Shown in pieces: positions 1-64,000 of a stretch of 64,000 nt of DNA. Numbering within the stretch: the first letter of the stretch is position 1; each line of letters starts with the position of its first letter. Origin of the DNA: a virus (taxonomy: Duplodnaviria > Heunggongvirae > Uroviricota > Caudoviricetes); the IMG/VR virus record IMGVR_UViG_3300037455_000543, positions 315,136 through 379,135 of that record. One strand, written 5' to 3'. Below the pieces are notes generated by a model. The model worked only from the letters and a program-made list of their open reading frames with translations, did no database searches and was not told the origin of the DNA. The translations under genes were made by a program, and so were the position numbers.

Positions 1-300
1 TTCATAGGGGTCAGGGTCCATGTAACTGGAGAGCCACATTCTGATGATTCCAGAACAACCGTTTTCCCGGAATGCTCGCTTGAATTCACCAATGAGCTCT
101 TTCAGCTGTTCGTCGTTTTCGTAACCGCCTTGCATTTCCCAGCGAATTCCCAAGTCATACTTTTCTTTCTTCGGGTCATCAGGAATCCACATATCATAAG
201 TTTCGTAATAGGAAGTTCCAGGCATTCGAGATGTGTTGATGCACTTAGGGTCGAACTTATCTTTCCAATGAAGGACCTTGACTTCTTTCATATTTGCCAT
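1..300 (-). CDS. Hypothetical protein, runs off window (MANMKEVKVLHW...)
   Basis: Manually translated open frame from ATG at 300; AAGGGG SD upstream. Confidence 0.7.
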   Translation of the reverse strand, partial: MANMKEVKVLHWKDKFDPKCINTSRMPGTSYYETYDMWIPDDPKKEKYDLGIRWEMQGGYENDEQLKELIGEFKRAFRENGCSGIIRMWLSSYMDPDPYE

Positions 301-318
301 TGTTTATTTCCCCTTTGA

Positions 319-471
319 TTAGTCGACAGACTTCTTTGCAGTTACAAACTTTCTTTTCTTTCGCCAGCACTTGACACAGCAAGCATAACCCATACGAGGC
401 CAGATCAGACCAAGCTGGTTTGCATACTTGATGTTGTTTTTGCATTCGGTGCAGGGAAGATTCATTTTCAT
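319..471 (-). CDS. Small Cys-rich protein (CxxC...CxxC), 50 aa
   Basis: Manual translation MKMNLPCTECKNN...CCVKCWRK; GAGG SD and cassette promoter upstream. Confidence 0.6.
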   Translation of the reverse strand: MKMNLPCTECKNNIKYANQLGLIWPRMGYACCVKCWRKKRKFVTAKKSVD

Positions 472-641
472 AAGTAACCTCATTGTTATACTTATAATAT
501 AGTATTTTTATTGGACTTTGTAAGTAATAATTCTGAATTTTCTTACACTCAGTTTTTACTTGTAGAGCCAGCTAGCCACATATGCAGGGTAAAAGAAAAC
601 GGTCAGCCGGAGCCGACCGTCTTTGGAGGTTAACTAGGACA

Positions 642-1418
642 CTAAGCCTTGATAGTTCCCTTGACTTCGATGTCGCCAACCTTGGTGGTGAATTCGTTAT
701 CAGCGTGAATCTTCAGCACCTTCATGTTGTAGAGCAGTTCGTTGAGCTTCTTGTAATCGCCAACCTGCTTACCGGTCATAGCTGTCTTCAGATTCTTTGC
801 TGCGTTCGTAGTCTTCGAGGAAAGTCCCTTCAAGTTGACCTTGATTTCGGTATTTGCTTCCACGACAGTGCGGTTAGTCACCGGCTTGTTGTAATAACCG
901 TCCGGACGAAGACCGAGATAGTTCAGTCGAATCTGTTCCGGGGACATAGCCGGCTTGGGCTGTGCAGTCTTGAACAGGCTTGCCACGAACTTGTTGACCG
1001 ATGCGTTGAAGACTTCCTTGACATCCACAGCGGTCTTGTCAGTCAACGGGAACTGACCGAGATTGACGATGTTGTTCTTGACCGGGACAGTCAGTCGACC
1101 CTGTTCCCACTTATCTTTCGTCATCATCAGGAACTGTTGCTTGAGTTCGCCGTTCTTGACGATAGTAATCGTCCTCATCTGCTTGCAACGGTGTTCCGTG
1201 CCGTTTGCTTCAATCATCTTGCCCGGAATGTCGAACTTGATGTTCAGGTTTCCGGTAGATGCATATTCAACCGAATGAATCGGCCAGCATTCGGTATCGG
1301 CAACGAAACGAGTTCCGTTATCCGCGACTTCGGTGATATTGGAATTGTCGTAGTTGTCGAACGGCTTGCATGCGACGTTAGAGTTTTTGATGGCGGTGAG
1401 AGCTTCGAAAATTGTCAT
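642..1418 (-). CDS. Hypothetical protein
   Basis: ORF track, start moved to MTIFEAL after AAGAGG SD; terminator hairpin at ~590-620. Confidence 0.8.
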   Translation of the reverse strand: MTIFEALTAIKNSNVACKPFDNYDNSNITEVADNGTRFVADTECWPIHSVEYASTGNLNIKFDIPGKMIEANGTEHRCKQMRTITIVKNGELKQQFLMMTKDKWEQGRLTVPVKNNIVNLGQFPLTDKTAVDVKEVFNASVNKFVASLFKTAQPKPAMSPEQIRLNYLGLRPDGYYNKPVTNRTVVEANTEIKVNLKGLSSKTTNAAKNLKTAMTGKQVGDYKKLNELLYNMKVLKIHADNEFTTKVGDIEVKGTIKA

Positions 1419-1648
1419 AGTGTTTAACCTCTTGTTGATGTGTATAATATAGTAAATCATAGGCCTGTTGTCAATGGTTCTATTCTGAACATTTTTCTTC
1501 AGTCATCCAGGCAGTCTATACATGTAAGGCCAGTTAGCTACATGGTTTACATGACTTACTCCGGGTATATGAAAAAAACCAGTCTCTCGGGGTAGAGAAA
1601 CTGGTTTACCTGGTCGAAGGGGGTAAAGGAGATAAAGTGACCAGGGTT

Positions 1649-1957
1649 TTAGATTTCTTCTTTTTCAGCCTTCTGACGCTTGAGCAAAGCCTGTCGCTGA
1701 CGGTAATGCTGCAAACCGAGATCCATGTTCTTCTTGCTGAAACAGCCAGCCCAGAACGGTGCAGACTTCACCATCTTCTTGAGCATGTCCGGTGTGATAG
1801 AACCGGCAATACCGAAACGAGAGTTGAAGTATTCGGCACTGATACCGTGACCGACGTTCTTTTCGGCTTCGGCAACGACCATTCGGTAAAGAGCGTCATT
1901 GCTACCGGTGAACTTTTGAACTTTCTTGGAACAGAGAATTTGACGAAGACTAGACAT
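1649..1957 (-). CDS. Hypothetical basic protein
   Basis: ORF, SD, own promoter. Confidence 0.75.
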   Translation of the reverse strand: MSSLRQILCSKKVQKFTGSNDALYRMVVAEAEKNVGHGISAEYFNSRFGIAGSITPDMLKKMVKSAPFWAGCFSKKNMDLGLQHYRQRQALLKRQKAEKEEI

Positions 1958-2138
1958 AAATAACCTCTTTTGTTGATGTCTTGTTTTATTGTATACTACA
2001 ATATAGTAAAATGTGACTCACCTGTCAATGCGTTCTTTATTGAATAATTTATACAGTTAACCTTAATAGAACCGGTAGATTAAAAGAAAACCGGATGTCC
2101 AAATGACACCCGGTCTTCAGGAGGTTACTTATGGGAAT

Positions 2139-2519
2139 TTACTTTGACATCTTTTCGTTTACAGCTTGCCTGACCTCATGTACCCTGGCTTTTACGGTTG
2201 ATTTCGATTTTTCAGTTTGGGCATTGATTGAATCGACTGCTTTATCTTTCTGTTCTTTCAGACCTTTCACAACTGAATCCGCCTTATTGAGAACGGCTTC
2301 TGTCGCTGAATCCTTGACTTCTGTCGCCTTTGCTGAGACGTCATTCATGACTTCTGTCGTTCCGTCCTTGATTGCATCCGCTACGGAGTCGACGACATTG
2401 TGGGTTGCAGAAACGAAAGCTTCAGTGTTCTTGGGATTATTCGAGAATCCCTGATATGCGAAATAACCGCCGATTGCGATTGCTGCGAGAAGTGCGATGG
2501 TTGCGAGGAACTTTAACAT
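2139..2519 (-). CDS. Membrane-anchored or secreted helical protein
   Basis: N-terminal hydrophobic segment, amphipathic A/K/D/E body. Confidence 0.75.
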   Translation of the reverse strand: MLKFLATIALLAAIAIGGYFAYQGFSNNPKNTEAFVSATHNVVDSVADAIKDGTTEVMNDVSAKATEVKDSATEAVLNKADSVVKGLKEQKDKAVDSINAQTEKSKSTVKARVHEVRQAVNEKMSK

Positions 2520-2709
2520 ATTTTTTATCTCCTGTTGTTAGTTGTTCGTTGTTGATTATAATATAGTTAATTGAATTACCTTTATACATATATCACTTAG
2601 TAGAATTATTTGTCAGTCAACTTAACTGAATCCGGCTTAACGAAATGTATGTATAAAAAAGAAACCACGGAATTAACCGTGGTTCCAGGTCACAGGACCG
2701 AGAGTCTTG

Positions 2710-3249
2710 TTAGCCGAAGATGGTCTTCAGCAAGTTCACAATCTGCGGAGCCTTTTCCTTGATGTCCTTAGCAACCTTGACAAACTGGTCTTCAGTTTCC
2801 GGTTCAGTTTCCGGTTCCTGTGCAGTTTCAAGTTCGTCGTCCTGGAGTTCAAGGTCAGTTTCCGGGTCGAATTCCGGTTCCGGTTCAATTGCACCGGCGA
2901 CGGTTTCAGCTTCCGGATTTTCTTCCACCTTGCCGACCAGTCCGTCCATTGCACGCTTGTCAGCATCGGCATAAGCCTTGCGGAGACCTGCGAGGATGTC
3001 GTCGACCTGAGCATCGGTCAGTTCGTCCTTGTGTTCCTTGACCAGTTCGAGGGCGGAACGGGCTTCAGTCTGCAGCTTTTCGAGTTCGTCGTCGGTCGGC
3101 TGGATGAGTGCGAGAATCATGCCGTTGCTGGATGCTTCGTTGAGCACCATAGCAATTGCCTTGATTGCTGCAATCTTCTTGTCCTTCGGAGCAGACTTCG
3201 GAGTGCGAAGAGCGGTGATTGCGTTGAGAATTTCGGTTGCGTTTGCCAT
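2710..3249 (-). CDS. Acidic hypothetical protein with EPE repeats
   Basis: ORF, SD, promoter. Confidence 0.8.
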   Translation of the reverse strand: MANATEILNAITALRTPKSAPKDKKIAAIKAIAMVLNEASSNGMILALIQPTDDELEKLQTEARSALELVKEHKDELTDAQVDDILAGLRKAYADADKRAMDGLVGKVEENPEAETVAGAIEPEPEFDPETDLELQDDELETAQEPETEPETEDQFVKVAKDIKEKAPQIVNLLKTIFG

Positions 3250-3353
3250 AATTTAACCTCTTGTTGTTTGGCGTTGTTGTTTTCGTTGATGATTATAATA
3301 TAGAAAAAGGGGTGGGGATTTTAAACGGATCCCCTAACCGAATTTTTTACCAG

Positions 3354-3572
3354 TTAGCCCTGGACCGGAGCAACAGCTTCCGCAGTCGGGGCCTTCGGTG
3401 CCTTGGGTGCCTTAAAGACAACCTTGACCAACTTAGCCTTACCGTCTTCGACGACCGGATGAGCGATGGTCACGCGGTTCGCCGTGTAGCGAAGCATGAT
3501 GTCCTGCTTGGTGAGACCGCCGTCGATGAGGGACTGGATGTGTGCCTTGGCCTGTTCAGTGTAGTTCTTCAT
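3354..3572 (-). CDS. Hypothetical protein
   Basis: ORF, AAGGAG SD. Confidence 0.75.
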   Translation of the reverse strand: MKNYTEQAKAHIQSLIDGGLTKQDIMLRYTANRVTIAHPVVEDGKAKLVKVVFKAPKAPKAPTAEAVAPVQG

Positions 3573-3701
3573 AGTGATTTACTCCTTGAGTTTGTTTTGT
3601 TTGTTGATGTTTTGTTTTGTTGATGTGCTTAATATAGTTAATTTCGTAAGCTTTGTCAATGCGTTTGTGAAGCATTATTTTTTCGCAGTCAACCTTGAGG
3701 T

Positions 3702-3869
3702 TTAGTCTTCAGTTTCGTCTTCAGACACCCATTCAGTTGTACGACACATATCTTCAACTGCATATTCACTCATCTCAGACAAGCATTCGCGAGCAACGGT
3801 TTCCCAATCGAGTTCACCGCTTTCACACTTAGCAAGCAGAGCATTCGTGTATTTTCTTACGTTAACCAT
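3702..3869 (-). CDS. Small acidic protein, 55 aa (MVNVRKYTNALL...)
   Basis: Manual translation; GAGG SD and promoter. Confidence 0.7.
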   Translation of the reverse strand: MVNVRKYTNALLAKCESGELDWETVARECLSEMSEYAVEDMCRTTEWVSEDETED

Positions 3870-3949
3870 ATTAACCTCATCGTTATGTGCATAATATAGA
3901 AAAAACGAGCTTAATTGAAAGCCCGTTCTATCTTAATATTTTTCCCCAG

Positions 3950-4171
3950 TTATCTCATGTTAAAGGCATCCAGTAATCCGGAGTAGTCCTCGTCAATCTG
4001 TGCCTTCTTAACAGATCTTCTATACTGTGGTGGTTTATAATAACTCTTTTTCTTTTTCGGATGTCTCTGAGTTAATATATATCTGGTTCTTGGCTGTCTG
4101 CGTGCAGAGAGGTTGATTACAGGTTCATCCAGGAGTTCGTCAAGTATTTCAAATATGTCAAATATATTCAT
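3950..4171 (-). CDS. Hypothetical protein
   Basis: ORF, probable start MNIFDIFE. Confidence 0.55.
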   Translation of the reverse strand: MNIFDIFEILDELLDEPVINLSARRQPRTRYILTQRHPKKKKSYYKPPQYRRSVKKAQIDEDYSGLLDAFNMR

Positions 4172-4245
4172 ATTATTATATATGAAAAACCCATGGAGAA
4201 TTAACTCCATGGGAAACAAATGACCAACAAAAGGACAAATTATGG

Positions 4246-4536
4246 TCAAATCTTACTCAATGTCGCTTGTATCTCTGTATCTGCATATAGTTCCCAGAAA
4301 TCTGGTTTATCCTGGTTTGCAAGAAGATCCAGCAACAACATATCCCACATGGGATTAACGGGATTATCAATCATCTCATTGATGACGATATCAATCTCAT
4401 GTTCAGAATAAAGCTTTACAAGATTCTTGTATGCGTTATCAGTCGCAATGACTGGAACATTACGATACTTAAGAGAATTTGCGACAATATTCTTTAAACG
4501 GTTAATCTCGTTATAATAGATGTCATTCGTAATCAT
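4246..4536 (-). CDS. Hypothetical protein
   Basis: ORF directly after promoter. Confidence 0.65.
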   Translation of the reverse strand: MITNDIYYNEINRLKNIVANSLKYRNVPVIATDNAYKNLVKLYSEHEIDIVINEMIDNPVNPMWDMLLLDLLANQDKPDFWELYADTEIQATLSKI

Positions 4537-4601
4537 AATCTTAATATAATAAAATGCAGGGTCAATGTAAACCCTACATATTCTATTTAGCCACCTTCAG
4601 T

Positions 4602-4787
4602 TTACTTAACAGAAAGAACCAACTTTAATACTTGAAGTTCGGCAATTCTCGCTTTCAAATCTCTGACTCGCATCTCGTAGACGAACCTCAGAGATTCCAG
4701 AGCGGAGTTCTTAGGTAAAACACCAGAGTTAATGATCTTGATTGCGTTTTCGAATTTTTCTTTCTTTTCAATGAGTTCTTTAATCAT
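4602..4787 (-). CDS. Small coiled-coil protein
   Basis: ORF, GGAG SD. Confidence 0.65.
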   Translation of the reverse strand: MIKELIEKKEKFENAIKIINSGVLPKNSALESLRFVYEMRVRDLKARIAELQVLKLVLSVK

Positions 4788-4851
4788 TGAGTATCTCCAT
4801 TAGTTAAGGTTTATACTATATTATCGTATTTGGAGATAAAAATGTAAAGTA

Positions 4852-5007
4852 TTATAATATATCTGTCAATATCATTATACCTAGAATAAGGAATACGACA
4901 AACATTGCAGCTACAATACTACCTGCTGACGTTCCATAAATGAATGCTTCTGCATTTCCAGCATTCTGGGCAGCTGTGATCACCATCGCGGTCTGTAAGT
5001 CATGCAT
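4852..5007 (-). CDS. Small membrane protein, 51 aa
   Basis: Manual translation MHDLQTAM...IVAAMFVVFLILGIMIL; AAGGAGG SD. Confidence 0.6.
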   Translation of the reverse strand: MHDLQTAMVITAAQNAGNAEAFIYGTSAGSIVAAMFVVFLILGIMILTDIL

Positions 5008-5079
5008 AATCGCCTCCTTGTTTTATTTATCTATTGAGGGTCCTCTAAAAATAACAAAACCCTGTGACCATCATCACAG

Positions 5080-5162
5080 GGTTCCGACATTGTTTCCAAC
5101 CCGAGGTCAATATCGGCAAACCTCGCCGGGCTGGTCAAAAAGGAGCCACCAGACACCGGAAT
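5080..5162 (-). ncRNA. Candidate small four-way-junction RNA after tRNA-Thr
   Basis: TTCCGG/TCGGAA closing stem, CTGGT/ACCAG, CGAGGT/ACCTCG, GTTG-GAAA-CAAT; then terminator CCCTGTGA/TCACAGGG-TTTT. Confidence 0.4.
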
Positions 5163-5173
5163 TCAAAAATGGA

Positions 5174-5289
5174 TGGTAGCAATGGCAGGACTCGAACCTA
5201 CAACCCGCTGGTTACAAGCCAAAAATAGGAACAGTCAATGCATTACTGCGGACAGTAAGTAAGCTGCTCTACCATTGAGCTACATTGCA
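5174..5289 (-). tRNA. tRNA-Thr(UGU) with a 41-nt insertion in the anticodon stem
   Basis: Acceptor GCAATG/CATTGC, D arm GCTC/GAGC, T arm GTAGG-TTCGAGT-CCTGC, encoded CCA; removing 5221-5261 restores GCTGG-CTTGTAA-CCAGC. Confidence 0.8.
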
Positions 5290-5366
5290 CCATCTGCAAA
5301 AGTAGGCGGGGTGTATGAACCGTAAAAATAATTGTTATTAATAGGAACACCCTGTGCCTTAATTTC

Positions 5367-5567
5367 TTAGTCACACTCTCGGTTGATGATATACTTCTGC
5401 TTGATTTCATCAGGAGCATCAATCAGTTCAACCTTGATGTCACCAACTGCTTCCTTCTGAACATCAGCCAGCATGATTTCCTTTGCGGCATCATACTCTT
5501 CATCTGTTGCACTATCAGGCAATGCGAATTGGCGCTTTACAGTGTAAGTTACTTCAAACTTCTTCAT
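5367..5567 (-). CDS. Hypothetical protein
   Basis: ORF, AAGGAG SD. Confidence 0.75.
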   Translation of the reverse strand: MKKFEVTYTVKRQFALPDSATDEEYDAAKEIMLADVQKEAVGDIKVELIDAPDEIKQKYIINRECD

Positions 5568-5654
5568 TATTTATTCTCCTTTCGTTGTTGATTGTATTGT
5601 TAATATAATAAATTATTCTACTCTTGTAAACCCTCAATGAGGGATTATTTTTTA

Positions 5655-5810
5655 TCAGTCATCCTCATCATCTTCTACCGGTTCCTCGTCATCGTAGACG
5701 GAATCATATCCGCATTCAGGACATTCCCATCCTTCAACCAACTGGTGATCGATATGCGGATCATCAGTAATCATTCTTTTGAGCTTTGCATCACAGTTAG
5801 GACATCTCAT
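5655..5810 (-). CDS. Zinc-ribbon protein, 51 aa
   Basis: Manual translation MRCPNC...WECPECGY; AAGGAG SD. Confidence 0.75.
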   Translation of the reverse strand: MRCPNCDAKLKRMITDDPHIDHQLVEGWECPECGYDSVYDDEEPVEDDEDD

Positions 5811-5822
5811 AGTTAATTCTCC

Positions 5823-6044
5823 TTAAAGGTTACCCATCCTGTTTTTCTGTAATGCGCTTAAAACAATTGCAGGCATTACTGCAAAATCTGTAATGTCAAC
5901 CTTCGTTTGCTGTGTAATGTCTTCAACACTATATGTTCCGGTTTCGGCAATAAAATCACCTACCTTACAAGCATCAGTTTCTGAAAGTTGTGTTTTAGAC
6001 GTTATTTCAACAGGAATAAATACCATTTTTGTAAATTCAGCCAT
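5823..6044 (-). CDS. Small protein, paralogue of 11044-11268 and 55533-55754
   Basis: MAEFTKMVFIPVEIT motif. Confidence 0.75.
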   Translation of the reverse strand: MAEFTKMVFIPVEITSKTQLSETDACKVGDFIAETGTYSVEDITQQTKVDITDFAVMPAIVLSALQKNRMGNL

Positions 6045-6280
6045 AATTAACTCCTTATTGGTTATGTTCTTAATATAGAAAAAGATGTGGCTATTGTAAA
6101 CCACATCCTTATCTTATATTCTGTTCAGTTATCTTATGGAAGTTCTATATGGAATACGAAATAACTGCTTCCCGGTTTATTCGTGATGTTAACAATTCTT
6201 CCGTCATATTCATTATACACGAACTGCAACATATCGAGTTCGTCTTTGGTAAGGTTAATCGAATATACCATTATTACTCC

Positions 6281-6697
6281 TTATAACTTATACATTGCAC
6301 AGATTTTAGTGAACATTTCAAATGCGGATTCTGCTTCATGAGGTTCATAAATGAAATACTTGGTACAGCCGACAGATTCTTCTTCGTTTTCGTATTCCAA
6401 GGAAATAACATATCCGTCCTTCAGAACTTCGTAACCGTTACCATTGTTTTTACTGTCCGACCACCGCATCTGTCTCAGCATACCCTTTTCAAGGAGTTCA
6501 AGAGTAACAAAGACATTGGAAAAATGGTTTGTCTTAACGGTTTTACCATGCTTAAATTCCGTGGTCGGAATATTGATTTTACCTTCAAAGTGATTCAACT
6601 TAATGGTATCGATATGGTCAAAGAAATCTTGTTCGTTTTCAATAAAAGTCTTTTTCTCAGAAACATATTCATCGAGTCGCATACTGTATTGAGCCAT
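6281..6697 (-). CDS. Hypothetical protein
   Basis: ORF, SD, promoter. Confidence 0.75.
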   Translation of the reverse strand: MAQYSMRLDEYVSEKKTFIENEQDFFDHIDTIKLNHFEGKINIPTTEFKHGKTVKTNHFSNVFVTLELLEKGMLRQMRWSDSKNNGNGYEVLKDGYVISLEYENEEESVGCTKYFIYEPHEAESAFEMFTKICAMYKL

Positions 6698-6783
6698 GGT
6701 TTAATCTCCTTATTGGTTATGTTTATAATATAGAAAAAGATGTGGCTATTGTAAGCCACATCCTTAAAGTTATTTTGCTTTAG

Positions 6784-7062
6784 TCAGCTATTCATTCGTT
6801 TCCGGAATTCCTTGAAGTCTTCAGATACCGGCATGTATTCACCATGAATATAGACAGTCTTATCGTCATCACCGTAATAGAATAACACGTCTTCTTGATA
6901 CATATCAGACGAAGTGACTCTTGCTTTGATGGTATTATTCTTATTCCACTGTTCACTTAACCAGTAGATATACATATCCGGCAAACGACGTTCAATAAGT
7001 TTTTTAGTCTTATTGACATCATGTTTTTCAGACCAGGGTTTGCGACATTCGTAATACGGCAT
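6784..7062 (-). CDS. Hypothetical protein
   Basis: ORF, GGAGG SD. Confidence 0.75.
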   Translation of the reverse strand: MPYYECRKPWSEKHDVNKTKKLIERRLPDMYIYWLSEQWNKNNTIKARVTSSDMYQEDVLFYYGDDDKTVYIHGEYMPVSEDFKEFRKRMNS

Positions 7063-7174
7063 AATTGCCTCCTTTAATTAAGGGTTATTACGTTATCATC
7101 GCTCTCCATATTATAATATAGAAAAAGATGTAGCCATTGTAAGCTACATCCTTAAGGTTGTTTTGTTTCAGTTA

Positions 7175-7594
7175 TCAATAATCATCGTGATAGGAACAGA
7201 CGAACCCCATGTGGTCGTATGCACGTTCTATTGCGTTCAACTTGTCACTTTCTTTCACAATGATCTTCTTTTGAAGTTTATCTTCCAGATAATAAAGTTC
7301 TTTACCTTTTGCTCCGATAAACAATCCTGGACGTCTTACCCAGATAGTAATTTTGTTCCATCCACGTCTTACCTTGACAATTCCACTGTCCTTCATGTAC
7401 GCATATGCCTTTTCCGGCGACCCGAAATGATTGATCATATTATAATACATGGAGATAAGAATTGTCTCTGCTGGAAAGATAAAGCGATAAACCGCTCGGA
7501 AAAAGAGATAGGTATAGACTTTGATGTCATCCCAGAGAGTGATCTTGATTCCGAGACGTTCAGACCGTTCTTTTCTTGATTCGCTTCCAAACAT
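7175..7594 (-). CDS. KH-domain (type II, S3-like) RNA-binding protein
   Basis: ITIWVRRPGLFIGAKGKEL with GxxG loop. Confidence 0.65.
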   Translation of the reverse strand: MFGSESRKERSERLGIKITLWDDIKVYTYLFFRAVYRFIFPAETILISMYYNMINHFGSPEKAYAYMKDSGIVKVRRGWNKITIWVRRPGLFIGAKGKELYYLEDKLQKKIIVKESDKLNAIERAYDHMGFVCSYHDDY

Positions 7595-7612
7595 ATTAGA
7601 CTCCTGTTTGAA

Positions 7613-8164
7613 CTATTTTGTTGAAATATTATAATTACCAGACCATGCTTGAAAATTACTTCTATCACCTGATGATGGTATAATGGATAATATAGTTCCA
7701 GTGCATTCAATAGAATCCATACCTCCATGCCAAACACCATCTATTGAATTTGAACTTTCTTGCTGTTCATAAGCATTAAAATAAAAATAAACTGTTTTAG
7801 TTGTATTTGTTTCAGATTTACCATTAACCATACATTTTATTGTATAGTTTATTGCTACTGACATGTTATATTCAGTATTATTTTTCATTACAAGGTGGGC
7901 ATAGTTTGAAGATTTTGTTATACCAACATATACTAAATCTGTCATGAAGTAATGTTTTTTAATTTCTGTTTTATTAGAAGATGATGATATCAACCAATTA
8001 TTATAATAAGATGATGAACTTAAAATATCACAGCCGAGCAACATATATTTTTCACAATCTGATTGATTTTCATAATTTTCAATATCAGATTCAGTTACAC
8101 TTGTTCCTGTATCAACAGCGCATCCATAAATAAATAGCATTAAACAAATAATTAAATATTTCAT
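7613..8164 (-). CDS. Putative lipoprotein
   Basis: MKYLIICLMLFIYG-C lipobox-like signal. Confidence 0.65.
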   Translation of the reverse strand: MKYLIICLMLFIYGCAVDTGTSVTESDIENYENQSDCEKYMLLGCDILSSSSYYNNWLISSSSNKTEIKKHYFMTDLVYVGITKSSNYAHLVMKNNTEYNMSVAINYTIKCMVNGKSETNTTKTVYFYFNAYEQQESSNSIDGVWHGGMDSIECTGTILSIIPSSGDRSNFQAWSGNYNISTK

Positions 8165-8249
8165 TATAACTCCTTTATTTTTATATAATATAGAAAAAGA
8201 TGACATTATTATAAATGTCATCTTTTAATTTTTTTCTATTCAGTTAACA

Positions 8250-17860: not shown

Positions 17861-18754
17861 TTACTTCTGCATTGCCTCGAACTTAATCTGCTTCTTAGCG
17901 TCTTCAACCTTACGGTGAATCTTAGCAGCAACTACGTTCATGATATCGTTTTCAAGGAGATCATAACGAGAGTTAATCAACTTACCGATGATATAATCGC
18001 TCTTTTCAGAGAGGTAACGACCAGTCTTGGCGTAGTAGTTGTAGTTTTCAGACTTGGTTTCGTCAGCAGGAGGTTCTTCATCTTCACCGCCGTTATTACC
18101 ATTATCTCCATTATTATCACCGTTATTATTGTCACCGCCGTTATTATTGGATCCGTTGTTGTCTCCACCGTTATCGTTGGATTCACCACCGTTATCCCCG
18201 CCGTTGTCTTCGGAACTTACAGAGTCGTCTTCAGAAAAGTCGTCACCGCCGAAATCGTCTCCACCGAAATCATCACCAGATTCTTCACCACCTTCAGTAG
18301 ATTCACCTTCATCAGAAGATTCGTCTTCCTTATTGAGGTTATCAACCTTGTCAGTTAATGTCTGGATAGCAGTTGTAAGGGTAGAAAGGATATCCTTTAA
18401 TTCAGTAGTAGCTTCAGCTTCTTCCTTTGTACCGTCATCTTCTTTCTTTTCTTCGCTGGAATCTTCGCCGAAATCATCCATGCTTTCAGAATCACCTTCG
18501 TCATCATCAGCAGTGAAATCAGATTCGCCGTCACCGGTATCATCTTCACCACCTTCAGATGGTTCTTCGGAAATGTCTACATTGTCATCGATATTATCGA
18601 TTGATGTATCTTTTTCTTCCTTTTCCTGTGTTTCTTCTTCCCCAGTTGAATCCTTTGTAACAACCGGTTGTTCTTCTTCACCGTCCAGGAATCCTTCGTT
18701 TATTGCATGGGCTTGCTTCCATGCCTTGAACTTTGTTTCTTCGCTTCTATTCAT
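17861..18754 (-). CDS. Highly acidic late protein (scaffold or internal head protein-like)
   Basis: D/E/G/N low complexity plus coiled coil; TATAAATA at 18788-18795. Confidence 0.7.
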   Translation of the reverse strand: MNRSEETKFKAWKQAHAINEGFLDGEEEQPVVTKDSTGEEETQEKEEKDTSIDNIDDNVDISEEPSEGGEDDTGDGESDFTADDDEGDSESMDDFGEDSSEEKKEDDGTKEEAEATTELKDILSTLTTAIQTLTDKVDNLNKEDESSDEGESTEGGEESGDDFGGDDFGGDDFSEDDSVSSEDNGGDNGGESNDNGGDNNGSNNNGGDNNNGDNNGDNGNNGGEDEEPPADETKSENYNYYAKTGRYLSEKSDYIIGKLINSRYDLLENDIMNVVAAKIHRKVEDAKKQIKFEAMQK

Positions 18755-18804
18755 AGTATTAAAACCCTTTATATAATTTTTATATATTATTTATATCACT
18801 TTAA

Positions 18805-19215
18805 TTAAAGTGTATTTTTGAAAATTTGGAACTCTGTAGAATTGTATAATTCAGCGAATTTTCTATCCAGATCCATGCATTTCATGAAATTCTTCTCTTC
18901 CTGACATGCAACACACTTAATATCTTCCAAATATGTATCAAATGTGGCCTTATAATTAGTGGATCTCTTGAATAAATCCATTGCCGCGTAAGGACGGAAG
19001 TTATTTCTTAATACTTTTACTGTATCGTCGTTAAGATCCTTAACGAACTTTTCTGCCTTATCAACTGCATTTTTAACAGTTTCATCCTTCTGTACAGTTT
19101 CGATGTCAGACTTCAGGAGTTTCGGTATAATCAATATGTATACCAGTGGATTGTTTTCAGCAGAAGAAAACTTCGCCGTCTCGTTAATCATGTATTCACT
19201 TAATGTATTGTTCAT
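18805..19215 (-). CDS. Late hypothetical protein
   Basis: Coupled to upstream gene. Confidence 0.75.
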   Translation of the reverse strand: MNNTLSEYMINETAKFSSAENNPLVYILIIPKLLKSDIETVQKDETVKNAVDKAEKFVKDLNDDTVKVLRNNFRPYAAMDLFKRSTNYKATFDTYLEDIKCVACQEEKNFMKCMDLDRKFAELYNSTEFQIFKNTL

Positions 19216-19541
19216 TTTTTACTCTTTTCCTTATCGGCGTCATATTCATACTTAGCAGCGATTTTTGTCAAAGAAATGGCCATTTGATTCAATGTGGCTT
19301 TCATTTCCTTAATATCTTCTTTAATACCGCCAGTCTCTGTTGTCAGGTTATCTACGTCCTTCTTCATAAGCATATACTCCCTTTCCAGCTCATTTTGCTT
19401 CTCACGAAGTTCATCAGCAGCAGTGTCTCTGCTTGCAGCAGTATTCTTTCTTTGTACATATACAATCAAATATACTACTGCGGCTGCCAGAATAGCAGTT
19501 GCATTGCCTGATTCAAACGCAGTCTTAATAAGTTCTTCCAT
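19212..19541 (-). CDS. TM plus coiled-coil late protein (holin/XhlA-like topology)
   Basis: N-terminal TM; TATAAATA at 19565-19572. Confidence 0.6.
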   Translation of the reverse strand: MEELIKTAFESGNATAILAAAVVYLIVYVQRKNTAASRDTAADELREKQNELEREYMLMKKDVDNLTTETGGIKEDIKEMKATLNQMAISLTKIAAKYEYDADKEKSKK

Positions 19542-19579
19542 AGTTTCGGTTTCCTTTTATAATATATTTATAAAAGTTA

Positions 19580-20449
19580 TTACGAGTCACTCCAGGAAGG
19601 TTTAGTTGAATCCCAGTAATAGAATGTCTTTGGATCTCTACGTTTATCAGGATCAGTTTCACATACCCAAAGTCTGGTATAATCGTCTACTTTTTGTTCA
19701 GCTGCGGTTAAATCACCAGCAAGAATCTTTAACATGTCATATATGGCAGAAAGGGCCATATCCTGAACAGTATTCTTACTGCCAAGGTTATCGATCTGGC
19801 TTCTTAGATTAACATAATCCTGGTCATTTACCAATCCAGCTTTATAACCTGATTCCAAACTGCCTGAGACAGTCCAAAGGATATCTCGTACAGCAGGACT
19901 TAAATGTAACGGTCTTTCGACTGTACCTGTACCCTGAATCTCCGCGTTATTGGTATAGATTCCACTCCATGCAGATACGTCATACTTCTGTGCAAGGATA
20001 TCATTCATTGCAGAAAGTGTTTCATATATGTCAGGTACGTACCCTGCGGAATTCCATATACCGCTATTTGCAGACACACATCCTGCCGCATCTTCCAGCG
20101 CAGAGTAATTATCAAGTCTTTCATAAGCAGACAGAGCTGCGGAAATATCTTCCGGGTTAAACGCAGACAACGCGGACAGATCTACCAGGGTATTCCATCT
20201 TTCATAATCCGCGGAGGTAACACAGATACAATCATCTTCCTCATGGTTACAGCAATCATTCCACCATGGCTGTACTATAGCAGGTTCTGAATCATTCCAT
20301 CTGGGATGTATATTATGTGGCCAATCCGCGTGTGGTACGAACGGAGGTTCATGATGCGGGATGTTATCTGGTGTAAAATCATCCGGTTCTGGCGGATGAG
20401 GCGGATAATAACCGTCATACGGGTACTGTGGTGGAAATCTTTTATTCAT
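19580..20449 (-). CDS. Late, probably virion protein with Pro-rich N terminus
   Basis: TATAAATA at 20454-20461, 4 nt before ATG. Confidence 0.7.
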   Translation of the reverse strand: MNKRFPPQYPYDGYYPPHPPEPDDFTPDNIPHHEPPFVPHADWPHNIHPRWNDSEPAIVQPWWNDCCNHEEDDCICVTSADYERWNTLVDLSALSAFNPEDISAALSAYERLDNYSALEDAAGCVSANSGIWNSAGYVPDIYETLSAMNDILAQKYDVSAWSGIYTNNAEIQGTGTVERPLHLSPAVRDILWTVSGSLESGYKAGLVNDQDYVNLRSQIDNLGSKNTVQDMALSAIYDMLKILAGDLTAAEQKVDDYTRLWVCETDPDKRRDPKTFYYWDSTKPSWSDS

Positions 20450-20518
20450 ATATTATTTATAATACAGTAAAAACCACTGTTTTTGAGACAGTGGTTTCGT
20501 CATCTGATGACGGTTTAA

Positions 20519-20998
20519 TTAAACGTACCTAGACGCAATCTTCTCAACCCAAGACGGTTCATGTTCAGGTTTTGCTGGAGCCGGAGCAGGATTCGGTGCT
20601 GGTGCAGCAGCTGGAGCAGCCGGCGCTGGGGTTTCAGCAGGAGCAGGAGTTTCGGCAGGTGCTGGATTCGGTGCTGGTGCAGCAGCCGGAGCTTTCTTTA
20701 CGGAATAACCCGCATCTGTTGCAACACGCATTGCCTGGTTAATCTGATCATTAGTTGCTTGCTGTACTGGAGCTTTACGTACTGTATAACCAGCATCTGT
20801 CGCAATCCTCAAAGCTTGGTTAATATCATCGGTACTGGCAGTACTTGTAGTACCTGTCGGATCCTTACGTACTGTATAACCGTTTGCTTTTGCGATGTTC
20901 TTCGCAATGTCCAGCTTATTATCCGGTAAAGAAACACCGTAACCAGCGTTACGAACAACTTCCTTTGCCTTCAAGATATCGTCTATAGAATATTCCAT
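20519..20998 (-). CDS. Late protein with four I..A..xA..xGY.V repeats and a Pro/Ala tail
   Basis: Repeats visible; TATAAATA at 21030-21037. Confidence 0.75.
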   Translation of the reverse strand: MEYSIDDILKAKEVVRNAGYGVSLPDNKLDIAKNIAKANGYTVRKDPTGTTSTASTDDINQALRIATDAGYTVRKAPVQQATNDQINQAMRVATDAGYSVKKAPAAAPAPNPAPAETPAPAETPAPAAPAAAPAPNPAPAPAKPEHEPSWVEKIASRYV

Positions 20999-21032
20999 TT
21001 TATTTTTCCTCACTAGTGTATTAACTTGTTAT

Positions 21033-22394
21033 TTATACTAAAACTTGACCGTTATAACGGAGAGCTCCATCAGAGTCTTTTCTCCAGTTATTTATAAATG
21101 ACGAGAGGTTCTGACAATCAACTGCGAAATCCGATGTCGGATCCTTTGCAATCTTTATTGCTGCTTCTGTCACAGTAATGAACTTTTCCCCGTCATACAT
21201 CATATGGTTGTCACCAGATTCCGTAGAAAGAACTTCTTCTTCATATACTGCAGGTAATCGTTCCAAGTCAAGTTTTTCATACCCACAATCTTTCTTGACG
21301 TATATATAACCTTCTGCATCAGTAAATGTACCGTCTTCGAGTTCTTCCAGGTCTAATGCTTCATCCGGGTGTAACTGTCCCCATGCAGCTTTAAACGAAT
21401 CGATAGTTGTACTCCAGTAACGTACAGCTTTAATCTTCTTCCAGGAACCGTCTTTGAGATTACTCCACTTAAGATCATCTCCTTCCAAACCACCCGGGAA
21501 TATGTTTTTACTGAGGTTATATGCGTTGTTCGCGTTCTTCAGTTTATGTGGATCCACGCAGAGTTTATAAGTCGAATCTATTTCGGTCTTAAGATTACTT
21601 ATCTGTACCTGAGCTCCTTCTAATCCACCGTATATACTATTACGGTACTCAGTAGATATATTATAACTGTCACCGGACTTCTGTAGTTTGAGTACACTCA
21701 TACTATGGTTGAAGAAGTTACTGGCAGTTGCAATCTCAGCGCAGGACTTACTGTCATCGAATGCACACTGGAAGAAATCACATAGTTTCTGCAGGTAATC
21801 AATGACACCGTAATCTATCAGCTGGTCCAGGTAATCTTCGCAGAGTTTCTTCAACTGTCTGATCTTACGTGCAATCCATCTATAATATGTTTCCAGCTGA
21901 TCCTTACACCAACCCAGGAATTCCTTTATGTACGAAATACCGAACTCTACAGTGAATCCCGCGGAACAAACCATCTGCTGGAATTGGGAGAAATCACTTA
22001 TCACTCCCCTAATATTATTGATTAACGGTTCTACTTCGATACATTGTTTCTTCCACCACTTGATAAGTTTCTTCATTAACCATGAATCCGGGTCAAGTAA
22101 CTCATTAAGCAATGCAAGACATTTCCACAGTCTGTGACACCAGAAACTCTTATCTGTACCGAACAACGCGTTATATAACATGTCGAACAGTTCTTTTTCA
22201 TACTGTTTGACGAGATCCACAATCAGTTTGATGGTATGATCCATCATGTATTCAGCGACTGTGATAGCGGCAGTGGCCACGGATTCTATACGGTTAAGTA
22301 ATCCTTTTGCCAAAGCTGAATAACCTTCAATCGCCGCACGGATTAATTCGAGGGATCCGTACAAGTATGTACACATTAAACTGGTTGCGCTCAT
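21033..22394 (-). CDS. Late helical hypothetical protein
   Basis: 453-aa ORF; TATAAATA at 22428-22435. Confidence 0.8.
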   Translation of the reverse strand: MSATSLMCTYLYGSLELIRAAIEGYSALAKGLLNRIESVATAAITVAEYMMDHTIKLIVDLVKQYEKELFDMLYNALFGTDKSFWCHRLWKCLALLNELLDPDSWLMKKLIKWWKKQCIEVEPLINNIRGVISDFSQFQQMVCSAGFTVEFGISYIKEFLGWCKDQLETYYRWIARKIRQLKKLCEDYLDQLIDYGVIDYLQKLCDFFQCAFDDSKSCAEIATASNFFNHSMSVLKLQKSGDSYNISTEYRNSIYGGLEGAQVQISNLKTEIDSTYKLCVDPHKLKNANNAYNLSKNIFPGGLEGDDLKWSNLKDGSWKKIKAVRYWSTTIDSFKAAWGQLHPDEALDLEELEDGTFTDAEGYIYVKKDCGYEKLDLERLPAVYEEEVLSTESGDNHMMYDGEKFITVTEAAIKIAKDPTSDFAVDCQNLSSFINNWRKDSDGALRYNGQVLV

Positions 22395-22438
22395 TAAAAA
22401 TTTCCGGGGAAGTTTTTTATTTTTATATATTTATAACG

Positions 22439-22921
22439 AAAAAAGGACAGAGCAGATCTATCCATTGAACTTTAGATGTTCGGAGATGTCCATGTTAGGG
22501 TGATCGTCTTAAAGTCAGGTTCTTTGAGTTCTATCCTACACCAGCGAGTTAAACATGGACCGGAGACATCAAGCCTATCCAGGAACACTGAATAGACTGA
22601 CAGGTATGGACCATCAACCTCTGTGGGATTTACTTATAGGCTTACGATGCAGGCATTCCGGCTCACCGACTACATCCTATAATACCGATGCGGCTATCTA
22701 GGTTCTTTGTTATCAGAACCCTCTGCGGTAATATACGCTAGACTGTTTCTTGTAATACCACGGATTAGGTATAACTCGGCCGTCCGAGCCAAGAAACTTA
22801 CTGAAAGGACTTACCTCATCCCCAGCGGCTTACCCTCTACCGACAGCATCATTGAGTTGAGTTTCGCTCCGAGGAATAAGACTTACTATGTAATTGCGTT
22901 TCTTAGGGAACCTAAGTTCAT
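22439..22921 (-). ncRNA. ~480-nt structured ncRNA with its own promoter and terminator
   Basis: End-pairing TGAACTT/AAGTTCA, many internal helices, G-U pairs favour minus strand; terminator at 22439-22463. Confidence 0.7.
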
Positions 22922-22967
22922 TATTATATATAACAGTTTTCCACTGGAACCTTTTGTCCCAGTTTAT

Positions 22968-23016
22968 TAATAATATACTAACAGTTTACTAACATGTTAT
23001 AAACACAGTTACAACA
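22968..23016. promoter_or_regulatory. 11-bp-phased (T)AACA array (PhoP/OmpR-box-like)
   Basis: Units at 22968, 22979, 22990, 23001, 23012. Confidence 0.55.
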
Positions 23017-23143
23017 TATTGAACCCAGTTACCTATTTTTTGGTTTAAATATAGAAAAGTTTTCTGTTTTGTAAAGTTATAGAAATATTTAGATTTTAAT
23101 GTTAACGTTTATAAACATTTACTTTTTTACTATATTTGTGTAT

Positions 23144-24904
23144 ATGTATATTGAATTTGAAAAGCTTTCGTTTTGTAATATATTGTCCTATGGTGCCCAA
23201 GGCGCAGAGATAAAGTTCCAGCCGGGCCTCAATACAATCAGAGCTCCGAACGGTTCAGGTAAGTCTACTATGTTGGACGCTCTTACATTCGTATTGTTCG
23301 GCAAACCCTATAGAGACATCAAGCTGGATGAATTGATCAATGAAACCAATAAGAAGGGTCTGGAAGTAACGATCGACTTCCGTATTGGTAAGGATAAGTA
23401 TTCTATCACACGCGGATTGAAACCGACTGTTCTTACGATCATGAAGAACGGAAAGGAAATGGATCTTCTATCCACGAAGAAACTCACGCAGGATGAAATC
23501 GATAAGTTACTGGGGATTAACCTCAGACTTTTCAAGAATATTGTCGCCGTCGCGTGTACGAATAACAAACCATTCCTGTCGTTACCTATCGGTGATAAAC
23601 GTGCTCTGATGGAAAACATATTTAACATAGACAAGCTTGGAGCTATGTTAAAGGACGTAAAGAAGCAAAAAACAGCTTCAAATGCGGAATATTCTATAAA
23701 AAATACAGAATTATCTGGTATAAACCAGCAGATCAACGATAATAATAACTATATTTCGCAGATGGAAGAATATATTTCCACGTTTAACGAAACTCGAAAC
23801 GCGAACATCGAAAAGTTAAACGAGCAGATCAAACAGTACCAGACACGAATCAATAAAGCTGGTAAGAACATTACGTTGGCGGAAAATAAGATTACGGAGT
23901 TAACGGAATCTATTAAAGGTAAGTCTGTACAGGACGAAATCGAGCAGATAAACATAGAGATCGGTAAAACCATGTCGACTATCGAGAAAAACGGTACGAC
24001 ACTTGAGAAACTTAAGAAGACAAAACTCTGTCCTATCTGTAAGAGTCCATTGGATGAAGGACATGCGAAGAAACACCTGGAAGAATTACAGCAGGAACTC
24101 GATGACATGGAAAAGAACAAGTACCCGGTTCTTCAGCAGAAGTATGCAGAGCTTGTTCAGATTCAGAAAGAGTATAACGAATCTGTTGGATTCATTCGTG
24201 AAATCAGGGAAAAGCTTAATGCAGAAAAGAACATAAAGTCCCAAGCAGAAAACGATCTTTCCAAGGTTGAACATTCATTAGAGACAGAACAAAATAAGAC
24301 ATGTCCTGCAAACCTGGACAAGTACAAGTTAAAGCTTGAAGAGTTACAGGTACGATTCGATGCGATTAAATGTGACTGTGAGCAGTTGATAGAAGACATG
24401 AAGTTGCAGAACGAATTGATTGATATCCTTGGTGATTCTGGTATCAAGACATACTTCTATAGAAAGCTTATCGCTTTACTTAATAAGAACGTTAATGAAT
24501 TCCTGGTCAAGTTCGAGATGAATAACATTCATATAGAATTTGATGAACAAATGAAGGAATGTATCACGAAGAATATGAAGGGTAGATCCTATAATTCGTT
24601 CTCTGGCGGTGAGAAGACTCGTATTGATATGTCTATCCTACTGTCGTTCTTTAACATCAGCAGATTGATTTCTAACTGGAGTTCTAACCTGGTATTCATA
24701 GATGAATTGCTGGATCAGAACATAGATAAACCAGGTATCGACCAGTTCGTATGTACGTTATATAATATAATAGCGGAAGGTAAGAAAAACCTGGGAATAT
24801 ATATCATATCACACATGCTGGGAGAAATGAAGGTTCCAGTAACGTCATCAGTGATAATAAGAAAAGTACATGACTTTAGTACATTAGAGGTTAAATATGG
24901 TTAA
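23144..24904 (+). CDS. gp46: Recombination endonuclease ATPase subunit (T4 gp46/SbcC/Rad50)
   Basis: Walker A NGSGKST, zinc hook CPIC, SFSGGE signature, VFIDE Walker B. Confidence 0.95.
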   Translation: MYIEFEKLSFCNILSYGAQGAEIKFQPGLNTIRAPNGSGKSTMLDALTFVLFGKPYRDIKLDELINETNKKGLEVTIDFRIGKDKYSITRGLKPTVLTIMKNGKEMDLLSTKKLTQDEIDKLLGINLRLFKNIVAVACTNNKPFLSLPIGDKRALMENIFNIDKLGAMLKDVKKQKTASNAEYSIKNTELSGINQQINDNNNYISQMEEYISTFNETRNANIEKLNEQIKQYQTRINKAGKNITLAENKITELTESIKGKSVQDEIEQINIEIGKTMSTIEKNGTTLEKLKKTKLCPICKSPLDEGHAKKHLEELQQELDDMEKNKYPVLQQKYAELVQIQKEYNESVGFIREIREKLNAEKNIKSQAENDLSKVEHSLETEQNKTCPANLDKYKLKLEELQVRFDAIKCDCEQLIEDMKLQNELIDILGDSGIKTYFYRKLIALLNKNVNEFLVKFEMNNIHIEFDEQMKECITKNMKGRSYNSFSGGEKTRIDMSILLSFFNISRLISNWSSNLVFIDELLDQNIDKPGIDQFVCTLYNIIAEGKKNLGIYIISHMLGEMKVPVTSSVIIRKVHDFSTLEVKYG

Positions 24905-25154
24905 TTGGCAACAAGTAACCCCAGCAGATGCAATCATGCTCTGTGAACGTTGGGGATTCAAGATGAAGGAAATTGATTTCTTCGCAATGGAAGAGAAGGA
25001 ATATTATGTACCTGAAACCGGATTCAGTTTCAAGTACAAGATTCAAAACTCTGACCCAGTAAAGTTCTTTATCGATCCGTACATCAACGGTAAATCGGTT
25101 ACAGTGGAAGAATTCAAAGCAGCAGTTACTGACTATTATAATTCAAAGAAGTAG
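24897..25154 (+). CDS. Hypothetical protein
   Basis: ORF between gp46 and gp47. Confidence 0.75.
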   Translation: MVNWQQVTPADAIMLCERWGFKMKEIDFFAMEEKEYYVPETGFSFKYKIQNSDPVKFFIDPYINGKSVTVEEFKAAVTDYYNSKK

Positions 25155-25159
25155 GTTTG

Positions 25160-26188
25160 ATGAAAGTCGCATTACTAGCAGATTTACATTTCGGTGTTAA
25201 ACGCGGTGACCAGATCTGGATGAATTCGCAAGTCAGATTCTTTGAAAAACAGCTTGTACCGGAATTAAAGAGTAAGAATATTACGGAGATATGGATTCTT
25301 GGCGATGTATTCGATACCAGAGAATCAGTGAACGTGAACGTCATCGGTACTGTAATCCACGTTTTCAAGGACATTTTAAAGGATTTCAACGTGACATGTA
25401 TCGTTGGAAACCATGACATGTACCTTAAAACCAGTACAGAAATACATTCCCTAAAGATCCTAGATCTATTACCGAACGTAAAGGTATATGATAAACGTGC
25501 AGAAATGGAAGTAGACGGCAAGAGCATACTACTCTTACCTTGGATAACTGACTATGCTGAACCTCTGGGTTTAAAGAAAAAGTACGATTACTGTCTGTCA
25601 CATTTAGATATCATCGGTTATGACATGGGATCCGGTCGTCTTTCTGATTCTGGAATCTACGCGAATGAACTCCTGAAGAATATCAAGCATGTATATGCTG
25701 GACATTATCACGAAGGTGTATACCGTACATACGAAGGTGGAAAGTCCATCTGTTATATTGGAGCTCCGTACCAGATCACACGTAATGATTACAACCGTCC
25801 TAGAGGGTACAGAATCCTGGACGTGGGTACAGAGAAGGATGAATTCATACAGAACCATGAATCGATCATCTTCACGAAACATACGTACCCGGATGACGTG
25901 GATGAATCCGTTATCTCAGGAAACGTGGTCGACATGGATGTACCTATCGAACTCGCGGATAAGAAGTTCAATGCATATATAGAAAAGCTGGAGAAGATGA
26001 ATCCTGCTTATCCTGTCAACGTGAACGTACTTATTACTGAATCAGAAGAACTCGATATCATTGATACTGATAACCTGAACATCGTTACGTTATTCAATGA
26101 ATTCATTAAGACACATGAGACGGAAGTAGATAAGGATAAGCTGACAACTGCGTTCATGGATCTCTATAACCAGTATAAGGAAGATTAA
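25160..26188 (+). CDS. gp47: Recombination endonuclease nuclease subunit (T4 gp47/SbcD/Mre11)
   Basis: DLHFG, GDVFD, GNHD, GHYH phosphoesterase motifs. Confidence 0.95.
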   Translation: MKVALLADLHFGVKRGDQIWMNSQVRFFEKQLVPELKSKNITEIWILGDVFDTRESVNVNVIGTVIHVFKDILKDFNVTCIVGNHDMYLKTSTEIHSLKILDLLPNVKVYDKRAEMEVDGKSILLLPWITDYAEPLGLKKKYDYCLSHLDIIGYDMGSGRLSDSGIYANELLKNIKHVYAGHYHEGVYRTYEGGKSICYIGAPYQITRNDYNRPRGYRILDVGTEKDEFIQNHESIIFTKHTYPDDVDESVISGNVVDMDVPIELADKKFNAYIEKLEKMNPAYPVNVNVLITESEELDIIDTDNLNIVTLFNEFIKTHETEVDKDKLTTAFMDLYNQYKED

Positions 26189-26189
26189 T

Positions 26190-26747
26190 ATGAATTTTGT
26201 CGTAATGGGAATTGACCGTATTGGTAAGAATACTTTTATAGAAAAGATATTAAAGGATTTCGATCCTGAACTTAAAGAAATACATCTCAGCAAACCTCCC
26301 GCTGACGTGGATCCGTTAATGTTCACCAAAGCAGAGTATGCAGAATACTTCATGGAATTAAAGAAGAAGGACCATCTCTGTTATAACCGCGGACATATCG
26401 ATGAATTCGTGTATGGACCGCTGTACCGTGAGCAGAATACGTACTGGTTAAAGATCTACGAAGAAGAACTTTGGGATGATGTACAGAATACGGTATTCAT
26501 ACTCCTTATCTCAGAGAACTTTAACGTAATGGAAGATGACGGCAACTCGTTGGATTATTCCAGGAGACAGGAAGAACAGGATTTGTTCATCAAACATTTC
26601 CAGGAATCACCGATGACGAATAAGATTATCATCAGAACGATTGACCGTAACGGTTACAGGTTAATCTCTTCTATTAAGGAAGACCTGATTCGTGAAATTG
26701 TAAAAATCACAGAGAAAAACGCAAAGCTTAACAATAACCTGAAATAA
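26190..26747 (+). CDS. Thymidylate/dNMP kinase-like P-loop protein
   Basis: GIDRIGKNT P-loop, NRGHIDEFVYGPLYR. Confidence 0.75.
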   Translation: MNFVVMGIDRIGKNTFIEKILKDFDPELKEIHLSKPPADVDPLMFTKAEYAEYFMELKKKDHLCYNRGHIDEFVYGPLYREQNTYWLKIYEEELWDDVQNTVFILLISENFNVMEDDGNSLDYSRRQEEQDLFIKHFQESPMTNKIIIRTIDRNGYRLISSIKEDLIREIVKITEKNAKLNNNLK

Positions 26748-26764
26748 TTTCTATATTTAACAGT

Positions 26765-27613
26765 ATGAAACAGTATTTGGAAGTATTAAATAGAATCCTT
26801 ACAGAAGGTAAGATCAAACATAACCGTACAGGTGTCGATACTCTATCAGTTTCAGGTACCATGTTGGAATTCGACATGTCTACCGGAAAGTTTCCGCTGA
26901 TGACAACAAAGAAAATGGGTCTGAAGAACATCTGCGCTGAACTGGAAATGTTTCTCCATGGGATTACAGATAAGAAGTTCCTACAGGATCGTAACTGTCA
27001 TATTTGGGATGATTGGTGTAACCCGAAGAAAGTTCCGTACGGTACAGACGACGTTACCAAACAGAAAATGAAGGACGAATCCGATCTTGGTCCTATCTAC
27101 GGAAGTCAATGGGTTAATTTTAACGGTGAAGGGGTAAACCAGTTACAGAAGGTACTCGATACTCTTAAGACGAATCCTACCGATCGTAGAATGATTGTTT
27201 CCGCGTGGAATCCACTGAAGCTGGACCAGATGGCGTTACCTCCATGTCATTACTGTTACCAGATCCTATGTAATGACGGTTATGTAGATCTGTTATGGAA
27301 TCAACGTTCATCGGATTATCCTATTGGAGTTCCATACGACATCGCATCGTACGCAATGTTACTTACTCTTATCTGTAAGCAGGTAAACATGAAACCCGGT
27401 AAGTTAATTGGTTTCTTCGCAGATTCCCATATCTATGTCAATCAGATTGAAGGTGTCAAGGAACAACTTTCCAGGGAACCGTATGAATTACCAACAGTAA
27501 AGATTACCAACGCTGACGATCCTAACTGGACTATCTGGGACTGGAAGTATACTGATTTTACTCTCGAAAACTATCAGTGCCATCCGGCTATCAAGATGCC
27601 AGTAGCAGTATAA
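26765..27613 (+). CDS. thyA: Thymidylate synthase
   Basis: RTG, LGPIYGSQW, MALPPCH, QRSSD, HIY motifs. Confidence 0.97.
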   Translation: MKQYLEVLNRILTEGKIKHNRTGVDTLSVSGTMLEFDMSTGKFPLMTTKKMGLKNICAELEMFLHGITDKKFLQDRNCHIWDDWCNPKKVPYGTDDVTKQKMKDESDLGPIYGSQWVNFNGEGVNQLQKVLDTLKTNPTDRRMIVSAWNPLKLDQMALPPCHYCYQILCNDGYVDLLWNQRSSDYPIGVPYDIASYAMLLTLICKQVNMKPGKLIGFFADSHIYVNQIEGVKEQLSREPYELPTVKITNADDPNWTIWDWKYTDFTLENYQCHPAIKMPVAV

Positions 27614-27621
27614 ATATTACA

Positions 27622-27696
27622 GTTACGCTTACCTTTCCTGGTAAGACTGGCTCTCTACGGGGAGCATTGAGAGAACCTGTCGACGGGTTCTCTTTT
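27622..27696 (+). ncRNA. Candidate late small RNA (two hairpins plus terminator)
   Basis: TATAAATA at 27609-27616; CTTACC/GGTAAG, GCTCTC-TACG-GGGAGC, GAGAACCTG/CGGGTTCTC-TTTT. Confidence 0.5.
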
Positions 27697-27781
27697 CTAT
27701 ATCCAGTCAGTTTACGTAAACCCAGTCAACGGCAATTATAAATAATACAGATTAAACATTTAATTTAAAGGAGTTTATAAT

Positions 27782-28147
27782 ATGCCACTTAATTTTACAG
27801 CAGACCAGTTAGCCCAAGCCAGAGAACAGGAAAGAGCTATCAATGCTATGGATGACCGCGATTACATCGTAACCGTCTGTAACGTTATTGCCAATGCCCT
27901 TAAGTCTCCGACTACCAGAAATCTTGACCTTTCTGAAATCCGTCAGTTGGTTGCAAATGTTCAGGAACAGATTGAAGACAAGATTTATGCTCAGGCTGAC
28001 AAGCTCGAAGCTCCGGAAGAAGAACCTGGCCTCGGCGACGATGACCTCGATGATCTCGATCTCGGTGAATCAACCGAAACTTCCAAACAGTTCACTCTCA
28101 AGGAAGCAAAAGAGATTCTTCTCAAGTCCGGCTACAATATTGACTAG
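27782..28147 (+). CDS. Late acidic protein
   Basis: TATAAATA at 27737-27744, AAGGAG SD. Confidence 0.8.
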   Translation: MPLNFTADQLAQAREQERAINAMDDRDYIVTVCNVIANALKSPTTRNLDLSEIRQLVANVQEQIEDKIYAQADKLEAPEEEPGLGDDDLDDLDLGESTETSKQFTLKEAKEILLKSGYNID

Positions 28148-28222
28148 TTTTTGCGTTTAACTAGGGAATAAAACAAAATCGGTAGTTTTAACTACCGATT
28201 TTTTAATTTAAAACACCAATTA

Positions 28223-28534
28223 TTAAGCGATTGCCGCCTGATACTTTTCAAGAACACAGGCTTCAATATGTTCTCGAAGCTGTCGGGTAATCGGACAGCA
28301 GATACTGCGGTAATCTTCACCCTTATAGAAGGGATCATTCGGATAACCGACGAACAAACCGTTTTCGCCTTCCATGACACGAAGTCCGCGAATCTGAATC
28401 TGGTCATTCAAAACAATCGTGGCCAAACCCTTCATGTGTCCCATGCTAGGACCTTCCTTGAAAGGGAAAACCTGAACATTGGTTACGGCCAGGCAGTCAA
28501 AGGCTTTGGATGTTTCTCTGATTTCGTTTTTCAT
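28223..28534 (-). CDS. spoVG: SpoVG-family nucleic-acid-binding protein
   Basis: VTNVQV...LATIVLND..IRGLRVMEGENGLFVGYP...YRSICCPIT. Confidence 0.85.
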   Translation of the reverse strand: MKNEIRETSKAFDCLAVTNVQVFPFKEGPSMGHMKGLATIVLNDQIQIRGLRVMEGENGLFVGYPNDPFYKGEDYRSICCPITRQLREHIEACVLEKYQAAIA

Positions 28535-28546
28535 TATTAACTCCTG

Positions 28547-29092
28547 TTAATGGTTATCATTGTCGATAACAATATAGGAATTATTGAATACGAATTGGTA
28601 CAACTTCTCAGGATTATTTTCAAACCAGTCCACCAATACTGTAGAATCTCCACCTTCAGTCGGTGCACTCTGGTGATCGATATAACCGACATACTTCGGC
28701 TGGACTCTGTAATTGCTGCTGACCGAGATTTCACCGATATCGTCTTCCCATTCTACCATGACTCCATGCTTACGGAAACAGTCAGCAACTCCAGCCAAGG
28801 CGGTATTAACCTCGGTTTTCATCTCCGAAACCAGTTTACTACGAACACGTTCCAGGTCACGGAGAGTCGTATCTAGCGGAATCCACTTCGTCTTGGTAGT
28901 GAGATAGGCCACCAATGCATAGTCGAGCTTTTCTTCCGGGTTATACAGGTTTTCCGGTCCCCAGCCGTATTCACCGTTACCCGAGATATACAAAGTCAAT
29001 CCTTTCAGATCCCCGATAACATCGTCACTGAACGTAATACTGTGACATGAACTGGAATTGGTTTCAAATACGTTATTTCTGGATTTTTTCAT
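28547..29092 (-). CDS. Phage protein with FETNSSSxHS N-terminal motif
   Basis: Motif recurrent in large phages; function unknown. Confidence 0.75.
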   Translation of the reverse strand: MKKSRNNVFETNSSSCHSITFSDDVIGDLKGLTLYISGNGEYGWGPENLYNPEEKLDYALVAYLTTKTKWIPLDTTLRDLERVRSKLVSEMKTEVNTALAGVADCFRKHGVMVEWEDDIGEISVSSNYRVQPKYVGYIDHQSAPTEGGDSTVLVDWFENNPEKLYQFVFNNSYIVIDNDNH

Positions 29093-29095
29093 TTT

Positions 29096-29620
29096 CTAAT
29101 TATCGTCCTCAAGGTCTTGAAATTCAAAATCAGTTTCCGAACAGTAGTTCTTGTCAATAAGTCGTTCGCAACCGTGATCCTGTGCTTCCTGCAGTCTCTT
29201 CTTGAAATCATTGGCCACATTGATAATACTGTCCATACGAGCAATAGCATTGTCGATCGTTTCGTCATCGTCGAAATACACTACGCTATCATGTTCAGAA
29301 TCAAATCCCTTATATGGATCGGCATACAATCCGTTGCTGATCGAGTAACCTTCTTTCTGATTCATCTTCGTTGCATACTCCGCGAAATCCACGAACAGGA
29401 CATTACGCCGACGGGTACAGAATTCATCCTGCACTACCGGTTTATCAGCCTTCTTCCAGATTGCCAGGATCTGCGCCTTAATCTGCTTTTGCTGCGCAGT
29501 CAATACCTTCAGTTTTTGCCAATCCAATTCAACTTCACCCTTCTGGCCACAGTTCACTTTCTTCAGGGGAATGGTCGTCTTCTTGCTCTTCGTCGTGATC
29601 TTGTGTTTGCATGTTGGCAT
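29096..29620 (-). CDS. Hypothetical protein
   Basis: ORF, SD, promoter. Confidence 0.75.
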   Translation of the reverse strand: MPTCKHKITTKSKKTTIPLKKVNCGQKGEVELDWQKLKVLTAQQKQIKAQILAIWKKADKPVVQDEFCTRRRNVLFVDFAEYATKMNQKEGYSISNGLYADPYKGFDSEHDSVVYFDDDETIDNAIARMDSIINVANDFKKRLQEAQDHGCERLIDKNYCSETDFEFQDLEDDN

Positions 29621-29737
29621 ACTGTAACTCCTTGTTTTTCTCCAAATATAGCAAAACTGTCAATAACCGTCAACCTGGCATATTTTATTTCGGTTATTCA
29701 CCATTAACCCAGTTCTCGGTTCATAAACCAGTCCGCT

Positions 29738-30247
29738 CTACAAATCCTCGATCGCCAGACAGGTTTCCAGTTCGCTCTTGAAAACCAGGTATTCCGTCTC
29801 AGTCTCAATCTTCTCACACTGGTCGACAAACTGATAGAAATTTTCAGAATTTAAAAAATTCAGTACTTTCTGTATACCGGTCAGCCAGCCTTCGCCGATC
29901 TTCACAGGCGACCGTGCATATTCGTCAGTATTCCTAAACCAGTCACTGTCAATCTGGTTATAATGCCACGGACGGTCCTTATAATATGAATTTTCAAGTT
30001 TCGGTAAAAAACGGTAATGGAAAAACCGAATACAGTATTTCGGGATATCGTCTTCCGTCTGTCCGGTAAACCGTTTCACTTCAATCAGTTTATGATAACC
30101 GTGTTTTTCGGTTTTCCTGTGAATATAGAAATGCCTGAGGTTTTGATATCGGTCAAGTTTCTCGACATCCTCGAAATTCCTGCTATCGTTTATTATAACC
30201 AACAATCCATGATCTTTATAGATTGCGTTCATGTAATCCGTGTCCAT
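29738..30247 (-). CDS. Hypothetical protein
   Basis: ORF directly after promoter. Confidence 0.7.
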   Translation of the reverse strand: MDTDYMNAIYKDHGLLVIINDSRNFEDVEKLDRYQNLRHFYIHRKTEKHGYHKLIEVKRFTGQTEDDIPKYCIRFFHYRFLPKLENSYYKDRPWHYNQIDSDWFRNTDEYARSPVKIGEGWLTGIQKVLNFLNSENFYQFVDQCEKIETETEYLVFKSELETCLAIEDL

Positions 30248-30460
30248 AGTCTATATAATATAATAAATTCCGGATTTTTTGTCAATATACTTAATACACT
30301 ATACTTAATACAGTCCGACTCGGTTAACCCGGTCAGCTTTATAGAAACCGGTCAACCTTAATACTTTATAGAATAACTATGATTTCCGCGGTTGACTTAA
30401 CAGAATATACTTAACACTTTATACTTTATACACCTTAACAGATTTACTATATTACATGAC

Positions 30461-31636
30461 ATGAAAGCAAAACAACAACCAACGGTCGTCAAGTTCGAAG
30501 ACTTCATAAAAGACATGGATTCGGCTTTTGTCGCAGGAATTACCGTATATCTCGGCGACGCGAATAACCGGACCATCCTGGAAATCGACGAAACGCTGAA
30601 CCGGATCATACCGGAAGACAAAGACTACCGGAATACGATAGTTTTCCAGAATGTCACCTTCAGGTCGGCCAAACGTGTAAACTATTCCAGAATTTTCGAA
30701 ATCTACTGCGACTGCAGATTTATAAACTGCAGGTTCGAAACCAACATGGAACTCCGCACCGAACGTTCCCTGCAATTGGATAACTGCACGACCATTTGCG
30801 ATGTCAAACTCTACGGCGGAAATCCATCTCTAAAAAACTGTAACTTCAGTACATCGGACATATCCTTCGAAGCTTGCAGCAATGTCGTAGTATGGGACAG
30901 TAAGTTCTACGGTGTTCACTTCGGTGGTTTCTGTGAAGCCTACGTGACGATGCAACGTTGCGAGATTACCGAAAATGTCGATGTCGAGGAATCTCATTTC
31001 GCCACATTCAACTTCATCGGCGGAAAACTGAAGACTTTCCAGTTTGAGGAATGCCATATCCATAGCCTGGATCTTTCCAGTCAGGATTCTTCCACTATAG
31101 TCAATCTCAAGGTTGACCAAATCTATATAAGAAGTTCTTTTATAGATCATGCTACGTTCCTTTCCGACCGTATCAAGGAAATCAATGTCCGTATGTCAAT
31201 GCTTAACAGATCGGTTACCTATGACAGTAAACTTCCGAAAATCTTTTCCGAAAGATCCGTCGGTTTCATTCCTACGCAGCAACACCTGACGCTTTATAAA
31301 AAGGCCAAGGTAGTCTGTAAGGACACCGGGAAACAAGTCGACGAGGTTATCGTAAAACTGGAAGTTCCGGACGACGCAAAGAGAGTATATTGCGATTACG
31401 GTAAAATCAGGGTTTCGAAAGCCGTAACCGTCGGTTTCTATAAGCTTAATGGAAAGACGTATACTCTTAATACAAAACGAGGACATATTGTCGTCGCCCA
31501 ATACGGTAAAGATTACGAATACGAAATCGGAAAAACCCAGAAACCTACAGAAGCATTCGATTCGACATTCGGAAGATGCGGTTCCGGAATCCACGGTTTC
31601 GAATCTTTCCAGGAAGCGGTTGACTATATTCTCTAA
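30461..31636 (+). CDS. Beta-helix repeat protein with DUF5758-like C terminus
   Basis: IVKLEVP.DAKR..KIRVSKA..CGSGIHGF..AVDY; paralogue of 35648-36841. Confidence 0.75.
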   Translation: MKAKQQPTVVKFEDFIKDMDSAFVAGITVYLGDANNRTILEIDETLNRIIPEDKDYRNTIVFQNVTFRSAKRVNYSRIFEIYCDCRFINCRFETNMELRTERSLQLDNCTTICDVKLYGGNPSLKNCNFSTSDISFEACSNVVVWDSKFYGVHFGGFCEAYVTMQRCEITENVDVEESHFATFNFIGGKLKTFQFEECHIHSLDLSSQDSSTIVNLKVDQIYIRSSFIDHATFLSDRIKEINVRMSMLNRSVTYDSKLPKIFSERSVGFIPTQQHLTLYKKAKVVCKDTGKQVDEVIVKLEVPDDAKRVYCDYGKIRVSKAVTVGFYKLNGKTYTLNTKRGHIVVAQYGKDYEYEIGKTQKPTEAFDSTFGRCGSGIHGFESFQEAVDYIL

Positions 31637-31639
31637 CCT

Positions 31640-32050
31640 GATTAACCTTAACTGGCTCGGTTAACCGGGGATGAACCGGAAAACTGGCTGAGATAAGAAA
31701 AATTCAGAATTGAGAATCGGGAACGGTGAGGGGATGAACCTTAATAAAAAATTTCCTGGAAAATTTTCCGGGAAAATTTTTTTATGTCAAAAAATTTGAC
31801 GATCTTAGATCAGGTTATACCTATACCGGTTATTTTGGTTTATCTGGTTTATCGGTTATGCCCTTACTGGTTTATCCAGCTTAATAGAAAAAGGACCAGG
31901 TTTACCTTAATAGAAACCTGGACATGTCTGGGTATATATTGTCGTATTATTAACGATTTATTAACGGTTATTTCACGCGGAAAAAATACAGAATTTTTTA
32001 CTTAACAGAAATTATCTTAACTGAATTCTGGATATTCTATAGACGGATAT
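31640..32050. other. Candidate replication origin
   Basis: Non-coding; near-perfect palindrome 31746-31783; plus strand changes from C-rich to G-rich. Confidence 0.5.
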
Positions 32051-32052
32051 TT

Positions 32053-32253
32053 TTAGATATTGATGGTAATGAAACCGGCTCTGGGACCGTCAGCATCTAC
32101 GGGATCGATTGACTTGACATCGCGGCCTCTGAGATATGATGGACAGTCGGAAATAAAGCCGTCATAGACTATATCGTCCTTTGATAAATCGAAAATGATT
32201 ATTTGTTGAGGACCGTTGAAAGCGGTTAATAGGGTATAAAGTGGGATATTCAT
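32053..32253 (-). CDS. Hypothetical protein
   Basis: ORF, SD. Confidence 0.65.
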   Translation of the reverse strand: MNIPLYTLLTAFNGPQQIIIFDLSKDDIVYDGFISDCPSYLRGRDVKSIDPVDADGPRAGFITINI

Positions 32254-32256
32254 TAT

Positions 32257-32565
32257 TTAGTCTCCTTGTTTTTCCCTGAGGTGTTTAAGGAATATGTAGT
32301 CCAGGTGGTCTCTTACGTATTCCAGGATAGTTCTGAAAGAATCTGGATCTTCTACATGGGAATCGTCGTAATCTGATTCGGTACTGATAGCCATGGCGGT
32401 TTTTTTATCTGGGAAATATCTGGCTACAAGTTTCTTGGTTCTTGCATGGAAGTATTGGAGATATGCTTGTGGCCATTCCTTTACGGCTGGGCATGGCTTA
32501 AACGTGATATTACCGTATTCTTTAAATACGTCTATACAGATATCTTTAAATTCTTGTTCGGTCAT
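32257..32565 (-). CDS. Hypothetical protein
   Basis: ORF. Confidence 0.65.
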   Translation of the reverse strand: MTEQEFKDICIDVFKEYGNITFKPCPAVKEWPQAYLQYFHARTKKLVARYFPDKKTAMAISTESDYDDSHVEDPDSFRTILEYVRDHLDYIFLKHLREKQGD

Positions 32566-32690
32566 TGGTATTATATGGAGGTTTGGAGGCGTCTCGTTTA
32601 TTGACCAGTTGATCCAGTTCGTTCCTGGCTGTGGCTGGGAGTTCGTGGTATAGATTATCTAATTGTTTTAGTCTGTCTTTGAAGTTCATA

Positions 32691-33065
32691 TTAGATTGTT
32701 TCCCAGTTATGCATGAATTTGGAGAAAAGGTCATAACCGAACAGGCCACGTTCTATATTCATGAAGGCATTGACGGTCTGTTCAGGGGTATAGTCGTGGA
32801 GTTGGAGGCCAAGTACGGGGCGTTCGTAGGTCTTATAGTTGGTATAGAGGACTACGCTACCACGTTCCTGGATATATAGAGTGCAGTCAAGTTGGAGGGG
32901 ATGGTTGACGGTATCTTCGCTTGTTCCGGTATATTTGGCTACGGAAACGGAAGAACGGCCACTTAAATCGGAGATAACCTTAATGTCGTATCTGGCGATA
33001 TAAATGCAGGCTTCACCGGCGAACGTGAAATTTTCTTTCTTGACGATGGTTGTATCTTTGAGCAT
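32691..33065 (-). CDS. Hypothetical protein
   Basis: ORF directly after promoter. Confidence 0.65.
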   Translation of the reverse strand: MLKDTTIVKKENFTFAGEACIYIARYDIKVISDLSGRSSVSVAKYTGTSEDTVNHPLQLDCTLYIQERGSVVLYTNYKTYERPVLGLQLHDYTPEQTVNAFMNIERGLFGYDLFSKFMHNWETI

Positions 33066-33136
33066 GGTTATAATATAGTAAAAAATACCCCTTATGTCAA
33101 TGTATGGGGGTATTAAAATAATATTCAGTTATCTGT

Positions 33137-33595
33137 TTAAAGAAGTTTCAGTCGTTCTTCAATAGGGCCGTTACGGTCGAATCCGCTATTTTCAAGTAGT
33201 TTGGCTAAAGCTTTTCGTGCCTTTTCATCTTGCTCGTCTTTTCGATATGCGAGGCGCTTAAGCATTGTTTCGAAGCGGAGAAAACGCATCCACTTTTCTC
33301 TATTTTTTTCCGTGCATTCCGAATAAGATCCACCTTTAATATCAAAGATATTCTTAAAAATGGTTTCGATACGCTTTTCCACATATCGAGGCACTTCCAT
33401 TTGCAGTGCATACGAATAGCCCTTCATGAAACAGTCGATAGCCAGATCTTCGTCTTTCTTCTTTACGCCAGCTAGGCTGAGTAGGTCCTTGGCCTGGGTT
33501 TCGGCACTGTCAAAGATTTTTTCAGCTTCCTTATCGGTTTCAGCTACCGGGAATAGCCATTTAAGGTCGTTATGGGTTTTGGTAAAATGTCTCAT
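33137..33595 (-). CDS. Hypothetical protein
   Basis: ORF. Confidence 0.7.
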   Translation of the reverse strand: MRHFTKTHNDLKWLFPVAETDKEAEKIFDSAETQAKDLLSLAGVKKKDEDLAIDCFMKGYSYALQMEVPRYVEKRIETIFKNIFDIKGGSYSECTEKNREKWMRFLRFETMLKRLAYRKDEQDEKARKALAKLLENSGFDRNGPIEERLKLL

Positions 33596-33834
33596 AATTC
33601 GTAATGTCCTTTATGTAAAGATACAATATAATCAAAATCGTTCATGAAGAGTTTTTTGATAGCTCTTTTGATTTTGGATAGGTAGGATAGCTGGATCAGT
33701 TGATGAACGTAGCAATTATTATATTCGTCAAGCGGATTACCTATGACATGGGTCCAGACAACCCTGTTGAATATCAGGGGCCTATGGTCAAGGCACCATA
33801 GCTCGTATTCCTGTTCTTTTTTAAAATCCCACAT
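33592..33834 (-). CDS. Hypothetical protein
   Basis: ORF, coupled. Confidence 0.6.
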   Translation of the reverse strand: MWDFKKEQEYELWCLDHRPLIFNRVVWTHVIGNPLDEYNNCYVHQLIQLSYLSKIKRAIKKLFMNDFDYIVSLHKGHYEL

Positions 33835-33847
33835 ATCTTAATTCTGA

Positions 33848-34120
33848 TTATTTTCCAAACATTTCCTGGTAGACGGTAGAATCGGCCTTAGAATCCTTAT
33901 GATAGAAGGCTATATTCTTCAGGTCAATAATGTTTACGCCATTATCACATTCGACGAAGAAGGCATAGGTAAGGATGAATGTCTGTACCTTTAATGTTCC
34001 TGTGCAGAGCTTACCCTGATGGCCTGCGACATAGACGTCACCATGTCCAACGGTATCTTCACTATTACAGCCAGTAAGGGTGGCAAGGGCGAAAGCCGTA
34101 GCGATAAAGAGTTTCTTCAT
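33848..34120 (-). CDS. Lipoprotein
   Basis: MKKLFIATAFALATLTG-C lipobox. Confidence 0.75.
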   Translation of the reverse strand: MKKLFIATAFALATLTGCNSEDTVGHGDVYVAGHQGKLCTGTLKVQTFILTYAFFVECDNGVNIIDLKNIAFYHKDSKADSTVYQEMFGK

Positions 34121-34313
34121 GTTTTAATTTCCTTTTGGTTTACCCCTAAAATATACTAGTTTTTGACCCTTTTGTAAGTAAAAACACCCTGAAAGATTTT
34201 TATCAGTTTTCTATAGGGGGTAGGGGTTGACTGTAAGATAATATCGTCGGGGTAGATATTTAATATGTCCGTGGGAAAAGCTATATTAGGGGTATAAACG
34301 AGAGGAAATCAAT

Positions 34314-34823
34314 ATGGATTACAAGCCATTCAAACCTGGAATCAAATATGACGTTATTCTTGATACGAAGCAAGAATATAATAACGTTGAAATCGTTAAC
34401 CCTATTCCCGGGTTCGTCGGGCTTATTTCTACATGGAATAACGGAACAAAAAGTATCAATTGGGTAAATACCAGCCACATTGTCGAGATGTGTGAAAAGC
34501 GTCATCCTATGTATTACTGGGAAATCGAAGACAACAAGTATTGTTTAAGAAAGGACGTGTTCAGTCCGACGGAAGTTGATCTGAACTGGGAATTTGTTCT
34601 TTATTCGGACCGTGAAGAATGTATTAAGGCCATGATTAAGGAACTTGTCAAGCAAGATTCGACAAAGTTCGAAGTCGTCGACGAAGACAATAATCCTATT
34701 TGCCTGTGGCTCACGGACGAAAAAAGATGGTGTGGTTCGCATGGCAAGCTCATGCAGCGTTATATCAATCTTAGTAAGGGTGCTAAAAGTAAGAGCAAAG
34801 GAAAGGGTAAGAAGCAGGGGTAA
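34314..34823 (+). CDS. Hypothetical protein, probable paralogue of 35039-35578
   Basis: Shared YD(V/I).L and Y.....(C/A)(I/V)KA patterns. Confidence 0.75.
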   Translation: MDYKPFKPGIKYDVILDTKQEYNNVEIVNPIPGFVGLISTWNNGTKSINWVNTSHIVEMCEKRHPMYYWEIEDNKYCLRKDVFSPTEVDLNWEFVLYSDREECIKAMIKELVKQDSTKFEVVDEDNNPICLWLTDEKRWCGSHGKLMQRYINLSKGAKSKSKGKGKKQG

Positions 34824-35038
34824 GCTTATATGATTATGTGGATTTTTCTGGTAGTCGTGTTGGGGTTGGTTGCTAAAGCTTATGTAGTCCCTATGGTTAT
34901 GAAACGAGTGGCATGGTATATGTTTAAGCGCAAGATGAAACGTCACGGTCGACTGAATCGAGGAATTAGTCTTTTCGATAGTGACAATTTCTTATAAAAA
35001 TTCTATATTGTTAAGGTAAAAGATAAGGAGCTTAAACT

Positions 35039-35578
35039 ATGTCAGAAAAGACTGAATATGATGAACTGTTGAAAATCGGGCTTTATTATGATATCAGGCT
35101 CAAGAACGATTCTGAATTTCATGACTGCCAGCTTTTGGTCAAGGACCTTGATTGTCGCATGATTAAGATACGACATTATTTGGACGTGGCTGATGGCAAG
35201 CTTAGGATTTTCAGAGAAGAAATGATTAACATGGATCAAATCTTCAAAGTTACATTCCCTAAGAAGTCACGTTTTTTCTGGACTTGTAGTGAAGAACCTG
35301 CTATTAGTTCTGCGCTTTTGGATGATATTCGATTAACAGACGAAGATGTTCGCTACAATAAAGATATCAAATTTTATGATTCTATAGATGAAGCAGTCAA
35401 AGCCATCGTTATTGAAAAGATTGCCAAGAGTGAAAATCCCAAGAATTGGACACTAAAATTTTACGGTTCTAATTGCTGTATTGCCAAGCATACTGGTCAT
35501 TCGTTAAAAGATGGCGGATGGGAAGGCACTCGCAGTCATATAGTCTATGAAACATTGAGCGAACTGAATAAGGAATAA
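35039..35578 (+). CDS. Hypothetical protein
   Basis: ORF, SD, promoter. Confidence 0.75.
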   Translation: MSEKTEYDELLKIGLYYDIRLKNDSEFHDCQLLVKDLDCRMIKIRHYLDVADGKLRIFREEMINMDQIFKVTFPKKSRFFWTCSEEPAISSALLDDIRLTDEDVRYNKDIKFYDSIDEAVKAIVIEKIAKSENPKNWTLKFYGSNCCIAKHTGHSLKDGGWEGTRSHIVYETLSELNKE

Positions 35579-35647
35579 GTCATATAGGCTGTTTACTGTT
35601 TTGACAGGAATTGCTATATTATAGGTATCAACGAGAGGAAATAATCC

Positions 35648-36841
35648 ATGGCTAAGAAGCAAGTCAAGCAATTAAGCAAGTCATTTATTGACCTTATCAA
35701 GGCCGGTTTGGCAAAAACTAAAAACCATTCTGTCCATGTTGGTAATACAAAGCAAAAAACCAAGATCAAGGATATTGGCGAGCTTGATGAAGATGAAGAT
35801 GAAGAAATTGACTTGTGTAATCTTATAGGCAAGGATCATACTTCTTTCTATATCAAAAATGTAGAATTTGATGCTGATAGAGATATTACGATTCTTGGTT
35901 ATTACGGCCATAATGTTACGTTCGAAAACTGTGTATTTAAAGATGTAATTACAGTATTTGCGGGGAGCGTCACATTTAAGAATTGTAAGTTCTATGCTAC
36001 GGCAAATACGAATTCAGTTAACGGTATTTGTTTACCTGGCAAGGTTTTTTTCGAAAAGTGTAATCATTTTTCTAATGGAGTGCGGATTAATGATGTAGAT
36101 GAAGTCTATATCAATAATTGTAAGGGAATTTCTTTTTTGACATTGCAAGCGGTTCATTATTCTGTTTATATCGATGGACTACAAGGTTGTAGCTGTTCTC
36201 TTATAGATAGTAGCCTTAAGCATGTAGACATCGATAATGCAAAATGTGATAAGCTTATATTGAATAGATGTTACATAGAACATTTGACAATTATCAGGTC
36301 AAGATTGTCAGAAGTGTCCATCTATAATTTGTTAGATGGAGAAAACTTTAACTTGTCGGATTCTACGATTGGAGAATTTTATACTAATCATGCTGCGGTA
36401 TTCGGTGGATTTCATTCGCACAATACTACTGTTGGAAACTATAATCTTAATTATACTACTGGCATTAAACCGCCTAGTAACGATATTATTCTCTATAAGA
36501 AGTGTGAAGGCCGTCCAGATAAAAATGACTCATCGGAAGACCATGATAGCGATTGTGGTATCGTAATTGTTAAGCTTTCCGTTCCGGCAAAGGCTAAGAG
36601 AGTTTATTGCGGTGATTTAAAAATTCGTGTATCTGAAGCTACAGTAGTTGATTTTTATTGCCCAGATGGTAGCAAATACGAGCTTAAAGATGGCTGGTGC
36701 GTAAGTTCTAACTGGGACAAGAAATTCAAATACCAGATTGGCGTCGCAGTAAAACCGACGGAAAAGTTCAATCCTACTTCTGGCCAGTGTGGTAGTGGCA
36801 TTCATGGTTTTATCGAATTTAATGATGCTGTAAACTACTAA
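35648..36841 (+). CDS. Beta-helix repeat protein with DUF5758-like C terminus
   Basis: IVKLSVPAKAKRVYC..KIRVSEA..CGSGIHGF. Confidence 0.75.
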   Translation: MAKKQVKQLSKSFIDLIKAGLAKTKNHSVHVGNTKQKTKIKDIGELDEDEDEEIDLCNLIGKDHTSFYIKNVEFDADRDITILGYYGHNVTFENCVFKDVITVFAGSVTFKNCKFYATANTNSVNGICLPGKVFFEKCNHFSNGVRINDVDEVYINNCKGISFLTLQAVHYSVYIDGLQGCSCSLIDSSLKHVDIDNAKCDKLILNRCYIEHLTIIRSRLSEVSIYNLLDGENFNLSDSTIGEFYTNHAAVFGGFHSHNTTVGNYNLNYTTGIKPPSNDIILYKKCEGRPDKNDSSEDHDSDCGIVIVKLSVPAKAKRVYCGDLKIRVSEATVVDFYCPDGSKYELKDGWCVSSNWDKKFKYQIGVAVKPTEKFNPTSGQCGSGIHGFIEFNDAVNY

Positions 36842-36858
36842 CAGAACAGACGCCTTAT

Positions 36859-36896
36859 TAACATTTTGTTAACAATCTATTAACATTATGTTAACA
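36859..36896. promoter_or_regulatory. Four TTAACA units at 11-bp spacing
   Basis: TAACA at 36859, 36870, 36881, 36892. Confidence 0.6.
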
Positions 36897-36979
36897 AGGA
36901 TGACTGGAATATAATTTCTCCTCGTTGAGCGATTACGAAAGTAGTCGCTTTTTCTATATTATAAGCATAAACGAGGTGT

Positions 36980-37696
36980 ATGATGATTCACAAGACAGCA
37001 AATCCTGAAATTAACGAACGTCATGTTATTACTGCGAAGTCTAACGGTATTCAGTTTTATATTGGACAGGAAGACCGCAAGGAACTTTGGCCACTTTGGG
37101 TCAAAATGCATCCTAATGGCGTTCTGGCTATTTTAGCAAGACATTATGGTGTTTGCAAATATAATAACAAAGTTGTTTATGATTTCAGAAAGGAAACGCT
37201 TGAGAATCTTCCAGATAAGTGGTTTGATATCACTCCGAATAATCTGTTTTATTCCGAAATTCGTAAAGTCTACGAAATTAATCAGCAACGCAAGTTGAAG
37301 CATAAGCAGAAGTCTGAAGAAATTGAATTCAAGCATGCATTGAAAGCCATCGATAATGATTTTACTAAGAAAGAATTTCTTACCATTTTGTTAGAAAAGT
37401 TTAACATAATGCTTTTCTTCTATGAAGATCAAGAAGTAGTCAAGGTTTATAAAGCTCGTCAGGATTTAGGTTATTGTATAAAGGTAAATTCAAACGGCGA
37501 ACCGTATTATGGAAAGAAATATGGTAAAGATACTCATAGTATCAGAGTAAGCTTCTTTTTCGGAAAGAAGAAAATCGCTGGTGCTTATACATGGGAAACT
37601 ATGCGTGATATCGTTAATATGAAGCGAATGAAAGATATTACTGTGGACGAACTGAAAGAAATTATTGGAACAGAAAAGGTTAAAGAAGCGGTATAA
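36980..37696 (+). CDS. Hypothetical protein
   Basis: ORF, SD, promoter. Confidence 0.75.
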   Translation: MMIHKTANPEINERHVITAKSNGIQFYIGQEDRKELWPLWVKMHPNGVLAILARHYGVCKYNNKVVYDFRKETLENLPDKWFDITPNNLFYSEIRKVYEINQQRKLKHKQKSEEIEFKHALKAIDNDFTKKEFLTILLEKFNIMLFFYEDQEVVKVYKARQDLGYCIKVNSNGEPYYGKKYGKDTHSIRVSFFFGKKKIAGAYTWETMRDIVNMKRMKDITVDELKEIIGTEKVKEAV

Positions 37697-37732
37697 TTTT
37701 CTATATTATAGGTATCAACAAGAGGAAATAAT

Positions 37733-38053
37733 ATGACAGAATTTGAATTCACTCAGCGAATCAGAAACGCAGTTCCGCAGGCCAAGGATATCCAGCGTGC
37801 CATGAAGATTAAGGGAATGTCTGGCTACAACAACAAGCTTGTCGCGGCTAACAAGCAAATTAAGTTGATTACCGACCACGAAAAGTTTTTCCGCCGTGTC
37901 CATGCGTTCGTCTATAATGGTCTTGACGTTGATTTGAGCGGTAGTCCGATTTACTGGCAAATGAATACGGTCTATGCGAAGAACTTCATCGCCATGGAAC
38001 GGAGAGCTGCGAAAGAAGAGGAAGACTTCAAGAATCTTTTGGACAGTATTTAA
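37733..38053 (+). CDS. Hypothetical protein
   Basis: ORF, SD, promoter. Confidence 0.75.
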   Translation: MTEFEFTQRIRNAVPQAKDIQRAMKIKGMSGYNNKLVAANKQIKLITDHEKFFRRVHAFVYNGLDVDLSGSPIYWQMNTVYAKNFIAMERRAAKEEEDFKNLLDSI

Positions 38054-38110
38054 TTTACGGGAACTCCGAAAATAACTAAATTTAACACATAACAACAAGA
38101 GGTAATAAAC

Positions 38111-38845
38111 ATGGCAATTGAACCTATCACTCTCGAACAGTCCCAAGACTTTAACGCCTGGCTTCAGGCACATGGCATGATGAAGGCCGGTGCTCGTAAG
38201 CGCATCCGCGTTTACCGTCGGACTCTCAACTCCGCTAACAAGGCACGTCATTCTCGTGACTTCGTGTATGTCGTCTCTGCAGACGATTATCGCAATAACC
38301 TGGAAGATGTTCACAGCAAGCTCATCGAATTGAGCACTAAGGTCATGGACCCGGAACAGGTCGTCAAGTCAAAGGAATATCTTGACAAGATGTATGCAGT
38401 CGAACGTGACTTGCTCATGAACCATCAGATTCAGATGAACTGGTATAACGGCAAGAGTGCTAACTTCAAGTTCATTCGCCACGTGATTACCGATCCAGAA
38501 ATTCTGGATGAACTGAACGAATGTATCAGGCATCACAAGAATTTCGACGAAAACAATCCGTATCTTGAAAGGTTCCGTTGTGGCGCACTCATTGCAGAAT
38601 TCGGTGTCTGTCCCGAATATGACTGGAAGGAATTCAATATCATCGTCGAAAAGGGCAAGGTTATTTGCGCCTATTCCTTCAAGGACCTGGTTCCGATTAG
38701 CAAGGAAACGTTCAAGGTCGGTTTCTTTGACAAGTTCGGATATAATATGAATATCTGTTCTGAAGAAACTATCAAGGACGTTATTGAAAAGGTGGCTGAA
38801 CAGAAGGAAATTGATATTCAGCTTGCCCAGGCCGAAGCAACCTAA
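38111..38845 (+). CDS. Hypothetical protein
   Basis: ORF, SD. Confidence 0.8.
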   Translation: MAIEPITLEQSQDFNAWLQAHGMMKAGARKRIRVYRRTLNSANKARHSRDFVYVVSADDYRNNLEDVHSKLIELSTKVMDPEQVVKSKEYLDKMYAVERDLLMNHQIQMNWYNGKSANFKFIRHVITDPEILDELNECIRHHKNFDENNPYLERFRCGALIAEFGVCPEYDWKEFNIIVEKGKVICAYSFKDLVPISKETFKVGFFDKFGYNMNICSEETIKDVIEKVAEQKEIDIQLAQAEAT

Positions 38846-38973
38846 GAGATTATTTCCATCTCGTTATGGTCGACTGCGTGTTTTACGTGGTCGACTGTTT
38901 TATTTTTATTTTTGACCCTGTTATTTAAAGCAGTCCATGATATTACTATATTATAGGTATCAAAGAGGTTATA

Positions 38974-40476
38974 ATGGTTAAACAATCCGTAACTGAAAAA
39001 TTCGCAGACGCTCAAAAGATTATTCAGTCTATCTATCCTTCGCTCATGAGCTTTTATGCCATGTGTGAAAGACGTGAGAAGCCTGGTATTACTATGCGTC
39101 TTGATACCAGGACTGGCCGTTGCCCGGTTATCGAATATAACTCGAAGTTTATCGACGCCATTAGCAAAGAAGTTCTTGGCGCACTTACGTCTGTTGAATT
39201 GATCAGACTTTTGTTGCATCATCCGACGACGAGACTTCTTTTGCCCGTAGAACTTTGCTATCAGGCTAGTAATATCATTTGTACGAGAAAGGAAATCTTG
39301 AACTGGAATATCGCACCGTATATCCAGGATTATTTCCCTACGTCCGACGATATTGAAAAAGAACCTGGTTTTAATGTTGCTGAAGACATGTATCTTGAAA
39401 AAGTGTTCAGTATCTTGTTGAACCGAATGAATCAAGAATCTAAGAAGAATCAACAGCAACAGCAACAACAGCAGAGTAAGAGTAATAAAGGTCAAGGCCA
39501 AGAACAACAGCAAAATTCTGGTAAGAGTAAGAAAGACGAACAGCAAAGCCAGCAAAGTCAAGAAGAAGATGGTAGCGGCGAAGACCAGAATTCTGAAAAG
39601 AAAAAGCAGCAGAAAAATAAAAAGCAAGGCCAAGGTAAGGGCGGTAATGATAAAGAAGACGACGCCCAGAATGATAACGAAAATGGTCAGAATGGTTCTG
39701 AAAACAAAAATTCAGACCGCAAATCTTCCAAAGATGACATGGATAACTATGACTCGATGGAAGACGCTCTCGAAAAGCATTTCAGCTCGAAGAACATGAA
39801 GCGTTGTACGGAAAGCTGGGGTGAAAACAGCATCATTGACCAGAAAGTTATCAACCAGCTTGCCAGGGAAAGATCTAACACAAGAAGCTGGGGCACAATG
39901 CCGGCTGACTTGAAGCAAATGATTGATAACGCAAACCGTATCAAGATGGACCCGAGAGCCGTTATCAAAAGATTTGCAAGATCCGTATTTTCTACTATTC
40001 CGTTGTTTACAAGAAGAAAGCCAAGCAAGAAAGATCCTAACCAAGAATGGATTGGCTACATGCAAGGTAAGACCTATCAGCAAAAAGCAAGAGTTTTGTT
40101 TGCGATTGATAGCTCTGGCTCTATGCTTGAAGAACAGCTCGTCAAGGCCGTTGCATTTGTCATGTCCGCTATCAAGCATGCAGAAGTTTACTTCTGTTGG
40201 TGGGATGCTAAATGCACGCCGTTTACTCGACTCAAAACAGTAAAGCCGTCTGTTGAATGCACTGGTGGCGGTGGAACTAATCCGCAATGTGTGCTTGATT
40301 ATTCTCATGAACAAAAGATTAAGTTCGATGGCATTGTGTTTATTACCGACTGTATTTTTAATTGGAAAAAACCGGAAACCAAAGAAAATATCTTTATCAT
40401 GAAGACCGACAATGCAGCTGAAGCACCGGATTGGTGCAAATGGGTCTTGTCGTTCAAGGACATTGAACATCGGTAA
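38974..40476 (+). CDS. DUF2201-type metallopeptidase-like/VWA protein
   Basis: MIDAS DSSGS, GGGGT, FITD; Q-rich linker; HExxH position reads VELIR. Confidence 0.85.
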   Translation: MVKQSVTEKFADAQKIIQSIYPSLMSFYAMCERREKPGITMRLDTRTGRCPVIEYNSKFIDAISKEVLGALTSVELIRLLLHHPTTRLLLPVELCYQASNIICTRKEILNWNIAPYIQDYFPTSDDIEKEPGFNVAEDMYLEKVFSILLNRMNQESKKNQQQQQQQQSKSNKGQGQEQQQNSGKSKKDEQQSQQSQEEDGSGEDQNSEKKKQQKNKKQGQGKGGNDKEDDAQNDNENGQNGSENKNSDRKSSKDDMDNYDSMEDALEKHFSSKNMKRCTESWGENSIIDQKVINQLARERSNTRSWGTMPADLKQMIDNANRIKMDPRAVIKRFARSVFSTIPLFTRRKPSKKDPNQEWIGYMQGKTYQQKARVLFAIDSSGSMLEEQLVKAVAFVMSAIKHAEVYFCWWDAKCTPFTRLKTVKPSVECTGGGGTNPQCVLDYSHEQKIKFDGIVFITDCIFNWKKPETKENIFIMKTDNAAEAPDWCKWVLSFKDIEHR

Positions 40477-40562
40477 ACTGGAAAGAAATTCGATATAGTA
40501 AATTGTTTAAACAGGTAGTGCAATTTACTATATTATAATCATCAACGAGAGGATTTAATAAT

Positions 40563-41750
40563 ATGAATATAAAAACTTTGACACTTGCTTGCAAGTTACT
40601 TCCTAAGAAAAAGTCTATCATGCTTAAGGGCGTGCATGGTATCGGTAAGACTGAATGGGTTAAGTCCATGGCAAGGAAATGGAAACTTAAGCTCGTTATC
40701 TGGCATGCATCTCATGCAGCAGACGCTACCGACATTACCGGTATGCCCAAGATTATCAAGGAAACTATCATTTGGTATGACAAGAAGGGCGAAGAACATC
40801 AAGAAGAACATGAAGTGACGGCTACTTGTCCGCCGAAATGGATGCTTCAGAAAGAACCGGTCTTGTTGCTTCTTGACGAAATCAACAGAGGCTTGTCCAT
40901 TGCGATGAATGCTATCATGCAGCTCACCAATGACCAGACCTATGATGATATTTCTTTGCCTGCAGGTTCAAGAATTTTTGCATGTATCAACCCTGAAGAC
41001 AACGGCAAATATGACGTGTCTTCGCTTGACCCGGCACAGCTTTCAAGATTTGCCGTGTATGAGTTTGAACCGTCTTCTGATGAATGGATTGAATGGGCTA
41101 TCACTGCGGGCGTTCATCCGGTAGTTATCTCGTTCATCAAGGCACATCCTGAATATCTTGACCCGTATACTTTGCCTGAATTGGCTGAAACTTGTGTAGG
41201 CCAGGATGCAATGAAGCTCCCGGATAGAAGAGCTTGGGAATGCGTTTCCGATACTTACAAAGAAGCTGAAAAGGCGGGTGTGTTTGAAGAAGGCACTGGT
41301 ATTCTCGACATGACTGAAATTTTTGCTGGCCTTATCGGTCTTGGTGCAGCAGACAAGTTCATGGCATTCGTGTCCGACCAGAATGGCGCACTCAACCCGG
41401 CTGAAGTCATGGAAATGAATCCGATTGACCCGGAAATTCATCAGAAGCTTTTGGAAATGTGTTCCGAAGATATTCCGAGTGTCACGGGCTTCATTGGTTC
41501 TTGCCAGATGTTCTTGGAAACAAGACTTGTGGAATTGAAGAAGAATTCTGCGACTTCTAAGAAGTGGGCTAAGAACTTCTATGAATTGATTAGCCACTTG
41601 CAGCCGGATGCTAAGATGGCAGCACTTGCAACGGTCGTTGTCGATGCTATTAAACGTCATAAAGACTGGGCCCTTACTTTGTGTAAGATTGAACCGAAGT
41701 TCAAAGACTTGGCTTGGTCTGCGGTCTCTAGCAAGAAGAAAGTCTACTAA
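40563..41750 (+). CDS. MoxR-like AAA+ ATPase
   Basis: GVHGIGKT, LLLDEINR, LDPAQLSRF, DRRAWE. Confidence 0.9.
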   Translation: MNIKTLTLACKLLPKKKSIMLKGVHGIGKTEWVKSMARKWKLKLVIWHASHAADATDITGMPKIIKETIIWYDKKGEEHQEEHEVTATCPPKWMLQKEPVLLLLDEINRGLSIAMNAIMQLTNDQTYDDISLPAGSRIFACINPEDNGKYDVSSLDPAQLSRFAVYEFEPSSDEWIEWAITAGVHPVVISFIKAHPEYLDPYTLPELAETCVGQDAMKLPDRRAWECVSDTYKEAEKAGVFEEGTGILDMTEIFAGLIGLGAADKFMAFVSDQNGALNPAEVMEMNPIDPEIHQKLLEMCSEDIPSVTGFIGSCQMFLETRLVELKKNSATSKKWAKNFYELISHLQPDAKMAALATVVVDAIKRHKDWALTLCKIEPKFKDLAWSAVSSKKKVY

Positions 41751-41870
41751 TAAAAGCTTCTCGTTGATTACAAACCTATCGGTTAACGCCGGTAGGTTTT
41801 TTAGTTGACTGAGAAAATATATTATCGACCCAGAATAACAATTCAATGTAATAATTTCTATATTATAGTC

Positions 41871-42512
41871 ATGATTCGATTAACAGAGACATATATCAGA
41901 GATTACAAGCTCATCGATGAAAGTCCGCTTGCAGAAAATCGTAAGATGTTCTGGGACTGTCTGACCGCATATATTTCTAAACGGTTTTTCGGAGCCATTG
42001 AGATTGATGGCATATTTAAAGAAATCGGCGGTTATTTTGAAACAAACTATTTTGAGATGGACAAGATAGTCATTCCTGAAGATACTTGTGACGTCGACAT
42101 GGATAAGAAGACGATCAAGTTCAGGAACGATGAAAAGTTTGCGATATTCCTTCATGAAGTCTCGCATTATTACCATATCAAGAAAGATAAGGGTAAGTTC
42201 ATATCAAGAGAATTTGAGGATATGAAACCATATTCGCCAGGTGAACATGGTGAACATTTTAAACCTATGGTCAAATATCTTGAATATGAGGCTGGATGGA
42301 GGTCATTATATTACAATGACATTTATGGGCTGTTTCCAGAGGGTGACAGAACTGTTCTCGAAACTAATCTTAGGAATATACAGCATTATTGTGTTATCGA
42401 AAATATACTTGACTTTGACGGTAACAACGAACAAATTGCCCGTCGAGTTGACGAGTGGATAAAGACGACTGAGAAGTTCAGTTCGGTAGCTGGATTCCGG
42501 ATAGTAATCTGA
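41871..42512 (+). CDS. Zincin-like metallopeptidase
   Basis: FLHEVSH plus downstream EYEA. Confidence 0.65.
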   Translation: MIRLTETYIRDYKLIDESPLAENRKMFWDCLTAYISKRFFGAIEIDGIFKEIGGYFETNYFEMDKIVIPEDTCDVDMDKKTIKFRNDEKFAIFLHEVSHYYHIKKDKGKFISREFEDMKPYSPGEHGEHFKPMVKYLEYEAGWRSLYYNDIYGLFPEGDRTVLETNLRNIQHYCVIENILDFDGNNEQIARRVDEWIKTTEKFSSVAGFRIVI

Positions 42513-42587
42513 GAAAAAATCATTTAAGTATATTCACTTACGAATAGAAAATAAAAACCTATATTTAAACAAAAACAAGGAGTCAAT

Positions 42588-42992
42588 ATGACAATGCAGG
42601 AAGCAATCGAAAAACGTGAAACCCTTTTGGCTGAAGAACGCAAGCTCAATCATGCGATCAAGGTAATGCAGTCTGATACTATTCCGTCTTGTGCGGGTGT
42701 GACCATGGCAATCGGTCAGTATCGTCGTCGTCTTCGCGAAATCACTGAAGAAATTCGTGAACTTGCAGACAATATCGATGAACAGGCAACGGAAAATCAG
42801 CGTGTTAAGCCGTTCGTGATGTATGGCGAAACTGAAAAGAAAGCAGAAACGCCTAAGACTGAAATGCCGTCTTGGACTGGCGATTCTGATATTGACTTTC
42901 TTGTAAATCTTCTCAAGAAAGCAGAAGTCTCAATTTCGAAGCATGACGACGGTGATCGTTTCATTACACTTATCAAGGCAATTTTAGACTAG
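42588..42992 (+). CDS. Coiled-coil hypothetical protein
   Basis: ORF, SD. Confidence 0.75.
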   Translation: MTMQEAIEKRETLLAEERKLNHAIKVMQSDTIPSCAGVTMAIGQYRRRLREITEEIRELADNIDEQATENQRVKPFVMYGETEKKAETPKTEMPSWTGDSDIDFLVNLLKKAEVSISKHDDGDRFITLIKAILD

Positions 42993-43001
42993 GAGTCAAC
43001 A

Positions 43002-43154
43002 ATGACAAAAGCAGAAATTAAGTTTCATTTAGACCGTTTAAAGACAATCAAGATGCGTAAACTTGCTGGACATCCGGCATTCGGCGACAATGGCCTTCGT
43101 AAGATTACCATTGAAAAGCTCAAGAATGCTAAGGTTGATGTAACAGGTTACTAA
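43002..43154 (+). CDS. Small basic protein, 50 aa
   Basis: Manual translation MTKAEIKFHLDRLK...; AGGAG SD. Confidence 0.65.
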   Translation: MTKAEIKFHLDRLKTIKMRKLAGHPAFGDNGLRKITIEKLKNAKVDVTGY

Positions 43155-43189
43155 CAGTTTATTAACATTCAACTAACAATCTGTAAACA
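43141..43189. promoter_or_regulatory. Five (T)AACA units at 11-bp spacing
   Basis: Units at 43141, 43152, 43163, 43174, 43185. Confidence 0.55.
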
Positions 43190-43441
43190 TGAAGAAATCA
43201 ACTAAGCTTTATCGCCAAGTAGAAGAACTTCTGGGCTGTTTGCCTGATGTCGAAGAGGAATGGATTACCAATCAATCTAAGAGATCAAGGGAACAACTGA
43301 GTCGTGTCGCTGACCGACTGTGTATAATGCAGGAAGTTATAACAGGAATGTTGAGTAACTGAGAGAAAATAAAACTAAAGACCAGGTTTAATAATGACCT
43401 GGTTTTTTCTATATTATAAGTATCAACGAGAGGAAATAACA

Positions 43442-44269
43442 ATGAAACTTAGAAAGCAAATCGCAATTAAGGCAACATCCAAAGAAGCAGTTAAGGATCA
43501 GCTCATTTCTATTAAACCGTCCGACCATTCTATCAAGCCTGTTCCTTGCGATTTTGACCCGAACAAGCATGAATTCAGGTTCAACACGAAGAAGGGTAAT
43601 AACATCAAGCTCGGTAATATTGCAAGCTGGAGCACAGTCTATAGCAATAAGCCTGTCTATATTAAGTATTTGAACGGTTATGTCCAGGGAACATGTGGCA
43701 AGGAATGTAGCAAGAAGAACGGTTGCGATAAGGCTTGCTATGTAGACCGTAGCTATTACCGTCCTGGTGTTCCGTATGGTCATGCAATGAATACTATTGG
43801 CCTCAGGACCGCATCTGAAAAAGTGTTTGCCGATCTTGACAAGCAGCTTGCTCATAGCAAGACTATCCAGATGGTGCGTCTCAATCAGTCTGGTGATGTG
43901 GAATCTGAAAACGAGTTTTTGATGTGGTGTCGCCTTGCTGAAAAGCATCCGAATGTAAAGTTTTACATTTATACGAAACAGTATAAGTATGTTGAACGTC
44001 CTATTTTGAGTGGCATGGTTCCTAATAATTTCCAGGTCAATTACTCTATCTGGCATAAGCACGGAATTGAAGAATTCAATAAGGTCAAGCATGTAAAGAA
44101 CGTTTCTGCATTCGTGTATGACGACGGCGAATTGTATCTTGATATTGCTAAAAAGGACTATTGTCAGGCATATGATGACAAGGGCCATCTGAATCACAAG
44201 ATTACTTGTTCTGTCTGTAAGAAGTGCCTTAATGGAAAGACAAAGGTGATTGGCTGCAAGGCTCACTAA
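43442..44269 (+). CDS. Gp88-like Cys-rich phage protein
   Basis: TC...C...CY, RLNQSGD, FYIYTK, terminal CxxCxxC..H. Confidence 0.7.
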   Translation: MKLRKQIAIKATSKEAVKDQLISIKPSDHSIKPVPCDFDPNKHEFRFNTKKGNNIKLGNIASWSTVYSNKPVYIKYLNGYVQGTCGKECSKKNGCDKACYVDRSYYRPGVPYGHAMNTIGLRTASEKVFADLDKQLAHSKTIQMVRLNQSGDVESENEFLMWCRLAEKHPNVKFYIYTKQYKYVERPILSGMVPNNFQVNYSIWHKHGIEEFNKVKHVKNVSAFVYDDGELYLDIAKKDYCQAYDDKGHLNHKITCSVCKKCLNGKTKVIGCKAH

Positions 44270-44365
44270 TTTCCAGCTTAACAGAAAATTTACTTAACAA
44301 AAATTAAAACTGAAATGATAAAGCCGACTGTAATAAATATATATAAGACACGAGGATTTACATAG

Positions 44366-45973
44366 ATGGGTAGTTTTACTAAATTTATAAACGAAGGAAA
44401 AAGAATCAGTGATTTAGATAGATCAAACGACGTAGCGAATTCTATAATACGTTTGCATAGCATGAAGTCTAATAAAGACTATAAGTTTATCGACATGCAA
44501 AAGTTTAAGAATACCTATGGAAAGTTGGAAGGCTATCTCTATATTGCTGGAACTGAAGGCTTAAGAATCAATTTTAAAAACGACAAGCTTCATTCAATAA
44601 GTTTGTGGGAAAAATATGGTTCTTATGCGCCTGATAGAACAATTCTTATTGACAAAGATACCGATAAGAAAAATCTGTTAAATTTGTATAACAACCTTAA
44701 ACCGGGACTAGATATGAAAATTCATAGCTTACATTATTTCACGCCGAAGACGCATGATGCTTTTATAAGTGTTACGCCGTTCATGGAAGCACTTAAGGAT
44801 AATGGTCCGTGGCATCCGAAGCAGCTTACTCGTTGGCTTGCAGTCTGGGATATTTCCTATCGTCAGTTCTGGGATTTTTGTGATCTTGGTGAATATAGTG
44901 ACGAAGCTGTTTTCAAGTATACTAAAGAAAATATCGATGAATTCGAACAAATCACGAAGCAAGATATTGAATGGCTTGAAGAACAAGCTAATAAAGTCAA
45001 TAATGAATATCAACGTAAACTTGATGGTGAATTCGAAGATGTCGAAGATGTTAAGACTGTAGAACCTGAAGTTATCGAAAACGTTGAAGTCGTATCGAAC
45101 GTCAAGGAAGAAGTCGAAGACAATCCGTATTCTGTTGAAAGCGATGAAGATCTTGCATCTCAGTTAATTGCGGATCCTCTTCCGGTTTTCCGTCAACTCA
45201 ATACCTATGCACTCATGGTTGCACGTGGTCTCAACAATGCACTGTTGATTACTGGACAGGGTGGTGTTGGTAAGTCCTATAATGTGAACAAAATTCTTTC
45301 CACTTATGGTAAGAAGGGCGTTGACTATGTTATCATGAAGGGTAAGAGCTCTGTTTCCGCTATGTATAAATTCCTTTACGACAATTATGACAAGATTGTT
45401 GTATTCGACGATTGCGATAGTGTGCTTCAGAATAATGACGGTCTGAATATTCTTAAGGGCGTTTTGGATAGCGGTGACGTTCGTGAAGTAAGCTGGAATA
45501 CTTCTGGTAGCTGCATGGTTGATACATTCGGTTGTGAAACTCACGAAGAAATCGAACAAAAACTCAAGGCTTGGGAAGAAACTCATAAGAATAAAGTTGG
45601 CATTCCTAACTATTTCCGTTTCATGGGTGCTTGTATCTTTATTAGCAACTTGAGTCGTTCTGACCTTGAAAAGTCTCCGTCTATGCAGGCTCTTCTTGGA
45701 AGATGCACGGCTGTTGATATTCAGTTGATGGCTTCTGATATCATTCTTAGAATTGAGTCGGTTCTTCCGCAGAAGAAAATTTACAATACTCGTGGCCAGG
45801 ATATTTCGGATCCGGCCATCAAGGAAGAAGTTTTCGAATTCATGAAATCTCCGGAATTCATGGAAGATCCGAGAATCAAGAATGCTAACATTAGCTTCAG
45901 ACTTTTCGACAAAATCTATATGTTCAGATATGCTGGCCTTCCGAACTGGAAAGAAATGGCTTACTGTGTCTAA
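44366..45973 (+). CDS. AAA+ ATPase with capsid-targeting-like N terminus
   Basis: GQGGVGKS, VVFDDCD, FISN; MGSFTKFINE; AATAAATA at 44332-44339. Confidence 0.8.
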   Translation: MGSFTKFINEGKRISDLDRSNDVANSIIRLHSMKSNKDYKFIDMQKFKNTYGKLEGYLYIAGTEGLRINFKNDKLHSISLWEKYGSYAPDRTILIDKDTDKKNLLNLYNNLKPGLDMKIHSLHYFTPKTHDAFISVTPFMEALKDNGPWHPKQLTRWLAVWDISYRQFWDFCDLGEYSDEAVFKYTKENIDEFEQITKQDIEWLEEQANKVNNEYQRKLDGEFEDVEDVKTVEPEVIENVEVVSNVKEEVEDNPYSVESDEDLASQLIADPLPVFRQLNTYALMVARGLNNALLITGQGGVGKSYNVNKILSTYGKKGVDYVIMKGKSSVSAMYKFLYDNYDKIVVFDDCDSVLQNNDGLNILKGVLDSGDVREVSWNTSGSCMVDTFGCETHEEIEQKLKAWEETHKNKVGIPNYFRFMGACIFISNLSRSDLEKSPSMQALLGRCTAVDIQLMASDIILRIESVLPQKKIYNTRGQDISDPAIKEEVFEFMKSPEFMEDPRIKNANISFRLFDKIYMFRYAGLPNWKEMAYCV

Positions 45974-46064
45974 TTAGACGACTGAATAAATAAATTTAAG
46001 ACTTACGGGTTTAAACTTGTAAGTCTTTTTTCTATATTATAAAGGTAATCAAAAGGAGTTTAAC

Positions 46065-46457
46065 ATGTCTACTGCAAAGTTTATTACTTTAAAAGAATTT
46101 AAAAAATTCATTAAAGAAACATGTCCGAATCTTTATGTGAATAAGGACGGTAGTATTTTTATCAAGAATACATGTTATCTTACTTCGATTGCTGATTTAG
46201 GCTTATACGAAGAATACCATGCTGATGGTGATAATCGTATTAAGATTGGTCAATTTGATGAATGTGTAGGCACTAGTATTTTTTATTATGGTCATAAGAA
46301 AAATATTTTTGCTGTATATAATACTGATAAAGAAAAAGCTAAGATGTTTGAAAAAATTTATAATATCTTATTTTCTGAAAAAGAGAAAATTAGAAAGATA
46401 ATATTAGACGAAGCAAATCGTCTTCATGCAATAGCAAACAAAATTTGGATTGGTTAA
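46065..46457 (+). CDS. Hypothetical protein
   Basis: ORF, SD, promoter. Confidence 0.75.
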   Translation: MSTAKFITLKEFKKFIKETCPNLYVNKDGSIFIKNTCYLTSIADLGLYEEYHADGDNRIKIGQFDECVGTSIFYYGHKKNIFAVYNTDKEKAKMFEKIYNILFSEKEKIRKIILDEANRLHAIANKIWIG

Positions 46458-46660
46458 GGAGACCATGTTTCGTGAATTTTATGAATGTTACGTGGGATAA
46501 TCGAGCGGAGCGTCAAAAAGCACTTAATGATCCGGTTAAATATAGTGGTTATTCTGTAATTGTTGATACTGTCTATAATCATGAATCTAATTACACTCCG
46601 AAAAAACCGAAGACTCAAGAGACAATGATAATTAATGGTAAAGAATATATTTTGAGGTAA
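46445..46660 (+). pseudogene. Truncated or frameshifted paralogue of 49237-49539
   Basis: Shares KYSGYS.IVDTV and NGKEYIL; the SD-linked ATG (~46466) is out of frame. Confidence 0.45.
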
Positions 46661-46736
46661 ATCAACTAGACGACTGAAAGAATATAATGGAGTAAGTAAG
46701 GTTTAAGATTGACCTTACTTTTTCTATATTATAATC

Positions 46737-47462
46737 ATGTTTGATTGTTGTGTAATGAATCCGCCTTATGAGAAAAGTCTTCACTTGAAGATTATTGCAG
46801 AACTATTACCAAAATGTGAAACAGTAGTTAATATCAGTCCATGCAGATGGCTAGAAGACCCTTTAGCCAGATATAAGAATAATTCTGATTATAAGAAGTT
46901 TGAGGATTCTGTTTCTAAAAAAATCGATGAACTTGATATTATCAAATGTGATAATGCTAATGAATTATTTGATATTGAGCACAGTGATTTGGCAATATAT
47001 AAATTTGGCAATGGCGGATATGATTATGCTAGTCTATCTAAGATGGATAGCATATCGCAAAAGATTTTTGACAAATGTAAATCTTGTAAGACAATGATGG
47101 ATATTTCTACAGAAGAAGGCTATCGTGGAAAACACGATGGAATAATCGGAGTTATTGGTTCTCATCGCCATCCTGGCCCTAAGATTATTTCTGACGATTA
47201 TAATTTGTTCATTACTTATCGAGAAACTTGTGGCAACAAATTAATTTTCTTTAAGAACGAAACTGAACGCCAAAATTGTTTTAAATATCTTACATCCAAG
47301 TTGATAAAGCATTATAGTAGTAAAGTAAGACAGAATCAACGAGTGCCATGGCAATTTATTCCCGTAATCGATTTTTCACAGGAATGTAATGACGGATATC
47401 TAAAAGAATTTTTCGGATTGACTGATAAAGAGTATAAAAATATTTTTATTGACAATTTGTAA
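46737..47462 (+). CDS. N6-adenine DNA methyltransferase, catalytic/TRD half
   Basis: Starts at motif IV (DCCVMNPPY), ISP..W; no SAM-binding motif. Confidence 0.75.
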   Translation: MFDCCVMNPPYEKSLHLKIIAELLPKCETVVNISPCRWLEDPLARYKNNSDYKKFEDSVSKKIDELDIIKCDNANELFDIEHSDLAIYKFGNGGYDYASLSKMDSISQKIFDKCKSCKTMMDISTEEGYRGKHDGIIGVIGSHRHPGPKIISDDYNLFITYRETCGNKLIFFKNETERQNCFKYLTSKLIKHYSSKVRQNQRVPWQFIPVIDFSQECNDGYLKEFFGLTDKEYKNIFIDNL

Positions 47463-47484
47463 AAAATTTTCTATATTATAAACC

Positions 47485-47946
47485 ATGCAAGATTTAACAA
47501 CGAAGAATGATGGTATTGTTAGAAGTAAAGAAAGAATTACCAAGAATGGTGAAGTCTTTACTCCTAAGGCCTTAGTCGAAAAGATGATGGATAAAATTCC
47601 AGAAGAAAAATGGAAAGATCCTAAGGCTACATTTCTTGAACCTACCTTCGGTTCGGGTAATATGTTGATTTGTATGTTGGAACGTCGTATATCTAGCGGT
47701 ATTTCGCCCATAATCGCTCTACAGACTCTTTTTGGAGTCGAACTAATGCAAGACAACGTTGACTTGTGTAAAAGCCGTATACGCGACGTATTGCGTGTTA
47801 ATAAGGTCAAGATAACGAAGAAGGTAAACGATATTATTGACCATAATTTTGTATGTTCTGATTTTTTCAAATGGGATTTTGAAAACTGGTGCCCAAAAGA
47901 ACAACCAGAATCTTCAGAATCAGAATTATCAGAATTATTTACATAG
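47485..47946 (+). CDS. N6-adenine DNA methyltransferase, SAM-binding half
   Basis: GEVFTP, LEPTFGSGNML, FGVEL, CSDFF; no NPPY. Confidence 0.8.
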   Translation: MQDLTTKNDGIVRSKERITKNGEVFTPKALVEKMMDKIPEEKWKDPKATFLEPTFGSGNMLICMLERRISSGISPIIALQTLFGVELMQDNVDLCKSRIRDVLRVNKVKITKKVNDIIDHNFVCSDFFKWDFENWCPKEQPESSESELSELFT

Positions 47947-47949
47947 TAA

Positions 47950-48010
47950 ACTGAGATAAAAAGATTATAAAGAAAAGATTGACACTGGTCAGTCTTTTTT
48001 CTATATTATA
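47950..48010 (+). promoter_or_regulatory. Representative cassette promoter (more than 35 copies in the window)
   Basis: ACTG(47950)...TTGACA(47979)-N17-TATATT(48002); -35 lies inside hairpin AAAGATTGAC/GTCAGTCTTT. Confidence 0.85.
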
Positions 48011-48036
48011 AAGGTAATCAACGAGGAGCATAAACA

Positions 48037-48447
48037 ATGTATCTGTTCAGAAGAATTAGCGAAGAAAAGAATTTGACCAAAGGTGGTCGTGGTCGTGTTG
48101 ATATTTATCAGTCTGTGCATGCTGATTTGAATTATCTTATTGGCTGTGCAAAGAGTAATGTGCATAGTCTTGATGATAGTTTGCCGAATTGGCATGTTCA
48201 TGTAAAGGAACCTGACCAGAAGTATCATCCTGGCTGTGTATTCTGTTCTGAAGGCTTGACTACATTCTATAGTGGCTTCGGAACTAGGGAAGACGACAAG
48301 TATGAATGTAAGACAAAAGTTTTCATTTTCAATACAGACTATATTCCGAACAATATGATTAAGGAAATTGATGAACAGGATATTTCGTTCATTCCCTATT
48401 ATGAACATGGCAAATCTCCAGATCAAATTTATGCTGAAACAAATTAA
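48037..48447 (+). CDS. Hypothetical protein
   Basis: ORF, SD, promoter. Confidence 0.75.
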   Translation: MYLFRRISEEKNLTKGGRGRVDIYQSVHADLNYLIGCAKSNVHSLDDSLPNWHVHVKEPDQKYHPGCVFCSEGLTTFYSGFGTREDDKYECKTKVFIFNTDYIPNNMIKEIDEQDISFIPYYEHGKSPDQIYAETN

Positions 48448-48469
48448 GGATTAGTAAAGGAAATCAGGA

Positions 48470-48856
48470 ATGAGAACTTATACTGATGAAACAATAGGCA
48501 TTACAAAGATTATGCTTACAGAAGCAATATGTTCAATATTGGTAGGTATAATAGCTACAGTTATAGTAATGTATTTGCATAATGATAGTATTATCTGCAC
48601 TGAGTTCTATTGTTATGCTCATCGTCATTCTGTTTATTGTTATTTAGGCTGGAGTGGAATTAATGGTGTTGCAACATATGCTATCTGGACTATAATTTTG
48701 GGGTTTACCAGATATCCGCTATTTTATAATATATTCTGTGTATGGCTTTATAATGTATTACATTTTTCTAGTAATTATTCTGCATGGAAAAGTAATATAA
48801 AGAAAAATACAATGAAAGAATTTTTGAATTACGAAAAAAGTAGGCTTATACGATGA
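48470..48856 (+). CDS. Membrane protein
   Basis: Hydrophobic segments. Confidence 0.65.
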   Translation: MRTYTDETIGITKIMLTEAICSILVGIIATVIVMYLHNDSIICTEFYCYAHRHSVYCYLGWSGINGVATYAIWTIILGFTRYPLFYNIFCVWLYNVLHFSSNYSAWKSNIKKNTMKEFLNYEKSRLIR

Positions 48857-49247
48857 AAAGAGAGTTTTTTTCTTATATTTAAGAGGTAAAGAAGAGGTCA
48901 TAATGAATAGAATTATCCAGAAGATAAGTATACAATGGGTTCCATTTAAGGAAACTCTCCCGAAAGTCGGCTCATTTATAGTAGCTAAACGCTCTGACGA
49001 AACATTACGTTTTATGTTCGGAACGTTTACTGACAATGGATTTGCATGCCCCGATGGAACATTTATTACTTCGTTACTACATGAACAGTTTGTGTGGTCG
49101 TATGTATCTGATGTTTTCTCTGAACAGACAACAGTGGATTCAAAGACTGACAAAGTGGTCCAAGAAATTCTTGATTCTATTGTTCCGTGAGAATTTAAGG
49201 AGAATTTTTGAATTACGAAAAAAGTAGGCTTATACGATGAAAAGAGA
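48817..49247 (+). repeat. Perfect 47-bp direct repeat (48817-48863 and 49201-49247) flanking one gene
   Basis: AGAATTTTTGAATTACGAAAAAAGTAGGCTTATACGATGAAAAGAGA twice. Confidence 0.95.
48903..49190 (+). CDS. Hypothetical protein inside the direct repeat
   Basis: ORF, GAGG SD, W.....LP motif. Confidence 0.7.
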   Translation: MNRIIQKISIQWVPFKETLPKVGSFIVAKRSDETLRFMFGTFTDNGFACPDGTFITSLLHEQFVWSYVSDVFSEQTTVDSKTDKVVQEILDSIVP

Positions 49248-49539
49248 ATATGCTTTAATTACAAGGGCTTCTGTTTTTTGGAGTTCTATTGGTATTTTGA
49301 TTGTATATATGCTAATCGGATTAGCTCCATCTATTATGTTGGTATCTGCTAATCAACGTGGCCAATATGCATTAGGTCCATGCTTTTATTGTAGGAATTG
49401 TAATTCTCCTGAAACAGCTGGAAAATATAGTGGTTATTCGACTATTGTAGATACTGTCTGGACAAATAAGGATTATAGTAATCTTGAAAATAAACCGCAA
49501 ACTATGATGGTTAACGGCAAAGAATACATCCTTAAATAA
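49237..49539 (+). CDS. Membrane-anchored protein
   Basis: N-terminal TM, CxxCxxC. Confidence 0.65.
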   Translation: MKREYALITRASVFWSSIGILIVYMLIGLAPSIMLVSANQRGQYALGPCFYCRNCNSPETAGKYSGYSTIVDTVWTNKDYSNLENKPQTMMVNGKEYILK

Positions 49540-49628
49540 GACAACTGATTAGATATTATTATATGAACAGGGTTTAAAAATGACCCTACTTTTTCTATAT
49601 TATAAAGGTAATCAAAAAGGTGATAGTC

Positions 49629-50093
49629 ATGAACGCTGGTTTTAAAAAGACAAAAACTTATAAAGAATTAAAGAAACAAAATAAAGTTAAAAAAGATAAA
49701 TTTGAAACAGAAAATGTCACAATACCTACTCTTGTAGCATTTGTTGTTGGTATTGCTTTTTGTATCAATTTTTTAGGAAAGATCTGGGATTGGATCTATA
49801 AGCCACAGGAAACTGTTGGTTGGTTTTTCCTTGCGGCTGGTGGCTCTACTATTGCAATTTTACTTTTCTTTATTATTGCATTCATTATTGGCGAAATTAT
49901 AAACCTAATTATTGGTGAAATTGTCTATCCAATAATGCTTAAAATTGAAGTAAGTAGTGAAGATAATTTTAACAGAATAAAGCGCGAATATCGAGACTGG
50001 ATGGACGAGATATATTGCGAATTCAATCATTACTATCCAGCTGACTTATCATCAAAAAGGACAATCAACAATTCATGGAGGAATAATGCCTAA
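49629..50093 (+). CDS. Two-TM membrane protein
   Basis: Hydrophobic segments. Confidence 0.7.
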   Translation: MNAGFKKTKTYKELKKQNKVKKDKFETENVTIPTLVAFVVGIAFCINFLGKIWDWIYKPQETVGWFFLAAGGSTIAILLFFIIAFIIGEIINLIIGEIVYPIMLKIEVSSEDNFNRIKREYRDWMDEIYCEFNHYYPADLSSKRTINNSWRNNA

Positions 50094-50769
50094 GAATGAA
50101 ACTACAGTTGAACAATATGTAGAAGCTGTTAAGCTTTATAAGAAACTCGAAGATAAGGCTAAAGTATTCTTTGACTTGATTGCAAATTTTGGTGAACGTT
50201 TGCATAATGTATATCGTTCGCATAAAAAAGCAGAGGCAATTTTTGATGAACTAACAGATGAGCTTAGTATTGAATGGCTGGTCTATGATGATGTAATTGA
50301 CGGAATATTGGAAGAAAGCTCAATAGATATTAATTATATTGAGGTGCCGGCTGGTATCAAGAAAATGACTGGGATTTATATCATAAATTGGTATAATGAC
50401 AAGCATGACCATATTTGTATTCCGCTCAAGTATCTTATGGATTTATCGGAAGTAAGAGCTATCATTAAAAAATATGATAAGATTATTGATGCAGATGAAA
50501 AGAAATTTGCCGCATATAAAAGAGACGATGTTGTTGGAAAAGTTCTTGAAGAGATGCTTGAACAGGGTTTTAATAAGTATAAGAGAAATCCGGCACTTAT
50601 CGTAAAGAATTTTGACAGTATTGGCAAGTCTATATTTGATGATTACTGGGAAGAATTCGCTATCAAGATTGAAGGCGCAGATGTTCGGCATATTAATAAT
50701 AAGTATGTTGTAAGTATCGCCTATACAGTAGACGAGGGCAATATCCAGGTATTTCTTGCAGAAATCTGA
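50086..50769 (+). CDS. Hypothetical protein
   Basis: ORF, GGAGG SD. Confidence 0.75.
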   Translation: MPKNETTVEQYVEAVKLYKKLEDKAKVFFDLIANFGERLHNVYRSHKKAEAIFDELTDELSIEWLVYDDVIDGILEESSIDINYIEVPAGIKKMTGIYIINWYNDKHDHICIPLKYLMDLSEVRAIIKKYDKIIDADEKKFAAYKRDDVVGKVLEEMLEQGFNKYKRNPALIVKNFDSIGKSIFDDYWEEFAIKIEGADVRHINNKYVVSIAYTVDEGNIQVFLAEI

Positions 50770-50896
50770 TATAGATAACTGAGAAAATATAATATGACAA
50801 GTAAGGTTTAATAACGACCTTACTTTTTCTATATTATAAAGGTAGTCGTCGATTTATGATTACGCATCCAACATTAGTCAAGTAAAGGAGAAAACT

Positions 50897-51241
50897 ATGT
50901 TTAATGAACAATGGGCGGAAAAAATGCTTAAACATTATTCAACTGTGCTAGGCATCAGTTCTGAAGATGTAATTGCATATTTTAGCGAGCAAATGCTAAA
51001 TTTCGGTCTTCGTAGACAATTTGACCATATCAGGTTTGATAGCGGTAAAGAAAAGTTTGTTCCGATTGAACCGATTAATCTGAATGATTGTGATTTTAGT
51101 CGTAACCGTGTTATCAAGATTGATTCACCGTCTAAAGATTTTCCGGTTGAAAAATTTAGCGATAAGCTAATTAAAGAATGGGAACAGCCAGATTATTATA
51201 AAGAAAGTTTGCATAAGCTTTTAAAAGAACACGGTTATTAA
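50897..51241 (+). CDS. Hypothetical protein
   Basis: ORF, SD. Confidence 0.75.
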   Translation: MFNEQWAEKMLKHYSTVLGISSEDVIAYFSEQMLNFGLRRQFDHIRFDSGKEKFVPIEPINLNDCDFSRNRVIKIDSPSKDFPVEKFSDKLIKEWEQPDYYKESLHKLLKEHGY

Positions 51242-51262
51242 TCAACTAACGGAGCGGACTAA

Positions 51263-51880
51263 ATGAACTTGGGAAAAGATCCATTGTGCTATTCTAAAGC
51301 ATACAGGCATAAGCTAAGAGAAATCTATAAGTCTATTATTGATTATCGCAAAGCTAATCCTTGCAAAGACCAATATTTTGAAATCCATCATATTATTCCT
51401 AAGCATATATGCAAGAAACTTGGAATTGATATGAATTCAATTAATAATAAGGTTCAACTGTCTGTAAAAGAACATGCGTTTGTCCATATGATTCTTGACA
51501 GAACACGTGGCTTTAAAGTTATTGGTAGTAAAAGCCTTAAGCGTATTGCGGAAAACAAGATTAATGGCTATAAACAAACTGGATTGGAAAAGGTAGGAAA
51601 GCCTATTCTTACTAGTGAAGATCGCCATGTGATTAATCTTGGCCGTAAAGAAGTGCTTGCAAAATATAAAAAGAAAATCAATGACTATATTATTACCAAA
51701 GCATCGGCAACTGACTTTTATCATGCTATTTGTGACGTTCTCAGAAAAAAGCTTAATATTCCAAACGAAATTGAATTTAACATGTCGAAAAATATTACAG
51801 GCCATTTGAGAAATAGCATTCCTACGGCATTAACGTTAGGTTTATCGGTAAAAACATTGCTGCGAACTGAAGTAAAATAA
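51263..51880 (+). CDS. HNH endonuclease (Mob-like, free-standing)
   Basis: EIHHIIPK...N...L...EHAFVH. Confidence 0.75.
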   Translation: MNLGKDPLCYSKAYRHKLREIYKSIIDYRKANPCKDQYFEIHHIIPKHICKKLGIDMNSINNKVQLSVKEHAFVHMILDRTRGFKVIGSKSLKRIAENKINGYKQTGLEKVGKPILTSEDRHVINLGRKEVLAKYKKKINDYIITKASATDFYHAICDVLRKKLNIPNEIEFNMSKNITGHLRNSIPTALTLGLSVKTLLRTEVK

Positions 51881-51940
51881 GATTAAAATAAAGATTGACA
51901 ATTAGTCAGTCTTTTTCTATATTATAATTTAGAGGAAAAA

Positions 51941-52795
51941 ATGAAAAAAGAATTTATTAAGACCGAGCATATTACTCTTGATGGCCATGTATTAACAGAA
52001 GATGAAAAAGCTCGTGAAGATCGAATTGACAAGGATCAATATTGGCTTGATCGTCATGAAAAATTATGGCAAGAGGGTGTTGAAGCTAAACCTGAGCATT
52101 ATGCCTTAGGTGCTGTAGAATGCGCCCGTCGTGCTGATTATTGTGAAAGACGTCATTTGTGTGGATATAAACATGATGTCATTATCAAATGGTATTGGAA
52201 GAAGGATGATGGCACGACTGAAATCGAAGAAACTGAAAATTATTTAGCAAGCACATGGAATAAAATTAATTTGTTCAGATGCGCTGCCCAATATTGGTCA
52301 AGCATAGCTCGACAGGTTCAACGTAAAGAAGAACTTGAAAATCCGTTGCACATGCATGTTGAACATAAAGATATTATTATCACTGACCCATGCTACATTG
52401 CCAAGGAATGGGATAAATTTTATGATAAATATGTAACTCGCCCAGTTAGCCGACTTGATGTTCCAGCTGATGAAAGATGTAACGGTGAAAATATCTTGAT
52501 GAGAGATACGATTTATGGTGACTGGTCTTGTCATGTATTCAATGAAAAGAAAGAGTCTATCGGTCGTTTCTGTGCGGATGCGGGTATGGTTTGTATCGCA
52601 GTCCTGGGTGAGAATCCTGATATCGATCCGGAAAAGGTAAAAGAAATTTCAAAAAAAGACTGGTGTGCTACAATTCTTAAAGATTATACTGGCGATCTTT
52701 ATATCAAACGTGCACCTACTGAAGGTTCGTATGATGAAATTTACGTTGAAGGCGTCGGTTCAATCAATTTCACGTCAAGGCAGACTGGCCTGTAA
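51941..52795 (+). CDS. Hypothetical phage protein (IITDPCY...YGDW...FCADAGMV)
   Basis: ORF, SD, promoter. Confidence 0.8.
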   Translation: MKKEFIKTEHITLDGHVLTEDEKAREDRIDKDQYWLDRHEKLWQEGVEAKPEHYALGAVECARRADYCERRHLCGYKHDVIIKWYWKKDDGTTEIEETENYLASTWNKINLFRCAAQYWSSIARQVQRKEELENPLHMHVEHKDIIITDPCYIAKEWDKFYDKYVTRPVSRLDVPADERCNGENILMRDTIYGDWSCHVFNEKKESIGRFCADAGMVCIAVLGENPDIDPEKVKEISKKDWCATILKDYTGDLYIKRAPTEGSYDEIYVEGVGSINFTSRQTGL

Positions 52796-52883
52796 TGGTT
52801 GACTGAACAAATATAATATGGTAAGTAAGGTTTAATATCGGTCTTATTTTTTCTATATTAAGGATATAAAAGGAATATTAATT

Positions 52884-53333
52884 ATGTGTGCTACACTTGA
52901 AGAGTTTAAAAAGGCTAAAAAAATTACAGATGAAGTTGAAGATAAACTGTATTCGATGGTGTCTGACTTTAACAGATTCTATCCGCATAGCCGTTCATAT
53001 GAAAATATTGAATTCCGAGAGGGGCAGGACTATGCAATTATTCATTATGAAGAATATTGCATGGGCGAAAGTGATTCTTATGATGACTGGATTATTCCCA
53101 CGTCAATTATTGAAGATTATATTGCTGGTAACAAGGAAAAGGCAATGAATGCCATGCGAGAATACAGGGCGGAAGAAAAACGCAGAATCGAAGAAGAAAG
53201 AAAGCGTCGTGAGGAAGAAGCTAAAAAGCAAAGGGAACGAGAACTCGCTTTGGCCGCAGAAAGAAAAGAAAAAGCAGATTATGAGCTTTGGAAAAAGTTA
53301 AATGAAAAATACGGGAGTAAAACAAATGCCTAG
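52884..53333 (+). CDS. Coiled-coil hypothetical protein
   Basis: ORF. Confidence 0.75.
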   Translation: MCATLEEFKKAKKITDEVEDKLYSMVSDFNRFYPHSRSYENIEFREGQDYAIIHYEEYCMGESDSYDDWIIPTSIIEDYIAGNKEKAMNAMREYRAEEKRRIEEERKRREEEAKKQRERELALAAERKEKADYELWKKLNEKYGSKTNA

Positions 53334-53600
53334 ACAATATTGCGTTCAGCTACTTAATCTAACAACTGGAAAAACAAGCCTGTATATTTGTAAGGCGAAT
53401 AACATTTATGAAGCTCTTAAAATCAGTGGTGTAATTCCAAAAGATGCTGATGTAACAGCAGACACTAAATGGGAAACGAACTACAAGTTGGAAACATTAT
53501 ATTCCGAGCCGGTTGACTAAAATCAAAATATTATTTAAACGAAGATTGACGAAAGTCAGTCTTTTTTCTATATTATAAAGGTAATCAAAAGGAGTCAATA

Positions 53601-54281
53601 ATGTTCAATTTCTTCAAAAAGAAAACGTTTGATATTGAAAGCGTCAATGAATTAATGGCACGAAACGATAAGTTTTATTTTGATACCAATTATGATCTCG
53701 TTCGTATTAAAGGAACCTCAATTTTTGGATCTTTGCAGGATTTAACATTTAAGTCTGTCGAAGTTGACGGAGAAGATTTCAAAGTTCAAGAAAGTATTTC
53801 CAAGGGCGGATATAAGGTTGGCGATGAAATTTTTTGGAAAATGCCATTTACTGAAATAGAACGTGAAATGCTTGTTTATAAGATTAACGGTAAAACAAGT
53901 ATTTGCGAAGAAACTATTCAAAATGCAGTCAAAAAGTATGAATATAACAAAAAGTATGTATTCAATCCGACTTTGGCGACACAGAGGAATGGTTTGAACT
54001 GGTTCTTCCTCATTTGTCTTCGTCCGACGGATATTAATCCTTATTTTGAATTCCTTGACCAGCAAGAAGCAACAGAATATATTGTCGAATACAGAAATTA
54101 TGTATTAAAGGAATTTCAAAAACGTTCGGACGATGGAAAATATCAATTCGATATGGTCGTAACTGTTGAACCGTATTTGACTTGGCTTGATCAAAATAAG
54201 GAAAAGCTCGATGTCGAAAAACATCGCAGGGAAGAAAACGAAAAATGCAAAGACATTTTTGATATGATTAGGAGAGCTTAA
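53601..54281 (+). CDS. Hypothetical protein
   Basis: ORF, SD, promoter. Confidence 0.75.
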   Translation: MFNFFKKKTFDIESVNELMARNDKFYFDTNYDLVRIKGTSIFGSLQDLTFKSVEVDGEDFKVQESISKGGYKVGDEIFWKMPFTEIEREMLVYKINGKTSICEETIQNAVKKYEYNKKYVFNPTLATQRNGLNWFFLICLRPTDINPYFEFLDQQEATEYIVEYRNYVLKEFQKRSDDGKYQFDMVVTVEPYLTWLDQNKEKLDVEKHRREENEKCKDIFDMIRRA

Positions 54282-54622
54282 TGAAAACGAATTTTGCAAA
54301 TTTTATGGAAGCTGAACGTTATCTTAGGAAACATCTGGATCTTCCTAAGAAAGTTCGAATCAAGACAGAATATAATTTGTTTACTGTTAAGGCAAATGAT
54401 AAGCATCCTGATATTCGTGCATTACGTCAATATCTCGATTTTGAATATCATGGCAAGAATGCGGGTGTTGGTGTTGTCGAACAGTATAAGCCTGAAGTAA
54501 AGAAAGGTGAATGGGTTATGACTGTTGATGGTAATAAGCCATGGATTTTCGTGGAAACTGAAAACTTTAAGGAAATTACTGAAGAGGAATTTATTTCTAA
54601 GATTAACGGAATTCTTGAATGA
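54281..54622 (+). CDS. Hypothetical protein
   Basis: ORF, coupled. Confidence 0.75.
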   Translation: MKTNFANFMEAERYLRKHLDLPKKVRIKTEYNLFTVKANDKHPDIRALRQYLDFEYHGKNAGVGVVEQYKPEVKKGEWVMTVDGNKPWIFVETENFKEITEEEFISKINGILE

Positions 54623-55515
54623 AAACACTTTATAACTTTATAGAAGAAACATATCATATTGATTTGAGTCAAAGCAAGTTCACAATCAATGTGACTAATG
54701 TAAAGAATGGTTCACGACCCGATTACTGGACTATGAAGCTATGGGACGGAACAATCAAGGATTGGGAATTGTCTAATCTTATTGCTTGGACTGGTAAACG
54801 TGATATGGTTCTGTGGAAACCTGGAACATATATTATCCAGATCTATAAGACTGATGCTGGTAGTTATCTTCTGGGTTCTCTGTTTAAAGTTATTAGTTGC
54901 ACTAAGAATCCGAATTTTGGTAAACCTGTTGAAGAATGTGACAGAAGTCTTTATTCTGCGGAAACTGGTTGTAATGAGCCGAATACCAGATATACATATC
55001 GGTTTGAACAAATCGATCTGAATATGTATCGTGGTTGGCCCATTAAGTTGGATTTCAAAATGAATCAGGCTTATCAGCTTGATTGCAAGACATGGAAAGA
55101 TAAAATCTTAATGGAACCGATTTCGACTTATACAGCCCATAAATTTCCAGGTTATAAAAATGTCGATCACAGCTTAATAGATTTGAAAAGCTTAATAGAT
55201 TTACCAGAATGGAAAATCGCTTTAGAAAATCAAAAAGGCGTATATATGCATACTGATATGCTTAATGGAAAACATTATATTGGTAGTGCATATGGTAAAG
55301 CAAGATTGTGGAGTAGGCTAAAAGAATATACAGTAACTGGGCATGGTGGTAATTTGGGCTTAATAGAATTAGGTGCAGATTATATTTTTAAAAATTTCAA
55401 AACTTGTATTCTTGAAGAATGCCCGGATAATATGAGTGACGAAGAAATTATCCAACGTGAAAATATGTATAAGGATAAATTTATGACTCGCGAATTTGGC
55501 TATAACAAAAACTAA
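54619..55515 (+). CDS. GIY-YIG nuclease-domain protein
   Basis: GVY...HYIGSA...R...ILE...RE...GYNKN. Confidence 0.8.
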   Translation: MKTLYNFIEETYHIDLSQSKFTINVTNVKNGSRPDYWTMKLWDGTIKDWELSNLIAWTGKRDMVLWKPGTYIIQIYKTDAGSYLLGSLFKVISCTKNPNFGKPVEECDRSLYSAETGCNEPNTRYTYRFEQIDLNMYRGWPIKLDFKMNQAYQLDCKTWKDKILMEPISTYTAHKFPGYKNVDHSLIDLKSLIDLPEWKIALENQKGVYMHTDMLNGKHYIGSAYGKARLWSRLKEYTVTGHGGNLGLIELGADYIFKNFKTCILEECPDNMSDEEIIQRENMYKDKFMTREFGYNKN

Positions 55516-55532
55516 TAAAAGGAAATCAGACA

Positions 55533-55754
55533 ATGGCAGAATTTACAAAAACCGTATATGTTCCGATTGAAATTACGACAAGTAATAAACTTACGGATGA
55601 ACAGGCGCTTAAAATCGCCGAGATTATTTTTGACGATACTTCGAATAGTGTAGAAGTAGTTAGTAAAGAGGCACAGATTAAAATTGAAGATTGGGCAGTA
55701 CATAAGCCTGTTACCGGTTGGGATATCGGTAAGAATTATTTACCTAGAGCATAA
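55533..55754 (+). CDS. Small protein, KTVYVP family paralogue
   Basis: MAEFTKTVYVPIEIT. Confidence 0.75.
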   Translation: MAEFTKTVYVPIEITTSNKLTDEQALKIAEIIFDDTSNSVEVVSKEAQIKIEDWAVHKPVTGWDIGKNYLPRA

Positions 55755-55851
55755 ATTTTAGCTTAATAAAAATTTTCAAAATAAAAAACTGTGTCGAGTC
55801 TCGATACAGTTTTTTTTCTATATTTGGATTAAAGTTATAAGAGGTAAAAGA

Positions 55852-56601
55852 ATGAATTATAATATTGAAATGATTAATCTTCTTTCTGAACTTTATCCAA
55901 TTCAACCACAATTGGCTTTTTATAAGGTCGATGACAAGATTGTTTTAAAGGCACAAGAAGTAAGACAGAAACTTGCATATAAGCTTGAAGCACCAACTGA
56001 ATATTTTGATTTCCCAGCTGAAGCATTGAGATTCTATGACTTTAAGAAATTTATGGATTTCTTTAATACGTTCAATGTTGATTCCAAGGATGAACAGTTA
56101 AAAGATACTCCGATTCTTGACGCAACATTACTTGAATCTGGTGAAATTTCAAATATTATCATTGAGTCGTCCAAGGGTAAGCAGAAGTTCTCTTACAGGG
56201 CTGCAATTCCTGGAACAGTCGATGAACCGCAATTTAATAATCTTGCGCTTCCTACTATTGGTGCAAAGGTAACATTGTCTGAAGCACAGATTAATCATTT
56301 GAAGAAGATGGTTAATTTGATTTATGACAAGAGCACTCCGGGCGGAATTAAGATTGAATGTGCTGGCGATACTATGAAAGTTACTTTACACAATATTGTA
56401 ACTTCTAATAGTTATGACATCGAATATAAGCTTAATGGAACAGCGGAAAAGGATTTCAACTTGACTATCAATAGAGAAGGCTTATTGTTGTTACCGTCTG
56501 CATCGTTTGACATCGACGTTGGTCCTAAAGGTTTGATTTTCCACATGCTCAGAGACGACAATATTAAGTTAACAATGGCAATTTCCTATATGAAGGCATA
56601 A
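55852..56601 (+). CDS. gp45: DNA polymerase sliding clamp (T4 gp45-like)
   Basis: ~250 aa, FYDF..F and L.LLP..FD patterns, just upstream of clamp loader. Confidence 0.65.
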   Translation: MNYNIEMINLLSELYPIQPQLAFYKVDDKIVLKAQEVRQKLAYKLEAPTEYFDFPAEALRFYDFKKFMDFFNTFNVDSKDEQLKDTPILDATLLESGEISNIIIESSKGKQKFSYRAAIPGTVDEPQFNNLALPTIGAKVTLSEAQINHLKKMVNLIYDKSTPGGIKIECAGDTMKVTLHNIVTSNSYDIEYKLNGTAEKDFNLTINREGLLLLPSASFDIDVGPKGLIFHMLRDDNIKLTMAISYMKA

Positions 56602-56603
56602 TT

Positions 56604-56900
56604 ATGGTTAAAGCAGAAGATTTTTTACCAGAAGATAAGAAAGTAGATATTCGTTCAATGGATCCGTGGCAGGTCATTAAACAGGCTGCAGAGGCTGCAG
56701 GTATTAAGATTAAGAATCCTAAGCCAAATTGTAAGCATTGTAATGGTCGCGGCTATGTAGGTCGTTATGCAGATACTGGTGAACCTATTGCATGTAAATG
56801 TATTTTTGAAAAGGAAGTAACTGACAGAGATACAACTATTGAACAGCAGTATCTTAGACCAAGAAACAGAGCAGAACGTAGAGCATTGAGAAGAGGTTAA
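56604..56900 (+). CDS. Zinc-finger protein (CKHCNGRG...CKC)
   Basis: DnaJ-type CxxCxGxG motif. Confidence 0.7.
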   Translation: MVKAEDFLPEDKKVDIRSMDPWQVIKQAAEAAGIKIKNPKPNCKHCNGRGYVGRYADTGEPIACKCIFEKEVTDRDTTIEQQYLRPRNRAERRALRRG

Positions 56901-56903
56901 TAA

Positions 56904-57842
56904 ATGGCTGAAGATACAAAAAGTTATGTCTGGGAACATTATTTTAGACCGAAGAGTGTAAAAGATGTTATCATGCCACAAGATTATCATAACTTCTTCA
57001 GTAAGATAATCAAGGGTGGTGCATCACAGAACTTGATTCTTTCCAGTACTACTCCAGGTTCTGGAAAAAGTACGACAGCTCTTGCATTGGCACATGATCT
57101 TGATGCAGAATTCTTGTTCTTAAATGCATCTGATGATAATGGCATTGATACAATTAGAGAAATGGTTCCTAACTTTGCATCGACTGGTTCTCATAATGGT
57201 AATCCAAAAATTATCATTTTTGACGAAGCTGATGGTATGACTCCTAAGGGACAGGAAGCGTTAAGAAACTACATCGACAAGTATCAGGACAATTGTAGAT
57301 TTATTTTGACCTGTAACCATATTGCAAGAATTATCAAGCCACTTAAGGAAGAAGGTGGCAGAACGATGGTTTTTGATTATGACTTAAAGAATCCTAAGTA
57401 TATCGAAGAGCTTAGAGATAAAATCTATAAGCGAATGGAAGGTATATTGAAGTTCGAAAAAGTTCCGTTCGAAGAAAAGGCAGTCAGAGACTTAATAAAT
57501 CTAAAGTTCCCATCTATCCGTTCTATTGTCGCTACTTTACAAAAGTATGCTATGATGAAGGATAAGATTGATATGGATATTATTCCGTATGTTCAAATAG
57601 GTGACGAATTTACAAATATCGTCCTCAGCAAGAACTTAACGGATTGTAGAAAATATATCAATGAACATGGTTTATTCCCGGTCGATGTGTTCTGTTACTT
57701 AATGGATAATATCGTTCCTAAATGCACGAATAAAGGTGATGCTATTACACAGATTGCAAACTATGAATACCAGTCAAACTTGTCGTCTGACCCGTCTATT
57801 CAAATTGCAGCATGTTTGGTTAACCTGTTCCAATGTATCTAA
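56904..57842 (+). CDS. gp44: Clamp loader AAA+ subunit (T4 gp44/RFC-like)
   Basis: W...RP, PGSGKST, LNASD..GID, DEAD, QEALR, FILTCN. Confidence 0.92.
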   Translation: MAEDTKSYVWEHYFRPKSVKDVIMPQDYHNFFSKIIKGGASQNLILSSTTPGSGKSTTALALAHDLDAEFLFLNASDDNGIDTIREMVPNFASTGSHNGNPKIIIFDEADGMTPKGQEALRNYIDKYQDNCRFILTCNHIARIIKPLKEEGGRTMVFDYDLKNPKYIEELRDKIYKRMEGILKFEKVPFEEKAVRDLINLKFPSIRSIVATLQKYAMMKDKIDMDIIPYVQIGDEFTNIVLSKNLTDCRKYINEHGLFPVDVFCYLMDNIVPKCTNKGDAITQIANYEYQSNLSSDPSIQIAACLVNLFQCI

Positions 57843-58081
57843 TGTCTGAATTATTTAGATATGATTCCGATAAATTGAATCGTAAGCAGTTAATAATTGC
57901 TTACGGTTCTGATATTGAAAATATAGAAAAAGAAATTCAGAATTTAGAAAGTGTATTAAATAATAAAAAATATAAAAAACTAATGAGTAGGGACAAATAT
58001 ACTGAAGTCTACTCTAAATTAATGGATTTGAAAGCATTAAAGGACTTATTGCTATTTGAAAAAGATCTTTCATTAATTTAG
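57842..58081 (+). CDS. Hypothetical protein
   Basis: ORF, coupled. Confidence 0.6.
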   Translation: MSELFRYDSDKLNRKQLIIAYGSDIENIEKEIQNLESVLNNKKYKKLMSRDKYTEVYSKLMDLKALKDLLLFEKDLSLI

Positions 58082-58115
58082 GTTGACAATATAAAGTATA
58101 TTTGCTATATTAATT

Positions 58116-58553
58116 ATGAAAAAGAAAATACTTTATATATTGCGTGGTGTTCCAGGATCTGGAAAATCTACATATGCTAAGGAAATAATGACAAATCGGT
58201 GCGATAGCATTGGTGAGCATTATGAAGCGGATATGTATTTTATGGATAATGGAATGTATAATTGGAATGCTGATAAGCTTTACTATGCACATAAGTGGTG
58301 TTACTTTAGTGTGTGTAAGGCGATGGATAAGCCGTCCAACGATTATGTAATTGTTTCTAATACATTCGTATTGAACAAGGACATAAAGCCTTATATAAAG
58401 GCTGCAGAAGAAAGAGGATGGGAAGTAAGCGTTTTAAGATTGTCTAACAATTTTAATAATGTCCATTCTGTTCCGGCTGAAGTTGTTCAGGGAATGTTGG
58501 ATAAGTTCCAAGATTATCCTGGCGAAATAAAGCTTGCTAAAGTTGAAGTATGA
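58116..58553 (+). CDS. AAA_33/polynucleotide-kinase-like P-loop protein
   Basis: LRGVPGSGKST, EADMYF, AH.WC, VSNT, NVHSVP. Confidence 0.85.
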   Translation: MKKKILYILRGVPGSGKSTYAKEIMTNRCDSIGEHYEADMYFMDNGMYNWNADKLYYAHKWCYFSVCKAMDKPSNDYVIVSNTFVLNKDIKPYIKAAEERGWEVSVLRLSNNFNNVHSVPAEVVQGMLDKFQDYPGEIKLAKVEV

Positions 58554-59098
58554 CACAAGAAGACAAGAATAAATTCGATTGGTTAAATCAAACTTCGTAT
58601 CTTTTACGATTGTTGCTTAACAAATATGGTTTTGAAATTGAAAAATTTACAATTACGAACAATGATGTTTGGCATGTCTTTTATGACAAGACAATCGTAG
58701 GAAGTATCACATTCAGAACAGACGAAGATAATTTTACCTATTGTAATTTAAGACTTTATAAATATTTTTCTTTAAAGTTTCCTAAAATAAAAGACTTTAT
58801 TATGTCTGAATATTTTGAATTCGAAGACGGAAAACGTGTTCGGTTCAAGTTCGATGACTTTGAAGAATATATTGAAAAAGTATTGACTTGTGTAAATTCA
58901 TTGATAGTAAAGCAGAAGGAAACGCCAGAAGAGCAAGATGATTTAAGCGATAGTATATCGAGGCTTAAAGAATATTGTGAAGAATATGACAGTAAGTTTT
59001 CGAATAATATAATGTTTAAGGATATTCGAAATATCCTTAACGAAAACCAAAGATTACTAAAAGAAATCGAAAAACTTAAAGCTTCTGCTGAAAGATAA
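58550..59098 (+). CDS. Hypothetical protein
   Basis: ORF, coupled. Confidence 0.7.
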   Translation: MTQEDKNKFDWLNQTSYLLRLLLNKYGFEIEKFTITNNDVWHVFYDKTIVGSITFRTDEDNFTYCNLRLYKYFSLKFPKIKDFIMSEYFEFEDGKRVRFKFDDFEEYIEKVLTCVNSLIVKQKETPEEQDDLSDSISRLKEYCEEYDSKFSNNIMFKDIRNILNENQRLLKEIEKLKASAER

Positions 59099-59176
59099 CT
59101 GGTGAATATACTGGATTGAGAACGGGTTAACAAACCCGTTCTTTTTTATTATATTTGATATATCAAAGGATTTAAA

Positions 59177-60253
59177 ATGGCAAAGACTAAACAGAAATAT
59201 CTTGTTTTAAAGGTTGTTCGCCTTGATGAAAAGAACGAACTGTATAAAAATATCTATCGTGTAACCGATGAAACTGGAACATTGAACCTGCTCGGTTATT
59301 ATGACGAAAAGGAAACAGAACCTGTTGTAATCCTTACCAATAAGGCTGTTCTTGAATATGATTGGAATGGCATTGCTGCAAGAGTTCAGAAACTTAATAA
59401 AGATTTCTGCGAACAGTTTGTGGACAAGTCTAAGATCATCGTTATTACTGAAGAGGCTAAGACTGAAGAAGTCGGTCAGAATTTCCGTATTGTGGATAAT
59501 GTCATGTTCATTACTGAACATCGATATAATTCTCAGTTCAAGGAAGAAAATATCGTTGTCGAAAAGCCTAAGGTTGAAGTTGTTGAACCTAATCCTGGGT
59601 TCTTTACAAAGCTTAAGAGACAGCTTTTCCCAAATAAGGTTAAGCAAAAGGCTCCGGAAGAACAATACAAAACTTTTGTTGGCGATTTGACAGAAGATGA
59701 AAAAAGTGCAGTCAAGCATATTGGCTGGGGTGTAGCGTTTGTGCTTATCTTGGCTGTCGGTTTTGTTTGGCTTGATCAACATTATTCAGAAAGATATACG
59801 CCTACTGAGGTAACTGAAGAGTTCATGAAGAATATTACTCAGACTACTACTAAAACGGTGTTCGATTCTGTTCATGTTGATACTATTGCTATTCCTGATA
59901 CGATTACTTTTAACCATGATTTCCAGCTTACTCAGGAACAACAGCGTATTGCTGATTCTTTAGCAAGAGAAAAGCGTTATGCTGACAGTGTTAATCTGTA
60001 TCTTAGACTTCATAGAAAGGTAAAGGTTTCGTTGCATTCCGCCATTAACGATGGTCATACTGAAAGAACTGCTAAGACTGAAATGGTTGCTGATTCTCTT
60101 AGGGAACAGGATATTAAACAGCTTACTACTGTTATTAACCAGATGACCAAGGAAATGAACAACGAAAGACTTGAAGAGCTTAAGCAAAATCGATTCATTA
60201 CTCCTGGTAAAGAAAGTAATTTCATTATTGGTATGAGCAAGAAGGATGACTAA
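59177..60253 (+). CDS. Single-pass membrane protein, paralogue of 60253-61041
   Basis: TM; shared (I/V).DG...R..K.E...DS motif. Confidence 0.75.
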   Translation: MAKTKQKYLVLKVVRLDEKNELYKNIYRVTDETGTLNLLGYYDEKETEPVVILTNKAVLEYDWNGIAARVQKLNKDFCEQFVDKSKIIVITEEAKTEEVGQNFRIVDNVMFITEHRYNSQFKEENIVVEKPKVEVVEPNPGFFTKLKRQLFPNKVKQKAPEEQYKTFVGDLTEDEKSAVKHIGWGVAFVLILAVGFVWLDQHYSERYTPTEVTEEFMKNITQTTTKTVFDSVHVDTIAIPDTITFNHDFQLTQEQQRIADSLAREKRYADSVNLYLRLHRKVKVSLHSAINDGHTERTAKTEMVADSLREQDIKQLTTVINQMTKEMNNERLEELKQNRFITPGKESNFIIGMSKKDD

Positions 60254-61041
60254 TGAGTAATGATGAATGGAAGAAATTCTGGGAAGATAGATTAATTAAA
60301 GGAGATGGCGGTTATTATCGAGACAACAATGGTCAAATTAGAAAGCTAAAGTCTAATGAATACATTGATCAATATGGTAATTTACAAAAACGATATGGTT
60401 ATTATAATGAAGAATATCATCCGCATTGTACTTTTGTAGAACCGGCTCAATATAAAGATGACCATTATGAAGGAGATGGTGTGGAAGATTTACCTTTGGT
60501 ATTAAAACTCTTTATTTCTTGTTTTGTTCTTTTTGTTTTCTTGGGTGTACTTGTATTATTGCCCATTCATGACAATGTTCCACCTGTTGTTATTACAGAA
60601 AAGAAAACAACTGTCGTAGATTCTGTTTCTGCATTTGACATTAATCAAGAAAAAGACTTGACGACGCAGATGATAGATGAAAAGAAACAGCAGATGGCAG
60701 AAGTCAATGAAGAAATCAAGAAAATTCAAGAAAAGAAGGCTACTGCTGATACATTAAAGGCTAATAAGAAAGAACGTCTTACTATGACTGCCTTGGTTGA
60801 CGATGGTTTTATTACCCGCGAAATTAAGGCTGAGGCTGAAGTTGATAGTGTTACTGATGATGCGATCGATATGCTATCTCAGTCATTACAGACAACAGTT
60901 GATAGTATTGCTTTACAGACTAAGTTAAAGACTTACATGAGAGCTCAGTTGGAAAACGGTGATACTGCTACGGTTGCATTGTTGATGCGTGCGAGAGACT
61001 GGAGTCTGGACGAGTTGATTGAGGTATTTGGTTTAGAGTAG
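60253..61041 (+). CDS. Single-pass membrane protein
   Basis: TM, coiled coil. Confidence 0.75.
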   Translation: MSNDEWKKFWEDRLIKGDGGYYRDNNGQIRKLKSNEYIDQYGNLQKRYGYYNEEYHPHCTFVEPAQYKDDHYEGDGVEDLPLVLKLFISCFVLFVFLGVLVLLPIHDNVPPVVITEKKTTVVDSVSAFDINQEKDLTTQMIDEKKQQMAEVNEEIKKIQEKKATADTLKANKKERLTMTALVDDGFITREIKAEAEVDSVTDDAIDMLSQSLQTTVDSIALQTKLKTYMRAQLENGDTATVALLMRARDWSLDELIEVFGLE

Positions 61042-61099
61042 TAAGTATTGACGAATTTAATCGTTTTTACTATATTTAAATCGATTAAAGGAGTAATTA

Positions 61100-61633
61100 A
61101 TGTTCAAAAGCAAACCGATTATCCATATATTATTCATGATTCTAACAGAGTTTGTTCTCTGTTATGGATTAACTTATGCAATTTCATATATTGCAAGTCG
61201 TCCTGATGGACATGTAAGATATGTATCTACTATATCTGAAAATGGAGATCTTGAAGATGTTTTAGATATTGCAGGAATTAAGTATCGGGATGCTTTCGAA
61301 CGTCTTAATTATGATACACAGTATAGGATTAAGCATGAAGTGCTTAGGAAGATGACTATTCCATATCACTATACAGAAAAGGAATTCAAAAATACTGTAT
61401 GGTTTTGGACATGGGTAGTATTTACTATAAGTATGTTCTTGTTTTTCTTTATTGCTATGTTTGCACATGATACTGGAGATGTTGTGGCTTCACCTATATT
61501 TTGCAAAATATTGTGTTGTTTATTGACAATTCTACCAGCATCAGTGAATGAACCTATTAAAACTAGAAGACTAAGACGACACGAAAAAATTACCAGTTTA
61601 CTTAATAACTTTAACAACTACGGGGTAAAATAA
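61100..61633 (+). CDS. Multi-pass membrane protein
   Basis: Three hydrophobic segments. Confidence 0.7.
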   Translation: MFKSKPIIHILFMILTEFVLCYGLTYAISYIASRPDGHVRYVSTISENGDLEDVLDIAGIKYRDAFERLNYDTQYRIKHEVLRKMTIPYHYTEKEFKNTVWFWTWVVFTISMFLFFFIAMFAHDTGDVVASPIFCKILCCLLTILPASVNEPIKTRRLRRHEKITSLLNNFNNYGVK

Positions 61634-61634
61634 T

Positions 61635-61865
61635 ATGATGATTGGATATGAACGATACGAACTTCGTGATACTGATCCGGATATTACTGGTATGATTATG
61701 CTTTTAACCGCAGTCATGTTTATTTTTGGTATTATCATGTCTATCACATGTGAAAGTCTCCCGTCTAAGGAAATTGAACAAGAATTGCTTAATAAAAAAT
61801 GCGAATATGTTAAGGGTTATATTGACAGCCAGAATATGATCCCTAACTGGCAAAAGGGGTGGTAA
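61635..61865 (+). CDS. Small membrane protein
   Basis: One TM. Confidence 0.6.
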   Translation: MMIGYERYELRDTDPDITGMIMLLTAVMFIFGIIMSITCESLPSKEIEQELLNKKCEYVKGYIDSQNMIPNWQKGW

Positions 61866-62422
61866 TGCCAGCACATAAAGTTCTTATTTATATTGCCATG
61901 CTTATTTTTGAAATTTGGGCATGGAATTTTATTGGAAATGGTATAGCGACTGCCGTTACTAGTAAAGATAAGCAATATGAAATTAGTAGTGATTGCAATT
62001 GTGAGCACGAAGTTTTACAACGTATTAAACATGCAAATATTAGCGATAGTGATAAAGCAAAGTATTTAACAAAATATACTTTGATGAATCCTTTTGAAAA
62101 AGAATTCTTTGAAAAAGAGATTAAAAATGCTCCTATTACTATTACTTATGATGAAAGAGTAATTATTCTGACAAGACGAATTTCTATACTTGGAATTACA
62201 TTTAGTTTCTTATTTACAATGATATTTGTAATAGTACTAAATCAAAGTGGCGGTAATGGGCATCTTGCGCCACCGCTTTGTTGGGTTGTTATAGGTATTA
62301 TTATGCTTGTTTATTATTTTACAGGCGGTAAGAAAGAACGAGATGCAAAAAAGAGAGAAAATCTTCATAAAAAAATTTCTGGATTGACTGAAAAATTTAA
62401 ACAGTTTAATAGGATGGCATAA
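61859..62422 (+). CDS. Multi-pass membrane protein, resembles 61100-61633
   Basis: Same topology; H.KI..L...F end. Confidence 0.7.
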   Translation: MVMPAHKVLIYIAMLIFEIWAWNFIGNGIATAVTSKDKQYEISSDCNCEHEVLQRIKHANISDSDKAKYLTKYTLMNPFEKEFFEKEIKNAPITITYDERVIILTRRISILGITFSFLFTMIFVIVLNQSGGNGHLAPPLCWVVIGIIMLVYYFTGGKKERDAKKRENLHKKISGLTEKFKQFNRMA

Positions 62423-62991
62423 TGTATAAATTTCTTAGTAAATTCTTAATTGACGACTATGAAGCATATGAAGCTGACGCATTTTGTGCAATACAGACTG
62501 GTGTATGTATTGTTATGCTTATTGCAGGTATTATTTTAAGTGTTATTCCTGAGATTATGATTTTTCCGAATGATATACAGCAACGTCTTGGTGAACATAA
62601 GCGTGAACTAATCTTTAATCGACTAGATCAGGAAACTACATCTGTTAAGCCTCTTATATCTTCTGCACCAGCAAAGGCTGTAAAAGAAGCTCCTATGTCA
62701 ATGGTTCCACTGGTTTTTGCAACAACACCTACGCCTATGACTAAAAAGGATAGTGTTGTAAAGGAAGAAAAAGTAGAAGCTCAGCCAAAAGTAGCAGAAC
62801 ATAAAAATGTTCCTGCGAATTTGAAAGCAATTCCTAATAAGCCTTTGTCGGCAGCTCCTGCAAATGTTGAAGTGACTAAAGGACCGACATATACTTGGAG
62901 AAGTTCTGGAAATACTGTAAAGATTACATATCCAGACGGAAGAGTTGAAATTGTAAGTAAATCTTTATTGCCATATCTATTGGGTAAGTAA
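62422..62991 (+). CDS. Membrane-anchored Pro/Ala/Lys-rich protein
   Basis: TM plus low-complexity linker. Confidence 0.7.
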   Translation: MYKFLSKFLIDDYEAYEADAFCAIQTGVCIVMLIAGIILSVIPEIMIFPNDIQQRLGEHKRELIFNRLDQETTSVKPLISSAPAKAVKEAPMSMVPLVFATTPTPMTKKDSVVKEEKVEAQPKVAEHKNVPANLKAIPNKPLSAAPANVEVTKGPTYTWRSSGNTVKITYPDGRVEIVSKSLLPYLLGK

Positions 62992-63647
62992 TGAAAATAA
63001 TGTTAGACATGGACGGTGTATTAACCGATTATGATTCTTGGCTTGATTATCACAATGCAAGAAAAGAAAACGGTAAAACAAATTGGGGAAAAGTCGGAAA
63101 GATTGGTTCCTCATTTTGGTCTAATATGCCATGGAATTTAGAAGGTCATAAGCTTTATAATCTTATTCTTGATTATATAAAGGATAAACCTAATATTCAG
63201 TTAGGTATTCATTCAGCTATTGGAATGGAATGCGGTAAAGTTGGAAAACGTTACTGGTTAGAAAGAAATTGTCCTGAAATTTCTATGGATTTAGTAAAGC
63301 TGGATAATGACGGTCATTTTAAATATAGAACTGGTGCATTTGATGAAATTCTTGTCGATGATAGATTGCCAAATATTGAGTCTTATGTAGCTGCAGGATT
63401 TCCTGGAGTATTGTTTACCAATGCACAAGAAACGTTTGACGGTATTGTCAAGATTATCGATGATTATAAGAAACGACCTGATTATAAGGAAATTCTTAGA
63501 TTATTGAAGAAAGAACGTGAATGTGTCATTAGAGCAGAACATTGTGACAGGAATTGTGCTAAATGTGATTTAGTAGAAGACCCTGTAGCAGTTATTGCTA
63601 TGTATGACAAGGTAATCGAAGCATATTCTAAATTGGTAGAAGTATGA
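62991..63647 (+). CDS. HAD-family 5'(3')-deoxyribonucleotidase
   Basis: DMDGVLTD, GKRYW, ILVDDR. Confidence 0.85.
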   Translation: MKIMLDMDGVLTDYDSWLDYHNARKENGKTNWGKVGKIGSSFWSNMPWNLEGHKLYNLILDYIKDKPNIQLGIHSAIGMECGKVGKRYWLERNCPEISMDLVKLDNDGHFKYRTGAFDEILVDDRLPNIESYVAAGFPGVLFTNAQETFDGIVKIIDDYKKRPDYKEILRLLKKERECVIRAEHCDRNCAKCDLVEDPVAVIAMYDKVIEAYSKLVEV

Positions 63648-64000
63648 AATTAAAATATAAAGAACTTTATAAACATGTTTTAAAAGAATATCAGCAATTT
63701 AGTAAGTGTGCCAGATTACATGTAGCGGCATTGCTTGTCAATGACGGTAGAATTCTTTGTTGCGGTTATAATGGAACACCAGCAGGACAAATAAACTGTA
63801 ATGAATTATTTAAAGGCGAAGTAATTAATGGTGTATCACATTATTATTTGAGAGATAATCCATATGAAGAATGGCGTGAGACCGATGAACAAGATTGGCG
63901 AGCTGCGCATCATGAATTCGCTAACAAGAACGAATTGCATGCTGAACAAAACCTTCTTGGTCAATGCTTACAAAAGAATATTAATGTAACAGACTGTTCT
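63644..64000 (+). CDS. dCMP deaminase (partial, runs off window)
   Basis: Manual translation: SKCARLHVAA...GYNGTP...HAEQN. Confidence 0.9.
   Translation, partial: MKLKYKELYKHVLKEYQQFSKCARLHVAALLVNDGRILCCGYNGTPAGQINCNELFKGEVINGVSHYYLRDNPYEEWRETDEQDWRAAHHEFANKNELHAEQNLLGQCLQKNINVTDCS

What the first reader, a model, noticed from the sequence alone, without database searches (positions are those of the whole stretch)
5174..5289. tRNA-Thr(UGU) with a 41-nt insertion at a non-canonical site (about 29/30)
All arms and the CCA are intact, apart from a U1-U72 mismatch. Deleting 5221-5261 gives a perfect GCTGG/CCAGC anticodon stem. The insert has its own hairpin (TTACTG-TCCG-CAGTAA), is too small for a group I/II intron and shows no bulge-helix-bulge by eye. 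Its TGTTCCTATT (5233-5224) recurs exactly in an upstream stem-loop (5349-5340). It could be a protein-spliced mini-intron, a tRNA decoy or a recent pseudogene.
Basis: partly seen in the sequence, partly recalled or inferred. Interest (0 to 1): 0.7.

Follow-up and report, generated by a model that had tools for sequence, protein, structure and literature searches.

The report
Protein-handle RNA module inside phage tRNA
The 41-base insert in this giant phage's threonine tRNA gene is not random: it is a copy of a widespread folded RNA "handle" that travels with one uncharacterised protein and, in bacteria, with the RNA ligase RtcB, which points to an undescribed RNA-protein system acting on tRNAs.

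Summary
Window 5174-5289 (minus strand) is a tRNA-Thr(UGU) gene with 41 extra bases between positions 29 and 30. Removing them gives a normal 75-nt tRNA.

The insert is neither a one-off nor a decayed gene. It is a conserved two-helix RNA module, which I call the "handle": UU-ACnnnn-C-GCn...nGC-AYA-nnnnGU-UCCUAU.
- It splits two more tRNAs of this 424-kb phage.
- It occurs eight more times there in permuted form, including directly upstream of this tRNA (5304-5359).
- It recurs in many viral contigs and in Chryseobacterium and Tenacibaculum chromosomes. Covariation is strong.

The handle travels with an unannotated protein of about 600 aa (new helical domain plus TerD fold). 58 of 80 loci encoding that protein carry handles on the same strand and none on the opposite strand. 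In Chryseobacterium the order is WYL regulator, RtcB, handle-split tRNA-like gene, handle repeats, protein.

Handles carry anticodon-arm mimics, whole tRNA-like RNAs or circularly permuted tRNAs.

Best reading (about 0.5): a Ro60/Y-RNA-like particle built from unrelated parts, with this tRNA tethered to the protein. Main rival (about 0.3): a protein-dependent intron sealed by RtcB.

I found no paper describing this. Earlier reports of this scan described the same RNA-protein pair on other DNA.

The parts
5174..5289 (-). Handle-tagged tRNA-Thr(UGU) gene (T1), 116 nt, CCA encoded, U1-U72 mismatch
   Evidence: Rfam RF00005 at 44.1 bits. ARAGORN calls Thr-UGU after removal of 5221-5261.
5262..5289 (-). 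5' part of the tRNA (positions 1-29: acceptor 5' strand, D arm, first 3 nt of the anticodon stem, GCU)
   Evidence: Rfam alignment and strict parse.
5221..5261 (-). 41-nt handle module. Parts: linker UACUU (5261-5257); helix P_b 5' strand ACUGUC (5256-5251); C (5250); helix P_a GCA (5249-5247); loop GUAA (5246-5243); UGC (5242-5240); AUU (5239-5237); P_b 3' strand GACUGU (5236-5231); conserved UCCUAU (5230-5225); linker UUUU (5224-5221)
   Evidence: Covariance model R1 scores 53.1 bits. Covariation count on 18 copies. The MFE of the insert equals the family fold.
5174..5220 (-). 3' part of the tRNA (positions 30-76: GG-CUUGUAA-CC, AGC, variable loop, T arm, acceptor 3' strand, ACCA)
5304..5359 (-). 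Free-standing permuted handle unit (A-X-B) just upstream of the tRNA. Parts: AGGC-ACA-GGGUGU-UCCUAU; 26-nt AU-rich cargo; U-ACACCC-C-GCCU
   Evidence: Descriptor search gives 6/6 and 4/4 pairs. The MFE fold is exactly this structure, -15.4 kcal/mol, z = -2.5.
5045..5086 (-). Intrinsic terminator-like hairpin (14 pairs) with a U tract, closing the unit made of the handle hairpin and the tagged tRNA

Best explanation
The insert is a copy of a conserved two-helix RNA 'handle'. It is the cognate RNA of an unannotated protein of about 600 aa (new helical N-terminal domain plus a TerD-fold C-terminal domain). The phage encodes this protein at genome 19.5-21.6 kb, outside the window. Handles always join their cargo at the same end, through the linkers (N3-4)UU and UCCUAU(N1-4). 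The cargo can be a short anticodon-loop-like hairpin, a whole tRNA-like RNA, a circularly permuted tRNA or, as here, a complete tRNA entered at 29/30. I think it most likely that the handle stays in the RNA and tethers the tRNA or its anticodon arm to the protein, giving a particle that works like Ro60 with its tRNA-like Y RNAs and serves RtcB-linked tRNA damage control or counter-defence.

Shown: the RNA structure, its distribution, its tie to the protein gene, the RtcB/WYL synteny in bacteria, and the cargo types.

Inferred: binding by the protein, retention of the handle, and the biological role.
For: - Structure: 18 tRNA-embedded copies are 90.7% paired against 73% in shuffles, with 30 double-change cells (0/500), and the signal is lost when the register is slid.
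- Unbiased test: 103/165 sequence-defined A boxes have a fully complementary B box within 130 nt, against 14.8 for permuted helices (max 23). The outer helix pairs in 91/101 against 24.8. 37 helix variants are in use.
- Protein link: 58/80 viral loci encoding the protein carry handle units on the same strand, mostly stacked just upstream of the gene, and 0 on the other strand.
- Co-occurrence: all 4 motif-bearing viral records that are at least 90% complete, plus this genome, encode both the protein and RtcB.
- Bacterial synteny: Chryseobacterium has WYL regulator, RtcB, handle-split tRNA-like gene, 2-3 handle units, protein (1e-86 to the phage protein). This parallels rsr-yrlBA-rtcBA (PMC4201824; PMC7824862).
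- Permuted cargos: ARAGORN calls them tRNAs only after rotation, with the handle site at nt 29-33 and the acceptor closed by a 4-9-nt loop, which is the YrlA design.
- Non-tRNA contexts: handles replace a D arm (L004) or sit in arms that are not anticodon loops after removal (Chryseobacterium: 7-bp stem plus ACCA, with covariation).
- Short cargos are enriched for anticodon-loop-like hairpins, 44/130 against 18.9.
- Junction distances to the handle vary (5' 4-8 nt, 3' 7-13 nt), as expected for linkers rather than ruler-cut sites.
Against: - Removing the handle restores a textbook anticodon arm. In the 29/30 cases parsed by hand (9 gene copies from T1-like and T3-like bodies), the stem is 5 bp and the loop reads Y-U-NNN-A-A, and pairs 30-31/39-40 covary. 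Removal also restores plausible Asn, Gly, Pro and Lys loops elsewhere. This is what an intron predicts.
- T1 keeps free acceptor ends and an encoded CCA.
- Whole tRNA-like cargos keep CCA exactly 5-6 nt before box B, which suggests release by processing.
- RtcB is the tRNA-splicing ligase of Archaea and animals.
- The protein shows no similarity to Ro60/TROVE, and no RNA-binding activity has been shown.
- There are no expression or RNA-end data.
Confidence: 0.5

Rival explanations
1. It is a true protein-dependent intron. The handle plays the part that the bulge-helix-bulge motif plays in Archaea. An endonuclease (the 600-aa protein or a partner it recruits) cuts in both linkers, and RtcB (or the phage's Rnl1/Rnl2) joins nt 29 to nt 30 to give a working tRNA-Thr. 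The same machinery would circularise permuted tRNA precursors and release handle-flanked RNAs.
For: - Handle removal gives canonical tRNAs.
- The three gene designs known for bulge-helix-bulge systems all have counterparts here: introns at non-canonical sites, circularly permuted tRNA genes, and RNAs flanked by the paired signal (the comparison rests on my own knowledge of archaeal and Cyanidioschyzon tRNA genes).
- RtcB is adjacent in Chryseobacterium and present in every complete motif-bearing phage genome.
- The phage also has Rnl1- and Rnl2-type ligases.
- The 5' junction is almost constant at 5-6 nt before the helix in unambiguous cases and in CCA-ending cargos.
- The protein family has near-invariant His, Arg, Lys, Asn and Glu residues in its new N-terminal domain.
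Against: - No nuclease fold is recognisable in the protein.
- The 3' junction distance varies from 7 to 13 nt.
- Arrays of 2-6 handle units with tiny cargos in front of the protein gene make little sense as introns.
- In Chryseobacterium and L004 the 'spliced' product would not be a decoding tRNA.
- No insert-free orthologs were found.
- The handle-tagged tRNAs are redundant with plain isoacceptors in this genome.
Confidence: 0.3
2. It is an RNase P guide-like processing signal. Helix P_b with its 3' tail U-CC mimics an acceptor stem with N73-C74-C75, and the invariant U before the helix is the preferred -1 base. Host RNase P would therefore cut 5' of ACnnnn, separating transcripts in tRNA clusters. 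In T1 it would split the tRNA.
For: - U at -1 is present in all 48 A-X-B units, and CC is invariant two bases after the helix.
- Units sit between genes of tRNA clusters and 5-6 nt after CCA ends.
- That RNase P substrates include minihelices and external guide duplexes is from my own knowledge.
Against: - RNase P needs none of the other invariant features: the AC/GU pairs, the C versus AYA internal loop, and UAU after CC.
- It does not explain the tie to the protein gene or to RtcB.
- One cut cannot restore T1.
Confidence: 0.07
3. It is only a cis-acting operator. The handle is a translational or stability operator through which the protein controls its own mRNA, and copies in tRNAs are by-products without function.
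For: Handles are stacked in the leader of the protein gene, with the ribosome-binding site 10-35 nt after the last box B.
Against: - Copies inside and around tRNAs are conserved across distant genomes with specific tRNA-derived cargos.
- This phage has 11 handles in its tRNA clusters and none at its own protein gene.
Confidence: 0.05
4. It is a mobile DNA mini-element or an inactivated tRNA gene: a short palindromic DNA element inserted into tRNA genes and left dead copies.
For: The element is short and hairpin-shaped, starts near TTAC, and occurs in several copies per genome.
Against: - It is strictly strand-specific relative to neighbouring genes.
- The two halves pair across cargos of up to 97 nt, which is an RNA-level constraint.
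- The interrupted tRNAs keep covarying stems and anticodon-loop signatures.
- No empty sites and no transposase link were seen.
Confidence: 0.03

Closest known systems
Ro60 (Rsr) with bacterial Y RNAs YrlA/YrlB, e.g. the Salmonella rsr-yrlBA-rtcBA operon (Chen et al. 2014, PMC4201824; noted for jumbo phages in PMC7824862)
   Same: A large protein whose gene is flanked on the same strand by its own small structured RNAs. Each RNA has a conserved bulged stem (here the handle) plus a variable module that often mimics tRNA, including forms with the acceptor stem closed and the anticodon stem leading into the protein-binding stem. There is a genomic link to RtcB, and the system occurs in both bacteria and phages.
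   Different: The protein has no TROVE or vWA domain; it has a new helical domain plus TerD. The RNA motif is unrelated to GNCGAAN0-1G / GGUCCGA and matches no Rfam family. The handle is also found inside otherwise complete tRNAs with free CCA ends, which is not known for Y RNAs. Binding has not been shown.
Archaeal and eukaryal protein-spliced tRNA introns (bulge-helix-bulge motif, EndA/TSEN, RtcB), including non-canonical sites such as 29/30 and the permuted tRNA genes of Cyanidioschyzon merolae
   Same: A short insert at 29/30 or in the anticodon loop whose removal restores the tRNA. Intron-type, permuted and flanked arrangements of one paired signal coexist. RtcB is associated.
   Different: There is no bulge-helix-bulge and no EndA homolog in the genome. 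The signal is a sequence-conserved, polar, two-helix module. Cut sites are not at fixed distances. The setting is bacteria and phages. No splicing has been shown.
'Enigmatic' tRNA introns of Lak megaphages (Devoto et al. 2019, PMC6784885)
   Same: tRNA genes of huge gut or rumen phages interrupted by short conserved inserts of unknown mechanism.
   Different: The supplementary intron listing of that paper, as far as it is held (one file was cut when stored), contains no TTCCTAT motif. One Lak insert is itself tRNA-shaped, and no partner protein was proposed.
Group I introns in bacterial and phage tRNA anticodon loops
   Same: They interrupt the anticodon arm of bacterial-type tRNA genes.
   Different: Those are self-splicing ribozymes of 200 nt or more with a P1-P9 core. 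Here the insert is 41 nt, with no Rfam intron match.

Membership tests
tRNA (Rfam RF00005) | Cloverleaf with acceptor, D, anticodon and T arms scoring above the gathering threshold | tested here: met
   44.1 bits against 29 with the insert skipped. ARAGORN calls Thr-UGU after deletion.
Group I intron | Ribozyme core of 200 nt or more (P1-P9) detectable by Rfam models | tested here: not met
   The insert is 41 nt. No Rfam hit other than tRNA at E <= 1 in 5000-5500.
Archaeal-type bulge-helix-bulge intron | Two 3-nt bulges separated by a 4-bp helix at the exon-intron junctions | tested here: not met
   The linkers UACUU and UCCUAUUUUU face each other at one end of helix P_b, and no 4-bp helix lies between the junctions (inspection).
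Archaeal-type bulge-helix-bulge intron | Splicing endonuclease EndA (PF01974) available | tested here: not met
   No match in the complete phage genome, and the positive controls ring. The host genome is unknown.
Archaeal-type bulge-helix-bulge intron | RtcB-type ligase available | tested here: met
   PF01139 at genome 127380-128444, 184.5 bits.
Ro60/Y RNA particle | Partner protein with a TROVE domain | tested here: not met
   No Pfam, NCBIfam or PHROG hit on five family members. No TROVE anywhere in the phage genome. Fold searches list no Ro60, which by itself is inconclusive.
Ro60/Y RNA particle | RNA matches the Y RNA / YrlA models or the GNCGAAN0-1G motif | tested here: not met
   No Rfam family other than tRNA covers the handles. 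The conserved boxes are different.
Ro60/Y RNA particle | Small RNA genes next to the protein gene on the same strand, at least one with a tRNA-like domain | tested here: met
   58/80 loci, none on the opposite strand. tRNA-like and permuted tRNA cargos.
Handle RNA / TerD-domain protein system (unpublished; seen earlier by this scan) | Box B UU-ACnnnn-C-GC and box A GC-AYA-nnnnGU-UCCUAU forming two covarying helices | tested here: met
   T1 scores 53.1 bits with model R1. Covariation.
Handle RNA / TerD-domain protein system (unpublished; seen earlier by this scan) | Partner protein (helical domain plus TerD fold) encoded in the same genome | tested here: met
   A 671-aa ORF at genome 19548-21563 (L048:586-2601) matches at E = 1.3e-34 and 5.1e-29 over two segments. 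TerD fold at Z = 10.1.
Handle RNA / TerD-domain protein system (unpublished; seen earlier by this scan) | Physical binding of the protein to the handle | not testable with these tools
   This needs EMSA, RIP or a structure.

The most novel reading that the evidence does not exclude
Bacteria and their phages have a protein-dependent tRNA splicing and circular-permutation pathway of their own. The handle would be the counterpart of the archaeal bulge-helix-bulge signal, the TerD-domain protein (or a partner it recruits) the endonuclease, and RtcB the ligase. T1 would then be a true intron-containing tRNA-Thr gene.
Probability: 0.3. Interest if true: 0.95.

Novelty: new variant of a known kind. 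Interest (0 to 1): 0.8.

Why it matters
Under either reading this is biology I found described in no paper.

If the handle is retained, there is a second RNA-protein particle that works like Ro60/Y RNA but is built from unrelated parts:
- It spans about 1,400 protein clusters in phages and bacteria.
- It displays tRNAs and anticodon arms on a protein next to RNA-repair genes.
- It is likely to matter in the conflict between phages and tRNA-cutting host defences.

If the handle is excised, bacteria and phages have protein-dependent tRNA splicing, and bacterial RtcB finally has a natural substrate.

There are also practical consequences:
- Standard tRNA finders miss or mislabel these genes.
- The handle gives a simple search key for the whole system.
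- The Chryseobacterium copies make the question testable in cultured, non-pathogenic laboratory strains.

Tried and rejected
- **Promoter or DNA-site reading of GTTCCTAT.** I considered a palindrome, a sigma-54-like spacing and, from memory, a 13/13 match to an FLP recognition arm. I dropped this because box A covaries with a distant box B and the element is strictly strand-specific.
- **DNA hairpin elements** (IS200/IS605 or REP-like, integron attC-like). The two permutations are not reverse complements of each other, and pairing spans cargos of up to 97 nt.
- **Known small ribozymes.** The hammerhead, hairpin, twister and pistol cores are absent by eye (signatures from memory), and there is no Rfam hit.
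- **Bulge-helix-bulge.** Absent.
- **ARAGORN enumeration of all deletions.** It was too permissive to define junctions, so I replaced it with a strict parser.
- **Insert-free orthologs.** The search returned only generic Lys/Asn/Thr-type tRNAs for T1 and nothing for T3.
- **Window ORF 8250-10130.** The 626-aa ORF is unrelated to the partner protein.
- **First structural model.** It came from 10 sequences and was poor (pLDDT 64).
- **Phages collection.** A megablast of window 4000-9000 found nothing.
- **tRNA-Leu with a 612-nt intron.** This ARAGORN call is a tmRNA gene.

Full report
**1. Observation**

On the minus strand, window 5289-5174 reads as a tRNA with a 7-bp acceptor stem (U1-U72 mismatched), a D arm, GCU, 41 extra bases, GG-CUUGUAA-CC-AGC, a variable loop, a T arm and ACCA.
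- Rfam's tRNA model scores it 44.1 bits (gathering score 29), leaves 52 nt of the anticodon arm unaligned and flags pair 1-72.
- ARAGORN does not call it by default.
- After deleting 5221-5261, ARAGORN calls a 75-nt tRNA-Thr(UGU).
- A terminator-like hairpin follows at 5086-5055.

**2. Genome context**

The window is bases 315136-379135 of a complete 424,163-bp phage genome with direct terminal repeats. The genome has 35% G+C and about 52 tRNA matches clustered near both ends and at 320-330 kb.
- Two further tRNAs carry inserts of about 40 nt: T2 at 414887-415001 (Pro) and T3 at 420006-420117.
- My strict parse gives T3 as Glu-UUC with a 39-nt insert, again at 29/30.
- Once the inserts are removed, all three are ordinary tRNAs.
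- All three are redundant with plain isoacceptors in the same genome.

**3. The insert is a conserved bipartite module**

The three inserts share two boxes.
- Box B is (W)U-ACnnnn-C-GC.
- Box A is GC-AYA-nnnnGU-UCCUAU.
- The boxes form helix P_b (ACnnnn/nnnnGU) and helix P_a (GCn/nGC), separated by an asymmetric internal loop (C opposite AYA). P_a is capped by GNRA, UUCG or triloops.

Eight more copies in this genome have the permuted order A-X-B. All lie in tRNA clusters, and one is at window 5359-5304, directly upstream of T1.

Structure tests:

| Test | Observed | Control |
|---|---|---|
| Cells paired, 18 tRNA-embedded copies | 90.7% | 73% in shuffles |
| Cells with changes on both sides | 30 | reached by 0 of 500 shuffles |
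| Sequence-defined A boxes with a fully complementary B within 130 nt | 103 of 165 | 14.8 (max 23) with permuted helices |
| Outer P_a pairs formed | 91 of 101 | 24.8 |

- The pairing signal vanishes when the register is slid.
- 37 different helix sequences are in use.
- Rfam has no family for it.

**4. Distribution**

- A pattern scan of viral contigs gave 47 loci. About 30 are true copies, most of them inside tRNAs of unrelated-looking contigs 4-501 kb long.
- Covariance model R1 finds exactly three strong copies in this genome and one to four matches in each of 13 other records.
- T1-like genes in seven other records all keep the insert but carry different anticodon loops: UGU, UAU, UCC, AUU and AUC. 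T3-like bodies carry UUC, CUC, UCC and AUC.
- A scan of bacterial genomes, filtered for helix pairing, showed the same hairpin inside tRNA-like genes of 22 Chryseobacterium loci and one Tenacibaculum locus.

**5. The partner protein and RtcB**

A-X-B units precede ORFs that begin alike in several phages, and these ORFs encode a protein of about 620 aa with no Pfam or PHROG match.

Association tests:
- Of 80 viral loci found through this protein (211 relatives in all), 58 carry handle units on the same strand, mostly stacked just upstream of the gene, and none carry them on the other strand.
- This phage encodes a homolog (671 aa, genome 19.5-21.6 kb), and also RtcB, an Rnl1-type ligase and an Rnl2-type ligase.
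- All four other motif-bearing viral records that are at least 90% complete have both the protein and RtcB.

In Chryseobacterium the chromosomal order is:
- a WYL/WCX regulator, divergent;
- RtcB;
- the handle-split tRNA-like gene;
- two or three A-X-B units;
- a 584-aa homolog of the protein (35% identity, E = 1e-86).

The protein family:
- It has 1,375 representative clusters, 879 of them at E <= 1e-30.
- A deep-alignment model (pLDDT 95.2, pTM 0.93) shows a helical N-terminal domain of about 370 residues with no convincing structural relative, and a C-terminal TerD fold (Z = 10.1; Foldseek probability 1.0).
- The phage has no EndA and no TROVE protein.

**6. What handles carry**

Among 151 distinct A-X-B units, most cargos are 20-39 nt.
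- **Short cargos.** They are enriched for hairpins with a 7-nt loop that has U at position 2 and a purine at position 6: 44 of 130 against 18.9 in shuffles (max 27). The loops include Asn-, Tyr-, Lys-, Ser- and Thr-like sequences.
- **Whole tRNA-like cargos.** Their anticodon loop is replaced by a tetraloop, and they end in CCA. They sit with a 4-nt leader after UCCUAU and a 5-6-nt trailer before box B. One is this genome's 414783-414857, which ARAGORN miscalls as Leu-CAA.
- **Circularly permuted tRNAs.** ARAGORN finds nothing in them as written. After rotation it calls tRNAs of 70-78 nt whose re-joined handle site lies at nt 29-33, and the acceptor stem is closed by a 4-9-nt loop.

So the junction seen in T1 is a recurrent design that exists in both connectivities. 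The UU/UCCUAU end of the handle always faces the cargo.

**7. Mechanism: the two serious readings**

(a) Retained handle. The layout resembles Ro60 with its Y RNAs:
- A protein gene is flanked on the same strand by its own bulged-stem small RNAs.
- Some of these RNAs have tRNA-like domains whose anticodon stem leads into the protein-binding stem.
- The whole module sits next to rtcB (PMC4201824; PMC7824862).

Several points fit this better than splicing:
- the arrays of units in front of the protein gene;
- a handle that replaces a D arm (L004);
- the Chryseobacterium arm, which after removal is a 7-bp stem with an ACCA-type loop rather than an anticodon loop (covariation UC..GA to CU..GG);
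- the variable linker lengths.

(b) Excised handle. These points fit an intron:
- Deletion restores textbook anticodon arms, reading Y-U-NNN-A-A in the nine 29/30 copies parsed by hand, with covarying 30-31/39-40 pairs.
- T1 has free ends with CCA.
- CCA-ending cargos sit at a fixed 5-6 nt from box B.
- Intron-type, permuted and flanked arrangements of one paired signal, together with RtcB, are what bulge-helix-bulge systems show in Archaea and in a red alga (my own knowledge).

Against the intron reading:
- There is no recognisable nuclease.
- Cut sites would not lie at a fixed distance.
- There are no data on RNA ends.

My odds are 0.5 for (a), 0.3 for (b), and small weights for an RNase P guide-like signal, a pure operator and a dead mobile insert. 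That the insert is the protein's cognate handle module I hold at about 0.85-0.9.

The A34 anticodons (AUU, AUC) and the choice of displayed loops suggest a link to anticodon nucleases. That is an idea, not a result.

**8. Known or new**

- A full-text search found no description of this RNA motif, this protein family or this kind of tRNA interruption.
- Devoto et al. 2019 reported "enigmatic" Lak phage tRNA introns without a mechanism. Their supplementary files, as far as held (one was cut when stored), do not contain this motif.
- Earlier reports of this scan, on other DNA, described handle hairpins with a TerD-domain protein as a Ro60/Y-RNA-like particle. I reached the same pairing independently and re-tested it here.
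- This window adds the handle inside a complete, CCA-ending tRNA at 29/30. It also adds the demonstration that intron-type and permuted tRNA forms share one attachment site, which keeps the splicing reading alive.

**9. Verdict**

The element is real, conserved, and part of an undescribed RNA-protein system. Whether the handle is cut out is the open question, and it can be tested directly in cultured Chryseobacterium.

Noticed in passing
window 22621-22727 (-): Match to the Rfam family cow-rumen-2 RNA (RF02947), 71.6 bits against a gathering score of 66. This fits a rumen or gut origin of the phage.
   Followed up: no
window 10226-10671 (-) and 14886-14971 (-): tRNA cluster of Ile-UAU, Met, Lys-UUU, Gln-UUG and Arg-UCU, plus Leu-UAA. 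The Gln-UUG gene is 88 nt, unusually long for tRNA-Gln. Genome-wide there are several 74-nt 'Leu' tRNAs and 83-89-nt Asn, Cys and Ile tRNAs of odd length.
   Followed up: no
L065:2783-2857 (genome 414783-414857, outside the window): The gene ARAGORN calls tRNA-Leu(CAA) is a tRNA-like RNA with CCA whose anticodon loop is replaced by a 6-bp stem capped by GCAA. It sits exactly between box A and box B of a handle. Homologs in L007, L012, L017 and L047 have covarying stems and GCAA, UUAU or GAAA loops.
   Followed up: partly
L292:511-864 (genome about 123310-123663, outside the window): The phage encodes a tmRNA (RF00023, 139.5 bits). ARAGORN with introns allowed mislabels it as a tRNA-Leu with a 612-nt intron.
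   Followed up: yes
window 8250-10130 (-): A 626-aa ORF next to the tRNA cluster has no Pfam or PHROG match. The BLAST output shows recurring ..SHW / ..HW.. short motifs that suggest an internal repeat.
   Followed up: no
window 5174-5289 (-): The minimum-energy fold of full-length T1 (-34.5 kcal/mol), and of its handle-free form, is not the cloverleaf (-21.8 kcal/mol with the handle). The D arm region pairs with the 3' acceptor strand and CCA. Together with the U1-U72 mismatch, this might mean an alternative conformer.
   Followed up: partly
L068:2770-7937 (Chryseobacterium sp.), likewise L070, L072, L080, L125, L134: A chromosomal module of WYL/WCX regulator, divergent RtcB (471 aa, only partly matching Pfam), handle-split tRNA-like gene, handle units and TerD-domain protein lies beside cobalamin genes (cobT/cobS/cobC-like). 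The tRNA-like gene always contains an NCC triplet and a U discriminator.
   Followed up: partly
L203:3229-3323, L250:3545-3630, L250:3668-3755: Circularly permuted tRNA-like cargos between handle halves, with the acceptor stem closed by loops of 4-9 nt. Gene finders miss them.
   Followed up: yes

Follow-up and report, generated by a model that had tools for sequence, protein, structure and literature searches.

Introduction

The RNA family closest to the locus analysed here is cow-rumen-2 (RF02947), a motif which is said to stem from the survey of 224 motifs published by Weinberg et al. in 2017. As catalogued, cow-rumen-2 is a fragment of 106 nt without described function or context, comprising a hairpin, a conserved linker and a long stem with internal loops. 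The same elements, and also the rumen source, are shared by the RNA described below, in which the catalogued fragment forms the centre of a body of about 300 nt.

Further RNAs have to be considered for comparison. Two of these are ROOL and GOLLD, which we take to be the Rfam families RF03087 and RF01998, and another is the RNA of bacterial RNase P, presumably represented by RF00010 and RF00011. In phage T4, late genes such as e and soc are also read from upstream early promoters, and simple leader hairpins hide the ribosome-binding site in these transcripts.

The structure of cow-rumen-2 was revised in Rfam 15 (PMC11701678). In the literature searched, a description of a full-length RNA was not found, and the names cow-rumen-1 to cow-rumen-4 and RF02947 were confined to one table in the publication on Rfam 15 (PMC11701678).

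The window analysed here is a stretch of 64,000 nucleotides from the IMG/VR record IMGVR_UViG_3300037455_000543 (designated G000), the genome of a T4-like rumen phage with 424,163 bp, direct terminal repeats and a completeness of 100%. A gap of about 700 nt separates an ORF of 453 aa (21033–22394, minus strand) from a gp46/SbcC-like ORF (from 23099, plus strand). For this gap, an ornate non-coding RNA of about 480 nt with its own transcription unit had been predicted from the letters alone, and its class had been called unknown.

Identification of the cow-rumen-2 Motif in the Window

The predicted interval is a genuine minus-strand RNA gene, and its centre is the catalogued cow-rumen-2 motif. 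As expected from the prediction, no credible ORF is present, the longest one in the interval having 87 aa. The preference for the minus strand was also borne out, since the Rfam match, the promoter-like boxes and the terminator are all located there, and the minimum free energy is −138.7 kcal/mol for the minus strand versus −121.2 kcal/mol for the plus strand.

At curated thresholds, RF02947 was the sole non-tRNA Rfam match in the window. It covers the full length of the model (positions 1–106) with 71.6 bits versus a gathering score of 66, and the E-value was 2.3e-11 when the whole window was searched and 3.3e-13 for the region only. The window copy contains the first hairpin, the conserved AUAGCCGCCA linker and the long stem with internal loops; all helices are present in the alignment, with four non-standard pairs and a AUAGCCGCCA linker that is short by one base. 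Because the centre passes the gathering score, the class of the window RNA is not unknown: it belongs to the cow-rumen-2 family and is not a new class. A strong Rfam hit had been named as an outcome that would remove novelty. With RF02947 the class is indeed known, but novelty survives for the full-length RNA, of which the 106-nt motif is the middle only. The larger molecule is predicted to comprise about 300–475 nt, with two pseudoknots and further domains.

In a permissive Rfam scan of positions 22300–23200 (E ≤ 10), RF02947 alone was identified, and no match to RNase P, ROOL, GOLLD, OLE, HEARO or group I or group II introns was obtained. For the three other copies in the genome and the orthologous locus of a related phage, searched at E ≤ 1, RF02947 was found together with one chance-level match. 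The added 5′ and 3′ parts outside of the 106-nt motif are covered by no other Rfam family, and when the region was compared with deposited phage genomes by blastn, there was no match either. Elsewhere in the window, a tRNA model of Rfam matches 113 nt at 5177–5289 (minus strand) with 44 bits, which was not called by ARAGORN; this stretch could represent one of the tRNA-part RNAs of the genome or else a tRNA that carries an insertion.

These searches also bear on RNase P. A divergent RNase P RNA had been brought into play by nothing more than a loose likeness of two short words to CR-I and CR-V, and the size range is similar. However, no RNase P model matched at E ≤ 10, a P4 helix is absent, and four divergent copies are present per genome. 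The look-alike words are located in lineage-specific loops, namely the hairpin loop forming the pseudoknot PK1 and a copy-specific loop, and are not conserved in 53 homologues. The resemblance is coincidental, and the probability of an RNase P RNA at this locus is negligible.

Paralogues and Homologues

In total, four cow-rumen-2 matches were identified in G000, with 108.5, 104.1, 99.3 and, for the window copy, 71.6 bits. The other three paralogues (99–108 bits) are closer to the canonical motif than the window copy, which is the most divergent of the four and forms the longest branch of the family tree. When the four intergenic regions were aligned, conservation was found to reach well past the 106 nt on either side. 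Three exact-pattern scans of IMG/VR followed by nhmmer yielded 53 distinct homologues, which were combined in an alignment designated A1; the alignments are sequence-based, which if anything understates pairing. The conserved body of the family has a length of about 300 nt and corresponds to positions 22562–22885 of the window (minus strand). This segment, read from 22885 to 22562, matches positions 13–302 of a profile of 306 positions with E = 3.4e-34 (nhmmer), using a profile that was built without any G000 copy.

The number of copies per record is four in G000 (424 kb, 100% complete) and in G001 (415 kb, 100% complete), three in G002 (411 kb, 98% complete) and one in G004 (248 kb, 98% complete). 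In the tree of A1, the RNAs cluster partly by phage lineage and not by locus; the label "hub" for the locus requires five changes, and within one lineage, copies from different loci are in many cases more closely related to one another than to same-locus copies of other lineages. This grouping by lineage over locus suggests some homogenisation or gene conversion between paralogues.

When prokaryote genomes were scanned for the pattern, most matches were due to chance; among the first 120 matches listed, the true ones are located on six contigs. Two of the six, GTDB contigs of 191 and 173 kb (L131 and L147) binned as Methanobrevibacter from goat gut, carry full-length copies of the RNA with 277 bits (nhmmer). 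Both probably represent phage DNA that was wrongly assigned to archaeal MAGs.

Covariation and Structure of the Family

When A1 was searched for compatible runs of covarying columns, the helices known from the core were found again, together with several that are new. On the structure of 57 pairs in 12 helices, 93.2% of the cells form standard pairs, compared to 71.3% for shuffles (0 of 500 reached the value of the structure) and 35–38% when the partners were slid by 1–3 columns. The covariation score is 0.563 for the structure, versus 0.18 for shuffles and 0.065–0.10 for slid partners. Among the 53 homologues, 47 of the 57 pairs were found to change on both sides.

Beyond the catalogued motif, the new helices of the family are the P1 domain, the hairpins H2 and H4 and the closing stem P2. 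The P1 domain at the 5′ side consists of a covarying outer stem and a CCUC/GAGG pairing, which enclose nearly invariant unpaired nucleotides; in its helix 1, changes on both sides were seen for 7 of 8 pairs, and 95% of the cells are paired. Two pseudoknots were identified. PK1 is formed by the loop of H2 and the linker before the core, with changes on both sides in all four pairs, and PK2 connects three linker bases with the apical loop of the long stem of the core (two of three pairs covary, 97% paired). One of the pseudoknots extends into the first six positions of RF02947, which are unpaired in the catalogued model. The core helices 8–10, which represent the RF02947 part, covary across the family. 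On the 3′ side, helix 11 is a hairpin with a conserved UUCCU loop, followed by a nearly invariant GGCUYGAUGUCUC block. Of all columns of A1, 21 are invariant and about 65 nearly invariant, many of them unpaired.

Several candidate elements were rejected. For a pseudoknot between the H2 loop and a UCUC tail, noticed by eye, a copy's own partners were no better than those of foreign lineages (permutation p = 0.57). A long-range AGCC/GGCU pairing proposed by RNAalifold clashes with the 3′ hairpin, which has up to 8 bp in some members. A short hairpin with a U run after the core was considered as an internal terminator, a reading which by eye applies in some lineages only. Conservation does not bear out the tail as a box C/D-like element or as a K-loop. 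Beyond the 3′ hairpin, no conserved helix was found by RNAalifold.

A small "handle" RNA with the word GCAHA-N5-UUCCUA was also observed in G000, with eleven matches (13503, 320492, corresponding to about 5357 of the window, and 414530–423355). It shares with the extended cow-rumen-2 RNA only a UUCCU adjoining a covarying stem, and a tie between the two is a weak lead.

Anatomy of the Window Copy

The window copy carries every element of the family; the features are collected in Table 1. The 494 nt as a whole are no better folded than shuffles (z = −1.21), so that the case for structure rests on the comparison of homologues. For the ornate RNA in its own transcription unit, promoter, terminator and the structure of the homologues speak in favour of the prediction, while the folding energy of the full interval does not.

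Table 1. Features of the RNA locus and of its paralogues. Positions are those of the window unless G000 is given.
Feature	Positions	Strand	Description
Distal promoter, sigma-70 type	23048–23075	−	TTTACA, 16-nt spacer, TATATT; 10 of 12 consensus matches
Proximal promoter	22921–22951	−	TATAAT at about 22928–22923, weak −35 box GTTCCA
5′ hairpin	22902–22916	−	6 bp; z = −2.1; copy-specific, not in homologues
P1 domain	22829–22880	−	Covarying family helix
Hairpin H2	22801–22826	−	GGUA loop at 22815–22812
PK1	22815–22812 with 22730–22727	−	GGUA with UACC; register shifted by 2 columns in A1
Three-way junction	22746–22798	−	Copy-specific; replaces the simple hairpin H4 of the family
Core	22621–22727	−	RF02947 match; 71.6 bits, cut-off 66
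PK2	22725–22723 with 22652–22650	−	CAG with CUG; family covariation
R1	22606–22612	−	GGUCCAU; first of the two element copies
3′ hairpin and conserved block	22563–22595	−	UUCCU loop; family helix 11
R2	22555–22561	−	Second copy; doubles as 5′ arm of the long hairpin
3′ long hairpin	22488–22560	−	9-bp stem; copy-specific; z = −1.19, not significant alone
Intrinsic terminator	22439–22463	−	7-bp stem, 5-nt loop, six U; z = −2.6
TATAAATA box	22428–22435	−	T4 late-promoter word before the 453-aa gene; outside the RNA, past the terminator
Canonical paralogue L001:1376–1676	G000 388134–388434		Sigma-70-type promoter; before a TATAAATA-led gene
Canonical paralogue L002:1368–1669	G000 234850–235151		Sigma-70-type promoter; before a TATAAATA-led gene
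Canonical paralogue L003:1374–1667	G000 164634–164927		Sigma-70-type promoter; before a TATAAATA-led gene

The helices that had been proposed by inspection fared differently. GGTTCT/AGAACC was identified as the covarying core hairpin of the family, and the GTTTCTTG/CAAGAAAC stem enclosing two hairpins corresponds to a three-way junction for which none of 200 shuffles was as good (z = −4.45). For GTCCATGTT/AACATGGAC, a perfect complement of 9 bp is present, but the 3′ long hairpin is specific for this copy and its z value stays within the range of shuffles. The ends of the RNA had been supposed to pair; such a pairing of 7 nt is present, but the bases of its 5′ arm are at or upstream of the position where transcription is predicted to begin, and the pairing is absent from all homologues. 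The GATGTAG/CTGCATC helix is weakened, since its inner CUG forms PK2 and the helix hence competes with the covarying structure of the family.

The combination of invariant junction nucleotides with two pseudoknots is the pattern of large catalytic and self-assembling RNAs. In such an RNA, an active site could arise from conserved unpaired nucleotides and pseudoknots, or these could hold several copies together, with no dedicated protein being involved. A precedent is given by ROOL and GOLLD, which are linked to the rumen and to phages and are reported to form cages (10.1101/2024.12.08.627333). Both are large, intricately folded, pseudoknotted and rumen- or phage-linked RNAs from free-standing genes, and the extended cow-rumen-2 RNA would resemble them in these respects (PMC5737381; 10.1101/2024.12.08.627333). 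However, it shows no sequence or model match to either of them and is shorter, since ROOL, with an average of 581 nt, is about twice as long as the body of 300 nt. It precedes late structural genes, whereas ROOL and GOLLD adjoin tRNAs. No likeness to Rfam ribozyme families was found (window region at E ≤ 10, other copies at E ≤ 1). A ribozyme or RNA-only assembly is considered to be quite improbable.

Promoters, Terminator, and Transcription Unit

The predicted TATAAT box was recovered and is part of a proximal promoter, which is a partial duplicate of a distal sigma-70-type promoter (repeat family D1). In the relatives G001 (415 kb) and G003, the proximal TATAAT box has been conserved at the orthologous locus. 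In most homologues, a conserved (G)ACAU follows about 7 nt after the end of a TTTACA-N17-TAtAaT element, and in many cases the terminator of the preceding gene immediately adjoins these promoters; the distal promoter of the window shares its form with the promoter of most family members. From the proximal promoter, the transcript would start at about 22916 and have a predicted length of about 475 nt, compared to about 600 nt predicted from the distal one. Since the better promoter is the second one further upstream (23075–23048), the start at about 22916 is tentative.

At the other end, the terminator that had been claimed was found as a hairpin at 22463–22445 followed by six U, while shuffles give 0.5 such sites per region. 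The end of the transcript is placed here by prediction.

Between the two promoters, at 22934–23032, five roughly phased CAGTT(T/A) words were observed at distances of 20–27 bp. They were read from the sequence and in part recovered as the repeat families D2 and D3. Neither the other three G000 copies nor the orthologous locus in the 415-kb relative contain these words.

Phased repeats of this kind could bind an initiator, and a promoter-driven transcript could prime or open the DNA, as for oriF and oriG of T4. An origin-type element would be consistent with the dispersal of the copies round the genome, with the five CAGTTW words upstream of the window copy, and with the location of both the window copy and the third paralogue in places where transcription diverges and the GC skew turns. 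However, the skew turns coincide with changes of the gene strand, the other G000 copies and the orthologous locus lack the repeats, and an R-loop primer needs no conserved, doubly pseudoknotted fold. An origin function of the RNA is thus regarded as very improbable.

The Duplicated Element R1/R2

A short word behind GUYGA, located just past the core, was found to recur after the conserved 3′ block. The two copies were designated R1 and R2 and are located after columns 318 and 403 of A1 throughout the family. The word is GGUCCAU in the window copy and differs in other lineages; in one subfamily, the duplicated part has a length of about 25 nt. The R1 and R2 of one and the same copy align better than pairs from different lineages, with a mean score of 16.5 versus 10.9 (permutation p ~5e-5). 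A reading as DNA iterons was rejected as unlikely, since the words differ among the four G000 paralogues.

In the window copy, a single complement at 22488–22496, read from the sequence, could pair with R1 or with R2. At the orthologous locus, inspection by eye found no complement to R1/R2. Competition of R1 and R2 for one partner would suit the window copy and one paralogue.

A more far-reaching idea is that the extended cow-rumen-2 RNA represents a new large functional class of giant T4-like phages, a ribozyme or an RNA-only assembly, in which the lineage-variable but matched R1 and R2 would form a programmable module for specificity or switching and would be no relic. This idea is speculative, and we hold it to be rather doubtful.

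Neighbouring Genes and the Cassette

The gp46-like ORF contains the Pfam domains AAA_23 and SMC_N, and its best matches in deposited phages are T4-type recombination endonuclease subunits with 28–30% identity. For the 453-aa ORF, no known family was identified and exact peptide patterns found no relative in IMG/VR; its orthologues were found by searching related records. In the 415-kb phage G001, the same order of gp46, RNA and 453-aa orthologue is present. The RNA at this orthologous locus has a canonical core and 3′ domain (100 bits), and the long hairpin and the terminator are absent. In G001 (L095:845–1500) and in G003 (L094), the P1 domain has given way to unrelated sequence of about the same length; PK1 and a hairpin of the H2 type seem to be retained.

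In the family, the genes downstream of the RNA are unrelated and code for a baseplate hub, a tail-tube-like protein, proteins of 999 aa, 453 aa (no known family) and 162 aa, and others. In our reading, the 162-aa protein may be SWIM-like on account of its cysteine/histidine pattern, without a Pfam match. Among 24 loci examined, the RNA is co-oriented with a close downstream gene at 20, in most of which no intervening terminator was noticed, and a TATAAATA box lies between RNA and gene at 13. At the remaining four loci, a co-oriented ORF is missing within 450 nt, and in three cases (L056, L078 and L047) the locus ends at a terminator with a convergent gene behind it.

An empty site was identified in the 411-kb phage G002 (L223:1452–1488). 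Here, the orthologue of the baseplate hub gene is preceded by only about 37 nt, consisting of the late box and the ribosome-binding site, at a position where other phages have the whole cassette of about 430 nt. This implies that promoter, RNA and tail form a cassette which is present or absent as a whole, and that the tail after the conserved block is a part of the cassette and not of the gene.

The usual co-orientation with the next gene, with no terminator between them, makes a leader or switch acting in cis the main rival explanation. The RNA would then be the 5′ part of early transcripts that enter the late gene, and alternative pairings in its 3′ module, with R1 and R2 taking part, would steer read-through, processing or translation. 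Where transcripts read through at co-oriented loci lacking a terminator, the RNA would indeed be a leader. The duplicated and co-varying R1 and R2 are expected if two strands compete for one partner, and the window copy offers such a partner in its single complement. The T4 genes e and soc provide a comparable arrangement, since an early-type promoter is located upstream of a late promoter and early transcripts may carry additional 5′ structure; here, in contrast, a conserved fold of 300 nt is present, which can be missing from the same gene in a relative. The hub gene of G002 does without the cassette, downstream genes have each a TATAAATA box of their own past the RNA, and the window copy ends at a terminator, as do the copies that face convergent genes. 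At the orthologous locus, neither a complement to R1/R2 nor a conserved helix past the 3′ hairpin came to light. Of the marks of a riboswitch or leader, a constant downstream gene family was not found, nor did RNAalifold give a conserved platform helix. The occurrence of the same neighbour gene without the cassette and the terminators in front of convergent genes argue that the RNA is no obligatory leader, and a role in cis is judged to be unlikely.

Proposed Role of the RNA

The explanation we favour, and consider probable with some reserve, is that positions 22439 to about 22916 (minus strand) constitute a free-standing RNA gene, the structured, non-coding product of which would act in trans as a folded RNA, with a protein or by itself. 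The transcript of the window copy would start at its own promoter, and its own terminator would stop it ahead of the late-type promoter that serves the next gene. The folded RNA might serve as a scaffold or partner of a protein, or it might be catalytic or self-assembling; it would be neither an antisense regulator nor an obligatory leader of the gene behind it. Invariant junction nucleotides together with two pseudoknots, and a strong host-type promoter of its own, point to a folded RNA acting in trans. Its behaviour as a cassette, the variable copy number of 1–4 and the unrelated neighbours point to a free-standing RNA that probably acts in trans. The analysis establishes the family membership, the structure, the copy number and the presence or absence of the gene as a cassette, while both ends of the transcript, early expression and action in trans are inferred. 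The covarying duplication of R1 and R2 has no place in the trans-acting explanation.

Significance for the Biology of Giant T4-Like Phages

As opposed to the catalogued fragment, the extended cow-rumen-2 RNA described here has its own promoter and occurs in 1–4 copies in T4-like phages of 248–424 kb. The public catalogue covers just one third of the conserved RNA. Large, highly conserved and pseudoknotted RNAs without a known function are few, and earlier cases turned out to be ribozymes, riboswitches and, recently, RNA cages. The extended cow-rumen-2 RNA is present in up to four copies per phage genome of this size range, beside late structural genes. A full-length model with boundaries, pseudoknots, promoter and variable modules would provide the right molecule for the determination of its structure, for activity assays, for pull-down experiments and for mapping in metatranscriptomes of the rumen.
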